Origin: Candidatus Dormiibacterota bacterium
GTDB lineage: Bacteria; Chloroflexota; Dormibacteria; Aeolococcales; Aeolococcaceae
Direction: 5' to 3'
DNA: 64,000 bases
Assembly (NCBI GenBank): GCA_963709585.1
Contig: CAVPXI010000007.1
Span: 352,001-416,000 of the forward strand
Part shown: piece after piece, positions 1 to 64,000 of the stretch
Numbering within the stretch: position 1 is the first letter of the stretch
How the letters are laid out: each line of letters starts with the position of its first letter
Position numbers and translations under genes: made by a program
Notes under the pieces: model-generated
Databases searched by the model: none
What the model was told of the DNA's origin: nothing
The model's input: only the letters and a program-made list of their open reading frames with translations

Positions 1-945
1 GTCGACGAACGTGTCGTAGATGTCGTCGTGGACGAAGAGGCGCGTGCCCGATTCGCACATCTGGCCCTGATGGAAGAAGGTGCCGAAGAGCGCGCCGTCG
101 ACTGCGATGTCGAGGTCCGCGTCGGGGCAGACGATGTTCGCCGATTTACCACCGAGCTCGAGCGTCACCTTCTTGATGGTCGGGGCCGCGGCGGCGAGGA
201 TCTTGCGGCCGGTCGCCGTCGACCCGGTGAACGCGACCTTGTCCACGTCGGGGTTCTCGACCAGCTCGATCCCGGCGTCGACGCTGTCACCGGTGACCAC
301 GTTCAGCACACCTCTGGGCAGCAGCCCGGTCTCGTCGATCGCGCGTGCCACCGCGAGCGCGGTCAGCGGCGTCTGCGCGGCCGGCTTGAGCACGATCGAG
401 TTGCCCATCGCCAGCGCCGGGGCGATCTTCCACATCGCGAAGATGAGCGGGTAGTTCCACGGGATGATCCCGGCGCAGACTCCGACCGGCTCGCGCTGCA
501 CGAAGTTCCAGGACACGTACGGTGAGTTGATCCAGGGCAGTGGCTCGTACCAGGGGACGCCCAGCCCCTGCTCGGCCATGCTCCGGAACCACTCGATGGC
601 AAGCGGCACGTCGACCACGGATGTCTTGCGCAGCGCCGCGCCGGCGTTCTGAGACTCGAGCAGTCCCCAACCGTCGGAGACCTCCTGGAGGTGCTCGACG
701 ATCTGAAACATGATCTGGGTGCGCTGAAGTTGCGACTTGAGACGCCAGTCGCCGGCCTCGAAGGAGCGCCGCGCCGCCGCCACGGCTCGGCGCGCGTCGG
801 CCCTCGTGCTGGCGGGCGCGACAGCCATCACCTCTTCAGTGGAGGGATTGATCACACCGTAGGTGCGCCCGTCCTCGGCGCCCGTCCACTCGCCGTCGAT
901 GTACTGCTGATACGTCGCCACATCGGGTTCGACGATCGCCGTCAC
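1..945 (-). CDS. Aldehyde dehydrogenase (3' end runs off the window)
   Basis: Manual minus-strand translation: GTG at 945 with GGAGGT RBS, N-terminus YQQYIDGEW..INPSTEEV, LELGGKS motif and catalytic FHQGQMCESG. Confidence 0.9.
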   Translation of the reverse strand, partial: MTAIVEPDVATYQQYIDGEWTGAEDGRTYGVINPSTEEVMAVAPASTRADARRAVAAARRSFEAGDWRLKSQLQRTQIMFQIVEHLQEVSDGWGLLESQNAGAALRKTSVVDVPLAIEWFRSMAEQGLGVPWYEPLPWINSPYVSWNFVQREPVGVCAGIIPWNYPLIFAMWKIAPALAMGNSIVLKPAAQTPLTALAVARAIDETGLLPRGVLNVVTGDSVDAGIELVENPDVDKVAFTGSTATGRKILAAAAPTIKKVTLELGGKSANIVCPDADLDIAVDGALFGTFFHQGQMCESGTRLFVHDDIYDTFVD

Positions 946-1121
946 TGAGAACCTCCACCGCCGCCTGCCGGTCTTGACACCGGTGTCGATTATGCGTCGA
1001 CGCGGGCGCGGTTCCTGACGACCCGTGTGTCCGGCTGCGAATCGCCGATTTGTCCGTAGCGGGGATCTGGCGAACCCCTACGATACTGTCATTCTGCGAA
1101 CGCACATAGTGGAGTTGCGGC

Positions 1122-2426
1122 ATGGATCAGATCGAGTTCGCCGACGGCTTCGACCGCCCCGACACGCTGGCCTTCGGGCTCGGCGCCGGACAGCTCGCGG
1201 TGGTGATGGTGGGCGCGCTGGCCGCCTACTCGCTGGTGCGATCGCCGCTCCCACCATCAATTGTCGACCCGGCGGCGGCGGTGCTCGCTTCGGCGGCGGC
1301 AGGGCTCGGATGGCTGAGGATCGCCGGCCTGCCGGCGCTGGACTGGGCGCTGTTCGCTGGACGGTTTTGGATGCGGGCGCGACGCGGGACGACACGCTGG
1401 GAGCTCGCGGCGGCGGCGCCGGGCAGTGACACGGGTAGAGATGCCGGCGATGACGCGAGCCGAGCTGCCGGCGGTGACGCGGGCCGAGCCGCCGGCGACG
1501 ACCCTCAGCCCGCGGATGTGGCACCCGCAGATACCGGCGACGCTTCTCAGGCGCCGATCCTCGAGCTGTTTGGCCAGCGCGGCGTGTTCCGCGCGGGGCC
1601 GTCGAATCGATCGCCGGGATCCCGTCCGCCATCGCATCCGAACAAACCGCCATCCCTCCGGCCCGCGAGCCGCCCCGACGGCGCCCGCCGCGTGACGTTC
1701 TTCTCGCTGCGCGGCGGCACGGGACGCAGCACGCTTGCCACCGAGCTCACGTGCCTGCTCGCGGCGGCCGAGAGCGGAGACCAGCCCGCGCCCCGCGTCG
1801 CCCTCGTCGACCTCGATTTGCGCAGTCCGAGCGTCGGGGTCCGCCTCGGCACCCCGGAGCGAACGCTGCTCGACTACGCGCTCGCACCGCCCGAGGACCG
1901 CAGCGTCACCGATTTCATGGTCTGCCACGCGTCGGGCGCGCGTGTCTTGCTCGGACCGCAGAGGGCGGTGAACGCGGAGTGGCCGGTCACGCCCGCGCTG
2001 CTGCGCGAGATCCTCCGGGAGCTGGACATGGAGGGCTTCGAACTCGTGGTCCTCGACGTCTCGCCCGAGCTGTCCCCGCTCAACACCACCGCGCTCTGCG
2101 CCTGCGATGACGTCTTCGTGGTGGTCGTGCCCACTGCCGGCGGCGTCCAGGATGCCTACCGCAGCACCGAGGCGCTTCGCCGTCTCGGGCTGCGCCATCA
2201 ACTCCGCTACATCGTCAATCGGTCGCGGCCGGGGACGGACATGAGCGAGCCGATGGCCGACCTCGGCGGTCAGGTGATCGGCGACATCCCCGATGACGAG
2301 TTGGTGATCAGCGCCGAGAACGCCCACCGCCTCGTCGGTCTCGACGGCTCGGCGCCCGCGGCGATCGCGCTGCGCCGTCTCGCGCGCCGGGTCGGGAGCG
2401 AGCTGCGCGCCCCGTGGCCCGGCTGA
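1122..2426 (+). CDS. PrgI/VirB3-like membrane domain fused to a CpaE/MinD-type ATPase-like domain
   Basis: N-terminus DRPDTLAFGLGAGQL with two hydrophobic segments (PrgI-like); low-complexity linker; C-terminal FFSLRGGTGRST, VALVDLDL, VVLDVSP and IVNR motifs of the MinD/CpaE family. Confidence 0.7.
   Translation: MDQIEFADGFDRPDTLAFGLGAGQLAVVMVGALAAYSLVRSPLPPSIVDPAAAVLASAAAGLGWLRIAGLPALDWALFAGRFWMRARRGTTRWELAAAAPGSDTGRDAGDDASRAAGGDAGRAAGDDPQPADVAPADTGDASQAPILELFGQRGVFRAGPSNRSPGSRPPSHPNKPPSLRPASRPDGARRVTFFSLRGGTGRSTLATELTCLLAAAESGDQPAPRVALVDLDLRSPSVGVRLGTPERTLLDYALAPPEDRSVTDFMVCHASGARVLLGPQRAVNAEWPVTPALLREILRELDMEGFELVVLDVSPELSPLNTTALCACDDVFVVVVPTAGGVQDAYRSTEALRRLGLRHQLRYIVNRSRPGTDMSEPMADLGGQVIGDIPDDELVISAENAHRLVGLDGSAPAAIALRRLARRVGSELRAPWPG
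1443..1503 (+). repeat. Imperfect 24-bp tandem repeat (~2.5 units) in the interdomain linker
   Basis: GCCGGCGATGACGCGAGCCGAGCT / GCCGGCGGTGACGCGGGCCGAGCC / GCCGGCGACGAC, encoding AGDDASRA-AGGDAGRA-AGDD. Confidence 0.6.
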
Positions 2427-4613
2427 GCCCCCGAACCTGGCGCCTGCCGGCGGCCGGGCCTGGCACTCGCGTCCAGGATCGCGGTCCGGGGCGACCGCTG
2501 CGAGCATGCCGGGCTCGTCTCGGCCGTGCTCGCGACCAGCGAGCTCGACATCGATGCCCTCGACCCAGCGCGCAAGGCCGCGGCCTCGGCGTCGTTCGCC
2601 CGGATCTGTCACACGCTGCAAACCCCGATGCAGCTGCTCGTCCGGGTCCGCCTGCTCGCCGCCCCGGACGCACCGTCCGGTGACGGCCCGCACGCGCCGC
2701 TCGATGCCGCGATGCACCGCCACTGGACCGAGCAGGTCCGCGACGCGAACCGGTACACCCGCCAGGTCCTCGTCGCACTGAGCGCCGCGACTCCGGCGGC
2801 TCTCGACGCTGTCTGCGCGCAAGCGACCGATCGCCTTGCCGCGATCGGAGTCACGGCAGTGCGCCTCGATGGTGACGCGCTCTTCGCCACGATCACTGAC
2901 GGCTTCGAAGTCACAGTCAGCTGGTACGAGCAACCGAAGTACGCGGTCATCGGGGACGTGATCGCGCGCGGACACGCGCTGCGCCGTCTGCCCGGCCATC
3001 CCGTCGGCGCCGGATGGCTGGCACCACTGCTGAGTGTGCAGACCGAGTGCGACATCGCTGTGCATCTGGCGCCGGCATCACTCGGCGAGGCGCTCGGGCG
3101 TCTCAGCAGGCGTCTTCGCGATTTCTCCGCGCATCGCATGCTCGAGATGGAACGCGGTGCGCTCAGCGACGTGCATGTCGACATCGGGGTGGACTCGGCA
3201 ACGGCGCTTCGCGAGCGGCTCGCTCGCAACCAGGGACGTCCTCTGCATCTCTCGGTGATCGCCACCGTGCGTGGTGATTCCCACGACACCGTTGAGGCGC
3301 GAAGCGCGGCGCTCTGTCTCGGATTCGCGTCGTCGCTCATCGGCGTGGAAGCCACGCACTTCCGCCACATGGCCGCGCTGGTGAGCACGCTCCCGCTCGG
3401 CATCGAAGCGCTCGGAGCCGGCAAGCTCGTGGACTCGACGGCGGCCGCGACGTGCGTTCCCTGGGTCGAGGCCGGGTGCGCCGATCCCGGCGGCTACCGG
3501 CTCGGGGCGGCGATCCGGTCCGGACTGCCGGTGCGGGTCGCGCCCTTCGACACCGCGCGCCATCCCAACCCCAACATCGCCGTGTTCGCAGCCTCGGGTC
3601 ACGGCAAGAGCTTTGCGATCGGGACGCTGGTGCTCGAGGCGGCGGTCGCGGGCGTGAACTCGGTGATCATCGATCCCGAAGGCGAGTACCGCGGCCTCGT
3701 TAGCGCGCTGGGCGGGCGCTACCTCGAGCTGGCGCCGGGAACCGACGCCGCGGTCAACGTGTTCGAGGGCGCCGGCGATGACCCTGAGGAGGCGACGGCC
3801 GCGGTGGTCGATCTGGTCACCGTGCTGTGCGGCGATCAACTCGGCGAGGTCGAGCGCGCGCAGGTCGACGCTGCGGCGCGCGCAGGCTTGCAGCGTGCGG
3901 CAGGCGAACACCGGGTTCCGCTGCTCGAGGACTGCCTCTTGACGCTCGATGTCGATGCCCGTCCGGTTGCCGCGGTCGTGCGGCGTTTCTGCACCGGCGG
4001 CCTCGGCGCGTTGTTCAACCGGCCCACGTCGATAGCGGTCGATTCCGGCGTGTGTGCGATCTCGCTTCGCGACATGCCACCCGAGCACGTGGCGGCGGCG
4101 ACGCTGATCGTCGCGCGCTGGCTCTGGGAGTTGGTGCGACGCGATCGCCGTCGCCGGCACATCGTGTTCGATGAGGTTGGCGCGCTCTGCGTTCACCGGC
4201 CGCTGCGTGATCTGCTCGTGCAGCTCGCGCGGCGCTGCCGCAAGTACGGAGCGTCGCTCGTGGTGGCGACGCAGAACGCGCAGGACCTTCTCGGCAGCGA
4301 CGAGGGCAGCGTGATCGCGACCAACTGCGCGGTGGTGCTGCTCGGTGGTCATCGAGCCGCTGAAACCGCGCGAATGGAGCGCGCGTTCGGCCTCACCGAC
4401 GCGCAACGCGGCTTCCTCGAGACCGCATCTCGCGGCGAGTTCCTGTTGATCGCGGGCGATCGACGCGTTGCCATGCGCATCGAGGTTCCCGAGCTGCATC
4501 GGTCCATACTCACCGACGAAACTGATGCGTCATACCCCCTTGACGTCCGGCTTCCCGACTCGCAAGATATGGGGGCTCCCGGACGGCCGAGCCCCAAGAT
4601 ATGGGATCATTAG
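2414..4613 (+). CDS. VirB4/TraC-like ATPase (track ORF 2526..4613; probable true start GTG 2414 with a +1 indel near 2464)
   Basis: NPNIAVFAASGHGKS Walker A, IIDPEGEY, IVFDEV Walker B, RRCRKYGASLVVATQ; removing C2464 joins the 2414 frame to the 2526 frame. Confidence 0.8.
4560..4607 (+). promoter_or_regulatory. Tandem NrdR boxes upstream of nrdJ
   Basis: TCGCAAGATATGGGGG (4560-4575) and CCCCAAGATATGGGAT (4592-4607), 32 bp apart, resemble the NrdR box; TTGACG at 4540-4545 is a candidate -35. Confidence 0.7.
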
Positions 4614-4715
4614 GGTGATCTCAGCACGCGGAGATTGGGACAGCAAGCCGCCAGGGCGCCGTCCTGCACACGTCTTCGCACAATGAAGCGCCCACCAGAC
4701 AGAAGAGGAAAGACC

Positions 4716-7586
4716 GTGGATCGATCCGCCTCCAAACCCGTCCCAGACGACTCGCACAGCATCTCGATGGAACCGCCGTCGGGCCGTCGATCGAGTCGCA
4801 GAACCGGGACGGCGCAGGCACGGCTCGGCACCAAAGTTGAGGTTGAGGGCGGCGGTATCCACGTCGAGCGGCGCTTGACGCACGAGGGCGTGCATCCCTT
4901 CGACGAGGTCACCTGGGAAACGCGGACCGCGGCGATCGGCAACGAGAAGGGCGAGACCGTCTTCGAGCAGAAGGACTGCGAGATCCCGACATTCTGGTCA
5001 CAGATGGCCACAAACGTCGTGGTCAGCAAGTACTTCCGCGGCAAGCTCGGCACCCCGGGTCGTGAGCACAGCGTCAAGCAGATGATCTCGCGGGTTGCGG
5101 ACACGATCGGGAAGTGGGGCAGGGAAGGCGGCTACTTCGCCACCGAGACCGACGCCCAGGCCTTTCAGGATGAGCTCACCCACCTCTTGCTCCATCAGAA
5201 GATGAGCTTCAACAGCCCGGTGTGGTTCAACATCGGCGTCCCCGGCAGCAGGAATCAGGCGAGCGCGTGCTTTATCAACAGCGTCGAGGACACGATGGAG
5301 TCGATCCTCACGCTCGCCAAGACCGAGGGCATGCTCTTCAAGTACGGCAGCGGGACGGGGACCAACCTCTCCACGATTCGCTCCTCGACCGAGTCGCTCG
5401 CCGGCGGCGGCACCGCCAGCGGACCGGTATCCTTCATGAAGGGGTTCGACGCCTTCGCGGGTGTCATCAAGAGCGGTGGGACCACGCGGCGTGCCGCCAA
5501 GATGGTCATCCTCAACGCCGATCATCCCGATATCGAGGACTTCGTCACCTGCAAGGTGAGCGAGGAGCGCAAGGCGTGGGCGCTCATCGAGGGTGGCTAC
5601 GACAGCTCCTTCACCGGTGAGGCGTATTCGTCGGTCTTCTTCCAGAACAGCAACAACTCGGTGCGCGTGACCGACGAGTTCATGCGCGCCTTGCAGGACG
5701 ATCGCGACTGGCATCTGCGCGCGGTGACCAACTCCAACCGGATCCTCAAGACCGTCAAGGCCCGCGAGCTCATGCGTCTCATCGCCGAGTCGGCATGGCA
5801 GTGCGGCGATCCCGGCATGCAGTACGACACCACCATCAACGACTGGCACACGTCGGCGGCCACCGGGCGGATCAACGCCAGCAACCCCTGCAGCGAGTTC
5901 ATGTTCCTGGACGACACCAGCTGCAACCTCGCGTCGATCAACCTCACCAGGTTCCTCAACGACGACGGCTCGATCGACATCGAGGCCTACAAGCACGCGA
6001 TCCACATCACCATCACCGCCCAGGAGATCCTGGTCAGCAACGCCTCGTACCCCACCGAGAAGATCACAAAGAACAGCGAGGAGTTCCGGCCGCTCGGTCT
6101 CGGGTACGCGAATCTCGGTGCGCTGCTGATGGCCCGCGGCGTTCCCTACGACTCGCCGCAGGGTCGTGACCTCGCCGCCTGCCTCACCTCGATTCTCACC
6201 GGCGAGGCGTACGCGCAGTCCTCACGCATCGCCCGCGAGATCGGCCCGTTCAGCGGCTACGCCGCCAACCGCCAGCCGATGCTGCGCGTGGTCGGCAAGC
6301 ATCGCGAGGCCGCGTACAACATCCCAACCGACAACATCGAGCCCGATCTCGTCGGCGCCGCCCGGCACGCATGGGATGAGGCACACGAGCTCGGCGCGCG
6401 CCACGGTTATCGCAACGCCCAGGCATCGGTGCTCGCCCCCACCGGGACGATCAGCTTCATGCTCGACTGCGACACCACCGGCGTCGAGCCGGACATCGCG
6501 CTCGTCAAGTACAAGAAGCTCGTCGGCGGCGGGATGTTGAAGATGGTCAACGGCACCGTGCCGGCCGCGTTGCGCCGGCTCGGCTATGGCGAGACCGCGA
6601 TCGGGGACATCATCGCGTACATCGACGCCAACGACACCATCGAGGGCGCGCCGACGCTGCGCGATGAGGACGTCGCCGTCTTCGATTGTGCGTTCACACC
6701 ACAGAACGGCAAGCGCTCGATCACGTGGCAGGGCCACCTCCGGATGATGGCCGCAGTGCAGCCGTTCATCAGCGGCGCGATCTCGAAGACGGTGAACATG
6801 CCCAACGAGGCGACCGTTGAGGACATCGAGCGCGCGTACACCGACGGGTGGAAGCTCGGGCTCAAGGCGGTCGCGATCTACCGCGACGGCAGCAAGCGCA
6901 GCCAGCCGCTGGCGACGAGCATCGACAAGACGACGGGACACCGCGTCCAGGTCGTCGAGCGTCCGCTGCGCAAGCGTCTGCCGGCAGAACGCACCGCGAT
7001 CACCCACAAGTTCGAGGTCGGTGGCCACGAGGGATACATCACCGTCGGCCTCTACGAGGACGGCACACCCGGCGAGATCTTCCTGCGCATGGCCAAGGAG
7101 GGCTCGACGGTCAGCGGGCTCATGAACTCGTTCGCCACCGCCGTATCACTCGCCCTTCAATACGGCGTCCCGCTGCCGGCGCTCGTCGACAAGTTCTCGC
7201 ACACGCGCTTCGACCCGCAGGGGTTCACGCGCAACCCGGAAATCCCGATCGCCAAGTCGGTGATGGATTACATCTTCCGCTGGCTCGCGTCCCGCTTCCT
7301 GCCCCAGGAAGATCGCGACCGGCTCGGCATCATCCGCCGCGAGCCCGACGGCAGCGTGACCGAACCGGTGTCTGCTTCTGACGCCGCGATCGAGGCCATG
7401 GCACCGGTCGCGGTTGCTCCTTCCGCCGCGGCGCGCAAGCCGGTCGCCGCGATTCCCGTGACCAGCGCGGGCGCATTCATCAACCAGGAAGACGCACCCA
7501 CCTGCAGCGATTGCGGCAGCCTGATGGTGCGCAACGGCGCCTGCTACAAGTGCCACAACTGCGGAGCAACGAGCGGCTGCAGCTGA
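4716..7586 (+). CDS. nrdJ: Vitamin B12-dependent (class II) ribonucleotide reductase with C-terminal TSCPD and Zn-ribbon domains
   Basis: FNSPVWFN, ASACFI, NASNPCSE, LAPTGTIS, ISKTVN, YRDGSK and CSDC..CHNC motifs; GTG 4716 after GAGGA RBS. Confidence 0.95.
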   Translation: MDRSASKPVPDDSHSISMEPPSGRRSSRRTGTAQARLGTKVEVEGGGIHVERRLTHEGVHPFDEVTWETRTAAIGNEKGETVFEQKDCEIPTFWSQMATNVVVSKYFRGKLGTPGREHSVKQMISRVADTIGKWGREGGYFATETDAQAFQDELTHLLLHQKMSFNSPVWFNIGVPGSRNQASACFINSVEDTMESILTLAKTEGMLFKYGSGTGTNLSTIRSSTESLAGGGTASGPVSFMKGFDAFAGVIKSGGTTRRAAKMVILNADHPDIEDFVTCKVSEERKAWALIEGGYDSSFTGEAYSSVFFQNSNNSVRVTDEFMRALQDDRDWHLRAVTNSNRILKTVKARELMRLIAESAWQCGDPGMQYDTTINDWHTSAATGRINASNPCSEFMFLDDTSCNLASINLTRFLNDDGSIDIEAYKHAIHITITAQEILVSNASYPTEKITKNSEEFRPLGLGYANLGALLMARGVPYDSPQGRDLAACLTSILTGEAYAQSSRIAREIGPFSGYAANRQPMLRVVGKHREAAYNIPTDNIEPDLVGAARHAWDEAHELGARHGYRNAQASVLAPTGTISFMLDCDTTGVEPDIALVKYKKLVGGGMLKMVNGTVPAALRRLGYGETAIGDIIAYIDANDTIEGAPTLRDEDVAVFDCAFTPQNGKRSITWQGHLRMMAAVQPFISGAISKTVNMPNEATVEDIERAYTDGWKLGLKAVAIYRDGSKRSQPLATSIDKTTGHRVQVVERPLRKRLPAERTAITHKFEVGGHEGYITVGLYEDGTPGEIFLRMAKEGSTVSGLMNSFATAVSLALQYGVPLPALVDKFSHTRFDPQGFTRNPEIPIAKSVMDYIFRWLASRFLPQEDRDRLGIIRREPDGSVTEPVSASDAAIEAMAPVAVAPSAAARKPVAAIPVTSAGAFINQEDAPTCSDCGSLMVRNGACYKCHNCGATSGCS

Positions 7587-7614
7587 TTTCCTAGCACCTC
7601 CTCCCCTCTCGCCC

Positions 7615-7649
7615 GGGCCGCCTCCGAAACGCTTGGAGGCGGCCCTCTT
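7615..7649 (+). terminator. Intrinsic terminator hairpin after nrdJ
   Basis: GGGCCGCCTCC-9 nt loop-GGAGGCGGCCC followed by TCTT. Confidence 0.7.
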
Positions 7650-7860
7650 GCATTCCATCGGTTTCAATCTCGGGACCGCTCTGGCGGTGAAAGGTAGGAT
7701 CGGTACATGGTCCTCTCGTTGTGTCGGCTTGGGTAGCGCCGCTGCGGCGTCCCATCTTTGATGACCCTCCCAGGGGGTCTCTCGCGCGGGCCGTATCCAG
7801 AACTGGACGCGGCCCGTGGTGCGAGAGACGTGGAGTTGGCCGACTGGCCGGCGGGGCGCT

Positions 7861-8046
7861 TCAGGACGTGTTAAGTCCGCCCACCACGAGACGTTGTTCA
7901 TGCGCGCGGCGCACCATCCGGCGCGGCGCCAATCGCCGGAGAGCCCGGATGCGGTCCAGATTCGGCACCGCGATCATTGCGATCGCGACGAATGCAGAGG
8001 CGCCGGCTGCGAGGTCGATGTTGAGGAGGATTTCCGAGGCCGTCAT
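7861..8046 (-). CDS. Small membrane protein (61 aa)
   Basis: AAGGAG RBS before ATG; one hydrophobic segment and a basic tail. Confidence 0.5.
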   Translation of the reverse strand: MTASEILLNIDLAAGASAFVAIAMIAVPNLDRIRALRRLAPRRMVRRAHEQRLVVGGLNTS

Positions 8047-8155
8047 ATCAGTGCTCCTTGCGGACGGTTGTTGTTCGACACTGACGACGCTAACGACCAC
8101 CCCTCCACTCCGTCTTGGAGGTCTCTGGGAGTTCTCTCAGTCTTCAGGGCGGCGG

Positions 8156-8854
8156 CTAGCGAGCAATCGCTAACTCGCTCTCATACATCGTTGGATCCGC
8201 CAAATCCGCCTGCGCGAAGGCCTCACGGCGTTCGACACACGTGCCGCACGTCCCGCAATGCAACGCACCGCCCTTGTAGCACGACCAGGTTCGCTCGAAT
8301 GGAACCTTGAGCTCGTCGCCGAGCTTCACGATGTCGGTCTTGTTCATGGACAGAAACGGCGCGAGGATCTCGATACTCGCGAGCCCCTCGACGGCGATGT
8401 TGACCACCGCCTCGAATGCACGCACGAACTCCGGCCGACAGTCCGGGTAGATGAAGTGGTCGCCGGTGTGCGCGCCGAACGCGACCGCACCGGCTTCGCG
8501 TGTCACGGCGAGTGCGCATGCGATGCTCAGCATGATCGCGTTGCGGTTTGGCACGACCGTGATCTTCATGCTCTCGTCGGCGTAGTGGCCGTCGGGAATG
8601 GTCACGGTATCGTCGGTCAGTGCCGACCCGGTGAGCGAGCTCGTGAGTCCTGCCGCGTGCAGATCGATCAACGTCCACGGCGCATCGAGGTCGGCCGCCA
8701 TCCGCTCCGCGAACGCCAGTTCCTTGCGGTGACGCTGGCCGTAATCAAATGAGATGGCGATGACCGAGTACCCTTGGGCTCGAAGCGAGTAGGCCATGGT
8801 CGTGGAATCGAGTCCACCAGACACGACCGCGACGGTCCTCCGTTCAGCAGTCAC
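8156..8854 (-). CDS. queC: 7-cyano-7-deazaguanine synthase
   Basis: SGGLDST, FDYGQRH, VPNRN, YPDCRPEF, TWSCY..HCGTCGTC. Confidence 0.92.
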   Translation of the reverse strand: MTAERRTVAVVSGGLDSTTMAYSLRAQGYSVIAISFDYGQRHRKELAFAERMAADLDAPWTLIDLHAAGLTSSLTGSALTDDTVTIPDGHYADESMKITVVPNRNAIMLSIACALAVTREAGAVAFGAHTGDHFIYPDCRPEFVRAFEAVVNIAVEGLASIEILAPFLSMNKTDIVKLGDELKVPFERTWSCYKGGALHCGTCGTCVERREAFAQADLADPTMYESELAIAR

Positions 8855-9255
8855 GAGGGGCGTCGTCGGGGTCGGTGTACACGACGGTGTTCCGGGTCGT
8901 GGCAGAGTTCGAACACCTTGCCGTCCGGAGCGCGAAAGTGCTGCCAGGAATAGCCGCTCGCGCTGCCCTGCCGACCGCCGATCAGCTCGATGCCGGCCCG
9001 CCGCAACTCTTCGGTCGCCGCCTCGATGTCGTCGACAAGAAGTCCCGCGACGACCTCGCCGTGAGCGAATTGCTCAGGTGAACTGGGTCCGTCCGGCCCA
9101 AAGATCTCGACCTGGTCCCCGTTGGGCATGCGAAATACGACGAAGTCGTGCTGCTCGAGGACGGCCTGGAGACGGACGACGTCTCGGAAGAATCGGGCCA
9201 TTGCCGCGTAGTGGTCTGTCCTGACTCCGACCCAGCTCACACCTTCGATCCGCAT
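8851..9255 (-). CDS. VOC/glyoxalase family protein
   Basis: MRIEGVSWVGV..FFRDVV..VDDIEAA..FRAPDGKVFEL; GGAGG RBS; 4-bp overlap with queC. Confidence 0.8.
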   Translation of the reverse strand: MRIEGVSWVGVRTDHYAAMARFFRDVVRLQAVLEQHDFVVFRMPNGDQVEIFGPDGPSSPEQFAHGEVVAGLLVDDIEAATEELRRAGIELIGGRQGSASGYSWQHFRAPDGKVFELCHDPEHRRVHRPRRRPS

Positions 9256-9544
9256 GCGCAGCCTCCTTTGTTCGCTCTCAGATCCAGCCGCGACGCCGGA
9301 AGAAGAACAGCTGACCGTCGACTGTGAACAACGAGCGCATCGCACGGCGATCCTACGGTCTTGCGGCCGCACCCGGTCACGGACCGAATTGCGCCCATCC
9401 CCCTCGGAGCGTCAATCCTGATTCGACGGACGGGGCCGACCGGGCCGCGCATTCTCGGCCCGGCGACCCCTTCCGCCGCTCACCAGCGGTTGTTTGCTGC
9501 TAATAGCGGGCGCGGCCCGCTGCTCGGCACGTGCATGAAGCCGA

Positions 9545-9880
9545 TCAGGACCTCCTGCCGGCCATCAACTGACGCCAGCCTCTGACCTCGATTTCCACGC
9601 CGTGGCGCTTCGCCGCCGCGCGAATCCTGCGCCAGGCCCGGTCACGCTCCGCATCGCTCACGCCCTCGACCTGGTCGAACCTGGCGACCGCGTTGCGCAC
9701 GTGCGATGGATCGGTGAGCGGTTCCTTGCGCTCCGCTGGAAATGCGAAACGCTCGGTGCTCAACTTGTTGCGATCGCACTCGCGGGGCTCATTGCCGCGC
9801 TTGGGTGCCGCCTTGTGGCGGGCACGCTGGGCGGCCGTGATGTCGCTCCGCGCCGCTGATTTCTGCCGTTGCGTGGCCAT
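9545..9880 (-). CDS. DUF6582-like small basic protein
   Basis: FAFPAERKEPLTDPSHVRNAVARFDQVEGVSD motif; GGAGG RBS. Confidence 0.7.
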   Translation of the reverse strand: MATQRQKSAARSDITAAQRARHKAAPKRGNEPRECDRNKLSTERFAFPAERKEPLTDPSHVRNAVARFDQVEGVSDAERDRAWRRIRAAAKRHGVEIEVRGWRQLMAGRRS

Positions 9881-10176
9881 GGCGATGACCTCCAAGTGGG
9901 CTCGTGCTTATAGAGAACCTATCACTAAGTATGATGCCGGACTGTAGGCGAAATCGCAAGGGCCTTCACTGGCACCTGCGGGACGAGCCCTACCCGCGCC
10001 GGGCGCCGGCGCCCACTCGGCTGAGCTCGTGTGGATTGGGTGGATAACTCGGTGGAAAAGGTATACCGGGCGTACCAGATTTCGACTCAGCCGGAGCGCA
10101 GCCGGGCCGCCAGGTCGAGGGCGTTGCGACCGCACTGCCGGTGGTGTCGTCGTTCCGGTCGTCCCGGGAGCCGCGA

Positions 10177-10512
10177 TCAGTCGAAGCGGTCGCCGTAGTC
10201 GAGGCGGTGCGGGCGCAGCGCGTCAAGCAGCGAACCCTGCCACGAGAGCAACGCGTCGTGCAGCCTCGCCCCCGACCTCGCGCTCCAGACCGCGGCCGGT
10301 GCGCGGACGGCGGTGACGCGCTCCAGCTCGGCGATCGCTGCCATCACGCCCGAGGGCACGCCGCGCTGCATCTTGACGTTCTGGGCCTCCACTGACTCGA
10401 GGAGATCCTCGAAGTCCTGCAGCTGGCGGGCGCTTTCCCGCCGTTCGTGCTCGAAGCTGAGCGAGGTTGCTCGGGCGAGGCTGCCTTCGTAGATGGCGCT
10501 GGCGATGCCCAT
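10177..10512 (-). CDS. Hypothetical protein (111 aa)
   Basis: ORF with GAGGA RBS and a strong upstream promoter. Confidence 0.6.
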   Translation of the reverse strand: MGIASAIYEGSLARATSLSFEHERRESARQLQDFEDLLESVEAQNVKMQRGVPSGVMAAIAELERVTAVRAPAAVWSARSGARLHDALLSWQGSLLDALRPHRLDYGDRFD

Positions 10513-10551
10513 GGATGTGTCCTCGTAGCTGTCGGTAAAGGTGATAGTGAT

Positions 10552-10580
10552 ACTATAAGTCTAAGCGCGTCGCTGTCAAG
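10552..10580 (-). promoter_or_regulatory. Sigma70-type promoter overlapping a HAIR-like inverted repeat
   Basis: Minus strand TTGACA-N16-TATAGT; CTTGACA-N7-GCTTAG is an imperfect dyad resembling the HspR operator CTTGAGT-N7-ACTCAAG. Confidence 0.5.
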
Positions 10581-10719
10581 CAGCTTTCGCCAGCGAGGGC
10601 ATGAGGCGCAACCGCCCGGTTCGATGCCCCATTTGCGGTGCACGCGACTAGAATCGAGTCCATGATGAATGTGCGATTCGCATGGCGCACCCTCGGTCAC
10701 AACGACAACGCGATGGGGA

Positions 10720-11070
10720 ATGGCCATGCCTGTTGAAGCTCTGGCGCCGATGTCTGAACGGATGCTCGACCTCGACAAGCCCCTGTACACGATCAGTGTC
10801 GCTGCCGAGATCCTGGCGTCGCACCCGCGCACGCTGATGATGTACGAGACCATGGGCCTCGGCGTACCGGCGCGAACCGCGACCAACCGCCGCCGCTACA
10901 CGCAACGCGACATCCTGACTCTGAGCGCGATTCAGCGCCTGACGAGGCAGCACGGTCTGAACATCGCGGGGGCGCGTTATGTCATCAAATGTCTGCAACT
11001 CCTCGATGCGCACGGCATTCCGCGACCGCCCGAGCTCGCGGCGATCGACCTGGAGCACGTTCGCCTCTAA
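10720..11070 (+). CDS. MerR-family, HspR-like transcriptional regulator
   Basis: PLYTISVAAEILASHPRTLMMYE..PARTATNRRRYTQRD..GLNIAG. Confidence 0.8.
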   Translation: MAMPVEALAPMSERMLDLDKPLYTISVAAEILASHPRTLMMYETMGLGVPARTATNRRRYTQRDILTLSAIQRLTRQHGLNIAGARYVIKCLQLLDAHGIPRPPELAAIDLEHVRL

Positions 11071-11143
11071 ACGCTGCGCGCGTCTCGCTTCTCGACTTGG
11101 GATCGACGGCGAACTCGCGAGCATGGGAAGGGCATAGGGCGAT

Positions 11144-11794
11144 ATGGCGAGATCGCGGGACGACCACCTCTGGGCACTGGCGCACGCCGAACGGACTGCG
11201 CTTGCGGAGGACCTTTCGGGGCTCAATGCCGAGCAGTGGCGGCACGCAACCCTGTGCGGGCAGTGGGACGTCGAGGAGGTCGTCGCCCACCTCACCGCCG
11301 CGGCAAGCCTGAATCAGTGGCGATGGGTGCGAAGCATGCTCGGCGCGCGTTTCCGTGTCGACGTGCACAACCAGCGCCGGCTGGTCGAGCATCGGGGCAG
11401 CACCCCCGCCGAGACGCTCGACCGTTTCCGCGCCATCATCGGCAGCACGACCGCCCCCTCGGGACACATCCCAGCCTACCTTGGGGAGGTCGTCGTGCAC
11501 GCCCAAGACATCCGTCAGCCGCTGGGGCTGCCGCGGACACCACACGTCGACGCACTGACGCCCGTGGCCGACTTTTTCGCGCGCCGCAACTTCGCGGTTG
11601 CCAGCCGGACCGCCGTTGCCGGTCTGCAGTTGCGCGCGGACGATGGGCCGTTTGCCACCGGCACCGCACCGCTCGTCACCGGATCGACCCTCGCGCTGGT
11701 GATGAGCATGGCTGGCCGCGCTCCTTACGTTGACCAGCTCGACGGCCCGGGCGTCCCGACTCTGCGCACACGCGTCCACGGCTCTGCAGCGTAG
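11144..11794 (+). CDS. Maleylpyruvate isomerase (MDMPI/DinB-like) family protein
   Basis: TLCGQWDVEEVVAHL, EVVVHAQDIRQPLG. Confidence 0.85.
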   Translation: MARSRDDHLWALAHAERTALAEDLSGLNAEQWRHATLCGQWDVEEVVAHLTAAASLNQWRWVRSMLGARFRVDVHNQRRLVEHRGSTPAETLDRFRAIIGSTTAPSGHIPAYLGEVVVHAQDIRQPLGLPRTPHVDALTPVADFFARRNFAVASRTAVAGLQLRADDGPFATGTAPLVTGSTLALVMSMAGRAPYVDQLDGPGVPTLRTRVHGSAA

Positions 11795-11926
11795 CCGGGC
11801 CCCCAACCTGATAGCTAAACACGCAGCAATTGTGATACTCAGAATAGTACAATGGTCGGGACGGCGAGCGCACCAGCCAGGGACATCGGGGCAATCATTG
11901 ATGCAAGAACTTGGCGCCCCACGGGA

Positions 11927-12280
11927 ATGACAGCACCGCCACCCGATGACGTGTCCGACCACACCAAGGCGGAAAACGAGCAGGCGGCGCTCGAGCAGGT
12001 GGAGCCCGATCGCCTTCTGGAAGGCGAGGATGAACAGTCGCAGCACCTCGACGACGCGGAACACTGGGTCAAGGTCTACAGGGAACTGCTCGAGTTCAAG
12101 CGCTCGGTGCTGGCCACGACCCAAGAGCACGTCGGAACCATGGAAGCGGATGCCAGCGCCGAGGTGCAAAAGACCGATCTCAAGGCACTCCATGCGGAAG
12201 CGCTGCGCTTCGAGCAGCGCCTCGTGTACTGGCGAAGCCGGATGACCGCGCTCCAGGACCGGGCCGGCGGCGCCGGCTGA
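11927..12280 (+). CDS. Hypothetical protein
   Basis: Helical ORF LLEGED..DAEHWVKVYRELLEFK with host-like codon use. Confidence 0.6.
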   Translation: MTAPPPDDVSDHTKAENEQAALEQVEPDRLLEGEDEQSQHLDDAEHWVKVYRELLEFKRSVLATTQEHVGTMEADASAEVQKTDLKALHAEALRFEQRLVYWRSRMTALQDRAGGAG

Positions 12281-12293
12281 GCAGCGCTCCGTC

Positions 12294-12890
12294 TCAGCCC
12301 TTCTGTAGCCCGTTCCAGCTGAGCAGCGCCGTCCAGTCGTGCTCGAAGCCGAGCGCCGACGGTGCCGCGGTCGCGAGTTGCAGATGCTGGGCCGCGGCTG
12401 CGGGAAACTCGAGCCACAGAGCGGTGAGGATGCGCAACTGATGGCCGTGCCCGAAGAGCAGCACATCGCCTTCGATTGGACGCACGCGCGCGATGACGCG
12501 TTGCGCACGGACCGCGACCTCGTCGATTGTCTCGCCGCCGACGACACCGTCGCGGAACAGCGTCCATCCGGGCCGCCGCTCCCGGATCTCGTTGCCCGTC
12601 AATCCGTCGTACTCGCCGTAGTCCCACTCGACGAGATCCGGGTCGACCACCGCGCGATCCGCGAAGCCGGCGATGTCGCACGTCTCTCGCGCACGTTGCA
12701 ATGGGCTCACGAACACCGCCGCGAACTGGAGGCCGCCGAGCGGCGCGACCAGGGTCAGTGCCTGCTCGCGACCCTCCGGAGTCAGCGGGATGTCGGTGCG
12801 GCCGGTGTGGCGCTTCTCGCGGCTCCATGCGGTTTCGCCGTGACGCACCACCACGATCTGCTGCGACGTGTTGCGAGGATGAAGCTCCAC
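12294..12890 (-). CDS. Histidine phosphatase family protein
   Basis: VVRHGETAWS..HTGRTD, SPLQRARET, EWDYGEY, FGHGH. Confidence 0.9.
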   Translation of the reverse strand: MELHPRNTSQQIVVVRHGETAWSREKRHTGRTDIPLTPEGREQALTLVAPLGGLQFAAVFVSPLQRARETCDIAGFADRAVVDPDLVEWDYGEYDGLTGNEIRERRPGWTLFRDGVVGGETIDEVAVRAQRVIARVRPIEGDVLLFGHGHQLRILTALWLEFPAAAAQHLQLATAAPSALGFEHDWTALLSWNGLQKG

Positions 12891-12901
12891 GGAGCGCGAC
12901 T

Positions 12902-13756
12902 CTACCCCGCGGGTGCGGTGGTGGCGGGGTCGGCCTCCGGCTTCTCCCCGACGATATCCCACAGGCGTTCTGCGACCGCGGCGGTCACCGCATCGGGGTC
13001 GTGCTCGCGCTGATCCACCCAGAAGTGGCAGTGGAGCAGGGGCACCTCTCTGTCGAGCGTCGGCTCGAAGGCGACCGCGGGCTTGGCCTCGATGCCGGGA
13101 ACCTCCTCGACGGCGGCCCGCGCGCGCCGCATCAGGTCAGCAAGATCGGTCTCGGTGGGAATCCGCACCCCGACGGTGAGACGGCGGGTGTCGTAGTGCG
13201 TCGTGTTGATCACGATCCCCGTGAATACCGTGAGGTTCGGCAGGATCGCCAGTTCGCCGACGCCGGTGCGGAGTGTGGTCGTGCGCAATGTGATGTTCTG
13301 CACGGCGCCGGTCTGATCCATGACGGTGATCGTGTCGCCGAGCCGGAAGGGCTGCTCGAGGAGAAGCCAGATCCCGGCCAGGACGTTGCGCAGGAGATCC
13401 TGAAACGCCAGGCCGATGGCGACCGTCCCGACGCCGGCCGCGGTGAGGATCACCGCGACGTTGACACCGTAGACGACCAGCGCGCTGATCACCGCGACCA
13501 CATAGGTCGTGACCGTGATCAGGTTGCGAACGAGGGTGCAGACCTGGCGGTCGGCCTTGCTCCTGCGCATCGTCCAGAGCGCGAGCGCGCGGATCAACCG
13601 GCCGACGAGATAGAGAATGATGAAGATGGCGATCGCGCTGATCAGGTGCTCGACGAGCGGCCCGGCGAGTCCACTCTGGTCCCGCGACTGGATGGATCTG
13701 CAGACGAAGTCGAACCAATTGCTCGAGTTGCACGTCGACACGGCGGCGGTCAGCAT
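12902..13756 (-). CDS. mscS: Small-conductance mechanosensitive channel
   Basis: AIGLAFQDLLRNVLAG..EQPFRLGD..IPN. Confidence 0.85.
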   Translation of the reverse strand: MLTAAVSTCNSSNWFDFVCRSIQSRDQSGLAGPLVEHLISAIAIFIILYLVGRLIRALALWTMRRSKADRQVCTLVRNLITVTTYVVAVISALVVYGVNVAVILTAAGVGTVAIGLAFQDLLRNVLAGIWLLLEQPFRLGDTITVMDQTGAVQNITLRTTTLRTGVGELAILPNLTVFTGIVINTTHYDTRRLTVGVRIPTETDLADLMRRARAAVEEVPGIEAKPAVAFEPTLDREVPLLHCHFWVDQREHDPDAVTAAVAERLWDIVGEKPEADPATTAPAG

Positions 13757-13861
13757 CGCGCGCTTCGCCTGTGCGTCACCAACGCCGCCGCGACCGTCGC
13801 GATCATCGTCGCGCCGTACATCGAGCAGACGGCAACGCGGTCGGGATCCGGGTCGAAGCCG

Positions 13862-14524
13862 CTAGGACGACCCGGCGTCGTCGTCGGCGCTCTCGGCTTC
13901 CTCGCCCTCGCCCTCAGCGGGCGCAGCCTCCGCCTCCTCCTCGGGTTCGGCGGCGACGCGCACCTGGGCGACCTTGAGGACGAGCTCGTCGGGATCGACA
14001 CCGGTTGCGAGCGCCACCCGCTCGGGGAGGGGCACCTCACTCAGACGGATGCCCTGGTCGATCTCGACCAGCCTGGAGATGTCGACGTCGAGCTGCGCGG
14101 GGATGTCTCCCGGCATGCACTCGACCTTGACCGCGGTGATGATCTGCTGGAGCACGCCGAGCTTGAGCTCGGTGACCGCGGGCGATTCGCCGACCGGGAT
14201 GAGCGGGATCTCGACGGTCAGCTTCTCTCGGAGGTTGACCGCGAAGAGGTCAACATGCATGAGCTGGGTGGTGCGCGGGTTCACCTGCAGCTCGCGGATC
14301 AGCACCTTGCGAGCCCGTCCGCCGTCGAGCGCAAGGTCGACGAGATGGCTGTGGCCCGCGCCGTGCCAGACCCGGCGCAGGCTGCGCGCGTCGATCGAGA
14401 GCGCCTGCGGCTCGACGTTGTGTCCGTAGAGCACCGCGGGCACCTCGCCGCGACGCCTGACGGCGTGGACGTGACGCCCGGTCTCCGACCGGAGCGATGC
14501 GCTGAGCTCGAGGGGGGTTGCCAT
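13862..14524 (-). CDS. rplY: 50S ribosomal protein L25/Ctc
   Basis: RRRGEVPAVLYG, HVDLFAV, GVLQQ, CMPGDIP and an acidic tail. Confidence 0.92.
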   Translation of the reverse strand: MATPLELSASLRSETGRHVHAVRRRGEVPAVLYGHNVEPQALSIDARSLRRVWHGAGHSHLVDLALDGGRARKVLIRELQVNPRTTQLMHVDLFAVNLREKLTVEIPLIPVGESPAVTELKLGVLQQIITAVKVECMPGDIPAQLDVDISRLVEIDQGIRLSEVPLPERVALATGVDPDELVLKVAQVRVAAEPEEEAEAAPAEGEGEEAESADDDAGSS

Positions 14525-14534
14525 CTCTGCCCGG

Positions 14535-15218
14535 CTACTCTACCGGCTCTGCAGTTGCTGCCGAGTTCACCGCCGCGGCGATCGCGTCCAGGGCGGCGTC
14601 GACGCACCCCTGTCCGCGGGCCGGTCTCGCATCGGGATCAGCCGCCGCCGGGGTCTCCGGCCAGGCCGCGCACGCAGCCGCGATCAGCCGTCGGGTTGCC
14701 GTCGGGCTCCCGTCGGGGAGCACGAAATACGGCCAGGCGACGTCGGAGACCTCCTCCCCGTCGCCGGGCGACGCGAGGATCTCGAGCGCTCGCTCGAGAG
14801 CGGCGCGGCGGACGTCGTTCGCTCCCGCCTCGATCTCGTCATGCACGGCATCGTGGAGGCGCTGCCCCGTGCCGGACACATCGGTCTCGCGGTACCGGGG
14901 TGGCCCCGTCTCCTCGGCGCCGTGGAGCATGAAGATGCCGCCGTTCCATACGGTCCTCCAGGTCTCCGCGCCATCGCCGCGGATGACCCGGCAGACCTCG
15001 TCACTGCCGCTGACGTCCAACCACGCCTGACGAGCACCATTGCCGCGCAGGAAGGACAGCCAGAGGTCTAGGCTGTCGCCGATCGGTTCGAAGGCCTGCC
15101 CGTCGACCCAGACATAGGACATCTTGCGAAAGGTCGCGAACGCCGGATGCCGGGGAGCGACGCCTGCGCTCGTGTCCCCCGGGTCATTGACGGACCGCCC
15201 CGCACGCGCGGCCGCCAC
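14535..15218 (-). CDS. Hypothetical protein (start uncertain)
   Basis: ORF fills the gap between co-oriented genes. Confidence 0.5.
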   Translation of the reverse strand: MAAARAGRSVNDPGDTSAGVAPRHPAFATFRKMSYVWVDGQAFEPIGDSLDLWLSFLRGNGARQAWLDVSGSDEVCRVIRGDGAETWRTVWNGGIFMLHGAEETGPPRYRETDVSGTGQRLHDAVHDEIEAGANDVRRAALERALEILASPGDGEEVSDVAWPYFVLPDGSPTATRRLIAAACAAWPETPAAADPDARPARGQGCVDAALDAIAAAVNSAATAEPVE

Positions 15219-15241
15219 CGCGAGGCAGAGTAGCGCCGGGG

Positions 15242-15673
15242 TCAGGCCGTCGCCCCCGCGCCGAATCGCTCCTTGACGTAGGAAACCGCCTCGTCGAGCG
15301 AGGTCCCGGGGGTGAACACCTTGTCGACCCCGAGCTTCTCGAGTGCGGTGACGTCGGAGTCGGGGATGATCCCACCGCCGAAGACCACGATATCCGACGC
15401 GTCGCGCTCCTTGAGCAGACGGATGATCTCGGGAAACAGGGTCATGTGGGCGCCGCTCAGGAGGCTGATGCCGATGCCGTCGACGTCCTCCTGGATTGCG
15501 GCTTCGACCACCATCGCGGGCGTCTGATGCAGCCCGGTGTAGATCACCTCGACACCGGCATCACGAAGCGCCCGGGAGATCACCTTGACCCCGCGGTCGT
15601 GCCCGTCGAGGCCGACCTTGGCGGTCAGGATCCTGATCTTGCGCCCGGTTGCCGGCGCGGCGGTGGCGTCCAT
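15242..15673 (-). CDS. Cobalamin-binding domain protein (methylmalonyl-CoA mutase C-terminal type)
   Basis: AKVGLDGHDRG, EVIYTGLHQTP, SLLSGAH, GGIIP. Confidence 0.92.
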   Translation of the reverse strand: MDATAAPATGRKIRILTAKVGLDGHDRGVKVISRALRDAGVEVIYTGLHQTPAMVVEAAIQEDVDGIGISLLSGAHMTLFPEIIRLLKERDASDIVVFGGGIIPDSDVTALEKLGVDKVFTPGTSLDEAVSYVKERFGAGATA

Positions 15674-15718
15674 GACGACTTGATGTTAAGAGGTTGACCC
15701 TCGCTTAGACTGCTGCGA

Positions 15719-17303
15719 GTGCACCACTCGGGCAATCGCGGGGTTCCTGGACTCCGGGCGGTGCAAGCGGCTGGCGCGCGCCGCGCGCTGCTGGCCGGTC
15801 TGGGGCTCACCCTCTTTCTGATCTCGTTCGCGGGCGCCAACCCAGGCGGGGCCGTTTCCGACGAGACCGATCAGTACATCAAGACAATCGCCGCGGGGCA
15901 CCTCGACCTTCTGGGCATGAAGGTGTCCGATGCGCAGGCGCGTTCGGTGGACAGCTGGCTGCCAGACATCAATCGCATCCTGAGGAGCTACTCCGTCGAC
16001 AGTCAGGCCGTGCGCGCGTTTTCGATCTCGTCCTCGCTGGACCCTCGGTACCTCGGTTGCACGGTCGACGACACAATCGCCACCTGCCTCGATCGCCAAC
16101 CGCCGCCCGCGGCCGGCCCGAGCGAGACGTTCGTCAGCTCGGTTGGCACCCGTCAGCCATTCATCTTCATCCCTGCGGGGCTGGCAATGCGCTTCGCGAG
16201 TAGCACTGCTGCAGCGCTGCTTCTCGGGCGCCTCACCTTCACGCTTATCGCCGCCTTGCTGCTACTCGGAGCACTGCTTGTTGCGCTGCGCGCCCGTCCA
16301 GGTCCGCTGTCCGTGGCCGCCATCGCTCTCTGCGTCACGCCCACGGGCGTGCTGGTCATGTCCGGGATCAGCACGAGCGGGCCGGAGTTCCGCGGCCGGC
16401 GTCGCGTGGTGGGTCGCCATGCTTGCGGTGAGCGAACCCACCCCTCGCCGTGGAGCCTGGTGGCTTGCCGTGGCGGCGGGGCTCGTTCTCGGACTGGCAC
16501 GCACAACTGGTCCTGTCTGGATGTTGCTCATCGTGGTCGTCGTCACGCTTTTCCGAGGGCCGGGCGCATCCTGGCAAGCTCTTCGTTCAGGCGGCAAACT
16601 TGCGGTGGCCGCAATCGCGGTCTCCGCGATCGCCGTCATCGTGACCATTGGGTGGCAGCTCGGCATCCAGCCGGCCGCCCTCGAAAGGGCTGTGCCGACG
16701 CTGCAGGAGGTGACGCCGTCGCTGATCGGCTTCATCCTGTCACACGGGGTCGCCACCTTTGGGTGGGGTGAGGCAGCTCCGCCGGTCGTGATCGCTCAGG
16801 TTTGGGGATTGCTGGCCCTCGCACTTGTGTCGCTTGGTGTGAGGTCAGCAGTTGCACGTGGAGCGCGACGCGAGATAGTCGCGTTGCTCGTGGTGGTCGT
16901 CGGGGGTATCGCGATCATCGTTCTGTTTCTTGCATTCGGGAGCGAGAACGGGCTGGTGCAGGGGCGCTGGTTCATCGCTCCTCTTGCCGGAATCCCCATC
17001 CTGGCGGGGTGGATGGCCGCGTCACGACCTGCCACCGCAAGCTTCGAGCGAAGCTCGAGGATCGTTGCTGGCGGCGTGACCGCCGGCGTCGTCATCTGCC
17101 TGGCCGTCTACTGGTGGCTCAATGAGTATCGTTACGCGGTCGACGGCGGTTCCCTGTTGTTTATCGGACATACGCTCTGGCAGCCCCCGCTTGGATGGGC
17201 GCCGTGGCTGGCATGCGCAGTCCTCGGCCTGCTCGCCCTCGTCGCCTCCGGGCTACCCGGAAGGAACGCCAGCGGCGTGGCCGCGCTCAGTGACCCTGGG
17301 TGA
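15719..17303 (+). CDS. DUF2142-like multi-pass membrane protein (apparent +1 indel at 16385-16390)
   Basis: ORFs 15719..16771 and 16143..17303 join into one polytopic protein (PGGAVSDETDQY, QGRWF, WQPPLGW) if one T is removed from GAGTTC. Confidence 0.65.
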
Positions 17304-18033
17304 TCGCCTCGTCTTGTGGAAGGGCCGCTACTGCGGCTTCGGCGAGCCGGCGAGCCACGCTGAGCGCGCGATCGGCGTGGGGGAGGTGGTCGCGGTCGAC
17401 GCCCGCGACCGCACGACCGCCGTCGCGAGCCCCGACCAGCGCCCCGGCAAGGCTGGCCGCAACCGCTGTCCCTCCTGCCGCGGCGGCGAGCACGTCATCG
17501 AAAGGGTTTTCGGTGGCGAGCGCGCAGATCGCGCGCTGCAGGGTCAGACCCGGGTCCGGGTCTGAGACGTCCATCGGAGGGCCGGCGTCGACCACTCGGA
17601 GGCGCTCGAGCAGCGCCATCGGCGCGTCCTCGAGCAGGGACTGACGCACCCTCACGAGGGCGGTCTGCAGATCGAAGCGGAGCAGGTCGGCGATCAGCAA
17701 CGCCGCCGCCACGGCGGTGACCGCGGTGCCCTCGTCGGCGCCTGCCATGGCGACGCATCGATAGGCATCGCGGCGCAGCCTCGGACGGTCCAGCGGGCTG
17801 AGCAATCCAAACGGCAGCGCCCGGAGGAGGAGGCGGGCCGCGCCGGCGCGCGACGGGCGCTCGAGCCCCCGCTGACGGAGATCGGCGTCGTCGAAGCAGC
17901 CGCACGCCGCCGCCAACTCGGCGACGCCGACCAGGTCGGCGGTGCCCGCCGCGGTGCCGGCGGCGTCCTCACCGGCAAGTGCCCCGATGAAGCTCGCCTC
18001 GATCCGGCCGGGGAGGTCGTCGATCAGCGTCAC
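17287..18033 (-). CDS. ADP-ribosylglycohydrolase-like protein (divergent)
   Basis: GRIEASFIGALAGED, RALPFGL, AASLAGALVGARDG resemble the ARH/DraG fold. Confidence 0.55.
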   Translation of the reverse strand: MTLIDDLPGRIEASFIGALAGEDAAGTAAGTADLVGVAELAAACGCFDDADLRQRGLERPSRAGAARLLLRALPFGLLSPLDRPRLRRDAYRCVAMAGADEGTAVTAVAAALLIADLLRFDLQTALVRVRQSLLEDAPMALLERLRVVDAGPPMDVSDPDPGLTLQRAICALATENPFDDVLAAAAGGTAVAASLAGALVGARDGGRAVAGVDRDHLPHADRALSVARRLAEAAVAALPQDEAITQGH

Positions 18034-18241
18034 CTGGAGAACGCTATCCTGTCGAACGATGCCGACGTCGGAACGTGCCGTGGCCGCCGTCCGTGCGATC
18101 GCCAGCAGTGGCGTGCTCCGCGCGGCCCCCGGGCTCCTCGACCAGCGGCGCTGGCGGGGCCCACGACCGGCCGCGGTTCGCATCGAGCGGAGCCGTGTGC
18201 ATGGCGACGGCGGCGTGGTAGCCGACCAGACAGCCTTGACC

Positions 18242-18445
18242 ATGTGGTTCGGCGAGGGCCCCGGCCTCTCCGGGATCTCGGTTCGCGGCCGCGCGACCCG
18301 GGTGGCGGTCCGCACGCTGGCGGGCGTGGCCGCGGCGGTTGCGATCGGCGCGGCGACCGCCTTCGTCCAGCGCCAGGAGGCGACGCGGCTCGGAGCCGGG
18401 TCCCGGCTGCTACTCCGCGAGCCAGGGCAGAACCACCGGCCCTGA
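18242..18445 (+). CDS. Possible small membrane protein
   Basis: ATG ORF with one hydrophobic segment; overlaps the end of the convergent gene. Confidence 0.35.
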   Translation: MWFGEGPGLSGISVRGRATRVAVRTLAGVAAAVAIGAATAFVQRQEATRLGAGSRLLLREPGQNHRP

Positions 18446-19240
18446 GGTTCGCGACCGGCGCGAGACTGCGCGCAGTCGCTGCCCGTCGGTGATCAGCACC
18501 TCGCGCGAGCACGGGTTCATCGCCTCGCGCCACTCCTTGAGCACCCGGCGCTGAAATCGATCCGACGACGGCAGCGATGCCGCCAGCGCGAGGACGGCGC
18601 CTCGATCGGGCACTCCGAGCAGCACGTCGCCGCCAGCGCGCTCGGCAAACGCGGCGAGCACGCGGGGCGCCATCAGCAGGCTGCCCTGGAACAGCGGATC
18701 CGACGCAACCCTCCATCCGTCGGCGGGGATTCGGTCCGTCCGTGCAATGCGCCCGACCAGCGGCTCGAAGCGGTCCGCGGTGTTGAGCGTCGCCGCGCGT
18801 TGCACATCCTCATCGCCCAACCCCACCGACGTCCATTGGTCGCGGGGGACGCCGCGCATGATCGACCCCGGCAGCTCTTCGGCGACGAACGCGGTCATGT
18901 CGGCGCCGACCGGCGCGCGCAGCAGGTCGCCGACGCGCCCGTGGCCGGCAAGAAAGCGCTCGTTTCGCACGCACCAGAGCAGCCGGGATGTCGACAGCGC
19001 CATGGCCGGCTGAGGCGTGAGCTGATGGTCGACCGACGCGACGTACTCGCCGATCAGCGCCGGCACCCTGTCCGGCTGGCGTTCACACGCGTGGTGGAGC
19101 GGTGCGAGCGGCAGCATCAGGTCGAGCCCGGAGCCGGTGACGTGCAACGCGAAGCGCGTCGCGTCCACCTCGACAGTCGCGCTGCGGTAGCGCGCGATCA
19201 ATTGCAGACGGATTCGCTCCGCGAACGCCCCCCGTTCCAT
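18410..19240 (-). CDS. Hypothetical protein (DUF1444-like)
   Basis: MERGAFAERIRL..GDVLLGVPDRG; closely packed with the upstream gene. Confidence 0.6.
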   Translation of the reverse strand: MERGAFAERIRLQLIARYRSATVEVDATRFALHVTGSGLDLMLPLAPLHHACERQPDRVPALIGEYVASVDHQLTPQPAMALSTSRLLWCVRNERFLAGHGRVGDLLRAPVGADMTAFVAEELPGSIMRGVPRDQWTSVGLGDEDVQRAATLNTADRFEPLVGRIARTDRIPADGWRVASDPLFQGSLLMAPRVLAAFAERAGGDVLLGVPDRGAVLALAASLPSSDRFQRRVLKEWREAMNPCSREVLITDGQRLRAVSRRSRTSGPVVLPWLAE

Positions 19241-19244
19241 CCGT

Positions 19245-19979
19245 TTACTGGGTGGCGGCGGCGAGGCGCGATCGCAGCAACGCGATTCGTGATTCGTCGC
19301 CGCGACGCGTGACCGCGTCGATCGGCACCCGTCCCCACAGGTACAGGAACAGTGCGGCTGGATCGCCGGAAAGCACCGCGTTCGGCGACGTTCTCCGACC
19401 GGGTGCGACCAGGGTGCGTGAGTCCTCGAGCAGCACAGACCAGGCGTCGTCGCCGGCGAGCAGCTCGACGGTCCCGGTGCCAGCAACCGAAGCCGAGGCC
19501 TCCTCGTCTCCGGCCAGCATGATGGTCAGCACCTCGTCGATGCCGTCGACCGCGAGCGCAGGGTCGATCGCGCTCGGTGCGCCGAACTGGGTCTCGACAT
19601 CGACACGGTGCACGACCGTTTCCAGGGCCATCCGGCGGTACCAGAATCCGACGGTCTGATCGGGCTCCCACCACGACCAGGCAAAGTCCTTCGGCGCATG
19701 CGACACCAGCTCCGCAAGCAGCTTCGCGTGCTCGTCGGAGAACCACTCGACGGTGTCCTTTCCGAAAGGCTCATCGGTGGTCCACTCGCCCTGCTCCGGC
19801 CTGCGCCCGAGGCGCATGGCCATGACCTTGTGGTCGTACACCGTCGCCAGGTGCGCGACGACCTCGCGAACATCCCAGGGCGGACACACCGGCACCGGCA
19901 GATCGAGTCCGCGCGGCGCCATCGCAGCGATCAGATCGCCGTCGTTGCGAATGTGATCGAGATACCCCCTGAACTCCAC
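19245..19979 (-). CDS. MDMPI family protein
   Basis: VPVCPPWDVREVVAHL, FWYRRMALETVVHRVD, AVDGIDE. Confidence 0.85.
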   Translation of the reverse strand: MEFRGYLDHIRNDGDLIAAMAPRGLDLPVPVCPPWDVREVVAHLATVYDHKVMAMRLGRRPEQGEWTTDEPFGKDTVEWFSDEHAKLLAELVSHAPKDFAWSWWEPDQTVGFWYRRMALETVVHRVDVETQFGAPSAIDPALAVDGIDEVLTIMLAGDEEASASVAGTGTVELLAGDDAWSVLLEDSRTLVAPGRRTSPNAVLSGDPAALFLYLWGRVPIDAVTRRGDESRIALLRSRLAAATQ

Positions 19980-19983
19980 CCGC

Positions 19984-22117
19984 CTATGCCGCTCCCCGCT
20001 TCGAGCTCACGTAATCGACCAGGACATAGTCCCCAAGCCGATCGGGGCTGATGAAGAATGCGCGACCGCGGTTGAGCCGCGTCATCTGATTGACGAACTG
20101 CACGAGGTGGTGATTCAACTCGAGCATGAATGTGTTGATCACGATGTTCTCCCGCGTGCACCGCTTCACCTCGAGCAACGTCTTGTGAAACGTCTCGGGC
20201 AGCGGCGGATAGAAGAACACCGGACGCCCATTCTCGATATGCGCTGTCGGCTCGCCGTCACTGACGATGATGATCTGTTTGTTCTCCCCCGGATCCCGCG
20301 CGAGCAACCGCCGCGCCAGCATCAACCCATGCTGCATGTTCGTCCCATAGACGTACTCATTCACGGACAGATGCGGCAACGCCGCCGGCTTGATCTCCCG
20401 AGCCAGATCACTGAACCCAATGATGTGCAGCGTGTCTCTGGGATACGCACTCCGTATCAGCGAGTCCAAAGCCAAAGCCACTTTCTTCGCCGCATAGAAG
20501 TACCCACGAAGCGGCATAGACCGACTCATATCGAGCATGAGAACGGTCGCGGATCGGGTCATCGTATCGGAGCGATGCACAACGAAGTCGTCGGGCGAAA
20601 GTCGAGGCACGGCGCGCCGCGAACGACGCTCAGTCGAGGTCGGAGGGGACCCCGGCGGAGGCGGCATATCGAACGTCAGAGTCGCCGGAGCCGGGGTCTC
20701 CTCCGGCCGCCCCGGAGCAGGGGTCTCCCCCTGCCGCAAGTCACGCTGTTCGGCATCGCGCCGTACCGCGTTCATGAGCGTCTCGCGCACGTCGAGATCA
20801 AACACGTCCCCAAATTCGTAAGGCTTCGTGTCCTCTTCGCGTTCTCCGCCCTGTCCATGCCGCGAGACGGGATGGTCCCCAAAGCGATCGCGTCGCAAAC
20901 GGGCGAAGAGGTCACCGAGCGCCTTCTGTCCAATGCGCCGGAGTCCACGCGCGGTGAGACGCATGCCTTCCTCATCGCGTTCGATGAGCCCACGCTGCTC
21001 GAGCTGATCGGTCATGCGCTGGAGCCGGGAGAGGTCGCGCGCGGCGTTGTCACCGAGGACGTCGCGCAACGCTTCCTCGGTCGCGTTGTCGAGCGGGTCA
21101 CCGCGGTACATCCCGCGCAGCCCGCGTTCGAGCTCCTCGATGGATTGAAGGCGATCCATGACGCCCATCGCCTCATCGAACGGGAGCTGCTCGTTGCCGA
21201 AAAACGAGTATCGCTGGCCGAGGTGACGGCGATCGGAGAGCAACTCGAGGCCGCCCATCAGCTCGGCGAGCTGCGCCTGCAGGTCCGGGTCGCCGAACGT
21301 CGCCGAGACCATCTCCTCGAGCTGGTGACGCATCTCGGGTGACAGCGACTGCATGAGCGAGTCCATGCGCGCCATCTGGGCGGCGAGCTGGGCGAGGAAC
21401 TCGTCGAAGGTCGCGGGAGCGTCGGGAAACATCGAGCCCCACTTCTTGAGGAAGTCCTCGTAGTTGTGCTGCAGCTGCGCGTCGGGGACGCCTTCGAGCT
21501 TCTGGCGCACCAGCGAGTTGAGGTCGCGGGCCATCTCGCGCAGCGCGGTGATGTCCTGCTTCGACATCTGGCCCATCTGCTCGGCCATCTGCTTGAAGTA
21601 CGTGTTGACGACGTTCTGCTTGATCTCCTCGAGGAGTTTCTGAAACGCCTGCTCGGCGCGCTGGTCCATGAATTCGTAGCCCTGCAGCTCGCGAATCACC
21701 CCGCCCGGTTCCTGGGGCAGGTTGTCAAGGTGCTCGCGGCGCTTCTTCGCCACACGCTCGAGGATTCGCTGGGCGCTCCCGTCTGTCGCATTCTTGAGCC
21801 GCTCGTCGATTCCCTGGCGTTCGAGGCGGAGCACGTTGTCGAGCTTCTCCTCGATGTCCTTGAAGACGTTGTCGAGGCTGTATCGCTCGAGCTGCTTCTG
21901 ACGCTGCTTGCGGAGTTGCTCCATCAACTCCTCGAGCCCGGCGAACTTGCGCCCGTCGCGATCGCGCCAGCCCTGACTTCAGCAGGCGGCGCAGCGCCGT
22001 CTCGAAATCCCAGCCGTGAAAGACGTCCTCGCTCAGCCTGTCGAAGAGCGCATCGGCGTCATCGCCGAGCGGGTCCTGGCTCCCGTCCCAGACGCTGAAT
22101 CGGTGCTGGCGCGCCAC
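19984..22117 (-). CDS. vWA-domain protein, partner of the adjacent AAA+ ATPase (apparent +1 indel at 21975-21980)
   Basis: N-terminus MARQHRFSVWDGSQ joins ORF 19984..21927; MIDAS DMSRSM, TNMQHGL, SDGEPTAH. Confidence 0.8.
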
Positions 22118-22199
22118 ACGCGACCGAATCCCGCGTGAGCCTTCGCCTATGGATTCGTCTCCCGAGACATCGTGCCCGGGCGGCTCTTCCGATACCCCG

Positions 22200-23600
22200 C
22201 TACCCTCCATAGACCGCGCTGCCCTCGAGTGCGGTCTTGTTGAGGCGCTTGCCGAGATGCAGCCCCTCGAGCACGAATTCGAGCACGGCGACCCGCATCG
22301 CGTCGGTGTCCGGCTCGCCGAGGCGCTGTCGGGCGCGTTCGACGCCGCCGAGCTCGGTGAGTGCCTGCGCGTAATGGGCGACGGTGTGCTGATCTCCGAC
22401 CTCGACAGTGAAGCCACCACGATCGAAGCGCTGCACCAGGTCGCTGAACTCCTGGACGGTGAAGTGCCGGCGGAACACGTTGTTGCAGGCGGTCCGCATC
22501 AGCTTCTCGAGTACCGCGCCGTCATCGCCGTCCTCCCAGGTCTCGAGCTCGATCTTGCCCGCCGTGGAGGATGTCAACGCGGGGAGATCGCTGATCCGCG
22601 CGACCGCCTCGCGCTCCCCGGTCCGCAGCGCGCGGCGCAAAGCGCCGGCGGCGAGGTTCTCGTAGTTCGCGGTCGTGAGCCGGACCGAGACGCCGCTGCG
22701 CTGATTCACCTGCGGATGACGGCGCGCGACGTGCGAAAGCTCGGCGACGATCTCCTGCATGAACCCGGGAACCGTGACCGGGACGGGCATGTCGTCGAAC
22801 GTGGTCCGCTCCTGCTCGGCGATGGCAATCTCGTCGTCGATCGTGCTCGGGTAGTGGGTGCGAACCTGCGCGCCGAAGCGGTCCTTGAGCGGGGTGATGA
22901 TCCGCCCACGATTCGTGTAGTCCTCGGGGTTCGCTGTCGCGACGACGTAGACATCGAGCGGCAGGCGCAGCCGGTAGCCGCGGATCTGCACGTCGCGCTC
23001 CTCGATGATGTTGAGCAGCCCGACCTGGATGCGCTCGGCGAGGTCGGGAAGCTCGTTGATCGCGAAGATGCCTCGGTTGGTGCGCGGGATCAGCCCGTAA
23101 TGGATGGTGAGCTCATCGCTCAGGTAGCGTCCCTCGGCCACCCGGATGGGATCGACCTCGCCGATCAGGTCGGCGATCGACGTGTCAGGGGTTGCGAGCT
23201 TCTCCGAGTACCGCTGCTCGGGGGTGAGCCACGCAAGCTCGGTCGCATCACCGTGCTCGGCCACGAGATCGCGGCAGCGACGGCAGATCGGCTGGTACGG
23301 GTCGTCGTTGATCTCGCACCCCGCGATCGCCGGCACGGCATCGTCGAGGAGCGTGACCAGGGCTCTGATGAGCCGCGACTTCGCCTGCCCGCGCTCTCCG
23401 AGCAGGACCATGTCCTGGCCGGCGAGGATCGCGTTCTCGATCTGCGGGATCACCGAATCGTCGTACCCGCGGATGCCGCTGAACAACTCCTCGTGGTTGC
23501 TGAGCTTTCGGATCAGGTTGCGGCGAAGCTCGGTCCTGACGGGCAGGACGCGGTACTCCGCGCGGCGCAACTCACCGATGGTGGACGGGGCCTGGGACAT
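22200..23600 (-). CDS. Magnesium-chelatase-like AAA+ ATPase (Rv0958-like)
   Basis: LLGERGQAKSRL, EKLATPD, INELPDL, ANPEDYTNRGRIITPLKDRFG. Confidence 0.88.
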   Translation of the reverse strand: MSQAPSTIGELRRAEYRVLPVRTELRRNLIRKLSNHEELFSGIRGYDDSVIPQIENAILAGQDMVLLGERGQAKSRLIRALVTLLDDAVPAIAGCEINDDPYQPICRRCRDLVAEHGDATELAWLTPEQRYSEKLATPDTSIADLIGEVDPIRVAEGRYLSDELTIHYGLIPRTNRGIFAINELPDLAERIQVGLLNIIEERDVQIRGYRLRLPLDVYVVATANPEDYTNRGRIITPLKDRFGAQVRTHYPSTIDDEIAIAEQERTTFDDMPVPVTVPGFMQEIVAELSHVARRHPQVNQRSGVSVRLTTANYENLAAGALRRALRTGEREAVARISDLPALTSSTAGKIELETWEDGDDGAVLEKLMRTACNNVFRRHFTVQEFSDLVQRFDRGGFTVEVGDQHTVAHYAQALTELGGVERARQRLGEPDTDAMRVAVLEFVLEGLHLGKRLNKTALEGSAVYGG

Positions 23601-23612
23601 CGCATCCCAAGC

Positions 23613-25085
23613 CTACACCGGGGCGGCGAATCGACTGCTTTGGCCTGCCAGCGTGGTGTGCCCTCGGCGCTCGAGAGACTCGCGCGCGGCGGCGACGAGG
23701 CGGCCGGCGAGCTCCTGCTCCTGGCCGAAGTGGAGGTGAATGAATGACGCGAGCATGAGCGGGTCGGTCCAGCCCTCGCAGCCGAGTGGCTCGCCGTCGG
23801 AGTCGTGCATCGTGTATGCGGGATTGAGGCAGTCGCCGCCCGACAGCGGGCGGCTGAAGTGGAACTCGTGGCCACGCAGGCGCGTCCCGGCGGGGCCGAG
23901 CATCGATGCTGTGGCGATGCTGAGGTCGCGATATCCGCTGTGCAGGGTGCCGGCCTCCAGGGCGATGTCGATGGGGATCAGGCCGGCCATTGCGTGGGTT
24001 TCGCCGTCGCTGGTTCGCAGCGAGCGGGCGGAGTACTGGAGCCCGGAGCCCTCCGCGTAGACGGGCACGCCGTGCGCGTGCGCGCGCCGGAACAACTCGA
24101 GGAATGACTGGTTGCTCGCGAGTCTCGGCACATACGCCTCGGAGATGCCCCCGCCCAGGTACATGAGGCCGAGGTCGCGCGGCAAGGCAGCGTCCTCGAG
24201 AGGGGAGAACGTGACGATCTCCGCGCCCGCATCCTCGAGCATCTCGAGGTTTTCGGGGTAGTAGAAGCAGAACGCGTCGTCGAAGGCAACGCCGATGCGC
24301 ACGGGCTCCTCGGTGCGCGCAGGGGTGTGGCGGCGCGCCGGCGGCTGCACCGGGTGCGCTCCCTCCATGAGCCGCTCGATGAGGTCGAGATCACAGTGCC
24401 TACTCATCGCGTCACCGAGCGCGGTGATCGCCTCATCCACGTTCGCGTTCTGGAGCAGCGGCAGCAGGCCGGTGCGCAAGTCGGGGATGCGCACCGCCGA
24501 CATGTGCGGGAGCGCGCCGAGCACCGGCATTCTCGCAAGCGACCAGATGGCGTCCTCGATGACGCGACGTCGGTAGTCGTTGGGGACGTTGTTGAGAATC
24601 ACGCCGATCACGGTGCCCGCGCGGTCCAGTTGTTTGATCCCGAGTGCGGCCGCGGCGGCGGTCTCGCCCATCGCCCAGGCGTCGACCACCAGGACGATCG
24701 GCGCCGCGATGATGCGCGCGACCTCGAGCGTGCTCCCCGGAAACTCGGGCGCGCTCGAAGCGGGAGCCTCGGTCACCATGCCGTGGCCGTCGAGCACCCC
24801 CATCGCTCCCTCGACGATCACGCAATCCGCGCCGAGCGCTCCGTGCGCAAGCGAGCGCCGCACGCCCTCGGGTCCGAGCAGCCACGAGTCGAGATTCCGA
24901 CACGGTCTGCGGCTTGCGTGCGCCAGGTACGCGGTGTCGATGAAGTCGGCGCCCACCTTGAAGGTCTGGACGGTGCGGCCACGATCACGGAGCGCGGCGG
25001 TGAAACCCAGGCTGATCGAGGTCTTCCCGGAACCCGAACCCAGGCCACCGACCACGAGCCGAGGAATCCCGACCTCCTCGAGCAT
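23613..25085 (-). CDS. cobB: Cobyrinate a,c-diamide synthase-like protein
   Basis: GSGSGKT, FKVGADFID, RNLDSW, EGAMG, AFCFYYPEN, RGHEFH; GGAGG RBS before ATG 25085. Confidence 0.8.
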   Translation of the reverse strand: MLEEVGIPRLVVGGLGSGSGKTSISLGFTAALRDRGRTVQTFKVGADFIDTAYLAHASRRPCRNLDSWLLGPEGVRRSLAHGALGADCVIVEGAMGVLDGHGMVTEAPASSAPEFPGSTLEVARIIAAPIVLVVDAWAMGETAAAAALGIKQLDRAGTVIGVILNNVPNDYRRRVIEDAIWSLARMPVLGALPHMSAVRIPDLRTGLLPLLQNANVDEAITALGDAMSRHCDLDLIERLMEGAHPVQPPARRHTPARTEEPVRIGVAFDDAFCFYYPENLEMLEDAGAEIVTFSPLEDAALPRDLGLMYLGGGISEAYVPRLASNQSFLELFRRAHAHGVPVYAEGSGLQYSARSLRTSDGETHAMAGLIPIDIALEAGTLHSGYRDLSIATASMLGPAGTRLRGHEFHFSRPLSGGDCLNPAYTMHDSDGEPLGCEGWTDPLMLASFIHLHFGQEQELAGRLVAAARESLERRGHTTLAGQSSRFAAPV

Positions 25086-25358
25086 GCAGTGCCTCCGGAA
25101 TGCGCCCCGCGTACCCTGTCGCCGCCTGGCACGCCAAGGGCTTGGTCTCTCGCTGGCGAGCATGGCGTAAACCGCCCGGCTCGCGCGCTCGACGCTAGCA
25201 CCGGGGGACGGCCGGGGCAAGTGCAAACTTGTAACGAACGTCGACCGGCTACCTCGTGTGCGCCGGGCGGATCAGAGCATTCGTGCCGGAGCGCGCTTGC
25301 CACGCACACTCAAAGACGTGCGCCGCCACAAGGATGGCGACGAAGACGACGGATTCCC

Positions 25359-26003
25359 TTAGATCATCGGCGCAAGCGACAGGTTTGTCAGGCGCGCGAG
25401 TTCGACTGCGTCTGCAAGTGAAAGCAGAAAGGTCCCGGGGTGCCGCTCGATCCACTGCTCACCGGCGCGTTGCGACGCAAAGAAATGTATGAAGTGGCAG
25501 AAGCTCGTGATGACGTCGCCGTCGAACCGACGCTCCGGGCTGAGAAATGAGACGACGACGCTGTCGGGCACCACGCTTTCGACATGGTCGGGCGCAACGC
25601 GAAGTTCGACTGTTTCACCGGTGATCGGGCAGACGCTTCGGACCTCCAGCACCGCGCCGAGACGCGCGGGCAGAAAGAGCGTGTCCCACGCGCACCAGGC
25701 CCAGAGCTTCACGCCGCCGACCATGAGCTCATGGGGCGGCATCTCGTTGACCGTCAAACCCCAGAAGCCGACCACCCGACCTTCCGGGTCACGAAACACG
25801 GCCGGCCACGCGCCGAGCCGCCGGTCGACCTCAGCCGGCGTCGAATCCGCGTCCGCACCGATCTCCTCCATCGACGCCGATAGGCCGTGAGCGAGGACGC
25901 GGTAGGTCGCAATCACGATCCGTTGATCGATCGCGTCCAGGCGCGGCAGCGAACCGCTCAGCGCATCTGCGAGGTTGCGAAGGTCAGTCGTCGTCGCATG
26001 CAT
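25359..26003 (-). CDS. merB: Organomercurial lyase
   Basis: WAWCAWDTLF, CPITG and FCHFIHFF supply the catalytic Cys/Asp/Cys pattern of MerB. Confidence 0.88.
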   Translation of the reverse strand: MHATTTDLRNLADALSGSLPRLDAIDQRIVIATYRVLAHGLSASMEEIGADADSTPAEVDRRLGAWPAVFRDPEGRVVGFWGLTVNEMPPHELMVGGVKLWAWCAWDTLFLPARLGAVLEVRSVCPITGETVELRVAPDHVESVVPDSVVVSFLSPERRFDGDVITSFCHFIHFFASQRAGEQWIERHPGTFLLSLADAVELARLTNLSLAPMI

Positions 26004-26008
26004 GTCGC

Positions 26009-26293
26009 TCACCTCGTCAATGCACCGATAACGCGCTCGCGAGTGGGAAGGTCCAGACGGCACATTGCCCCGTGAACGGCAGCTCGTCCCATCACATCTA
26101 CTCCGCTTACCAGGACGGTTGGCGACGGGTAGTCACCCTCGCGCTCCTGGATCGGCGTGTCGATGGCGAGCTCGGCGAGGCAGCTGCGCAGTAAAGATCG
26201 AGTTTCTTCGACGTGCGGACAACCGGGAATGTGCAGCACTTCGATCAGGGTTGCCGTCGCATGCTGTGGCGCAGCTTCCAGTGCCGAACTCAT
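26009..26293 (-). CDS. Thioredoxin-like mer-associated protein
   Basis: IEVLHIPGCPH..SPTVLVSGVD..CRLDLP. Confidence 0.7.
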   Translation of the reverse strand: MSSALEAAPQHATATLIEVLHIPGCPHVEETRSLLRSCLAELAIDTPIQEREGDYPSPTVLVSGVDVMGRAAVHGAMCRLDLPTRERVIGALTR

Positions 26294-26712
26294 CGGGCTG
26301 TCCTCGGACGAACCGGCCTGGCATCTACCGCGAGGGCCTCGAGCAGCGGGCATTCCCTTTGGTGTCGCGGCTTCTCGCAGGTCGCGACCAGTTGCCGTAG
26401 CGAGCCCTGCATCGCCCGCAGGCTGGCGATCTTTCCCTCGAGTTCCGCCAGCTTTTCGGTCGCGAGGCCGCGAGCTCGGTCACAGTTGGCCGGACCGCCG
26501 GCGGCGAGGTTGAGCAGCGACTCGACCTCGGTGAGGCTGAAGCCCAACTCCTGAGCCCGCTTGACGAAACGGATGATCCCGACCGCGTCAGGTGCGTATT
26601 CGCGGTAGCCGGAAGGGCGTCGAGGGGGCACCTGCAGCAGACCTCGTCGCTCGTAGTACCGCAACGTCTGGATGTTCACGCCTGACTGGCGCGCGACCTG
26701 TCCGGTTCTCAC
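26290..26712 (-). CDS. merR: Hg(II)-responsive MerR regulator
   Basis: TLRYYERRGLL, GYREY, RAQELGFSL and three Cys (NCD, TCE, ECP). Confidence 0.88.
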   Translation of the reverse strand: MRTGQVARQSGVNIQTLRYYERRGLLQVPPRRPSGYREYAPDAVGIIRFVKRAQELGFSLTEVESLLNLAAGGPANCDRARGLATEKLAELEGKIASLRAMQGSLRQLVATCEKPRHQRECPLLEALAVDARPVRPRTAR

Positions 26713-26719
26713 AAGATCC

Positions 26720-26751
26720 AGCCTAAACCCTGTACCGAGGTACCGAGTCAA
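26720..26751 (-). promoter_or_regulatory. MerR operator/promoter
   Basis: TTGACT-N20-TAGGCT containing GTAC-N4-GTAC as in mer operators; -10 ends 7 nt before the GTG, so the transcript is probably leaderless. Confidence 0.8.
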
Positions 26752-26888
26752 GCAAAACGACGCCAGGGTTCGACCAAAGCAACCGCGGGCTCATCAAGCC
26801 GCCCCATCCCCTTTACTGACCCCTGTACAGTCGCAACCACCGTTCGCCGGGGGACGGCAAGCGATGGCGGGACTTGTGGAGGAGCGAG

Positions 26889-27512
26889 GTGGCCGGAAAC
26901 CAATGGCCGCTCATACGTGCTGAGCGGGTAGCCCTGATCGCAGATCTCGAGAACGTGACCGATGCGCAGTGGTCGACGCAATCGCTGGCTTCTGCTTGGA
27001 CCGTTCGCGACGTGCTTGCGCACATGACCTCCACGGCGAAAATGACCCCGGGGCGATTCTTCGGCAAGATGGCCGGTGCTGGGTTTCGGTTCAACGCGAT
27101 GAGCGACCAGGGCGTCAAGGACGAGCTCGGCGCGACGCCCGCGGACACGCTCGCAGGTTTCAAGGCGGTGGTCGATCGCACCACCGCGCCGCCAGGTCCA
27201 GTCGACGCGATGGTCGCCGAGGCCGTCATTCACACGCAGGACATCCGCCGGCCGCTCGGGATCGCCCACACCTTCCAGCCCGCGGCGCTGACGCTGGTCG
27301 GCGACTTCGTCATTCGCGGCAACCTGTTGCTGGGCGGTAAGCGCCGGGCGACCGGTCTAACGCTCACCGCGACCGATGTCGACTGGACCCGGGGCGCGGG
27401 GCCCGAGGTGAACGGACCGCTCGCCTCGATCATCCTGGCGCTCACCGGACGCAGGGTGGCGCTCGCGGACCTGGGTGGCGACGGGCTCGCGACCCTGACC
27501 GGAAGGATCTAA
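26889..27512 (+). CDS. MDMPI family protein
   Basis: AERVALIADL..WTVRDVLAHM..EAVIHTQDIRRPLG. Confidence 0.85.
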   Translation: MAGNQWPLIRAERVALIADLENVTDAQWSTQSLASAWTVRDVLAHMTSTAKMTPGRFFGKMAGAGFRFNAMSDQGVKDELGATPADTLAGFKAVVDRTTAPPGPVDAMVAEAVIHTQDIRRPLGIAHTFQPAALTLVGDFVIRGNLLLGGKRRATGLTLTATDVDWTRGAGPEVNGPLASIILALTGRRVALADLGGDGLATLTGRI

Positions 27513-29245
27513 CCGGCTGCGGCGGTCACCGCTCCAGCCACCGGCTGGCCGCTGAGCGTCACCGCCTGGGCGGGGCGCAGGTCACGCAAGCGAGCGCGGA
27601 CACGCTGCATGCCCTGGAAGCTGTCGAGCTCGAGCGCGAAGCAGGCGTCAACGAGCCTGCCCCTGGGCAGGTGGTCGGCGAGATTCGGTTTGTTGAAGGC
27701 GATCGCCTCGACGATGCCCGACCCGGTGGCGAGCGCGACCCTGACGTGCTGGCCGTCCGATCCGAAGGTCGACGTGCCGAGCACCCGGGCGCCGCGGACA
27801 GCGAGCAACGGCGCGGGGTTGCCCTGCCCGCTCGGCTCGAGTTGATCGAGCGCGTGGCACAGCTCGGGGGTCACGTCGATGCCCGAGATCTCACAGTCGA
27901 TGACGAAGTCGCGGCGGCGCTCGACACCCACGTTCTGCTCTCCAACCGATGCGGCGATGATGTCGCGGAACTCGTCGAAGCGTGAGGCCTCGAGGCTGAA
28001 ACCTGCCGCCGCCGCATGGCCGCCATAGCGGAGCAGCGAGGTGGCGGCCCCGTCGAGCGCTTTGACGATATGGACGCCTCCCGCGGAGCGCGCCGAGCCC
28101 TTGGCCTCGACGGGGTCGAGGCAGGCGATGAACGTGGGCCGCGCATAGCGTTCGGCAAGCCTCCCGGCAACGAGCCCGACGATGCCCATCGGCCACCCGG
28201 GGTCGCCGAGCACGATCGCCGGCGCGTCCTCGGCGATGTCGGCAACCTGTTCCTCGGCCTGAGCGAGGGCGACGGCGACCGCCTGCTGGCGCAGCCGGTT
28301 CTGGGTGTCGAGGTCGGCGGCGAGCCGCGTCGCCTCGTCGGGATCATCACAGAGGCAGAGTTCGAGCGCCAGGCGCGCGTCCTCCATCCGGCCCGCGGCG
28401 TTGATCCGCGGTCCCACCGCGAACGCGATATCCGTTCCTCGCGGGGGCGGGGCGATCCCCGCGACCTCGCAGAGCGCGCGAAGCCCGGGCAGATCGGCGA
28501 TCCGTGCCAGGCCATCGCGGACGATCACGCGGTTCTCGCCGCGCAGCGGCATCATGTCGGCGATCGTCCCGAGCGCGGCGAGCCCCAGTGACGCCTCGGT
28601 GCTGCCGGCAGGCACGACGCTGCGCAACTCCAACGCCTGGACGAGCTTGAACGCGACCCCGGCGCCGGCGAGCCCGTCGAACGCGTACTTCGAGCCCGGG
28701 AGCTTGGGGTTGACGAGCGCGTCGGCTGCAGCGAGTTGCGGCGGCGAGCCCCCGGGAGCGAGCGCCAGGTGATGGTCGGTGACCACCAGGCGCATGCTCG
28801 CGGGCCGGCCAAGCGCCGCGTCGACGCTGCTGGTGCCGCAGTCCACGGTGATCACGCATCGAGCGCCGCGCTCCGCCAGCTCGGTGAGCGCGGCTGCATG
28901 AAGCCCGTATCCCTCGGTCATGCGGTTGGGGATGTAGGGAATGACCGTCGCACCCGCCGCGCGCAGGCAGCGTGTGAGCATCGCGCAGGCGGTCACCCCG
29001 TCGGCGTCGTAGTCACCGTAGATGGCGATCGCGCCGCCTTCGTCGATGGTCGCCCGGATCGCAGCGACCGCCGGCTCCATCGCCGGCAGCCCGAACGGAT
29101 CGTGGTATCCCCCGCTGACGTCGAGGAAGGCGGTTGCGGCGTCGAGGTCGAAGCCGCGCGCCGCCAGGACCTGCCCGACCACCGGGTGCAGCCCGGCCAG
29201 CGGCTCGGCGTCGCTCAACCGCCAGCGACGCGGCGCCGGCTGCAC
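27509..29245 (-). CDS. recJ: ssDNA-specific exonuclease RecJ
   Basis: YGDYDADG, EGYGL, TVDCG, TDHH, PRINAAGR, KGSARS, GGHAAAAG. Confidence 0.93.
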   Translation of the reverse strand: MQPAPRRWRLSDAEPLAGLHPVVGQVLAARGFDLDAATAFLDVSGGYHDPFGLPAMEPAVAAIRATIDEGGAIAIYGDYDADGVTACAMLTRCLRAAGATVIPYIPNRMTEGYGLHAAALTELAERGARCVITVDCGTSSVDAALGRPASMRLVVTDHHLALAPGGSPPQLAAADALVNPKLPGSKYAFDGLAGAGVAFKLVQALELRSVVPAGSTEASLGLAALGTIADMMPLRGENRVIVRDGLARIADLPGLRALCEVAGIAPPPRGTDIAFAVGPRINAAGRMEDARLALELCLCDDPDEATRLAADLDTQNRLRQQAVAVALAQAEEQVADIAEDAPAIVLGDPGWPMGIVGLVAGRLAERYARPTFIACLDPVEAKGSARSAGGVHIVKALDGAATSLLRYGGHAAAAGFSLEASRFDEFRDIIAASVGEQNVGVERRRDFVIDCEISGIDVTPELCHALDQLEPSGQGNPAPLLAVRGARVLGTSTFGSDGQHVRVALATGSGIVEAIAFNKPNLADHLPRGRLVDACFALELDSFQGMQRVRARLRDLRPAQAVTLSGQPVAGAVTAAAG

Positions 29246-29255
29246 CGGCGAGCCC

Positions 29256-29918
29256 TCAGGCGCCCGAGACGGGAGGCGCCGGCGGCGATCCCGGCGCAGC
29301 CGAGGGCGCAGGCGCAGCCCCAGAGCCCTGCCCATACGTCGCGTTGGTGATCGCGCTGAAATCGACCTTCGGCGGCTCAGCGACCACCGCGCGCTGCGCA
29401 GCGTCGATCTGGAAGAACTCGGCGTTCTGGAAATGGAACATGTTGGCGATCACGTTCGACGGGAAGGACTGGATCCGGCGGTTGAACTGCTGGACGTTGG
29501 CGTTGTAGATCTGCCGCGAGGCCTGGATGCGGTCCTCGGTGTCGGACAGCGTCGCCTGGAGCTGGAGGAAGTTCTGGTTGGCCTTCAGCTCCGGGTAGTT
29601 CTCCGCCACCGCGAAGAGGTGACCGAGGGCCATCTGGAACGGGCCTTCGGCGGCGGCCGCGGCGGCCGGTCCCTGGGCCTGCAACCCGACCGAGCGCGCC
29701 TGGGCAACTTCCTCGAAGACCCCTCGCTCGTGGGCGGCATAGCCCTGCACCGTCGAGACGAGGTTGGGGATGAGGTCGTAGCGACGCTTGAGCTCGGTGT
29801 CGATGTCGGCCCAGGCGTTCTGCACCGCGTTGCGCTGAGAGACGAACCGGTTGTACGAGGCCACCGCGGCCAGCGCGATGACCACGATGATGACGAGGAC
29901 CACGATGAGGGCAATCAC
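29256..29918 (-). CDS. lemA: LemA family protein
   Basis: LKRRYDLIPNLV, ENYPELKANQNF. Confidence 0.92.
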   Translation of the reverse strand: MIALIVVLVIIVVIALAAVASYNRFVSQRNAVQNAWADIDTELKRRYDLIPNLVSTVQGYAAHERGVFEEVAQARSVGLQAQGPAAAAAAEGPFQMALGHLFAVAENYPELKANQNFLQLQATLSDTEDRIQASRQIYNANVQQFNRRIQSFPSNVIANMFHFQNAEFFQIDAAQRAVVAEPPKVDFSAITNATYGQGSGAAPAPSAAPGSPPAPPVSGA

Positions 29919-30000
29919 GAGCGTCTCCTTGGGAGCGGGGGATCGGGTGCGGGTCTAGAGTACCGCGCCGGAAGTGACGACCAAACGCCTGCGCCGGAGA

Positions 30001-30654
30001 TCAGGCGACGGTCCGGGCGCGCACCAGCGCGGGAATGCGCCGCTCGATCAGAACGGTCGCGTCGAAGATGGCGCCGATCTCGGCGACCGGACGGCGGTGC
30101 GCGTACACCATCAGGTAGGCCGGTCCGAACACCACGTGGTACCCATCATCGAGCCCGAGCAACGTCTCGATCATCTGCGCATCGATCAGCTCGACGGCGA
30201 ACGCGGCGTCGCTCGATTGCACGTCGAAGCGGTCGTTGAAGTCGATCGATTCGAACCGGATGCCCGGGGCACCGACCGACTTCTCAGCGAGAGTCCCGAT
30301 CGCGCCGCGCGGTGTCACGGTGACCTGCGGCGTCTGCACGCCGAGCACCGCGACGACGTTCGAGAAAGAGATCGTGTTCTGGTTCTTCCCGTCGGAGACC
30401 ACGTACGAGTAGTCGCAGTAGGTCACCGGGAAGCCGCCCCACGGTCCGCGCAGCACGTTGTGCCAGTAGCGGCGAGTGCCCTCACGGAAGAGCGAGAAAC
30501 CGCAATCGCCGAGATCCCAGTCATTGCCGATCACGGTCAGCCCGTGCGCACCCGCGAAGGTGGCGATGTCGCGTATGCGCTGCTGCCCGACGAAATACGA
30601 GACGAACCCGACCACCACGACGACGATGAAGAAGAGGACGAAGAGAACCATCAC
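30001..30654 (-). CDS. Membrane-anchored protein (DUF3137-like)
   Basis: N-terminal TM segment; FESIDFNDRFDVQS. Confidence 0.65.
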   Translation of the reverse strand: MMVLFVLFFIVVVVVGFVSYFVGQQRIRDIATFAGAHGLTVIGNDWDLGDCGFSLFREGTRRYWHNVLRGPWGGFPVTYCDYSYVVSDGKNQNTISFSNVVAVLGVQTPQVTVTPRGAIGTLAEKSVGAPGIRFESIDFNDRFDVQSSDAAFAVELIDAQMIETLLGLDDGYHVVFGPAYLMVYAHRRPVAEIGAIFDATVLIERRIPALVRARTVA

Positions 30655-30670
30655 ACGTCTGAGCGAGGGC

Positions 30671-33415
<2,745 letters not shown>

Positions 33416-33560
33416 GACCGATCCATCTTCGCACTCGATGACGGCGCGAGGTGCCGGCCACGGCGCAGCATCCCGCCTTCTGCCTGAAACAGTCGGATTG
33501 ACCACAACACCCGGTGCGGCGCGGCTATCCTTCTCGTCCTGATGAGGAATTGCAAAGGAT

Positions 33561-34451
33561 TTGGTCGTGGCCGGCAGCCAGAGAACTGACGTCCGCCCAG
33601 AGCACCAGCTCTACCACGAGTACACGACCGACGTCGACCAGGCTCGGACCAACGTCCACTATGAGCAGCCGCCGGAATTCTTCCTGCTCATCACCGGCGG
33701 TGATTGGAACGTCTACTCGGCCAACCTCTGGGACCCGGGCACCGAGGACGACACCGCCTCACAGCAGGCAAAGCTCGACCTGATCGCTCGGCTCGCGGGT
33801 CTCGAGCGGGGCATGCGCCTCATCGATGTGGGGTGCGGCTGGGCCGGCCCACTCACCTATCTGTGTGACACCTATGGGCTCACCGGTACCGGGCTGACGC
33901 TGTCACCGACCCAGAAGGGCTATGCCGAGCAGCGGATCGCCGGCCGCGGCACCGACGCGAAGATCGTCCTCAGCCACTGGGAGGACTACACGCCTGACGA
34001 GGAGGTGGACGCGATCTACACCGACGAGGTGATCGTCCACTTCTTCAACCTCGCCGGGTTCTTCGCCAAGTGCCACGAGTGGCTCAAACCCGGCGGCGTG
34101 ATGATCAACAAGGAGTTGCACCTCAAGCACCCCCGGCACGCGAAGCTCGATCGCGGCGGCGAGTTCGTGAGTCAGATCTACGGAGACACCGGCAACTACC
34201 GGACCCTCGCGGAGGAAACCCGCCTCGCCAATGAAGCGGGATTCGACATCGAGCGGGTGCATCACATCGAGCGCCGGCACTACGAGGTGACCATCGACCA
34301 CTGGCTGGCGAACATGCACAAGCACGCCGACCAGCTCAAAGAGATGGTCGGGGACCAGCACTACCGCGATTTCCGGGTGTATCTGCGGCTTGCCCGGCAC
34401 ATCCAGCGCAACGTGACCCTCGACGTCGTGGTCTGCCGCAAGTTCGCCTGA
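33561..34451 (+). CDS. Cyclopropane-fatty-acyl synthase-like SAM methyltransferase
   Basis: VHYEQPPEFF, QQAKLD, IDVGCGWAG, GLTLSPTQ. Confidence 0.8.
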   Translation: MVVAGSQRTDVRPEHQLYHEYTTDVDQARTNVHYEQPPEFFLLITGGDWNVYSANLWDPGTEDDTASQQAKLDLIARLAGLERGMRLIDVGCGWAGPLTYLCDTYGLTGTGLTLSPTQKGYAEQRIAGRGTDAKIVLSHWEDYTPDEEVDAIYTDEVIVHFFNLAGFFAKCHEWLKPGGVMINKELHLKHPRHAKLDRGGEFVSQIYGDTGNYRTLAEETRLANEAGFDIERVHHIERRHYEVTIDHWLANMHKHADQLKEMVGDQHYRDFRVYLRLARHIQRNVTLDVVVCRKFA

Positions 34452-34463
34452 ACGAGCCGGGGG

Positions 34464-35198
34464 TCAGGTCGGGGTCGAGAGCTGCGCCAGGTACGACGTG
34501 AGGTGGGTGTACGCGCCGGTGGCGAGCAACACACCCAGGGCCACGGTGATGACACCGCCGGCCAGCGTCAGGGGGCGCACCAACCGGTTGAGACGGCGGG
34601 GGAGTTCGGGGAGTGACGCCCAGAGCAGCGCCACCGCGATGAAGGGCAGGCCGAGCCCGAGCGAGTAGACGACCAGCAGGAGCGCTCCGCTCAGTGCGTG
34701 GGAGCTGAGTGCGGCGAGGGTCAGCGCCGCCGCCAGGTACGGCCCGACGCACGGCGTCCAGCCGAGGCCGAAGACGACGCCGACCAGGAAGGCGCCGAGC
34801 ACCCCGCGACGGCGCAGCCGTTCGGGGAGCTGGAATCCCTGGGTTCTTTCGAGCATGCCGACCCTGACCACGCCGATGATGGCGAGGCCGAAGAGGATCA
34901 CCGCGACCCCGCCGACGATCTCGACGATCCGTCCGCTCACCGCCCCATTGGCAACCCGCGCGATCCCCCCGGCGGTCAGCCCGAGGAGGACGAAGACGAG
35001 CGTGAACCCGGCGACGTAGAGCAGCGAGCCGGCGAGGAGCCGGAGCCGGAAGCTGTGCCGGTCCGGGTTGCTCAGCTCCGCAGCGCTCACCCCTGAGACA
35101 CATGCGAGATAAGCCGGGAGCAGCGGAACCGTGCACGGTGCGAGAAAGGACCCGAGCCCCGCGACGAAGGTCGCGAGCACCGTGGCAATCGAGAGCAT
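34464..35198 (-). CDS. ccdA: Cytochrome c biogenesis protein CcdA
   Basis: SFLAPCTVPLLPAY, GWTPCVGP. Confidence 0.88.
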   Translation of the reverse strand: MLSIATVLATFVAGLGSFLAPCTVPLLPAYLACVSGVSAAELSNPDRHSFRLRLLAGSLLYVAGFTLVFVLLGLTAGGIARVANGAVSGRIVEIVGGVAVILFGLAIIGVVRVGMLERTQGFQLPERLRRRGVLGAFLVGVVFGLGWTPCVGPYLAAALTLAALSSHALSGALLLVVYSLGLGLPFIAVALLWASLPELPRRLNRLVRPLTLAGGVITVALGVLLATGAYTHLTSYLAQLSTPT

Positions 35199-36241
35199 CA
35201 GCCGAAGGTGAAGGTGTAGATGCGGAAGCCCGCAGGCACGGTCAGGTCGATCAGATGGTAGCCGGGGGAGACTCCGGCGAGCAGCTGGAACAGGTCCTGC
35301 CTACTGACCGTGAAGGCGGAATCGGTCAACCCGGATCCACTCTCGCTGCCGGCGACCGCCTTTCCGTCAAGTTTGACTGAAACCGGCAGTGCAGCCCCGG
35401 GCGTTCCGGCCACGATGTACACCGAGTCGGCGATGAAGTTGAGCCGGACGTGGCCGCTCGTGTCCGCCTGCAGATACTGGCCCTCGTCGGTCCAGGTACC
35501 GGTCACCTGGATCGCGTTCTGCATCTGGGGCGGACCGGGATCGGCGTAGGCGACCGGCGCGCCGGGCGTCCCATAGAGCTCGTTATCGGCAAGCTGCCCG
35601 CGCTCGCTGCCCGCGTAGAGCTCGGGCGTCGTGTTGCCGGGGACCGGCGTGGACGACGGGAGCGCAGCGGTGTGCACGTTGAGCAGCTCCGCCACGGCGG
35701 CATCGGTCTGCGTGTAGTCCCCCTCACCGAAGCTCGTGTAGGCGACCCGCCCCTGCTGGTCGAGCAGGTACTCGGCGGGCCAGAATTGGTTCTGGTAGGC
35801 GTTCCATGTGGCCAGCTGGCTGTCGATGGCGACCGGCCACGTGACCCCGAGGCGCGTGACCGCGGCTGCGACGTTGGCCGGGACCTTCTCGAAGTCGAAC
35901 TCCGGCGAGTGCACGCCGACGATCACGAAGCCGTCCTGCTTGTAGTCGTTGTAGAGGGCCTGGAGGTGGGGAATCGTACGCACGCAGTTGACGCACGAGA
36001 ACGTCCAGAAATCGATGAGCACGACCTTGCCGTGAAGGTCCGCCAGGGTCAGCGGCGCACTGTTGAGCCAGCCGTCGATGCCGGTGAAGTCGGGGGCGTT
36101 GTGGCGGTCACCCACCGCGAGCACCTGGCCGCCGGTGCTCGACGCCGTGGCCGCCGGGGGCGGGTTGCGCACCACGGTGAACAGCACCGCGGCGACGATC
36201 AGCACGGCGACGGTTGCGAGCGCAAGACGGTATCGGGTCAC
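35198..36241 (-). CDS. DipZ-like redoxin
   Basis: WLNSAPL, DFWTFSCVNC, GVHSPEF, TPELYAG, YTFTFG. Confidence 0.88.
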   Translation of the reverse strand: MTRYRLALATVAVLIVAAVLFTVVRNPPPAATASSTGGQVLAVGDRHNAPDFTGIDGWLNSAPLTLADLHGKVVLIDFWTFSCVNCVRTIPHLQALYNDYKQDGFVIVGVHSPEFDFEKVPANVAAAVTRLGVTWPVAIDSQLATWNAYQNQFWPAEYLLDQQGRVAYTSFGEGDYTQTDAAVAELLNVHTAALPSSTPVPGNTTPELYAGSERGQLADNELYGTPGAPVAYADPGPPQMQNAIQVTGTWTDEGQYLQADTSGHVRLNFIADSVYIVAGTPGAALPVSVKLDGKAVAGSESGSGLTDSAFTVSRQDLFQLLAGVSPGYHLIDLTVPAGFRIYTFTFG

Positions 36242-36333
36242 GTGGGCTCAACTGAACTGTACGGGCTCTGTGTTGAGGAACCATTACGGATCCGGTCCCG
36301 TCTGCTAGCTTGTGTCGCGACCTACGGTCGCAG

Positions 36334-38350
36334 ATGAACCCGATGAGCAACCCCGCCCCCGACCGGCTGCTCGGCGATCGGAGGCGGGTGGTCGTCGAAC
36401 GCGTCAGACCCACCGTCGACTGCGGCGAGTTCCCCGCCAAGGGCACCCGTGGGCTTCCAGTGCGAGTGTCCGCGCGTGTCTTCGCGGACGGCCACGATCC
36501 GCTCCTCGCCTGGGTCTGGCACTGGCCGGGGGCCAGGCCCCTCGCGCCCGACGCCCCGCCGTCAGGGATGCTCGAGGTGCCCATGGAGTCCGAGCCCCAG
36601 GACTGGTTCAGCGCATGGATCAAGCCCCGCCGGCTCGGTGCCTGGAGCTTCGCGGTCGTGGGGATCCGCGACGTCTGGGGAGGCTTCGCTCGCGACCTGG
36701 GGATCCGGTTCCAGGCGGGCGTCGACGTCGAGCTCGATCTCTCCGACGGCGCGGCGCTCGCCGTCGCCCGGGCCGATCTGCCCGTGGTCTCCAAGTCGGA
36801 CCGTCGGGCGCTCACCGCGCTCGCGACCAAGCTCGGCGCCGACACCGCCGCCGAGTCGAGGGTCCAGCTGGCCACACGTGAGGCGACGATGGGACTGATG
36901 CGGCGTACCGCCGACCTCAGCCACGCCACCATCGCCGGTCCGTACCCCCTGTGGGTCGAACGCGAGATCGCCGGGTACTCCGCCTGGTACGAAATGTTCC
37001 CGAGGTCGGAGGGGGCGGTGCCGCCCCGAAGCGGCACGTTCAAGCTCGCCCGCAAACGCCTCCCGGCGATCGCGGCGATGGGCTTCTCGGTGCTGTACCT
37101 GCCCCCGATCCACCCGATCGGGATCACCCATCGCAAGGGGCCGAACAATGTGACCGAGTGCTCGCCCGGCGACCCGGGGAGCCCGTGGGCGATCGGCGCG
37201 GCGTCGGGTGGACACACGGCCGTGCACCCCGACCTCGGCACAATCGATGACTTCGACGAGTTCGTCGCCGCCGCCGAGAGTGCCGGCCTCGAGGTGGCAC
37301 TCGACTATGCGCTGCAGTGCAGCCCCGATCATCCCTGGGTCAGCGAGCACCCGGCGTGGTTCCGCCACCGCTCGGACGGATCGATCCGCTACGCCGAGAA
37401 CCCGCCCAAGCAGTACCAGGACATCTACCCGATCGACTTCGACAGCGACGACGCGCCGCAACTCTGGGTCGCGCTCCGCGACGTGATGCGCTTCTGGGTC
37501 GGCCACGGCGTGCGCATCTTCCGCGTCGACAATCCGCACACCAAGGCATTCCCCTTCTGGGAATGGCTCATCGCTGAGATCCGCCGCGAACACCCGGAGG
37601 TGGTCATGCTCGCCGAGGCGTTCGTCCGGCCCGCGGTGATGCAGCGGCTTGCCAAAGTCGGCTTCTCCCAGTCGTACACGTACTTCACGTGGCGCAACAG
37701 CGCCTGGGAACTCAGCGAGTATCTGACAGAGTTGTCACAGACCGAGCTGGTCGACTGGTTCCGGCCGAACTTCTGGGTGAACACGCCGGACATCCTGCAC
37801 GCCACGCTCCAGCACGGAGGTCCAGCGGCCTTCAGAATGCGCGCGGTGATCGCGGCGATCACCTGCCCCTCCTGGGGGATGTACAGCGGCTACGAGCTCT
37901 GCGAAAGCGTGGCGGTGCGCGAGGGCAGCGAGGAATACCTCGAACTCCGAGAAGTATCAGCTGCGCCCGCGTGACTGGTCGCAGCCGGGGTCGATCGCTC
38001 ATTTCATCACCCGGCTGAACGAGATCCGCAACGGCCACCGCGATGCCATCGCGCAGCTGAGCACACTGCGCCTGCACCACATGACCGACGAATCGATGCT
38101 CTGCGTCTCGCGATCGACTCCCGAGAAGGACGATGTGATCATCCTCGTCGTCAACCTGGATCCCCATCATCCGCGGGAGGCAAACACGTGGCTGGACCTC
38201 GGCGTGCTCGGCGTGACCGGGGACCGGCCGTTCGAGGTGCATGATGAACTTGGAGGTGAGACGTACACGTGGCACGGCGCGGTGAACTACGTTCGACTGG
38301 ATCCGGCACTGCAGCCGGCGCACGTCCTGCACGTGCGCCCGCAACGATGA
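36334..38350 (+). CDS. glgE: Maltose-1-phosphate maltosyltransferase (apparent +1 indel at 37942-37947)
   Basis: [32 protein letters not shown]; [16 protein letters not shown] is restored by removing one A. Confidence 0.92.
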
Positions 38351-40011
38351 AGGCACGCGTCGAGCTGGCCGATGACGCGCTCTGGTTCCAGAAGGCAGTC
38401 TTCTACGAGCTGTCGGTCCGTGCCTTTCACGACGACAACAACGACGGCATCGGCGACTTCGCCGGTCTGATCGGGAAGCTCGAATACCTCGAGTGGCTCG
38501 GCGTCGACTGCATCTGGCTGCTGCCCTTCCAGCAGAGCCCGCTGCGCGACGGCGGCTATGACATCGCCGACTACCGGATGGTGCTGCCCGATTACGGCAC
38601 CGTCGAGGATGTTGCGCGGCTCGTCGAGAAGGCGCACCGCCGGGGCATCCGGGTGATCATGGACCTGGTCATCAACCACACCAGCGACCAGCATCCCTGG
38701 TTCAAGAGCGCGCGCTCGTCACCGGACAGCGAGTACCGCGACTGGTACATGTGGTCGAACACGAAGAATAAATTCACCGACGCCCGGATCATCTTCCTCG
38801 ACACCGAGACGTCGAACTGGACATGGGACGACGAGGCGGGGGCGTACTACTTTCACCGTTTCTTCAGTCACCAACCCGATCTCAACTACGACAACCCGCA
38901 AGTCCGCGCCGAGATCATCGACGTGTGCAGATTCTGGCTCGACCTCGGCGTGGACGGCTTCCGGCTCGACGCCGTCCCCTACCTCTTCAAGCGCGAGGGG
39001 ACCAACAGCGAGAACCTGCCTGAGACCCACGCGTTCCTCGCTGAGCTGCGCGCCGCGCTCGACGTCCAGTACCCGGACAAGGTGCTCCTCGCGGAGGCGA
39101 ACCAGTGGCCGGAGGACGTGGTGGACTATTTCGGCTCACCGGACGAGCCCGAATGCCACATGTGCTTCAACTTTCCATTGATGCCGCGGATGTTCATGGG
39201 CCTGCGCCGCGAACAGCGATATCCCATCACCGAGATCCTCGATCGCACTCCGGCTGTGCCACCCAACTGCCAGTGGGGGATCTTCCTGCGCAACCACGAC
39301 GAGCTCACCCTCGAGATGGTGACCGACGAGGAGCGCGACTACATGTGGGGTGAGTACGCGAAGGACCCGCGTGCCAAGCTCAACCTCGGGATCCGCCGCC
39401 GGCTCGCCCCGCTGCTGAACAACGGGCGCCGTCAGATGGAGTTGTTTCACGGGCTCATCCTCTCGCTCCCGGGCAGCCCGATCCTCTACTACGGCGACGA
39501 GATCGGCATGGGGGACAACGTCTACCTCGGCGACCGAGACGGCGTTCGCACCCCGATGCAGTGGACCGCCGACAGCAACGGTGGTTTCAGCCAGGCGGAT
39601 TTCGCACAACTGTATCTGCCGCCGCTCATGGACCCGGTCTACGGCTACCAGGCGTGCAATGTCAGCGCGCAGCGCCGCAACGAGTCGTCGATGCTGCACT
39701 GGCTCCGCCGGTTCATCGCGGTGCGCAAGCGCTTCCCGGTGTTCGGCGAAGGGAGCTTCGAAGCCCTCGACGCGGCCAACCCCTCGGTGTTCGCCTTCCT
39801 GCGCAGCATGGACGGACAGACAGTTCTCTGCGTCAACAACCTTTCGCGATTCGCGCAACCGGTCGAGCTCGACCTGCGCAAGTACGCCGACATGACGCCG
39901 GTCGAGATGCTCGGGCGGGTCCACTTTCCACGCATCGGCGAGCTGCCGTACCTGTTGACCATGGGTCCGCACGGTTTCTACTGGTTCACGTTGGACCCAC
40001 CGGCATCATGA
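38347..40011 (+). CDS. treS: Trehalose synthase (maltose alpha-D-glucosyltransferase)
   Basis: [37 protein letters not shown]. Confidence 0.95.
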
Positions 40012-41534
40012 GTGCGCAGGACGGCGGCGTGACGGCCATACTCCGCGACCATCGCCTCGCGGGCTGCGAGCAGGCGCTCGGCGCGTACATCGCCCGGCAG
40101 CGCTGGGCCGGCGCGCAAGGTCGAAGCATCAGCACGACCGCGATCGTCGACGCCGCGGTGATCAGCGAGAGCTCACCCGTGCTGCTGCACACGCTCACCG
40201 CCGTGACCTTCACCGACGGTGGGACGACGCGCTACGCGCTCCCGCTCGGCACCCGTCCGGTGGGTGATCCCATCATCGAGCGGGTGCCGGAGTTCATGAT
40301 CCCGTGGCCGGAAGCGCCCGAGCCCATCGCGCTCTACGACGCGGTCGGGGATTCAACGTACATCGAGTGGCTGCTCGACGCCGTCCGCAACCAGCGGGTG
40401 CTGCCGACCTCCACCGGGACGTTGCGGTGCTCATGCCCGGACCCGGACGCGCTCGACACCGGCAGCCTGTCGTCGGTACGCCACCTCCGAGTCGAGCAGA
40501 GCAACACGTCGGTCGAGGTGGGTGACGCCATATTCCTCAAGCATCTGCGTCGCGTCGAGCCGGGACCGTCGCAGGAGCTCGAGATGTCCGACGCGCTCGC
40601 CGCCGCCGGCTTCACCCACCTTGCGACGATGCTCGGACGCGTGGTGTGGGAGTCGGGTGGCGACGCCCCCTCGGCGCTGGTGCTCGTGCAGCGCTTTCTG
40701 CACAACAGCACCGAGGGCTGGGCGCTCGCGCTCACGTCGCTGCGCGACCTCTACGCCAACGCAGAGTCGGTCGGGCAGGCAGATCCGGCGGAGCGCCGCG
40801 CGATGGTGGACGACCAGGATGCCGCCTTCCTCGCCGAGTCGATGCGGCTCGGCAAGGTGGTCGCGGAGATGCACCTCGCGCTGGCCTCGGGTGCGCCGGG
40901 CACGGACATGGCGCCGGCGCCGCTGACCGAGGGGTCGCTCAACACCTGGGCGAACACGATGACCCGCGAGCTCGATCACGTCCTCGCCCGCGACGAGCCG
41001 TCGCTCGACCCGCTTCGCGACGTGAGGGATGCCGTGGTGGCTCGGTTCGATCAGATCCGTGTGCTCTCTCCAGGTGGATTGCTCATCCGCACTCATGGCG
41101 ATCTGCACCTCGGCCAGCTCCTCCGCATCGACACGGGATGGGTGATCCTGGACTTCGAAGGCGAACCGGATCGGACTCCGGCCCAACGCCGCGAGCTCAC
41201 CACGCCGCTGCGCGACGTCGCGGCGATGCTCCGCTCCTTCGACTACGCGGCCGCGGCCGCGATCGCCGATCGCACCGGGCCGGAAGGGGCCGAGGCCGAG
41301 CTGCTCCGCGGCTACGGTGAGGCCTGGGCTGACGCGAACCGCGACGCCTTCTGGAGCGCGTACCTCGACACCATCGGCTCCCAGCCGGTGCTGCCCGCCC
41401 CCGGCCCATCGCTGGTGCTCCGGCGCGCCTTCGAGGTGCAGAAGGCCGTCTACGAGATCGGCTACGAGCTCGGTCACCGGCCGTCCTGGGTTCCGATCCC
41501 GCTGCGATTCCTGCTCCGCGGCGCCGGCCAGTGA
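40008..41534 (+). CDS. mak: Maltokinase (Pep2)
   Basis: [37 protein letters not shown]. Confidence 0.88.
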
Positions 41535-43721
41535 CCGCTGGCGACGCGGGCGGGTCCGAGCTCGAAGCGGCCGTGGAGCAGATGCTCGCCGGCCGCCTCC
41601 GAGATCCTCACGAGCTGCTGGGACCCCGCGCCACCGGCGATTCGGTGCGGATCCGGGCGTTCCATCCGGAAGCGACCACCGCAAGCGTCGCCCGACCGGA
41701 CGGCCTCACGCCGATGCGCCGGGTAAATGCCGCGGGATTGTTCGAGGCCAATGTTCCCGCCGGCGAACGCGGTTATCGCATCCGCTTCCGCAACGCGGAG
41801 CGCGAGTGGGAGCAGGAGGATCCATACCGGTTCTCTCCAACCCTCGGCGAGCTGGACCTCCACCTGATCGGCGAAGGAACGCACGCCCAGCTCTGGCGGG
41901 TTCTCGGCGCGCGCATCGTCGAGCACGAAGGCGTCTTCGGCGCCGCATTCAGCGTCTGGGCGCCAAATGCGCTCGGGGTCAGCGTGGTGAGCGACGCCAA
42001 CTTCTGGGATGCGCGCACCTGGCCGATGCGCACCCTCGGCGGCTCGGGGGTGTGGGAGCTGTTCTGCCCGGGGGTCGGCCCCGGCGTTCGCTACAAGTTC
42101 CTGGTCACGCGCGGCGACGGGATGCGCATCTTCAAGGCCGATCCCCTGGCGAGAGCGTCTGATCATCCGCCCGGGACCGCCAGCATCGTCGAGCAGAGCG
42201 TCCACCGTTGGCGGGACGGGGCGTGGATGCGCCGGCGCGCCGCCGCGGGCCTCGAGCAGGCCCCGTTCGCTGCCTACGAGGTCCACCTGAGCTCGTGGCG
42301 TCGCGGTGCCGATGGGCGCATCCTCAGCTACCGCGAGATCGCCGAGCCCCTCGCCGCCCACTGCAGCGCCATGGGGTTCACGCACGTGGAGCTGCTCCCG
42401 ATCATGGAGCACCCCTTCGGCGGATCGTGGGGATACCAGGTCACCGGGTATTACGCCCCGACCGCGCGGCACGGCTCCCCCGACGATTTCCGCCATTTCG
42501 TTGACGTCATGCACCGCAGCGGCATCGGTGTGATCCTCGACTGGGTGCCCGCCCACTTCCCACGCGACGGATGGGCGCTCGCGCGGTTCGACGGGACGCC
42601 GCTCTACGAGCACGCCGACCCGCGCCGCGGCGAGCAACCCGATTGGGGAACGTACGTCTTCAACTACGCACGCAACGAGGTGCGCAACTTCCTCGTCGCC
42701 AACGCCCACTACTGGGCGGAGGAATTCCACGTCGACGGGCTGCGCGTCGACGCCGTGGCCTCGATGCTCTACCTCGACTACTCGCGACAGCCGGGCGGGT
42801 GGGTGCCGAACATCTACGGCGGCAAGGAGAATCTCGAGGCGATCGCCCTGCTCCGCGAGGTCAACGACTCGTTGCACGCGCGCAAGTCGGGCATCCTGAC
42901 CATCGCCGAGGAGTTCGACGACCTGGCCGGGGGTGACCCGGTCAACGGCGAGCGGGGGCCTCGGCTTCGACTTCAAATGGAACATGGGCTGGATGCACGA
43001 CACCCTCGACTACCTGCACAAGGATCCCGTCTATCGCAGGTACGCGCATCACCAGATGACGTTCGGGCTCATGTACGCATGGTCGGAACGCTTCATCCTG
43101 CCGCTCTCGCACGACGAGGTCGTGCACCTCAAGGGGTCGCTCCTCGGCAAGATGTCCGGCGATCCCTGGCAGCGCTTCGCCAACCTGCGCGCGCTCTTCG
43201 GCTGGATGTGGGCGCACCCGGGCAAGAAACTGCTCTTCATGGGCGGTGAGCTCGCCGAGGAGCGCGAATGGGCGCACGATTCCGAGCTCGACTGGCGGCT
43301 GCTCGACGACCCGGCGCACGCCGGAGTGCATCGCATGATGGTCGACCTGGGTGCGCTGTATGGGGCGTCGCCGGCGCTCTGGGAGCTCGACGAGAGCCCC
43401 CAGGGGTTCGAATGGATCGACGCCGGCAACGCGGATCAGAACATCCTCAGCTTCGTCCGGCGAGACGCTCACGGGCATCCGGGCATCGCCTGCATCGCCA
43501 ACTTCGCGCCCGTGGTCCGCTACGACTTCAGGGTCGGGCTGCCGCTCCCCGGCCGCTGGACCGAGGTGCTGAACACCGATTCCGATCACTACGGCGGCAG
43601 CGGCGTCGGCAACCTGGGGGCTGTCGAAGCCGGAGCCGAGCCCATGCACGCGTACTCGTATTCGGCTCAGGTGACCCTGCCGCCGCTCGCGGTGCTCTGG
43701 CTCGCGCCACCCGCGGTGTAG
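41531..43721 (+). CDS. glgB: 1,4-alpha-glucan branching enzyme (apparent +1 indel at 42911-42916)
   Basis: [37 protein letters not shown]; [11 protein letters not shown] is restored by removing one T. Confidence 0.93.
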
Positions 43722-43742
43722 CCCCCATTGCTTAACGGGGGC
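43721..43742 (+). terminator. Possible terminator hairpin after glgB
   Basis: GCCCCC..GGGGGC stem; no U-tract. Confidence 0.35.
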
Positions 43743-43877
43743 GCATTCGTGAGAATGGGTGGGAACCTGCGGGCCGAGAGTGGACGTGTCGCGATGGACG
43801 AGGAATGTGAACCCATCGCGGGCGCGTCGCGCCCGGGCGAGACCGCTCTGAGCAGACACAGGGGTTGACCCACGACT

Positions 43878-44255
43878 ATGAACACCGACGAGGCCCGCAC
43901 CCGCTTGGTGACCGAACGAGTCCGGATCGAAGAGCTTCGTAACGCGGCGAACCGGCTGACCGCGGACGCCCAGGACGCGACCGAGCGCGAGCTCGCCTCG
44001 GCTGAGCAGCACCCCGCGGAACTCGCCAGCGAGACGATCGGTCTGGAGATCGATCACAGCGTCCTGCAGCACGCCGAGCTGGAGCTGCTCGAGCTCGAGG
44101 CGGCGGTCAAGCGGGTTGACACCGGCTCGTATGGCAACTGCGAGGCCTGCGGCCAGCCGATCAGCGAAGGCCGACTCGAGGCGATCCCGACGGCCAGATA
44201 CTGCATCGAGGACCAGGCCAAGCACGATCGCAACGGGCGGCGCAACGGGCGCTAG
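43878..44255 (+). CDS. TraR/DksA family protein
   Basis: GSYGNCEACGQPISEGRLEAIPTARYC. Confidence 0.85.
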   Translation: MNTDEARTRLVTERVRIEELRNAANRLTADAQDATERELASAEQHPAELASETIGLEIDHSVLQHAELELLELEAAVKRVDTGSYGNCEACGQPISEGRLEAIPTARYCIEDQAKHDRNGRRNGR

Positions 44256-44806
44256 CCGCCGAAGTCGACGTCCTTGGTCGTCACCGTCCCGGCCGTCCGC
44301 CCCGGCGCCGTCTGGTAGGTCCAGTACAAGTTCGTGTGCGCGATGACCTGGTCCGGCGGCGGCGCCCCCCATTCCGTCTGGTCCCCCGTCGTGTGGGCGT
44401 CACTGACCAGGGTCGCGTCGTATCCCCTGGCAAATGCGCCATGGAGCGTGGAGCGGATGCACGCGTCGGTCTCCGCGCCGACGACCAGAAGTCGCCCGAC
44501 TCCGAGGCCCGACAGCACGGACTCGAGCGTGGTGTCCTCGAAGGAGTCGCCATAGTTCTTCTCGACGAGCGGCTCGGCGTCGCCCGGCTTCAGCTCGGGA
44601 ACGATCCTCCGGTCGTCGCTCTCCCTCGCAAGCTGCTCGTCCGAGTGCTGGACCCAGACAACCGGGACCCGCTCCAGCCTCGCCTTCTCGACCAGGCTGG
44701 CGACATTCGCGACGACCGCGTCGCGCCGGTGAGCCCTCTCGACAACGCCGTTCTGCACGTCGACGACGAGGAGTGCTGTGTTCGGTCGGTTTTCGAGTGT
44801 GGTCAT
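44252..44806 (-). CDS. Isochorismatase family cysteine hydrolase
   Basis: [33 protein letters not shown]. Confidence 0.88.
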
Positions 44807-44810
44807 GTTC

Positions 44811-46335
44811 TCAGTGGCGGAAGTGGCGCTCCCCGGTGAGCACGACCGCCATGCCCAGCGCGTCGGCGGCTTCGGTGACCTTTAAGTCGTTCTTGCTGCC
44901 GCCCGGGTGGATGACCGAGCGCACCCCCGCCTTGCCCAGGGTCTCGAGGCCGTCCGGCATCGGGAAGAAAGCGTCCGAGGCTGAGACAGCCCCGCCCGCG
45001 CGATCACCGGCCCGGGCCACTGCCAGCTCCGAGGAACTCCACGCGGGACATCTGACCCGCTCCCACGCCCACCGCCATGCCGTCGCGGACGATGACCACC
45101 GCGTTGGACTTGACGTGCCGGCAGACGCGCCACGCGATCAGCAGGTCGCGCCACTCGGCCTCGTCGGGCTGCCGCTCGCTGACCACGGTCATGGTCGAGC
45201 GCTCGATGATCACCCGGTCGCGCGTCTGCACGAGCAGCCCGCCATCGATGCTTCGGACGTCCAGCGGCTCGGCCTGCGACGGCCGATCCACGATAAGCAC
45301 GCGTATCCGCGGCTTGGTGGCGAGATGCGCCGCCGCATCGTCATCCAATCCCGGGCACACCACGGCTTCGAGGAAGGTCTCGGTCAGCGCGGTTGCGGTC
45401 GCCATGTCGATCGCTCGATTGACCCCGACGATGCCGCCGAACGCGGATCGCGGATCGCATTCGTAGGCCCGGCGGTACGCGTCGACGGCGTTCTCGCCGA
45501 CGGCGAAGCCGCACGGGTTGGTGTGCTTGATGATGCCGGCGGCGGGCCCGTCGAACTCGGCGACCAGCGCGCGCGCCGCATCGACATCGAGCCAGTTGGT
45601 GAAGGACAGCGCCGTGCCCTGGAGCTGGCGCGCGTGCGCCGTCCCGCCGGGTGGTCCCGGGATCGCGTAGAGGGCTCCTCGCTGGTGGGGGTTCTCGCCG
45701 TAGCGGAGCTCGTGCAATCGCGACCCGCCGACGGTGAGCTCGGCGGGCAGCCCCTCGGCGGCGGCGCTGCTGCGCAGCCACGCGGCGACCTGCGTGTCGT
45801 ACGCGGCCACGTGAGCGAATGCCTCGGTGGCCAGCCGGTGGCGGGTCGCCCGGGACACTGACTTGTGCTCGCGCAACTCGCTCATGACCGCCCCGTACTG
45901 CGCCGGCGAGACGACCACGGCGACCGAATCACGATTCTTGGCCGCGGCACGGATCATGGATGGCCCGCCGATGTCGATGTTCTCGACAATCGCGTCGTCG
46001 TCCGCACCCCGTGCAAGCGTCTCGGCAAACGGGTAGAGGGACACGACCACCATGTCGATGGGCTCGTAGCGGCTCTCGGCGAGCTGGCGCATATGCTCGG
46101 GATCGTCCCGGCGGGCGAGGATGCCGGCATGGATCGCCGGGTGGAGGGTGCGGACGCGCCCGTCGAGCATCTCCGGGAACCCGGTGACGTCGGCGACCGG
46201 CTGCGCCTCGACGCCGGCTTCGGCGAGCGCCCCGCTGGTGCTGCTGGTCGCGATCAGGTCGTACCCATGCTCGATCAGGCCGCGCGCGAACTCCACAAGG
46301 CCGGTCTTGTCGCTCACGGAGAGCAGCGCCCGCAT
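44811..46335 (-). CDS. purH: Bifunctional AICAR transformylase/IMP cyclohydrolase (apparent +1 indel at 45034-45039)
   Basis: [41 protein letters not shown]; MSRVESSELAV is restored by removing one base. Confidence 0.93.
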
Positions 46336-46337
46336 GC

Positions 46338-46982
46338 TCAGACCGATGCCGGCGCGGGCGCGGGGAGCACCCGCACGCGGTTGCCGTCGCGCCGGAGCCG
46401 GCCCGTGCACCAGAGCGCCACCGCGCGCGGGAGCAGCTCCCACTCGCTCTCGTGAATCCGGCGGCGCAGGGTCGCCGCGTCGTCGTCCATCTCGACCGGC
46501 ACCGCGGTCTGGAGGACGATCGGTCCGCCGTCAGCCTCGCCGCGCTCGAGCAGTTGCACCGTGCAGCCGGTCACGCGCACGCCCCGGGCGAGAGCCCGCT
46601 CGACGGCGTCCATCCCGCCGGCGAAGGCGGGTAGCAACGAGGGGTGCACGTTGAGGATGGCGTCGGGGTAGGCGTCGAGGAACTCGTCGCTGAGGATGCG
46701 GTCGTAGCCGGCACATACGACCAATCGCACCCCGGCGGCCTGGAACCGCCTGTGGATCTCGCGGTCCCTGGCGGTGGCGTCGCCGGCGAAGTCCGACTGG
46801 GGCAGTGCGATCGCGGGCACACCCCAGCCGAGGGCGACGTCGAGCGCATGAGCGCTGCGCCGGTTCGAGACCACGAGTGCCACGCGCGCGGGAAAGTCGG
46901 GATCCCTGCACGCCTGGAGGAGAGCGTCGAGGTTGGTTCCCTTTCCAGACACCAGCACCCCGACGGGGGTACGTTCGCTCAC
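46338..46982 (-). CDS. purN: Phosphoribosylglycinamide formyltransferase
   Basis: VLVSGKGTNL, LNVHPSLLPAF, TGCTV, DGGPI. Confidence 0.92.
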   Translation of the reverse strand: MSERTPVGVLVSGKGTNLDALLQACRDPDFPARVALVVSNRRSAHALDVALGWGVPAIALPQSDFAGDATARDREIHRRFQAAGVRLVVCAGYDRILSDEFLDAYPDAILNVHPSLLPAFAGGMDAVERALARGVRVTGCTVQLLERGEADGGPIVLQTAVPVEMDDDAATLRRRIHESEWELLPRAVALWCTGRLRRDGNRVRVLPAPAPASV

Positions 46983-48001
46983 CGGAGGTTGACCCGCCGC
47001 GTGCCTGACTGGGGGACCACCTCGCCGATGCGCCAGACGGGAATGCCGGCGGCGGAGGCGATCGGGGGAACGTCGGGGGGAACGATCACCACCATGCCGA
47101 CACCCATGTTGAAGGTGCGCCACATCTCCTCGAGGTGGACGCCACCTGCCTGCTGGATGGCGGTGAAGAGCGGCGGAATGTTCCACGTGGAACGTTCGAT
47201 GGTCGCCGCGAGGCCGTCGGGGAGCACCCGGGGCACGTTGTCGATCACGCCACCCCCGGTGATGTGCGCCATCGCGCGCACATCGGTGAGCGTGCGCAGC
47301 TCGCGGATCGCCTGGAGGTAGCAGCGATGCGGCTCGAGCAGGAGGTCGACCAGCGGTCGGTCGGTGCCCGGGAGGACGTCGGACCATTGGAGCTCGTGCT
47401 CGGCGACGATGTGACGCACCAGCGAATACCCGTTGGTGTGCAGCCCGCTGCTCGGCAGCGCGAGGAGCACGTCACCGGCCTGGACGCGACTCCCGTCGAT
47501 GATCGCCTGGGCCTCGACGGAGCCGACGATGAAGCCCGCGATGTCGTAGTCACCGAGGGCGTACACGCCCGGCATCTCGGCCGTCTCGCCGCCGATGAGC
47601 GCGCACCCTGCGGCCCGGCAGGCCTCGGCGATCCCCTCGATGAGCTCCGCCAGATGCTCGGGCACGAGCTTGCCGGTGGCGTAGTAGTCGAGAAAGAAGA
47701 GCGGTTCGGCGCCGCAGCAGAGGATGTCGTTGACGCAGTGGTTGACGAGGTCGACGCCGATGCCGCGGTGGCGCCCGGTGGCGATCGCGATCTTCACCTT
47801 GGTGCCAACCGAGTCGGTGCTCGAGGCCAGCACGCGTCCATTGGGCGCTCCCGGCTCGAGGGCGAACAGCCCGCTGAACGCGCCGATCCCGCCAAGGACC
47901 TGCGCGGTGTGGGTCGACGCGATGCTGCGCCGGATCAGGCTGACGGCGCGGTTGCCCTCATCAATGTCGACGCCGGCGTCCGCGTAGCGAAGATCACCCA
48001 T
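46979..48001 (-). CDS. purM: Phosphoribosylformylglycinamidine cyclo-ligase
   Basis: YADAGVDI, DSVGTK, GGETAEMPG, HITGGG, TFNMGVG. Confidence 0.95.
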   Translation of the reverse strand: MGDLRYADAGVDIDEGNRAVSLIRRSIASTHTAQVLGGIGAFSGLFALEPGAPNGRVLASSTDSVGTKVKIAIATGRHRGIGVDLVNHCVNDILCCGAEPLFFLDYYATGKLVPEHLAELIEGIAEACRAAGCALIGGETAEMPGVYALGDYDIAGFIVGSVEAQAIIDGSRVQAGDVLLALPSSGLHTNGYSLVRHIVAEHELQWSDVLPGTDRPLVDLLLEPHRCYLQAIRELRTLTDVRAMAHITGGGVIDNVPRVLPDGLAATIERSTWNIPPLFTAIQQAGGVHLEEMWRTFNMGVGMVVIVPPDVPPIASAAGIPVWRIGEVVPQSGTRRVNLR

Positions 48002-48120
48002 CTGCTGAGAGTGTATCGACGGTCTCACAGGGGACGCGGAATGGCGACGAACATCGCAGGTCGCCGCAGCGGTGTCACCATGTAAGGGAACACGGCCAAG
48101 TCCAGGAATCCAACCATCTC

Positions 48121-49899
48121 GTGAACCCAACCGACACCTCGGACCCGAATTATTTCCATCGGGTCGTGGACTGCCAGTGGGCGTGCCCGGCCCACACCAA
48201 CGTCCCCGAGTACATCCGTCTGATCGCCCAGGGGCGCTACACCGACTCATACATGTCCAACCGCGAGTCCAACGTGTTTCCGGGGATCCTCGGGCGTACC
48301 TGCGACCGGCCCTGCGAGCCCGCGTGCCGGCGCACCAGGATCGACGGGTCCCCGGTGGCGATCTGCCGTCTCAAGCGCGTCGCCTCCGACCTCCGCGGGG
48401 ACATCGCCGATCGCCTCCCGGTGATCCCGACCATCAAGAGCGGGAGGCGCGTCGTCTGCGTCGGCGCCGGGCCGGCATCGCTCACCGTGGCCAACGACCT
48501 CATGCCGCTCGGCTACGACGTGGTCATCCTCGAGCAGCAACCCCAGCCCGGCGGCCTGATGCGCACCAACATCCCCGCGTTCCGGCTCCCGGCGGAGATC
48601 CTCGACGAGGAGATCGCGACCATCGTCGACATGGGCGTCGACCTCCGCTTGAACACCCCGGTGTCGAGCCTTCGCTCGCTGCTCGAGCAGGACTTCGATG
48701 CCGTCTTCATCGGCACCGGCGCGCCCCGTGGCAAGAACCTCGACATTCCCGGACGGCGCGAGAGCGACCGGATCCATATCGGCATCGACTGGCTGGAATC
48801 GGTCGCGTTCGGGCACACCGAGAAGATCGGCGAGCGCGTACTGATCATCGGCGTCGGCAACACGGCGATGGACTGCTGCCGCTCGTCGCTGCGCCTCGGT
48901 GGCACCGACATCAAGGTGATGGCCCGCCGCCCGCGCTCGTTCTTCAAAGCATCATCGTGGGAGCTCGAGGACGCCGAGGAGGAGGGTGTGGAGATCCTCG
49001 TCAACCATTCGCCGACGCGATTCGTCATCGAGGACGGCCTGCTCGTCGGGATGGAGTTTCAGCGCCTCGAATGGGACGAGCAGGCGCGCCACTCAACGGT
49101 GATCGATACCGTGGTGATCCCATGCGACGACGTCATCCTCGCGATCGGCCAGGAGAACGCGTTCCCCTGGATGGAGCGCGATCTCGGCCTCGAGGTCGGC
49201 GACTGGGACATGCCCGTGGTCGACCCGATCACCTTCCAGTCGTCGCTGCCGGGGGTCTTCTTCGGCGGGGACTCGGCGATGGGGCCGAAGAACATCATCT
49301 GGGCGGTCGAGCACGGTCACCAGGCAGCGATCTCGATGCACAACCACTGCGAAGGCATCTCGGTCAGCTCGCGGCCGCCCCAGGGCGTCAACCTGGTCAG
49401 CCAGAAGATGGGGCTCGCCGAGTGGAGCTACCACAACGACTACAACCCCTCGACGCGCCAGCGGATGCAGCACGTCGAGCTGACCCGACGGTTCCAGAGC
49501 ATCGGCACCGAGGTGGAGGTTGGGTTCTCCGCCGAGCAGACGGCGCGCGAGGTGCAGCGCTGTCTCAACTGCGACATTCAGACCGTATTCGCGGCACCGC
49601 TCTGCATCGAGTGCGACGCGTGCATCGACATCTGCCCGGTGCAGTGCCTGACCATCACCGAGAACGGTGACGAGGCCGATCTGCGCACCAGATTGATGGC
49701 GCCCGCCAGGAACCTCGACCAGGCCCTGTATGTCTCCGCGGCGCTGCCTCAGACCGGGCGCGTGATGGTCAAGGACGAGGATCTCTGCGTCCACTGCGGC
49801 CTCTGCGCCGAGCGGTGCCCGACCGCCGCGTGGGACATGCAGAAATTCGAGCTACTGATCCCGCTCGCGGTCTCAACACCTGTGCCGGTGGCGACCTGA
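48121..49899 (+). CDS. GltD/SudA-like FAD-dependent oxidoreductase with 4Fe-4S dicluster domains
   Basis: CQWACPAH, CDRPCEPAC, GAGPAS, GVGNTAMD, CIECDAC, CVHCGLC. Confidence 0.88.
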   Translation: MNPTDTSDPNYFHRVVDCQWACPAHTNVPEYIRLIAQGRYTDSYMSNRESNVFPGILGRTCDRPCEPACRRTRIDGSPVAICRLKRVASDLRGDIADRLPVIPTIKSGRRVVCVGAGPASLTVANDLMPLGYDVVILEQQPQPGGLMRTNIPAFRLPAEILDEEIATIVDMGVDLRLNTPVSSLRSLLEQDFDAVFIGTGAPRGKNLDIPGRRESDRIHIGIDWLESVAFGHTEKIGERVLIIGVGNTAMDCCRSSLRLGGTDIKVMARRPRSFFKASSWELEDAEEEGVEILVNHSPTRFVIEDGLLVGMEFQRLEWDEQARHSTVIDTVVIPCDDVILAIGQENAFPWMERDLGLEVGDWDMPVVDPITFQSSLPGVFFGGDSAMGPKNIIWAVEHGHQAAISMHNHCEGISVSSRPPQGVNLVSQKMGLAEWSYHNDYNPSTRQRMQHVELTRRFQSIGTEVEVGFSAEQTAREVQRCLNCDIQTVFAAPLCIECDACIDICPVQCLTITENGDEADLRTRLMAPARNLDQALYVSAALPQTGRVMVKDEDLCVHCGLCAERCPTAAWDMQKFELLIPLAVSTPVPVAT

Positions 49900-49900
49900 C

Positions 49901-51719
49901 ATGGCAGCTGAGCGTTTCGCGCCGCCCCGTTCCAGGGTGAACGACTTCGCGTTGAAGCTCGCCAACGTCAACGGCACCGGGTCGTCGAGCGCCAACAACC
50001 TGCTGATGCGCGCGATCTTCCGGATGGGCGTGCCCGTCTCGGGCAAGAACCTGTTCCCGTCCAACATCCAGGGCCTGCCGACATGGTACGAGATCCGCGT
50101 CAACAAGGACGGGCACGTCGCCCGCGCCCGCGAGTACGACCTCATGGTGGCGATGAACGGGCAGACCTACGCACGCGACATCGCCGAGGTGGCAAGCGGC
50201 GGTTTCACGATGTACGACTCGTCGTGGCCGCTCGACCGTGACCTCATCCGCGAGGACGTGACCTACCTCGGGGTGCCGCTCGCGGAGATGTGCAACGACG
50301 AGTTCCGCGGACCACGCGAGCGCATCCTGATGAAGAACATCGCCTGCGCCGGGGCGCTCGTGGCCATGCTCGGCATCGATATGGAGGTGATCGCGCAACT
50401 GCTCACCGAGCAGTTCGCCGGTAAGGACCGGCTGCGCGAGTCCAATCAGCGCGCGCTCCGGCTCGGCCACGATTTCGCGACATCGCACTTCGACCACCCG
50501 CTGCCATGCCACATCGAGGCGATGGACGCGACCGAGGGCTCGATCCTCATCGACGGCAACACCGCGGCGGCGCTCGGCTGCGTCTACGCGGGCGCCACGG
50601 TCGCGGCCTGGTACCCGATCACGCCGTCGACGTCGCTCATGGACGCATTTGCGAAGTACTGCGCCAAGTTCCGGCGCGACCCCGAGACCGGGCGCAACAA
50701 CTACCTGGTACTGCAGGCCGAGGACGAGCTGGCCGCGATCGGCATGGTGCTTGGCGCATCGTGGGCGGGAGCGCGCGCGTTCACGTCGACGTCGGGCCCG
50801 GGCATCTCGTTGATGCAGGAGCTGCTCGGCATGGGCTATTACGCGGAGATTCCGGCGGTGGTGTTCGACGTCCAGCGGGTCGGCCCGTCGACGGGGATGC
50901 CCACTCGCGTGCAGCAGTCGGACATTCTGGCCTGCGCGTATGCGTCGCACGGCGACACCAAGCACGTGCTCCTGTTCCCGGCACATCCGGCCGAGTGCTT
51001 CGCGATGGCGGCGAATGCCTTCGACCTCGCGGAGCGTTTCCAGACTCCGGTGTTCGTGCTCTCCGACCTCGACATCGGCATGAACGACTGGGTGAGCCCC
51101 GCGCTGGAGTGGGACGACTCCTACGTTCCCGATCGCGGCCGCGTCCTCGATGCGGGCGAGCTGCGCGAGCTCGAGGTGTATCACCGCTACGAGCCGGCCG
51201 ACGCCGAGTTCGGTTGCGGCGCGCACGCTCCCGGGCGTGAGCGAGCTGGGTGCGTTTTTCACGCGCGGGTCGGGCCACACCATCGAGGGCGCGTACACCG
51301 AGTATCCCGAGGAGTACCAGGCGGTTCTCGACCGTCTCGCGCGCAAGCACACCGCATCCGCGGAGCACATTCCCCTTCCACTCGTGGACGACCACGCCCA
51401 CGCGTCACTCGGCATCGTCACCCTTGGCAGCTGTGAGCTGGCGGTCCTGGAGGCGGTCGAACTGCTCGCCAAACGCGAGATCGCCGCCGACTACATGCGC
51501 GTCCGCGGCTTCCCCTTCGGCGCCGGGGTGCGCGCCTTCCTCGACGCCCACGAGACGATCGTGGTCGTCGAGCAGAACCGTGACGGCCAGTTGCGCACGC
51601 TGCTCACCCTCGAGACGCCGGTGTCGAAGGAGAAGCTGCGCTCCGTGCTCGCCTACGGCGGGTATCCGTTGAGTGCCGAGGACGTCGTCGACGGCGTCAC
51701 CAAGATCCTGGAGGCCTGA
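49901..51719 (+). CDS. korA: 2-oxoacid:acceptor oxidoreductase alpha subunit (apparent +1 indel at 51206-51211)
   Basis: NVNGTGS, WYPITPST, EDELAA, TSGPG, FTRGSGH, VEQN; the two ORFs join if one T is removed. Confidence 0.9.
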
Positions 51720-51721
51720 CC

Positions 51722-52771
51722 GTGCCATCGATCGTCAAGCCGCAGGTGACACACCCGGGCCTCGAGCGCAATGCGCTGGGGCTGAGCATCCGCGACTACG
51801 AAGGCGGGATGTCGACGCTGTGCGCGGGATGCGGACACGACTCGGTCACCGCGGCGATCACCCACGCGTTGTGGGAGAGCGATACGCCGCCACACATGAT
51901 CGCCAAGCTGAGCGGCATCGGCTGCTCGGCGAAGACCGCCGCGTACTTCGCGCGTGGCGCGCACGGGTTCAACGGCTGTCACGGACGCATGCCACCGATC
52001 GCAACCGGAGCGAGCGCCGCGAACCGCGACCTGCTCTGCATCGGAATCTCCGGTGACGGTGATTCACTGTCGATCGGGCTCGGCCACCTCGCGCACCTCG
52101 TGCGGCGCAACGTGCGCATGGTCTACGTCATCGAGAACAACGGCGTGTACGGGCTCACCAAGGGCCAGTTCTCGGCGTCGGCGGATGTTGGCTCGACCAC
52201 CAAGCGCGGCGAGGCCAATCACCTCCAGCCGATCGATCCGATCTTTCTCGGGCTGTCGGTGGGCGCGACCTTCCTCGCGCGCGGCTTCTCCGGCGACAAG
52301 CGTCAGTTGGTCCCGATCTTCCGCGCAGCGATGGCACATCGGGGGCTGTCGATCATCGACGTGATCTCGCCGTGCGTCACCTTCAACGACCACGAAGGTT
52401 CAACCAAGAGCTATCTCTTCACACGCCAGCACGACGTGCAGATGACGGTGACCGACTTCGTGCCACCCGCAGAGGAAATCTCCGCGACCATTCCCGACCA
52501 GGGCGTCGTGAGCATCCCGATGCACGACGGAGCAACGCTGCGCTTCCGGAGCGTTCCGGACGGCTACGACCCGACGGACCGGATGGCGGTGATGGAGCAC
52601 CTGATGTCGGCGCGTGGCCGTGGCGAAATTGTGACCGGTCTTCTGTACATCGACGAGCAGTCGTCGGACCTGCACGAGCTTGGCAACACCACAGATCTGC
52701 CGCTCACGCAGGTGCCGTACGAGAAGCTCTGCCCGGGCTCGGCGGCCTTGGCGGGCGTGGGTTTCCGCTAG
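51722..52771 (+). CDS. korB: 2-oxoacid:acceptor oxidoreductase beta subunit
   Basis: LCAGCGH, SGIGCS, SGDGDS, NNGVYGLTKGQ, SPCVTFN. Confidence 0.93.
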   Translation: MPSIVKPQVTHPGLERNALGLSIRDYEGGMSTLCAGCGHDSVTAAITHALWESDTPPHMIAKLSGIGCSAKTAAYFARGAHGFNGCHGRMPPIATGASAANRDLLCIGISGDGDSLSIGLGHLAHLVRRNVRMVYVIENNGVYGLTKGQFSASADVGSTTKRGEANHLQPIDPIFLGLSVGATFLARGFSGDKRQLVPIFRAAMAHRGLSIIDVISPCVTFNDHEGSTKSYLFTRQHDVQMTVTDFVPPAEEISATIPDQGVVSIPMHDGATLRFRSVPDGYDPTDRMAVMEHLMSARGRGEIVTGLLYIDEQSSDLHELGNTTDLPLTQVPYEKLCPGSAALAGVGFR

Positions 52772-52820
52772 CCCGTTGATGGGCGATCCCACGTGGCCAT
52801 TTCATCCTTGAGGTTGATGG

Positions 52821-52843
52821 CCGAGCGACAGGACGCTGGCCTG
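52821..52843 (+). repeat. Degenerate copy of the 28-bp site (spacer collapsed)
   Basis: CCGAGCGACA-GG-ACGCTGGCCTG; the right arm is identical to the copies at 55640 and 57760. Confidence 0.5.
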
Positions 52844-53068
52844 TGCCGGACCAACCTCACTGGCTCCTGGCAGCATATCGTCCCAACGACATCTGAGCAC
52901 TTCGTGCAAGTCGTCGTTCGTCAGGTTTACGAGGCGGCCCGGTGAAGTGCTGAGGGCTTGATGTCTCCAGAGAGCATCCTGCGGCGAGGCAGCGTCTGAT
53001 ACTGTCGCGGGCGCCGATCGGAGATCGTCCGCACGGCCCTGCACGTCGCAACCACGCGGGAGCACCAC

Positions 53069-53674
53069 ATGCCAGACACCACTTGTCACATGTCGATCTC
53101 GCTTGACGGCTTCGTCGCCGGGCCAGACCAGAGCTTGGACAACCCGCTGGGGAAGCGGGGCCAGGAGTTGCACGGTTGGCACATCGGCGACCCGCGGGCG
53201 ACTGAGGCCGACAGGGTCGCGACCGAGTGGCTCATGCGCCCCCGTGGCGCGTATGTGATGGGGCGGAACATGTTCGGCCCGATCCGCGGGGACTGGGACG
53301 AGGAATGGACCGGCTGGTGGGGTCCGGAACCGCCGTATCACGCGCCGGTGTTCGTGCTGACCCATCACGATCGCGAGCCCATCCGGATGGACGGGGGGAC
53401 CACCTTCCACTTTGTCACCGAAGGGTTCGACGCGGCCTATTCCGCGGCATGTGAGACCGCCGGGGAAGCCGGCGTGGACATCGCTGGCGGGGCTTCGACC
53501 GTCCGGCAGGCGCTAGTAGCTGGGGTGATCGACGAGTTGACCCTCGACATCGCGCCTGTTCTGCTCGGTTCGGGCGAGCGCATCTTCGACGGGATCGAGT
53601 ATTTCGGCTTCGAGCCTGCCGAGGTCTTGCACTCGCCGCTGACCACCCACATCCGCTACCGCCGCATCCACTGA
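53069..53674 (+). CDS. Dihydrofolate reductase-like (RibD C-terminal) family protein
   Basis: MSISLDGFVAGP, MGRNMF, AGGASTVRQ, PVLLGSGERIF. Confidence 0.88.
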   Translation: MPDTTCHMSISLDGFVAGPDQSLDNPLGKRGQELHGWHIGDPRATEADRVATEWLMRPRGAYVMGRNMFGPIRGDWDEEWTGWWGPEPPYHAPVFVLTHHDREPIRMDGGTTFHFVTEGFDAAYSAACETAGEAGVDIAGGASTVRQALVAGVIDELTLDIAPVLLGSGERIFDGIEYFGFEPAEVLHSPLTTHIRYRRIH

Positions 53675-53809
53675 CATGCGGCCGCGCTCCCTAACTCAGC
53701 AGCGCGATCAGTTGCCCGATTGATGGCGATCGTAAACCTACGCCGGCTAGAGCCGCAACGCATCCGCCCCTTCCGTCTGAAGTACCGTGACCTCGGCCCG
53801 TCCAAGCCG

Positions 53810-53837
53810 TCACGAGACATTGACGGATACTCGCCTG
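53810..53837 (+). repeat. 28-bp site, copy 1
   Basis: TCACGAGACAT-TGACGG-ATACTCGCCTG. Confidence 0.8.
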
Positions 53838-53931
53838 TGCAGGGAATGCCTTGCTTAGGTGGGTTGCCGGCCAGCCAGGACACGCCACCCCCGCGTGCGC
53901 TGCGCCTGTATCGGTTACCGTGTCGAGTGCG

Positions 53932-54663
53932 ATGCGCGCGGCGCTGATCGACGTTGGGGGGACCCTCTGGTCAGAGGGCACGGGCGGCGTCCAGCCCAGG
54001 GGCCACCACAGCGGCAGCAACCCCGTGGAGCGTCACGGCGTCGAATGGGAAGCCCGACTGTCGCAAGCTGATGTTCCCACGGACCGCGTCAGCGTCCTCC
54101 GTGAGAACCTTAGCCCCCTGGTCCAAATGGCGGTGGAGAACGCCGAGTACTTTGACATCTGGGCGGCGATCAGGGAGGCTTCCGCGATTGCCGGGCTGGC
54201 CAACATTGATGCTGAACGCATTCGCGCCGCCAGCTGCCTCCCAGCCTCCAGCTTCACAGCACCCTTCGTTGGAGCTCTCGATCTACTGACCGCACTACAT
54301 CACCATGACATCCGAGTCGTGCTCATATGCAATGCAATCTGGCGCACGAGCGACGACTACTGGAGCGACTTTCGGTCGTTCCGCCTGAGTGATCAGATCG
54401 ACGCCATCCTGTCGTCTGTCGACCTCAGGTCGCGAAAGCCCAGCCGAGCCTTCTTCGAGGCGGCACTTCAAGAAGCGGCGGCGCCGCCCATGGACTGTGT
54501 GGTCATTGCGAATTCCGAAGTCAGCGACATTGAGCCAGCCAAGGCGCTCGGGATGCGCGCCATTCGCGTTGCGATCGACGAGCCGCCGCCCCCAGCAACC
54601 AACGCCGACTACGTCTGTACGTCGCTCACCGAGGTAGAAACTGTCCTACATAAAGCCTGCTGA
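53932..54663 (+). CDS. HAD-family hydrolase
   Basis: LIDVGGTL, RKPSRAFF, ANSEVSDIEPAKALGM. Confidence 0.75.
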   Translation: MRAALIDVGGTLWSEGTGGVQPRGHHSGSNPVERHGVEWEARLSQADVPTDRVSVLRENLSPLVQMAVENAEYFDIWAAIREASAIAGLANIDAERIRAASCLPASSFTAPFVGALDLLTALHHHDIRVVLICNAIWRTSDDYWSDFRSFRLSDQIDAILSSVDLRSRKPSRAFFEAALQEAAAPPMDCVVIANSEVSDIEPAKALGMRAIRVAIDEPPPPATNADYVCTSLTEVETVLHKAC

Positions 54664-54698
54664 CGGCCGCTGCCGAGGACCTTGTTCACTGCGTGCTT

Positions 54699-54726
54699 TC
54701 TGGGTACATTCTCCGCTCTCGGCTCG
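54699..54726 (+). repeat. Possible degenerate copy of the 28-bp site
   Basis: TCTGGGTACAT-TCTCCG-CTCTCGGCTCG; good left arm, poor right arm; lies just after the HAD stop. Confidence 0.4.
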
Positions 54727-54900
54727 AACGCGCCAGAGCGTACGGCGGGAGCGTCCAGAAGCTCGCAGGGACCCCACACGAATCGATTTCCAGCCGCCGA
54801 AGCGGGTCGGTCGATAGATCGCCCGTCCTCGAAGGCCTCAGCCTGGATAGACGCTCTGTTTTTCGCCAGCGTAAGTCATGACTGAGGACGAGGAAACCGA

Positions 54901-54972
54901 GGCGCTACCATCGCAGCTGGCGTCAGCGATCACGTCGTCTGGAAGATCGACGAGATCGTCACCCTCCGGGAC
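54901..54972 (+). pseudogene. Remnant of an IS1-family-like transposase C-terminus
   Basis: Translates GATIAAGVSDHVVWKIDEIVTLRD, resembling from memory the TPAMAAGxxDHVWxxxEI terminal motif. Confidence 0.45.
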
Positions 54973-54998
54973 TTCGCACCCTCGCTAACCTGGGAGCC

Positions 54999-55136
54999 GT
55001 GGACGACCGAGGAATCCGAGCTGCAAGACGGCGCGTCATCGTCCTCACTGTGGTCGCTGCTGTCCTGGGTCTCCCGCTCGTTTGGCTGCTGCTGGGCCTG
55101 TTTCACGGCATTGATTTCGGTTCGGCTGGCTTCTAG
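54999..55136 (+). CDS. 45-aa single-TM microprotein
   Basis: GGGAG RBS-like sequence; MDDRGIRAARRRVIVLTVVAAVLGLPLVWLLLGLFHGIDFGSAGF. Confidence 0.5.
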   Translation: MDDRGIRAARRRVIVLTVVAAVLGLPLVWLLLGLFHGIDFGSAGF

Positions 55137-55139
55137 CGC

Positions 55140-55277
55140 ATGAAGATCGGATCGCGCCGCGGTTGGGTGGTCGCGTTCGCCGTCGTCCTGGCGGGTATCG
55201 CCGCGGTCTATGTTGCGATGGACCTCGTGCTTACGGCGATCTCATGCGCTAGCGCCTCTGCGTGCGGCGGCGGATAG
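55140..55277 (+). CDS. 45-aa single-TM microprotein
   Basis: MKIGSRRGWVVAFAVVLAGIAAVYVAMDLVLTAISCASASACGGG; starts 3 bp after the previous stop. Confidence 0.5.
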   Translation: MKIGSRRGWVVAFAVVLAGIAAVYVAMDLVLTAISCASASACGGG

Positions 55278-55639
55278 CCCCAAACGGCCACAGCACGGTC
55301 CGCCCCGGGTCGAGCAGAAGGAAGGAACGAGGGACAGACCGGAGCCTCATTCGGTCCGCCCTCACACATTGGAGCAGAGGAGTTGAGGAACACGAGCCGT
55401 GCTCAAGGCGGCGGCTCGCGTCCTCGCTCACGGAGGGGCTACGCCGCGTACTGGAATGAACCCGGCCGAATCTTGGCGAGCCAGTGGTTTGTCGCGATGT
55501 GGGTGCGACCTTCGAGAACGTGCACCGTCTTGTGGGTGTCCGGGTCCACGGCATCGAAGGTCTCGCGAGCGACGACGAGACCTCGGCCCCGATAGCCGTT
55601 GTGCGCGGTGGCGACCGTGTTGATTAGACGGCCCGGCGC

Positions 55640-55667
55640 TCAAGGTACATTTATGGACGCTGGCCTG
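55640..55667 (+). repeat. 28-bp site, copy 2
   Basis: TCAAGGTACAT-TTATGG-ACGCTGGCCTG. Confidence 0.9.
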
Positions 55668-55753
55668 GACCGATGTCCATTCGCCGGACTCGTGCTAAGA
55701 ACCCATGAGATCAGATCGTTGCTACGTAGTGTCGTGGCAGGCAGCCTCGCTCC

Positions 55754-56089
55754 ATGAGATTAGGGCAGGATCGGAACATGGCCAAGGCTGGTGGACCCGA
55801 CAAAGACCGTGGTGGCAAGGTATCGCCGGACGGGTTGTTCATGTGGAACGGTACTGTCTGGCAGCGTTGCGGCGCGGTTCCGGTGAACACGCTAACCAAT
55901 GGGGGGTTCTATTTCGACGGCACCACTTGGATGGCCGTGCCTTCGCCTCCGTCGCCAGTGGCCCCTAGGCATCGTTTTGGACATTTCTCGCCGAGCTGGT
56001 GGTTCATTCCATTGGTGACCGTGGGCGTATTCGTGTTCACCGTCGCCGCGCTCATTCTCTTTGCTCTGTTGAGCCACGCGCACACCTAG
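55754..56089 (+). CDS. Small membrane protein with SPDGxxxWNGxxW-type repeats
   Basis: VSPDGLFMWNGTVW and FYFDGTTW, plus a C-terminal TM segment. Confidence 0.6.
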   Translation: MRLGQDRNMAKAGGPDKDRGGKVSPDGLFMWNGTVWQRCGAVPVNTLTNGGFYFDGTTWMAVPSPPSPVAPRHRFGHFSPSWWFIPLVTVGVFVFTVAALILFALLSHAHT

Positions 56090-56156
56090 AGACCACTGTG
56101 GTCAGCCCGGGCTACGGCCGGTCGCCGACCCCGTGCCTGACGCGTGAACCGAAATC

Positions 56157-56184
56157 TCAAGGTACATTCGCGGATGCTGGCCTG
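56157..56184 (+). repeat. 28-bp site, copy 3
   Basis: TCAAGGTACAT-TCGCGG-ATGCTGGCCTG. Confidence 0.9.
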
Positions 56185-56429
56185 CACGAGGGTGCTCGAG
56201 GCTGAACCTTGACTAAGGTGGTGCAGGACGTTGATGGCGTTCGAATACAGGTCGTAGCCGCGGAACCGTCGACTTCTTGAGGTCGTGGAGGTCACCAGGT
56301 CCATCGAGCAGCCACATAAGCGAGGCCGACAGTCCCGCCCCAAAGCCCCCAACCAGAGCTACTCGCTCTAGGACAACCCGCGGTAAGGCTGGGTGGTGTT
56401 GGGCCAGCGCGTTCAGGAGGCTGAGGGCT

Positions 56430-56960
56430 CTAGCAGCTCCATGTGCCCACGATGTGGAGGAGTGGGGTCGTCGCCCTGAGCGCTGCGAGGTTCGCATCCA
56501 CTGAACCGTGAATGGTTCCAGTGGTGGTCTTCGAGAGGGTAATAGTGCCGCTACTCATGGGGCTATCTTGTCCTGCGGCCCAAGTTTCGGAGTTAGCGGC
56601 AAAGATCGCAACAGATCCCGGAGGTCCCGGCGACTGCAGTTCGCCTGCCAGGGGGAGCTTGAACGTCCCCACTCCGCCAAGAAATTTGAGCGCGACGTCC
56701 GTCGATCCAGCGCTGAAGTCAACCGTACCGGTGAGTTCCAGGTCGGCAGGTGGTGGCGATGCCAGCCCGGTAGATATGTCGACGATGGAACAACCGGTGC
56801 CGGCCTTCTGCGTGCCAGCGGTCACCGTACGGGTTATGGCTCCGGAAAGCGTCAGTGAACCCTGCGCAACTCTCGCTGCCGGGGTTGCCGATCCACAACT
56901 TGTCCCCACGAGAAGGGACGCGAGGACGACGCCCGTTCGTACTGCTCGGATCAGGCCCAT
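56430..56960 (-). CDS. Putative lipoprotein
   Basis: Signal peptide ending LLVGTSC; Ser/Thr/Gly-rich, beta-type body. Confidence 0.65.
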   Translation of the reverse strand: MGLIRAVRTGVVLASLLVGTSCGSATPAARVAQGSLTLSGAITRTVTAGTQKAGTGCSIVDISTGLASPPPADLELTGTVDFSAGSTDVALKFLGGVGTFKLPLAGELQSPGPPGSVAIFAANSETWAAGQDSPMSSGTITLSKTTTGTIHGSVDANLAALRATTPLLHIVGTWSC

Positions 56961-57038
56961 TTCAACACCAGCATACGAAGATCATCCAGGGGCGACAACG
57001 ACAGCGACACATGAGTCGCCGGGTCCGACCGGAACAGC

Positions 57039-57066
57039 TCAAGGGACATTGGCGTGTACTGGCCTG
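57039..57066 (+). repeat. 28-bp site, copy 4
   Basis: TCAAGGGACAT-TGGCGT-GTACTGGCCTG. Confidence 0.85.
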
Positions 57067-57226
57067 AGCCACGCACCCATGCCTAGATCGGGTCGGACGA
57101 CCTGCTAGCCCGGGCCTCTCCCGCGCCTGAAGATCGTCGCCATCGGTTCGCCGCCCTTACTCTCCCCGGCATTGCACCCCTTGTCGCGGGACACGGCATC
57201 GCCGAAGCTTTCATCGCATGGTTCGG

Positions 57227-57689
57227 CTACTTCAAGAGGTGCACGAGTGTCGTCTCAGTGGCGACTGGATCCGGCGTCGGATCTCCGTAGATCTCCCAGG
57301 AGAGCCCAGCTCGACTCCCTCCGGTTCGCGGCCATCCATTTATCGATCGCGTTGTATGCCTCGTTCATGCGGTTGTACGGCCCGCGGTGGACGGCTACGG
57401 CAGCTTCCCCTCCTGGTGCTTCGGTCGCGTAGACCTCGCCCACGGTCTCAAATGTGCGCGTGACTTCGACGCCGAAGTCGCACACGATCGGCGCGCCCGG
57501 CTGCTTCGAATCCTGGTAGAGGAATATGTTGTGGCCGTCAGTCCACAGCCCCGGCTGACTGCGAATGAAGTCCCAGACCTTGCCCAGCGCTGGCCCCCAC
57601 GCCGAGCCAATCTCGTCCGGCGCAACCTCGCGACGCACGGCGGCCAACTTGCGGGGCTGAACAGTCTGTACGTCGACTGAGACCAGCAT
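57227..57689 (-). CDS. GyrI-like small-molecule-binding protein (apparent +1 indel near 57311)
   Basis: LAAVRREV, AVAVHRGPY; SAGLSWEIYGDP..TETTLVHLLK is restored by removing one base next to GAGTC. Confidence 0.8.
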
Positions 57690-57759
57690 TCCACGATCGT
57701 AAACAAGCCGAGGCGGATAAGGAGCTCTCACCGTCGACACCGGACTGACCCCCGGTCAC

Positions 57760-57787
57760 TCAAGGTACATTCCCGGACGCTGGCCTG
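57760..57787 (+). repeat. 28-bp site, copy 5
   Basis: TCAAGGTACAT-TCCCGG-ACGCTGGCCTG. Confidence 0.9.
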
Positions 57788-57923
57788 GTCTGCCGAGGTC
57801 ACGCTCGGGACTGGCGCTGGGATCGCGTCGCCGCATCCGTGTGAACTCGATCTTCTCGCGAACCAACACCGTCAGCGACTCCCCGCAAAAGAGCGATGCA
57901 TCCGAGCTGGTCGGGATCAGAGG

Positions 57924-58103
57924 TCAGCCATTGGCGGCGTTGCGCTGGATCGTGGACGGAATCAGCGGGTCCGGTAACTGGGGTCCACGGAGTTCCACCA
58001 CTGGGCCGCCTGCGTCGTGTCGCCGGCGGTAGCGGGAGTCCGATACCTCACCGAGAATGATGATGGCAAGCACTAACCCGATCGCGCTCGCGACGACAAG
58101 CAT
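57924..58103 (-). CDS. Small membrane protein (59 aa)
   Basis: GGAGG RBS; MLVVASAIGLVLAIIILGEVSDSRYRRR... Confidence 0.5.
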   Translation of the reverse strand: MLVVASAIGLVLAIIILGEVSDSRYRRRHDAGGPVVELRGPQLPDPLIPSTIQRNAANG

Positions 58104-58345
58104 GCCTAGCCTCCAGCATCCTGCTTACAGATCGGTCGTCCTATACCCCAGCACACCATAGGGTCATCCTCCGCCGTTTCTGTCGCGCATGCAAGCAGAA
58201 GCGAATCGAGCACCCAGGAGGATCAGCTGACATGCCGACTTCGTAGCTCGTGATCGTGAGCTGCGTCGAGGCGCTGAGTATCCGAACGGCGAGGCGGCGA
58301 GGAGAGTAAGTGTTGAGCTTTCGGGCCGAACGGTCTATCTCCCCC

Positions 58346-58373
58346 TCAAGGTACATTGGCGGATACTCGCCTG
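58346..58373 (+). repeat. 28-bp site, copy 6
   Basis: TCAAGGTACAT-TGGCGG-ATACTCGCCTG. Confidence 0.9.
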
Positions 58374-58422
58374 CACGACCTTTATCTCACCGCATGCGGG
58401 CCCCAGCACGAGGCGGGGCCAC

Positions 58423-58833
58423 CTACGGCTCCGTGATCTGGAGACTCACGGTGACGGTGGCTCCGTTGTTGACCGTCACGGTGGCGCTATAACGACCCGG
58501 TTCCTCCTGCTGCGGCGCGGAGACAGTGTAGGTTCCGGGCGACAGGTCGAATTCAAAGACGCCGCTGGCGTTCGTCGTTGCCGTGCCGGCCACCGTTCCA
58601 TCGGGACGCGTTGCGGTGATGGCCGCGTTCTTCTCCACTTGGAAATAGCCGGAGGGGCACGGAGACCGTCCCATGCAGGTGGGAACGGGTCCGGCGGTGA
58701 GGGTGAAGGTTCCGTGGATGTGGCCCTCAGCCGTAGGTCCGGTCGACGGCGGACTCGCAGTCGAGGATACCGAGCTGGCGCACCCGGTGACCGCTATTGC
58801 TATGACGGCGAGACTCAGCCGTAGGCGTTGCAC
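58423..58833 (-). CDS. Lipoprotein with a carboxypeptidase-regulatory-like domain
   Basis: Lipobox AVTGC; TTNASGVFEFDLSPGTYTVSA; GGGAG RBS. Confidence 0.75.
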   Translation of the reverse strand: MQRLRLSLAVIAIAVTGCASSVSSTASPPSTGPTAEGHIHGTFTLTAGPVPTCMGRSPCPSGYFQVEKNAAITATRPDGTVAGTATTNASGVFEFDLSPGTYTVSAPQQEEPGRYSATVTVNNGATVTVSLQITEP

Positions 58834-58930
58834 TCAATAACTCCCTGACACGGCCCGAACGGGGATCTTGCCCAGGCGGCAATGGAAGCAGCCCAGGTTA
58901 TTCGGCTTAGGTCCGGGCGCAAAGCTTAGC

Positions 58931-58958
58931 TCTGGCGACATTAGCGACTGCTCGCCTG
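58931..58958 (+). repeat. 28-bp site, copy 7
   Basis: TCTGGCGACAT-TAGCGA-CTGCTCGCCTG. Confidence 0.75.
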
Positions 58959-58999
58959 AGCCTCCCTCTTTGTGCCTGATGCGCGGACCGACCAACGGG

Positions 59000-59236
59000 C
59001 TAAAGCGGCGTTCCCCTTTGCGCCCACCCGGGTCCGTCGGTAGTGACCGAAACCTTCACGCCAAGCAGGCTCATGAGAGCTCGAGTGGCTCGCTCTTCGT
59101 CCATGTTTGCGGCCGCGTGTGTGGCCACGATGAATACCCACTCGTCCTCCCCGTCATGCAGCCAGCGGACCGGTCCGGACACACCATTCTCGATCAGCAG
59201 CGCGCGAGCAGTTGCGAGAAGATCGGATTGAGCCAT
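59000..59236 (-). CDS. Small hypothetical protein (78 aa)
   Basis: Single ORF filling the 341-bp module between sites 7 and 8. Confidence 0.55.
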   Translation of the reverse strand: MAQSDLLATARALLIENGVSGPVRWLHDGEDEWVFIVATHAAANMDEERATRALMSLLGVKVSVTTDGPGWAQRGTPL

Positions 59237-59271
59237 CCGGGACAGAATACGCACTCCCACCTAAACGATCC

Positions 59272-59299
59272 TCGAGGTACATTCCCGGATGCTGGCCTG
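59272..59299 (+). repeat. 28-bp site, copy 8
   Basis: TCGAGGTACAT-TCCCGG-ATGCTGGCCTG. Confidence 0.9.
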
Positions 59300-59335
59300 G
59301 CTCAGGGCTCCAGTCTCCGGACGCCGGAGTGCAGC

Positions 59336-60082
59336 TCAGTTACTCGAGGGCAGCAACGACCAGCAGAGGGGTTCGCCATCTGTGCCGACCGGCGGAGCCC
59401 CGGCGTCGCTAGCGGAGACGTTGGTGGGCGGACCTGATGCCGGAGGCACGATGACTACCTCCGTTCCGCCTGAGGGTGCCGGTCCGATCGCTGACGCCGG
59501 CCGAACGTATGGTGGCATCGAGCGGAGATAGCCTTGGAGATCTGTAGCTGGCACCATGACAACATCCACTGAGGCGTACTGGGTGGCCACTCCGCCTGCC
59601 GCGGCTGAGACGAATTTCCCGTGCAAATCGACAACGTACCAATGACCGATCGCTCCCGACGGACCGGAGAAGGTCCCGCAATCAGCGGGGTTACCGGTCT
59701 GCCAGGCATTGGAGATCGCGTCCCAGAACTCTTGATCGGTGACGTACTTCACCTCCACGGAGTCGACGCGCTGCACAATTTCCGGGTCGTGTTGAAACAG
59801 CGCTTGAAGCGCGGCTTCGACGAGTGGCGGCTCTGTTGGCAGAGAGGCCAGACGCACGCTGCTGGTCGGATTGGTCGGCGCTGACCGCCCAACCGCGAAT
59901 CCCGTCCCGGCGCTCGCGGCAAGAGCGAAGACGATGACCGCAACCACGGCGGCGGAGCGGCGCCCGCGGGGACGCTTGACTCGACTGGGCTCAGGCTGAG
60001 ACTCGCCTATGTCCTGCGCCGCATGTTGGAGGAGCCTGCGTATGCGAGCCTCCTCGATTTCGATGGTTCCTTGATCGTCCAT
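59336..60082 (-). CDS. Putative membrane anti-sigma factor
   Basis: AGGAG RBS; EARIRRLLQHAA N-terminus and one TM segment; immediately downstream of the ECF sigma gene. Confidence 0.6.
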   Translation of the reverse strand: MDDQGTIEIEEARIRRLLQHAAQDIGESQPEPSRVKRPRGRRSAAVVAVIVFALAASAGTGFAVGRSAPTNPTSSVRLASLPTEPPLVEAALQALFQHDPEIVQRVDSVEVKYVTDQEFWDAISNAWQTGNPADCGTFSGPSGAIGHWYVVDLHGKFVSAAAGGVATQYASVDVVMVPATDLQGYLRSMPPYVRPASAIGPAPSGGTEVVIVPPASGPPTNVSASDAGAPPVGTDGEPLCWSLLPSSN

Positions 60083-60093
60083 TTCACGCTCTC

Positions 60094-60642
60094 CTAACTT
60101 GCGTCGATGAGGGAACGGAGCCGGCGGCGTCCCTCCCGTAATTGGTTCTCCACAGTCTTTGGCGTACAGCCGAGCGCCTCCGCGACCGACGCCGTGCTCT
60201 GGTCTTCGAGGTAGGCGAGCACAACGCACATCCGCATTCGCGGCGGCAGTCGCTTTAGTGCGCGGACGATGTCGAGCGTCTCAGCACGCCCCTCAGGCTC
60301 AGCCGAGCTCGCCGCCAAGAGGCGGAGTCGGTCGATCTGCATTCGCATCCGCCGGCGCTGCCGCGTGGCGAGGCGAATCGCGACCATCCGGAGCCAGGGC
60401 CACGCCGGGGTACGCAGGTATCCGGGGTGCTCCCTTTCCTGCCGAAGCGCCTCGACGAAGACGGACTGACAGAGATCTTCGCCGGTACTGAGATCGCCGG
60501 TGATCAGCGTTGCAAATGCCCGGAGCCGCCTCCACTCGTCGGCGTAGATCTCCCGGATTCGCTCGCCCGGCTCCATCAATACCTCTAGCGGCGGCTGCTC
60601 TTCAGGGGAGCTGATCGGCAACCGCTCGTGCATGAACGTCAT
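60094..60642 (-). CDS. ECF (SigE-type) RNA polymerase sigma factor
   Basis: LITGDLSTGEDLCQ, WLRMVAIR, LKRLPPRMRMCVVLAYLED..VAEALGCTPKTV. Confidence 0.85.
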   Translation of the reverse strand: MTFMHERLPISSPEEQPPLEVLMEPGERIREIYADEWRRLRAFATLITGDLSTGEDLCQSVFVEALRQEREHPGYLRTPAWPWLRMVAIRLATRQRRRMRMQIDRLRLLAASSAEPEGRAETLDIVRALKRLPPRMRMCVVLAYLEDQSTASVAEALGCTPKTVENQLREGRRRLRSLIDAS

Positions 60643-60897
60643 GTTCTCTTCTATGCACGGGCGACGCGAAAACCCCTAGAGACACGCAGTTCGACTTCGT
60701 AGTCCGCCACCTAGACCTCCTGTCGTCATGCGAGAGAGAGTGCGCTGAATCGCCACCGCCTGACCTCTGGCGTGGTTACGTCAGGGAGCATGGACGCGGA
60801 CGGTCATCGACCGAATCGGCTCGCCGATTGGGGTCCAGGTGATTGACAACTCAGCGCCGAGCATCATCTAGTCCAGAGGCAGGCTGAACCGAGTTCC

Positions 60898-60925
60898 TCT
60901 AGTGACATTTGCGGATGCTCGCCTG
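60898..60925 (+). repeat. 28-bp site, copy 9
   Basis: TCTAGTGACAT-TTGCGG-ATGCTCGCCTG. Confidence 0.85.
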
Positions 60926-60974
60926 AGCGAGGGTCGCCTTCACATGCACGGGGCCGTGCGGCAATACTGCCCTC

Positions 60975-61535
60975 ATGCGGATGCGCCACCTGAGGGTTCG
61001 GGGATTCACGGCTTTCGCCCTTATCCTGACCTTCGCCGGGTGCACGTCGGCGCCTCGGCCATCTCCGACGCCTAGCGCCCCGGTCCCGGCGAGCATTCAA
61101 GCGAACGGCATCGTCGCTCCGTGTCTTCCTGGTGACGTGAGCCTCACCACGACGGCGAAGCCGGTCGCCCCGCCAAGGACAACCGGAGTAGTGATCACCA
61201 CCACCTTGCTCAACCGAAGGGACTTCGCTTGCGCGCTTGCTATGCTGATATGCCCGCATGGTGATCTTTATGCGGAGGTGGTCAATGCGGTCGGCGCCAT
61301 TGTGTGGTCGCCGGGGTACGCCGTCGGCTGTCCACCGCAGCCCCGTCTAGCGGCGGACATCGTCGCACCGCATTCGTCCGTCAAAGTGACCCAGGTGTGG
61401 GGCGACACGTATTGCGGGCCGGCCTACGGCTGCGGGCCTTCGACAAAGGCCGCCGCGCCCGGGATGTACCGTGCTCGAGGAATCTCCGACACTGTCGGCG
61501 TCGGCAGCCAGAGTGCACCCTTCACCGTTCCATGA
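60975..61535 (+). CDS. Putative Cys-rich lipoprotein
   Basis: Lipobox TFAGC, Pro-rich linker, AAPGMYRA. Confidence 0.65.
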   Translation: MRMRHLRVRGFTAFALILTFAGCTSAPRPSPTPSAPVPASIQANGIVAPCLPGDVSLTTTAKPVAPPRTTGVVITTTLLNRRDFACALAMLICPHGDLYAEVVNAVGAIVWSPGYAVGCPPQPRLAADIVAPHSSVKVTQVWGDTYCGPAYGCGPSTKAAAPGMYRARGISDTVGVGSQSAPFTVP

Positions 61536-61565
61536 ACCTGGAGGCCGTATTTAGCTTGTCGCGCG

Positions 61566-62198
61566 CTACCCAGCTGCGCCCTGATACTCGAAATCAGTGG
61601 CGAAGCCGCAGCGCTCGTGCAGATCCCAAAGAAGTGGCGGGTCATTCACCCGCAGCTCGTCGGCGACCACCTCCTGGCCCGGTCGATCCAATCCAGGGAT
61701 GCCACAAGCGACCGGCGCGGACGCCTCCACCGGAACTGTCGCCGACACACTGACGAACGTGGCGGCCCTGATGAACCATCGCCGAGGAACATGCGACAAG
61801 CGAATTCGAGCACGACGAACGTCGTGCACGATGCCGATGGCTCGAGCGAAGTTTTCCAGCGCTGTGCCTCCCGCCCGGCCGAGGAAGATCGAAGTCAGCG
61901 AACCGTACTGCGCGTCGCTGGCATCGTCGCCGATGTACAGGCTGACCCGCCAAGGCGAGCTCGGTTCATCGTCGTCGTACCAGCCGGCCAGGACGACGTC
62001 AAGATCGCTGAGGATGACGTCGTCCGCCCGGCCCTCGTTGATGTGCCAGGAAAGGGCGAACTGACAGATGCCGTGCGTCGAGCGACCGCCTGGGCGATCG
62101 CCGACGGTGCGACACGGGCAGATGGCGTCGCAGTTGCACGCTTCGAAGTAGCTGCCGCTCAGGTGCCATGAAGTCGGCGGCAATGACAAGGAGCTCAC
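61566..62198 (-). CDS. DUF1326 family protein
   Basis: WHLSGSYFEACNCDAICPC motif. Confidence 0.8.
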   Translation of the reverse strand: MSSLSLPPTSWHLSGSYFEACNCDAICPCRTVGDRPGGRSTHGICQFALSWHINEGRADDVILSDLDVVLAGWYDDDEPSSPWRVSLYIGDDASDAQYGSLTSIFLGRAGGTALENFARAIGIVHDVRRARIRLSHVPRRWFIRAATFVSVSATVPVEASAPVACGIPGLDRPGQEVVADELRVNDPPLLWDLHERCGFATDFEYQGAAG

Positions 62199-63424
62199 GT
62201 CGCCTGCCTTCGCGACACCATGTGCTCCGCCAACACGGCGGCGTCCTCGGCGACGCCAAAGAGCGTGGCTGATTTCCGTTTGCGCTGAAAGTGAACGCCC
62301 ATGAAGTGAAGCCCGGAAACGATCGTGCTCGAGCCGTCGACCTGGATGGGGAATCCGCTTTCGTCGAACGCGTTGGGCGCTGCGACCCAGCTTGTGTAGT
62401 CGGGTCGGAACCCGGTCGTAAAGATCACCGCGCCAAGGCGGGCCAGGTCAAGGCTCTCGGGCGGGTTGGCCTCAAACGCCTGGGGGTCCGGCATCGCCAG
62501 CGCCGGCACGGAACGGGCTTCGCAGTTAGCCGCGATGAGATCTCGGACGTCGGCGTAGCGAGCATCGCCAAACGCTACTGATGCGTGGAGGTCGCGGGCG
62601 AAGTGGACGCGCCCGTCCTCGACGCCCGCGAATCGCCCGACGAGTTCGACCCCGAGCGCCTGGAGCGTCCGATAGTTGAGATCGCGCCCGCCTCCATGGC
62701 CCGTAAATTGCGGGTTCGAGAGGAACCGAGCGCTCGGACTGGGCAACTCGTCGAGGCGAGTCTCGTAGAAGTCGCTGTCGAGAATCCAGCTCAGGACGTC
62801 ACGACCCTCGATTCGGCGAGGCACCCACGGAGCGCGGCCGCACGCGAGGTATACGTTTCGTCCGGCCTCGAAACACTCTTCGGCGAGTTGGCAGCCGGTC
62901 TGTCCGCTGCCGACGACCAAGACATCCCCTCCTGGGAGCGCGCCCGGGTTGGTATAACCCTCCACATCGATCGTCAGGACCGAATCCACCGGCATCTCAT
63001 GTGCCGCGGCCGGCCGGTAGGCGCGCTGATACCCCCCAGAAGCCAGCACCACCTCACGGGCTCGGATCTCGACGTTCGACGTCCGAAGCGTGAACGTGCC
63101 GTCTTCGCGTGGTTCGATCGCCGTCACCTCCACGCCTGCTCGGATGGGTGCGCTGAAGCTCCGAGCGTAGCGATTTAGGTATTTGACAATCTCATCCTTC
63201 GGCATGAACCCATCAGGGTCATCACCGTCGTAGCGCGAACCCGGAAGGTGGACGGTCCAGTTGGGGACCACCAAACGGAAGCTGTCCCACCTACGCTGCC
63301 AGGACTCGCCTATGGACCCGCGTTCGAGTACGACGTGCTCAATCGCGGCATGCGTCAGCTCGTGGCTCAGAGACAGGCCAGCCTGGCCCGCACCGACGAT
63401 CGCCACATCCACTGCTTCAACCAT
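62195..63424 (-). CDS. Flavin-dependent monooxygenase (CzcO/TrkA-like NAD(P)/FAD oxidoreductase)
   Basis: GAGQAG, RWDSF, VVGSGQTG, FTTGFRPD; 4-bp overlap with the DUF1326 gene. Confidence 0.85.
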   Translation of the reverse strand: MVEAVDVAIVGAGQAGLSLSHELTHAAIEHVVLERGSIGESWQRRWDSFRLVVPNWTVHLPGSRYDGDDPDGFMPKDEIVKYLNRYARSFSAPIRAGVEVTAIEPREDGTFTLRTSNVEIRAREVVLASGGYQRAYRPAAAHEMPVDSVLTIDVEGYTNPGALPGGDVLVVGSGQTGCQLAEECFEAGRNVYLACGRAPWVPRRIEGRDVLSWILDSDFYETRLDELPSPSARFLSNPQFTGHGGGRDLNYRTLQALGVELVGRFAGVEDGRVHFARDLHASVAFGDARYADVRDLIAANCEARSVPALAMPDPQAFEANPPESLDLARLGAVIFTTGFRPDYTSWVAAPNAFDESGFPIQVDGSSTIVSGLHFMGVHFQRKRKSATLFGVAEDAAVLAEHMVSRRQAT

Positions 63425-63587
63425 TGGTCTCCCGCACGCGAAGAGTTTGCCTCGTCGACACGAGGCGCGGTCGGCGTTGTAGTCCCTCAACGATACTGAG
63501 GTTCGCCTCCCGCTCCCACTCCCACGGCCCGCCGAATCGGGTCAGGCTCACCCTCCGCCACCTAATGCGAAATCGAGTGCGCCACGA

Positions 63588-64000
63588 TCATGCGTGGAAG
63601 GCAAAGGTCTGTACGAACTGATCCACCTGCGCCGCTGTTGCCGTCTTTGCCCCGGCGACTCCACCAACTATCGCGAGGATGTAGTACGTCCGACCGCCCG
63701 CAGCGACGTCGTATTCCACTTGGAGTGATCCGGACCCCATCCCCTCAGTCTGATCTCCCGAGAGTCGCGTGCTACTGACGCCATTCACGTCGACTGTCGT
63801 CATTTGCACGTTGCTGTATAGAGATCTGTTTGTCGATATGAGTGAGATGCCTGCAGGCGGAGCCGTCCCGGCGACGGATTCAACGAAGATCCCGATCTGA
63901 CCGTCTCCTAGGGGACAACTCGTGTAGAGCCCACCCGAATCGATCAAGAGCCAACTCGCGCTCACATTGTCGCAATACACCTTCCAGCTTGGAGGCAGGT
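63588..64000 (-). CDS. Putative secreted protein (5' end outside the window)
   Basis: Open frame reaching the window edge, ending VDQFVQTFAFHA; Ser/Thr/Gly-rich. Confidence 0.5.
   Translation of the reverse strand, partial: LPPSWKVYCDNVSASWLLIDSGGLYTSCPLGDGQIGIFVESVAGTAPPAGISLISTNRSLYSNVQMTTVDVNGVSSTRLSGDQTEGMGSGSLQVEYDVAAGGRTYYILAIVGGVAGAKTATAAQVDQFVQTFAFHA

Follow-up and report, generated by a model that had tools for sequence, protein, structure and literature searches.

Integrons are the textbook example of how bacteria store and reshuffle individual genes, and their operation relies on a single family of tyrosine recombinases. SCC islands measure several kb or more, number only a few per genome, lie at the 3' end of the essential gene rlmH and are moved by Ccr-type recombinases; among serine integrases in general, strict directionality is what makes them useful tools. 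For the Dehalococcoides ssrA islands, the parts of McMurdie et al. 2011 (PMC3146451) used here describe units of several kb or larger, few per genome, at the 3' end of ssrA, likewise an essential gene, and again with Ccr-type recombinases. For the attachment sites of serine integrases (LSRs), the sections of Rutherford et al. 2013 (PMC3783163) drawn on here state that the zinc-ribbon-domain (ZD) DNA motif lies 5 bp nearer the centre in attB than in attP, that attR x attR and attR x attB pairings are unproductive, and that P-B'-type joints are inert without a directionality factor. The locus analyzed here lies in a 64,000-nucleotide stretch of a Candidatus Dormiibacterota genome (the window). 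Its direct repeats are best explained overall, and probably, as LSR att sites marking the joints of a cassette array; if they are LSR sites, a soil bacterium stacks genes in integron-like fashion with a different enzyme.

The repeat array and its anchor

A sequence-only reading of the window had reported nine direct copies of a 28-bp repeat. All nine were found where that reading had placed them, on the + strand against 0 expected in the window and with no mismatch to the 16 invariant positions, and none of 100 dinucleotide-preserving shuffles gave a match. The family and its start-to-start spacings, as first reported, were recovered by a separate repeat search, and all copies keep a single orientation regardless of gene direction. 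When the rest of the genome was scanned with a PWM, as had been proposed, three further copies were found on contig C15, one on C8 and one on C23; the repeats are restricted to arrays and are not dispersed across the genome like operators. The 28-bp unit was real but too short: when 134 distinct copies from this genome and its relatives (not independent of each other) were compared, additional weaker conservation extended ~20 nt rightward, at G30, C31, A33, T42, C45 and G48, numbered from the base preceding the 28-mer.

The claim that no copy lies in the first 52 kb was correct for the long-arm form. A tenth related site, the anchor at the array head, starts 71 nt past the korB stop; it has the same inner motif and TG as the others and a left arm shorter by 5 bp, in which the outer motif directly abuts the inner motif GGACGCTGGCC. 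Its score of 23.9 is the top B-type match in the whole 3.5-Mb genome. Given this tenth site at 52821-52864, the RibD_C gene (53069-53674) counts as a cassette too. Comparison of the korB-linked locus across the genus, which the earlier reading had called for, revealed the same anchor 49-72 nt past the korB stop in 6 of the 30 loci examined, with a different sequence after the TG at all six. The features are as follows (P, left-arm P-type score, sites 1-9).

52821..52864, + strand: array head (anchor), with short B-type left arm, central TG 52842-52843 and weak right arm
52844..53836, + strand: cassette 1, RibD_C-domain gene 53069-53674 (+), Pfam RibD_C 1.6e-15
53810..53858, + strand: site 1, P-type long left arm (P 26.1), TG 53836-53837, weak short right arm
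53838..55666, + strand: cassette 2, HAD-family hydrolase 53851-54663 (+), Pfam HAD_2/Hydrolase, and short uncertain ORFs
55640..55688, + strand: site 2, TG 55666-55667, P 31.6
55668..56183, + strand: cassette 3, 111-aa ORF 55754-56089 (+), no family
56157..56205, + strand: site 3, TG 56183-56184, P 34.4
56185..57065, - strand: cassette 4, 176-aa ORF 56430-56960 (-), no family
57039..57087, + strand: site 4, TG 57065-57066, P 21.4
57067..57786, - strand: cassette 5, GyrI-like small-molecule-binding protein 57255-57740 (-), Pfam GyrI-like 4.6e-14
57760..57808, + strand: site 5, TG 57786-57787, P 31.6
57788..58372, - strand: cassette 6, uncertain 59-aa ORF 57924-58103 (-)
58346..58394, + strand: site 6, TG 58372-58373, P 32.7
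58374..58957, - strand: cassette 7, 136-aa protein 58423-58833 (-) with CarboxypepD_reg-like domain (Pfam)
58931..58979, + strand: site 7, TG 58957-58958, P 21.6
58959..59298, - strand: cassette 8, 86-aa ORF 59000-59260 (-), no family
59272..59320, + strand: site 8, TG 59298-59299, P 32.8
59300..60924, - strand: cassette 9, ECF sigma factor 60094-60642 (-), Pfam Sigma70_r4_2/r2, and a 297-aa ORF 59336-60229 (-) downstream
60898..60946, + strand: site 9, TG 60924-60925, P 28.9
60926..61535, + strand: last unit, 186-aa ORF 60975-61535 (+)

G015 (L003) has a counterpart of cassette 1 that follows a long-arm site, at 90.9% identity over 1039 bp, and G010 (L098) has one at 90.1% over 903 bp. Cassette 5, whose protein also has a weak Cass2 match, is 88.8% identical over 561 bp to DNA of G021 (L307), and cassette 7 matches one in G016 (L026) at 93.4% identity over 438 bp and one in G010 (L030) at 85.1%. 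Cassette 2 has low codon-usage scores. The 297-aa ORF of cassette 9, for which no family was found, may encode an anti-sigma factor; ECF sigma genes also recur in other arrays. No closing site scores in the rest of the window after the last unit, which shares 73.9% identity over 632 bp with a G016 cassette (L029 8317-8981) that has sites on both sides. The cargo of arrays includes GNAT proteins, glyoxalase, immunity proteins and a GyrI/Cass2-like protein.

Site anatomy and the point of exchange

The dyad symmetry is centred between positions 27 and 28 of the 28-mer, and the full site spans ~50 bp, with the TG at its centre, a long left arm and a right arm that is a weak inverted copy. In the left arm the outer and inner motifs are separated by 5 nt; in the right arm the inverted outer motif fitted best at a 0-nt gap (mean -4.7, against -15 to -21 at other gaps and a background of -18). 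The right arms in the window score individually from -33 to -7, and their B-type nature is a collective signal only, individual arms scoring poorly. The sites thus have inverted half-sites around a central dinucleotide, with the outer motif 5 bp closer in B-type arms, and this long/short geometry matches the attP/attB half-site rule of LSRs as given in the cited sections of PMC3783163. As part of the overall explanation, the 28-mer probably represents one half, the long attP-type one, of a ~50-bp LSR attachment site together with its central TG.

Homologous cassettes from different arrays were inspected in 15 pairs, of which 13 were informative at the left joint; one of the two dropped pairs had a homologous upstream neighbour and in the other homology started >100 nt inside. 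The breakpoints of shared cassettes fell at the TG (positions 27-28 of the 28-mer) or within 1-2 nt. At the left joint, the upstream flank and the entire long arm differed and homology began 1-2 nt past the TG in all 13 pairs. At the right joint, the long arm was common to both members in 7/8 pairs, rare variants included, and was not shared in the remaining one. In contigs of public runs, matches to the window ended at 53840, 56185 and 60925, on the TG itself or 1-3 nt beyond it, and other cassettes followed. A run X3 contig carried a different cassette after site 1, from 53840 on; in run X4, only 56154-56185 (site 3) was in common between otherwise different flanks, and a match continued up to 60925 (site 9) before other sequence began. 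One cassette type had different neighbours on both sides, was duplicated within one array and changed its order between genomes. These alignments place the point of strand exchange at the TG at positions 27-28, not at the 28-mer centre. The proposals that the sites bound mobile gene modules and that strains carry different modules, with the breaks falling at the sites, were thus borne out by the cassette pairs, the korB loci and the public-run contigs. The search for excised circles was less successful: no clear circle and no circle joint was seen in the contigs of public runs, which instead showed alternative neighbours at the TG.

The motif was present in 22 of 24 other genomes of the genus, whose named matches are titled Dormibacterota and over which the arrays are spread, and in none of 16 from the sister family; arrays reach up to 36 same-strand sites, and one of 30 also occurs. 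Arrays lie behind korB, behind a PolX/PHP gene and at other loci, several per genome. Acidimicrobiales MAGs also carry arrays, with lineage variants of the site, and the two phyla share a glyoxalase cassette at 97.1% identity over 514 bp, its long arms having a rare variant in common. By sequence homology, cassettes are thus found again in different arrays, in different species and in a second phylum, with TG breakpoints.

The LSR and Rep element and a proposed route for cassettes

In relatives, an element of 2.5-3.1 kb with an LSR gene and a Rep gene was found at array heads, flanked by a short-TG-long site on one side and a long-TG-short site on the other. The LSR genes encode Resolvase, Recombinase and Zn_ribbon_recom domains, with 33-37% identity to actinophage integrases and no more than 43% to genes of actinobacterial plasmids. 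An LSR lies beside a site in G010, G021, G053, G062, G006, G003 and G044 and at 10 metagenome loci, and in 7 of the 20 genus LSR loci listed the start of the gene is immediately next to a long arm in inverted orientation. At all eight LSR-adjacent sites scored (seven from the genus, one from Acidimicrobiales), the left arm, with a 0-nt gap between outer and inner motif, fitted the B-type better than the P-type, six scoring +6.9 to +22.5 and two (-0.1 and -15.0) being essentially armless; a P-type right arm was present in 8/8. The same combination occurred in 10/10 metagenome loci, six of which had a long-TG-short site 2.5-3.1 kb downstream, with arrays continuing beyond. A long-TG-long (attP) junction was found at none of 18 LSR-adjacent sites. 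Elements with extra cargo were seen in G010 and G044. Judged by its attL-type and attR-type flanks, the LSR and Rep element docks at array heads in these relatives.

The window's own genome gave a different picture. No recombinase was found within the window or adjoining the array, as the sequence-only reading had expected; a PF00239 search of the genome (88.8% complete, searched but for 8 kb) returned only a 177-aa small serine recombinase, and an LSR query matched nothing there. Because its genome is without a cognate LSR, the array appears to be an orphan, like an integrase-less integron cluster (CALIN). PF00239 had no match whatsoever in G004, which has 34 sites (86% complete), and site counts did not track LSR presence across the genus.

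In the proposed mechanism, each array joint would be an attR-type hybrid with strand exchange at the TG: the cassette to the left would contribute the long left arm, and the cassette to the right the short attB-type right arm, which is poorly conserved; the array would begin at the attB-type left arm right after korB. An LSR, or a lost copy of one, would cut and rejoin at the TG and so build and reshuffle arrays. The movement of single cassettes would most likely start with excision of the element along with however many of the cassettes nearest the array head are included (attL x distal attR), followed by integration at another attB-type anchor, where cassettes are later left behind. Alternatively, the LSR may exchange cassette circles directly. 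Since attR x attR and attR x attB pairings are unproductive under the rules cited above, single-cassette shuffling would need several canonical steps or a relaxed enzyme.

Alternative explanations and comparison with known systems

Each cassette could be a degenerate cargo end left by its own LSR-element insertion and never moved again, with sharing explained by elements of the same cargo. This is unlikely: the long arms do match the element's own arm, LSRs are missing from many arrays and extra-cargo elements are known in G010 and G044, but the cassette left ends are B-type and not leftovers of the element's P' arm, the arrays scanned showed no fragments of LSR or Rep, and one cassette lies between differing neighbours on both sides, duplicated in one array and in varying order. 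That the repeats are regulatory or protein-binding sites (operator, promoter) or plain substrates of homologous recombination is highly improbable. They are intergenic and strongly conserved, as such sites would be; however, their orientation stays the same for genes on either strand, they are found only in arrays, and breakpoints coincide with a single fixed dinucleotide instead of being spread over the repeat.

Two tyrosine-recombinase readings have a very slight chance of being right. The sequence-only reading had noted a Xer-type 11-6-11 geometry, with which exchange would occur in the variable 6-bp core. The 28-bp length with its CAT..ATG inner dyad, and a housekeeping Xer-like gene in 6/6 genomes compared, agree with it, but the left-joint pairs differ across the core and the right half of the 28-mer and still share the downstream cassette, which puts exchange to the right of position 26; the centre of the dyad is at 27.5 instead of 14.5, and no tyrosine recombinase adjoins the arrays of G000. 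With no canonical dif core in the sites either, a Xer/dif-like identity was rejected. An integron-like system, in which short attC-type sites fold as single strands and are used by an IntI-like tyrosine recombinase, would fit an exchange point at one edge of a strongly conserved repeat and the integron-style cargo (GNAT, glyoxalase, immunity proteins, GyrI/Cass2-like protein). However, none of the nine tyrosine recombinases of G000 and G019 reached the integron-integrase cut-offs (top score 76.5 bits against 265), and 18 folds (nine sites, both strands) were all different, without a shared hairpin (Z-scores +0.44 to -2.98, below -2.3 in 3/18). The right arm, an inverted left arm with a 5-bp shift, is moreover a double-strand LSR signature. 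Attribution to attC/IntI was likewise rejected, with neither a common hairpin nor an IntI-type integrase, in agreement with the earlier statement that the sites are not attC or dif.

The LSR reading agrees with the Listeria A118-family sites as the cited sections of PMC3783163 describe them: ~50-bp sites with inverted half-sites and exchange at a central dinucleotide, the outer ZD motif 5 bp nearer the centre in B-type arms, and an integrase gene beside one arm of an integrated element bounded by B-P' and P-B' hybrids. Unlike those sites, dozens of tandem P-B'-type joints here part integrase-less cassettes of 0.3-2 kb. If the enzyme handles tandem attR-type joints, the strict directionality rule of serine integrases is broken, and a natural multi-site, cassette-stacking integrase would be on offer. 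A broader proposal is tentative and somewhat doubtful: that a 2.6-kb LSR and rolling-circle-Rep mini-element works as a shuttle, a serine-integrase equivalent of the integron, which captures small cassettes, stacks them and spreads them anew over many anchors in the chromosomes of soil and peat bacteria from two or more phyla, via attR-type x attB-type or alternative-attR pairings foreign to canonical phage integrases. With the site rules (long arm, TG, short arm, B-type anchor), any genome can be searched for such arrays, and a few plasmids would be enough to test the mechanism directly.

As in SCCmec and the ssrA islands, to the extent covered by the parts of PMC3146451 used, serine-recombinase elements stand in tandem behind one anchor with short direct repeats between units, some of which have no integration module of their own and presumably travel with adjacent units; here too, tandem units lie between att repeats, some without a recombinase. 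Unlike those islands, the units hold 1-3 genes, up to 36 per array, several arrays occupy unrelated loci per genome rather than the 3' end of a single gene, and the right arms resemble pseudo-attB half-sites. No description of an integron-like array built on serine-integrase sites was found in the literature, and the earlier label of a new cassette system is only partly fair, for that combination; the enzyme family and the site logic were already known. The arrays are integron-like in look and behaviour, yet serine-integrase-based, and they belong to little-studied soil lineages titled Dormibacterota and Acidimicrobiales that hold a near-identical cassette. With chromosomal integrons and CALINs they share one-way arrays of small, mostly single-gene accessory cassettes, a recombination site that travels at one cassette end, enzyme-less orphan arrays and similar cargo. 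They differ from integrons in having no IntI, no folded attC and mixed gene orientation within cassettes, and in their serine-recombinase-type double-strand sites, with the enzyme on a small mobile LSR and Rep element and not on a fixed platform.

Repeat sites and the array in the window

All nine 28-mers of the sequence-only reading were re-found, with the 16 invariant positions present in 9/9 copies and 0 matches in 100 shuffles, and the same repeat family was recovered by an independent repeat finder. In a logo of 134 distinct copies, weaker conservation extended ~20 nt rightward; the 28-mer is the long arm and terminal TG (positions 27-28) of a site of ~50 bp. The Xer-type 11-6-11 geometry proposed earlier was not upheld, given that the dyad centre (between positions 27 and 28) coincides with the TG that was mapped as the exchange point (see below). 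The reading that the sites are not attC held, since single-strand folding of either strand revealed no hairpin shared by the nine sites.

Two motifs with 5 nt between them were distinguished in the left arm, the outer TCNRGNKACA and the inner GGATGCTSGCC. The outer motif, inverted in the right arm, gave its highest mean score there (-4.7) with a gap of 0 to the inner motif, as compared with -15 to -21 at other gaps and a background of -18 (sd 7.7), and individual right arms were weak in score. According to PMC3783163, the outer (zinc-ribbon-domain) motif of large serine recombinase (LSR) half-sites lies 5 bp nearer the centre in attB than in attP. Because the 5-bp shift follows this rule, every joint between cassettes was assigned as long-TG-short, or attR type, with a long, attP-like (P-type) left arm and a short, attB-like (B-type) right arm. 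The array is headed just after korB by an anchor with a B-type left arm:

52821-52841, with TG at 52842-52843: B-type left arm of the array head, score 23.9
53810, 55640, 56157, 57039, 57760, 58346, 58931, 59272 and 60898, + strand: starts of the nine 28-mers

This head was the top B-type match in the genome (23.9 vs 17.5 for the next) in a scan that gave 78 matches scoring ≥9, 12 of them with the TG centre. Ten cassettes follow it, the tenth without a closing site. The korB product is the beta subunit of 2-oxoacid:ferredoxin oxidoreductase, and the array is therefore chromosomal. Genes between the copies had lower codon-usage scores than flanking genes; their products are a HAD hydrolase, an ECF sigma factor and one protein each of RibD_C, GyrI-like and CarboxypepD_reg-like type, and several further short ORFs match no family. 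A two-gene cassette of an ECF sigma factor and a large family-less ORF (window 59336-60642) recurs in several arrays, including those at L023:247-2081 and L029:3948-5863.

When the whole assembly (G000; 3.52 Mb in 24 contigs, ~66% G+C, 88.8% complete) was scanned with a PWM, further copies were found on contigs C15 (three), C8 (one) and C23 (one). Short-TG-short sites with B-type left arms of 11.8-13.8 and no long-arm site nearby were seen at G000:C14:52634, C15:35694 and C15:170866, and may be unoccupied attB sites for an LSR element. Three identical matches 474 bp apart (G000:C14:473578-474552) represent a 474-bp tandem repeat. The single cassette on C8 has, at a distance of a few kb, a 980-aa ORF, a 343-aa tyrosine recombinase and a tRNA-like sequence (G000:C8:85875-92656), which are probably part of an unrelated integrative element.

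Cassette boundaries and distribution

When the array regions were aligned all against all with blastn, 47 matches were ≥150 bp long, and many of them began and ended within sites; 15 cassette pairs were compared by eye. Two pairs were excluded at the left joint (one with a homologous upstream neighbour, one with homology starting well inside the cassette). In 13/13 informative pairs the upstream flank and the whole 28-mer, positions 26-28 included, were unlike, and homology started 1-2 nt past the terminal TG. At the right joints, the 28-mer was common to 7/8 pairs, rare variants included, and unlike in 1/8. A cassette therefore runs from just after one TG through the next 28-mer, inclusive, and the earlier proposal that the modules are bounded by the sites and mobile was borne out by these breakpoints.

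Counterparts of window cassettes were found in relatives: a G015 cassette that follows a long-arm site matched the RibD_C cassette at 91% identity over 1039 bp, and the CarboxypepD_reg and GyrI-like genes had matches in G016 (93%, 438 bp) and G021 (89%, 561 bp), respectively. A glyoxalase cassette of G019 and an Acidimicrobiales MAG was 97.1% identical over 514 bp, with a rare variant common to both closing 28-mers. The korB gene was found in 42/42 genus genomes; at the korB-linked locus, whose comparison between strains had been proposed, a related site lay 49-72 nt past the stop in 6/30 loci, and the post-TG sequence differed in all 6. Contigs from other soil runs in public data ceased to match the window at 53840, 56185 and 60925 (0-3 nt past the TG) and carried other cassettes from there, window parts without cover in runs X3-X5 not being taken as absence. 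Past 53840, an X3 contig carried the cassette found behind the C8 anchor in G000. Excised circles were likewise sought in the public-run contigs, and neither a listed joint nor a clear circle was found. One X4 contig, left uncounted, joins 60925 to 59306 with 5 letters between; this could be a circle or tandem of cassette 9 (59300..60924), or another array with a similar site.

The motif (≤1 mismatch) was present in 22/24 other genus genomes vs 0/16 of the sister family, with one match overall for a reversed control pattern in the same scan. One-way arrays reached 30 sites over 33.7 kb in G019 and 36 sites on one G016 contig, and G004 had 34 sites in four places. At G004:C4:262923-265605, a convergent array pair is formed by four + sites and, after them, two - sites; the other arrays are strictly one-way. 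Genes for a SMODS nucleotidyltransferase, a TIR-SAVED protein and a ThiF-like protein stand right after the 36-site array (L026:14552-18386, G016:C12) and look like a CBASS-type defence operon. Named genome records gave at least 149 matching stretches, 80 of which were classed by title; among these 80 were 48 Candidatus Dormibacteraeota/Dormiibacterota MAGs, 16 Acidimicrobiia-class MAGs, 4 unspecified Actinomycetota and 12 single matches in other phyla, taken as chance. By these titles the genus is probably a Dormibacterota lineage. Five Acidimicrobiales MAGs bear their own arrays with lineage-specific site variants.

The candidate recombinase

LSR genes (Resolvase, Recombinase and zinc-ribbon domains) were found in 21/42 genus genomes. 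In 7/20 listed loci, which form a subfamily with ≥53% identity to the G010 query, an inverted long arm immediately precedes the start codon. Scored with the same matrices, the LSR-adjacent sites (seven in the genus, one in Acidimicrobiales) had left arms closer to B-type than to P-type in 8/8 cases, six at +6.9 to +22.5 and two (-0.1, -15.0) essentially armless, and P-type right arms in 8/8; they are thus short-TG-long, or attL type. The same pattern was seen in 10/10 LSR loci from metagenome contigs, and in 6/10 of these a long-TG-short site lay 2.5-3.1 kb downstream (three were cut by contig ends, one had none). The unit between the attL-type and attR-type sites contains the LSR, a 76-aa ORF and a REP_ORF2-G2P replication gene, and it heads arrays in G044, G010, G021, G003 and two metagenome contigs. 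At a PolX-linked locus, G019 has a B-type anchor and its 30-site array, and a metagenome relative has the LSR element. Identity of the LSR is 33-37% with actinophage serine integrases and reaches 43% with genes on actinobacterial plasmids; among solved structures the LSR matches the TP901-1 catalytic domain only.

Other candidates were rejected. No inverted long arm precedes the LSR genes of G016:C20, G024 and G019 (43-47% identity), which appear to belong to other families, and periplasmic-binding-protein genes by the end sites of Acidimicrobiales arrays, suspected as LSRs, were found not to be. When the tyrosine recombinases of six genomes (63 ORFs) were clustered, the only one common to all six was Xer-like; among the six is G001, which has no sites. 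G000 lacks a 313-385-aa family whose members sit 7-12 kb from the arrays of G019 and G010; in G004 and G016 they are distant from the arrays. None of nine tyrosine recombinases tested reached integron-integrase cut-offs. A 26-mer of dif-like outline (G000:C23:29879-29904) is variable in the would-be XerD arm, and is single-copy in 19/25 genus genomes, among them the genomes that lack cassette sites. IS110 transposases occur within arrays and inserted in sites, but the seven copies of G000 are not near sites; they were treated as site-targeting parasites and not as the array driver. IS110-family genes (DEDD_Tnp_IS110 and Transposase_20) were observed inside arrays at L030:4333-8100 (G010:C13) and L027:8455-9800 (G016:C7), and the IS110 ends abut altered sites in which GCATCATT replaces G.ACATT, as if an IS110-family element targeted the cassette repeats, comparable to the targeting of attC by IS1111 elements.

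Array growth and related systems

The data show the site anatomy, the point of exchange, cassette mobility and an attL-LSR-Rep-attR element at array heads; that the LSR builds the arrays is our inference. Several results stand against this reading. No serine recombinase was found in G004 despite its 34 sites, and site counts across the genus do not follow LSR presence. The LSR query found no cognate LSR in the 88.8% complete G000 genome, scanned apart from 8 kb of contig C23 that could hold a recombinase; the only PF00239 protein of G000 is a small serine recombinase of 177 aa, encoded in a C4 island. Neither an attP-type junction nor a clear circle was found in the metagenome loci and public-run contigs, all 10 metagenome LSR loci being integrated, and each right arm is weak on its own.

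A three-step route would use canonical reactions only. Recombination of attL with a distal attR would release the element with k cassettes and leave an attB-type anchor; the element circle would insert at another anchor; and later excision at a nearer attR would leave cassettes at the new anchor. Such a route would account for B-type anchors and orphan arrays, for the strong long arms, because these would be element-derived, and for the weak right arms, as presumed pseudo-attB halves. Harder to explain by this route are the single cassettes with unrelated neighbours on both sides, and the duplicates within one array, that were detected by blastn. Direct exchange of cassette circles fits both of these, but is disfavoured by the LSR pairing rules in PMC3783163.

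Full-text searches and the abstracts they returned gave no description of such arrays, whether as LSR cassette arrays, as integron-like serine-recombinase cassettes, as serine-recombinase accretion or in Dormibacterota. The nearest known systems are SCCmec and the ssrA islands, serine-integrase att sites, and integrons/CALINs. The cassette-array sites follow the same logic as serine-integrase att sites; SCCmec and the Dehalococcoides ssrA islands (PMC3146451) are LSR islands in tandem, some of whose units lack an integrase; and integrons and CALINs have array design and cargo type in common with the cassette arrays.
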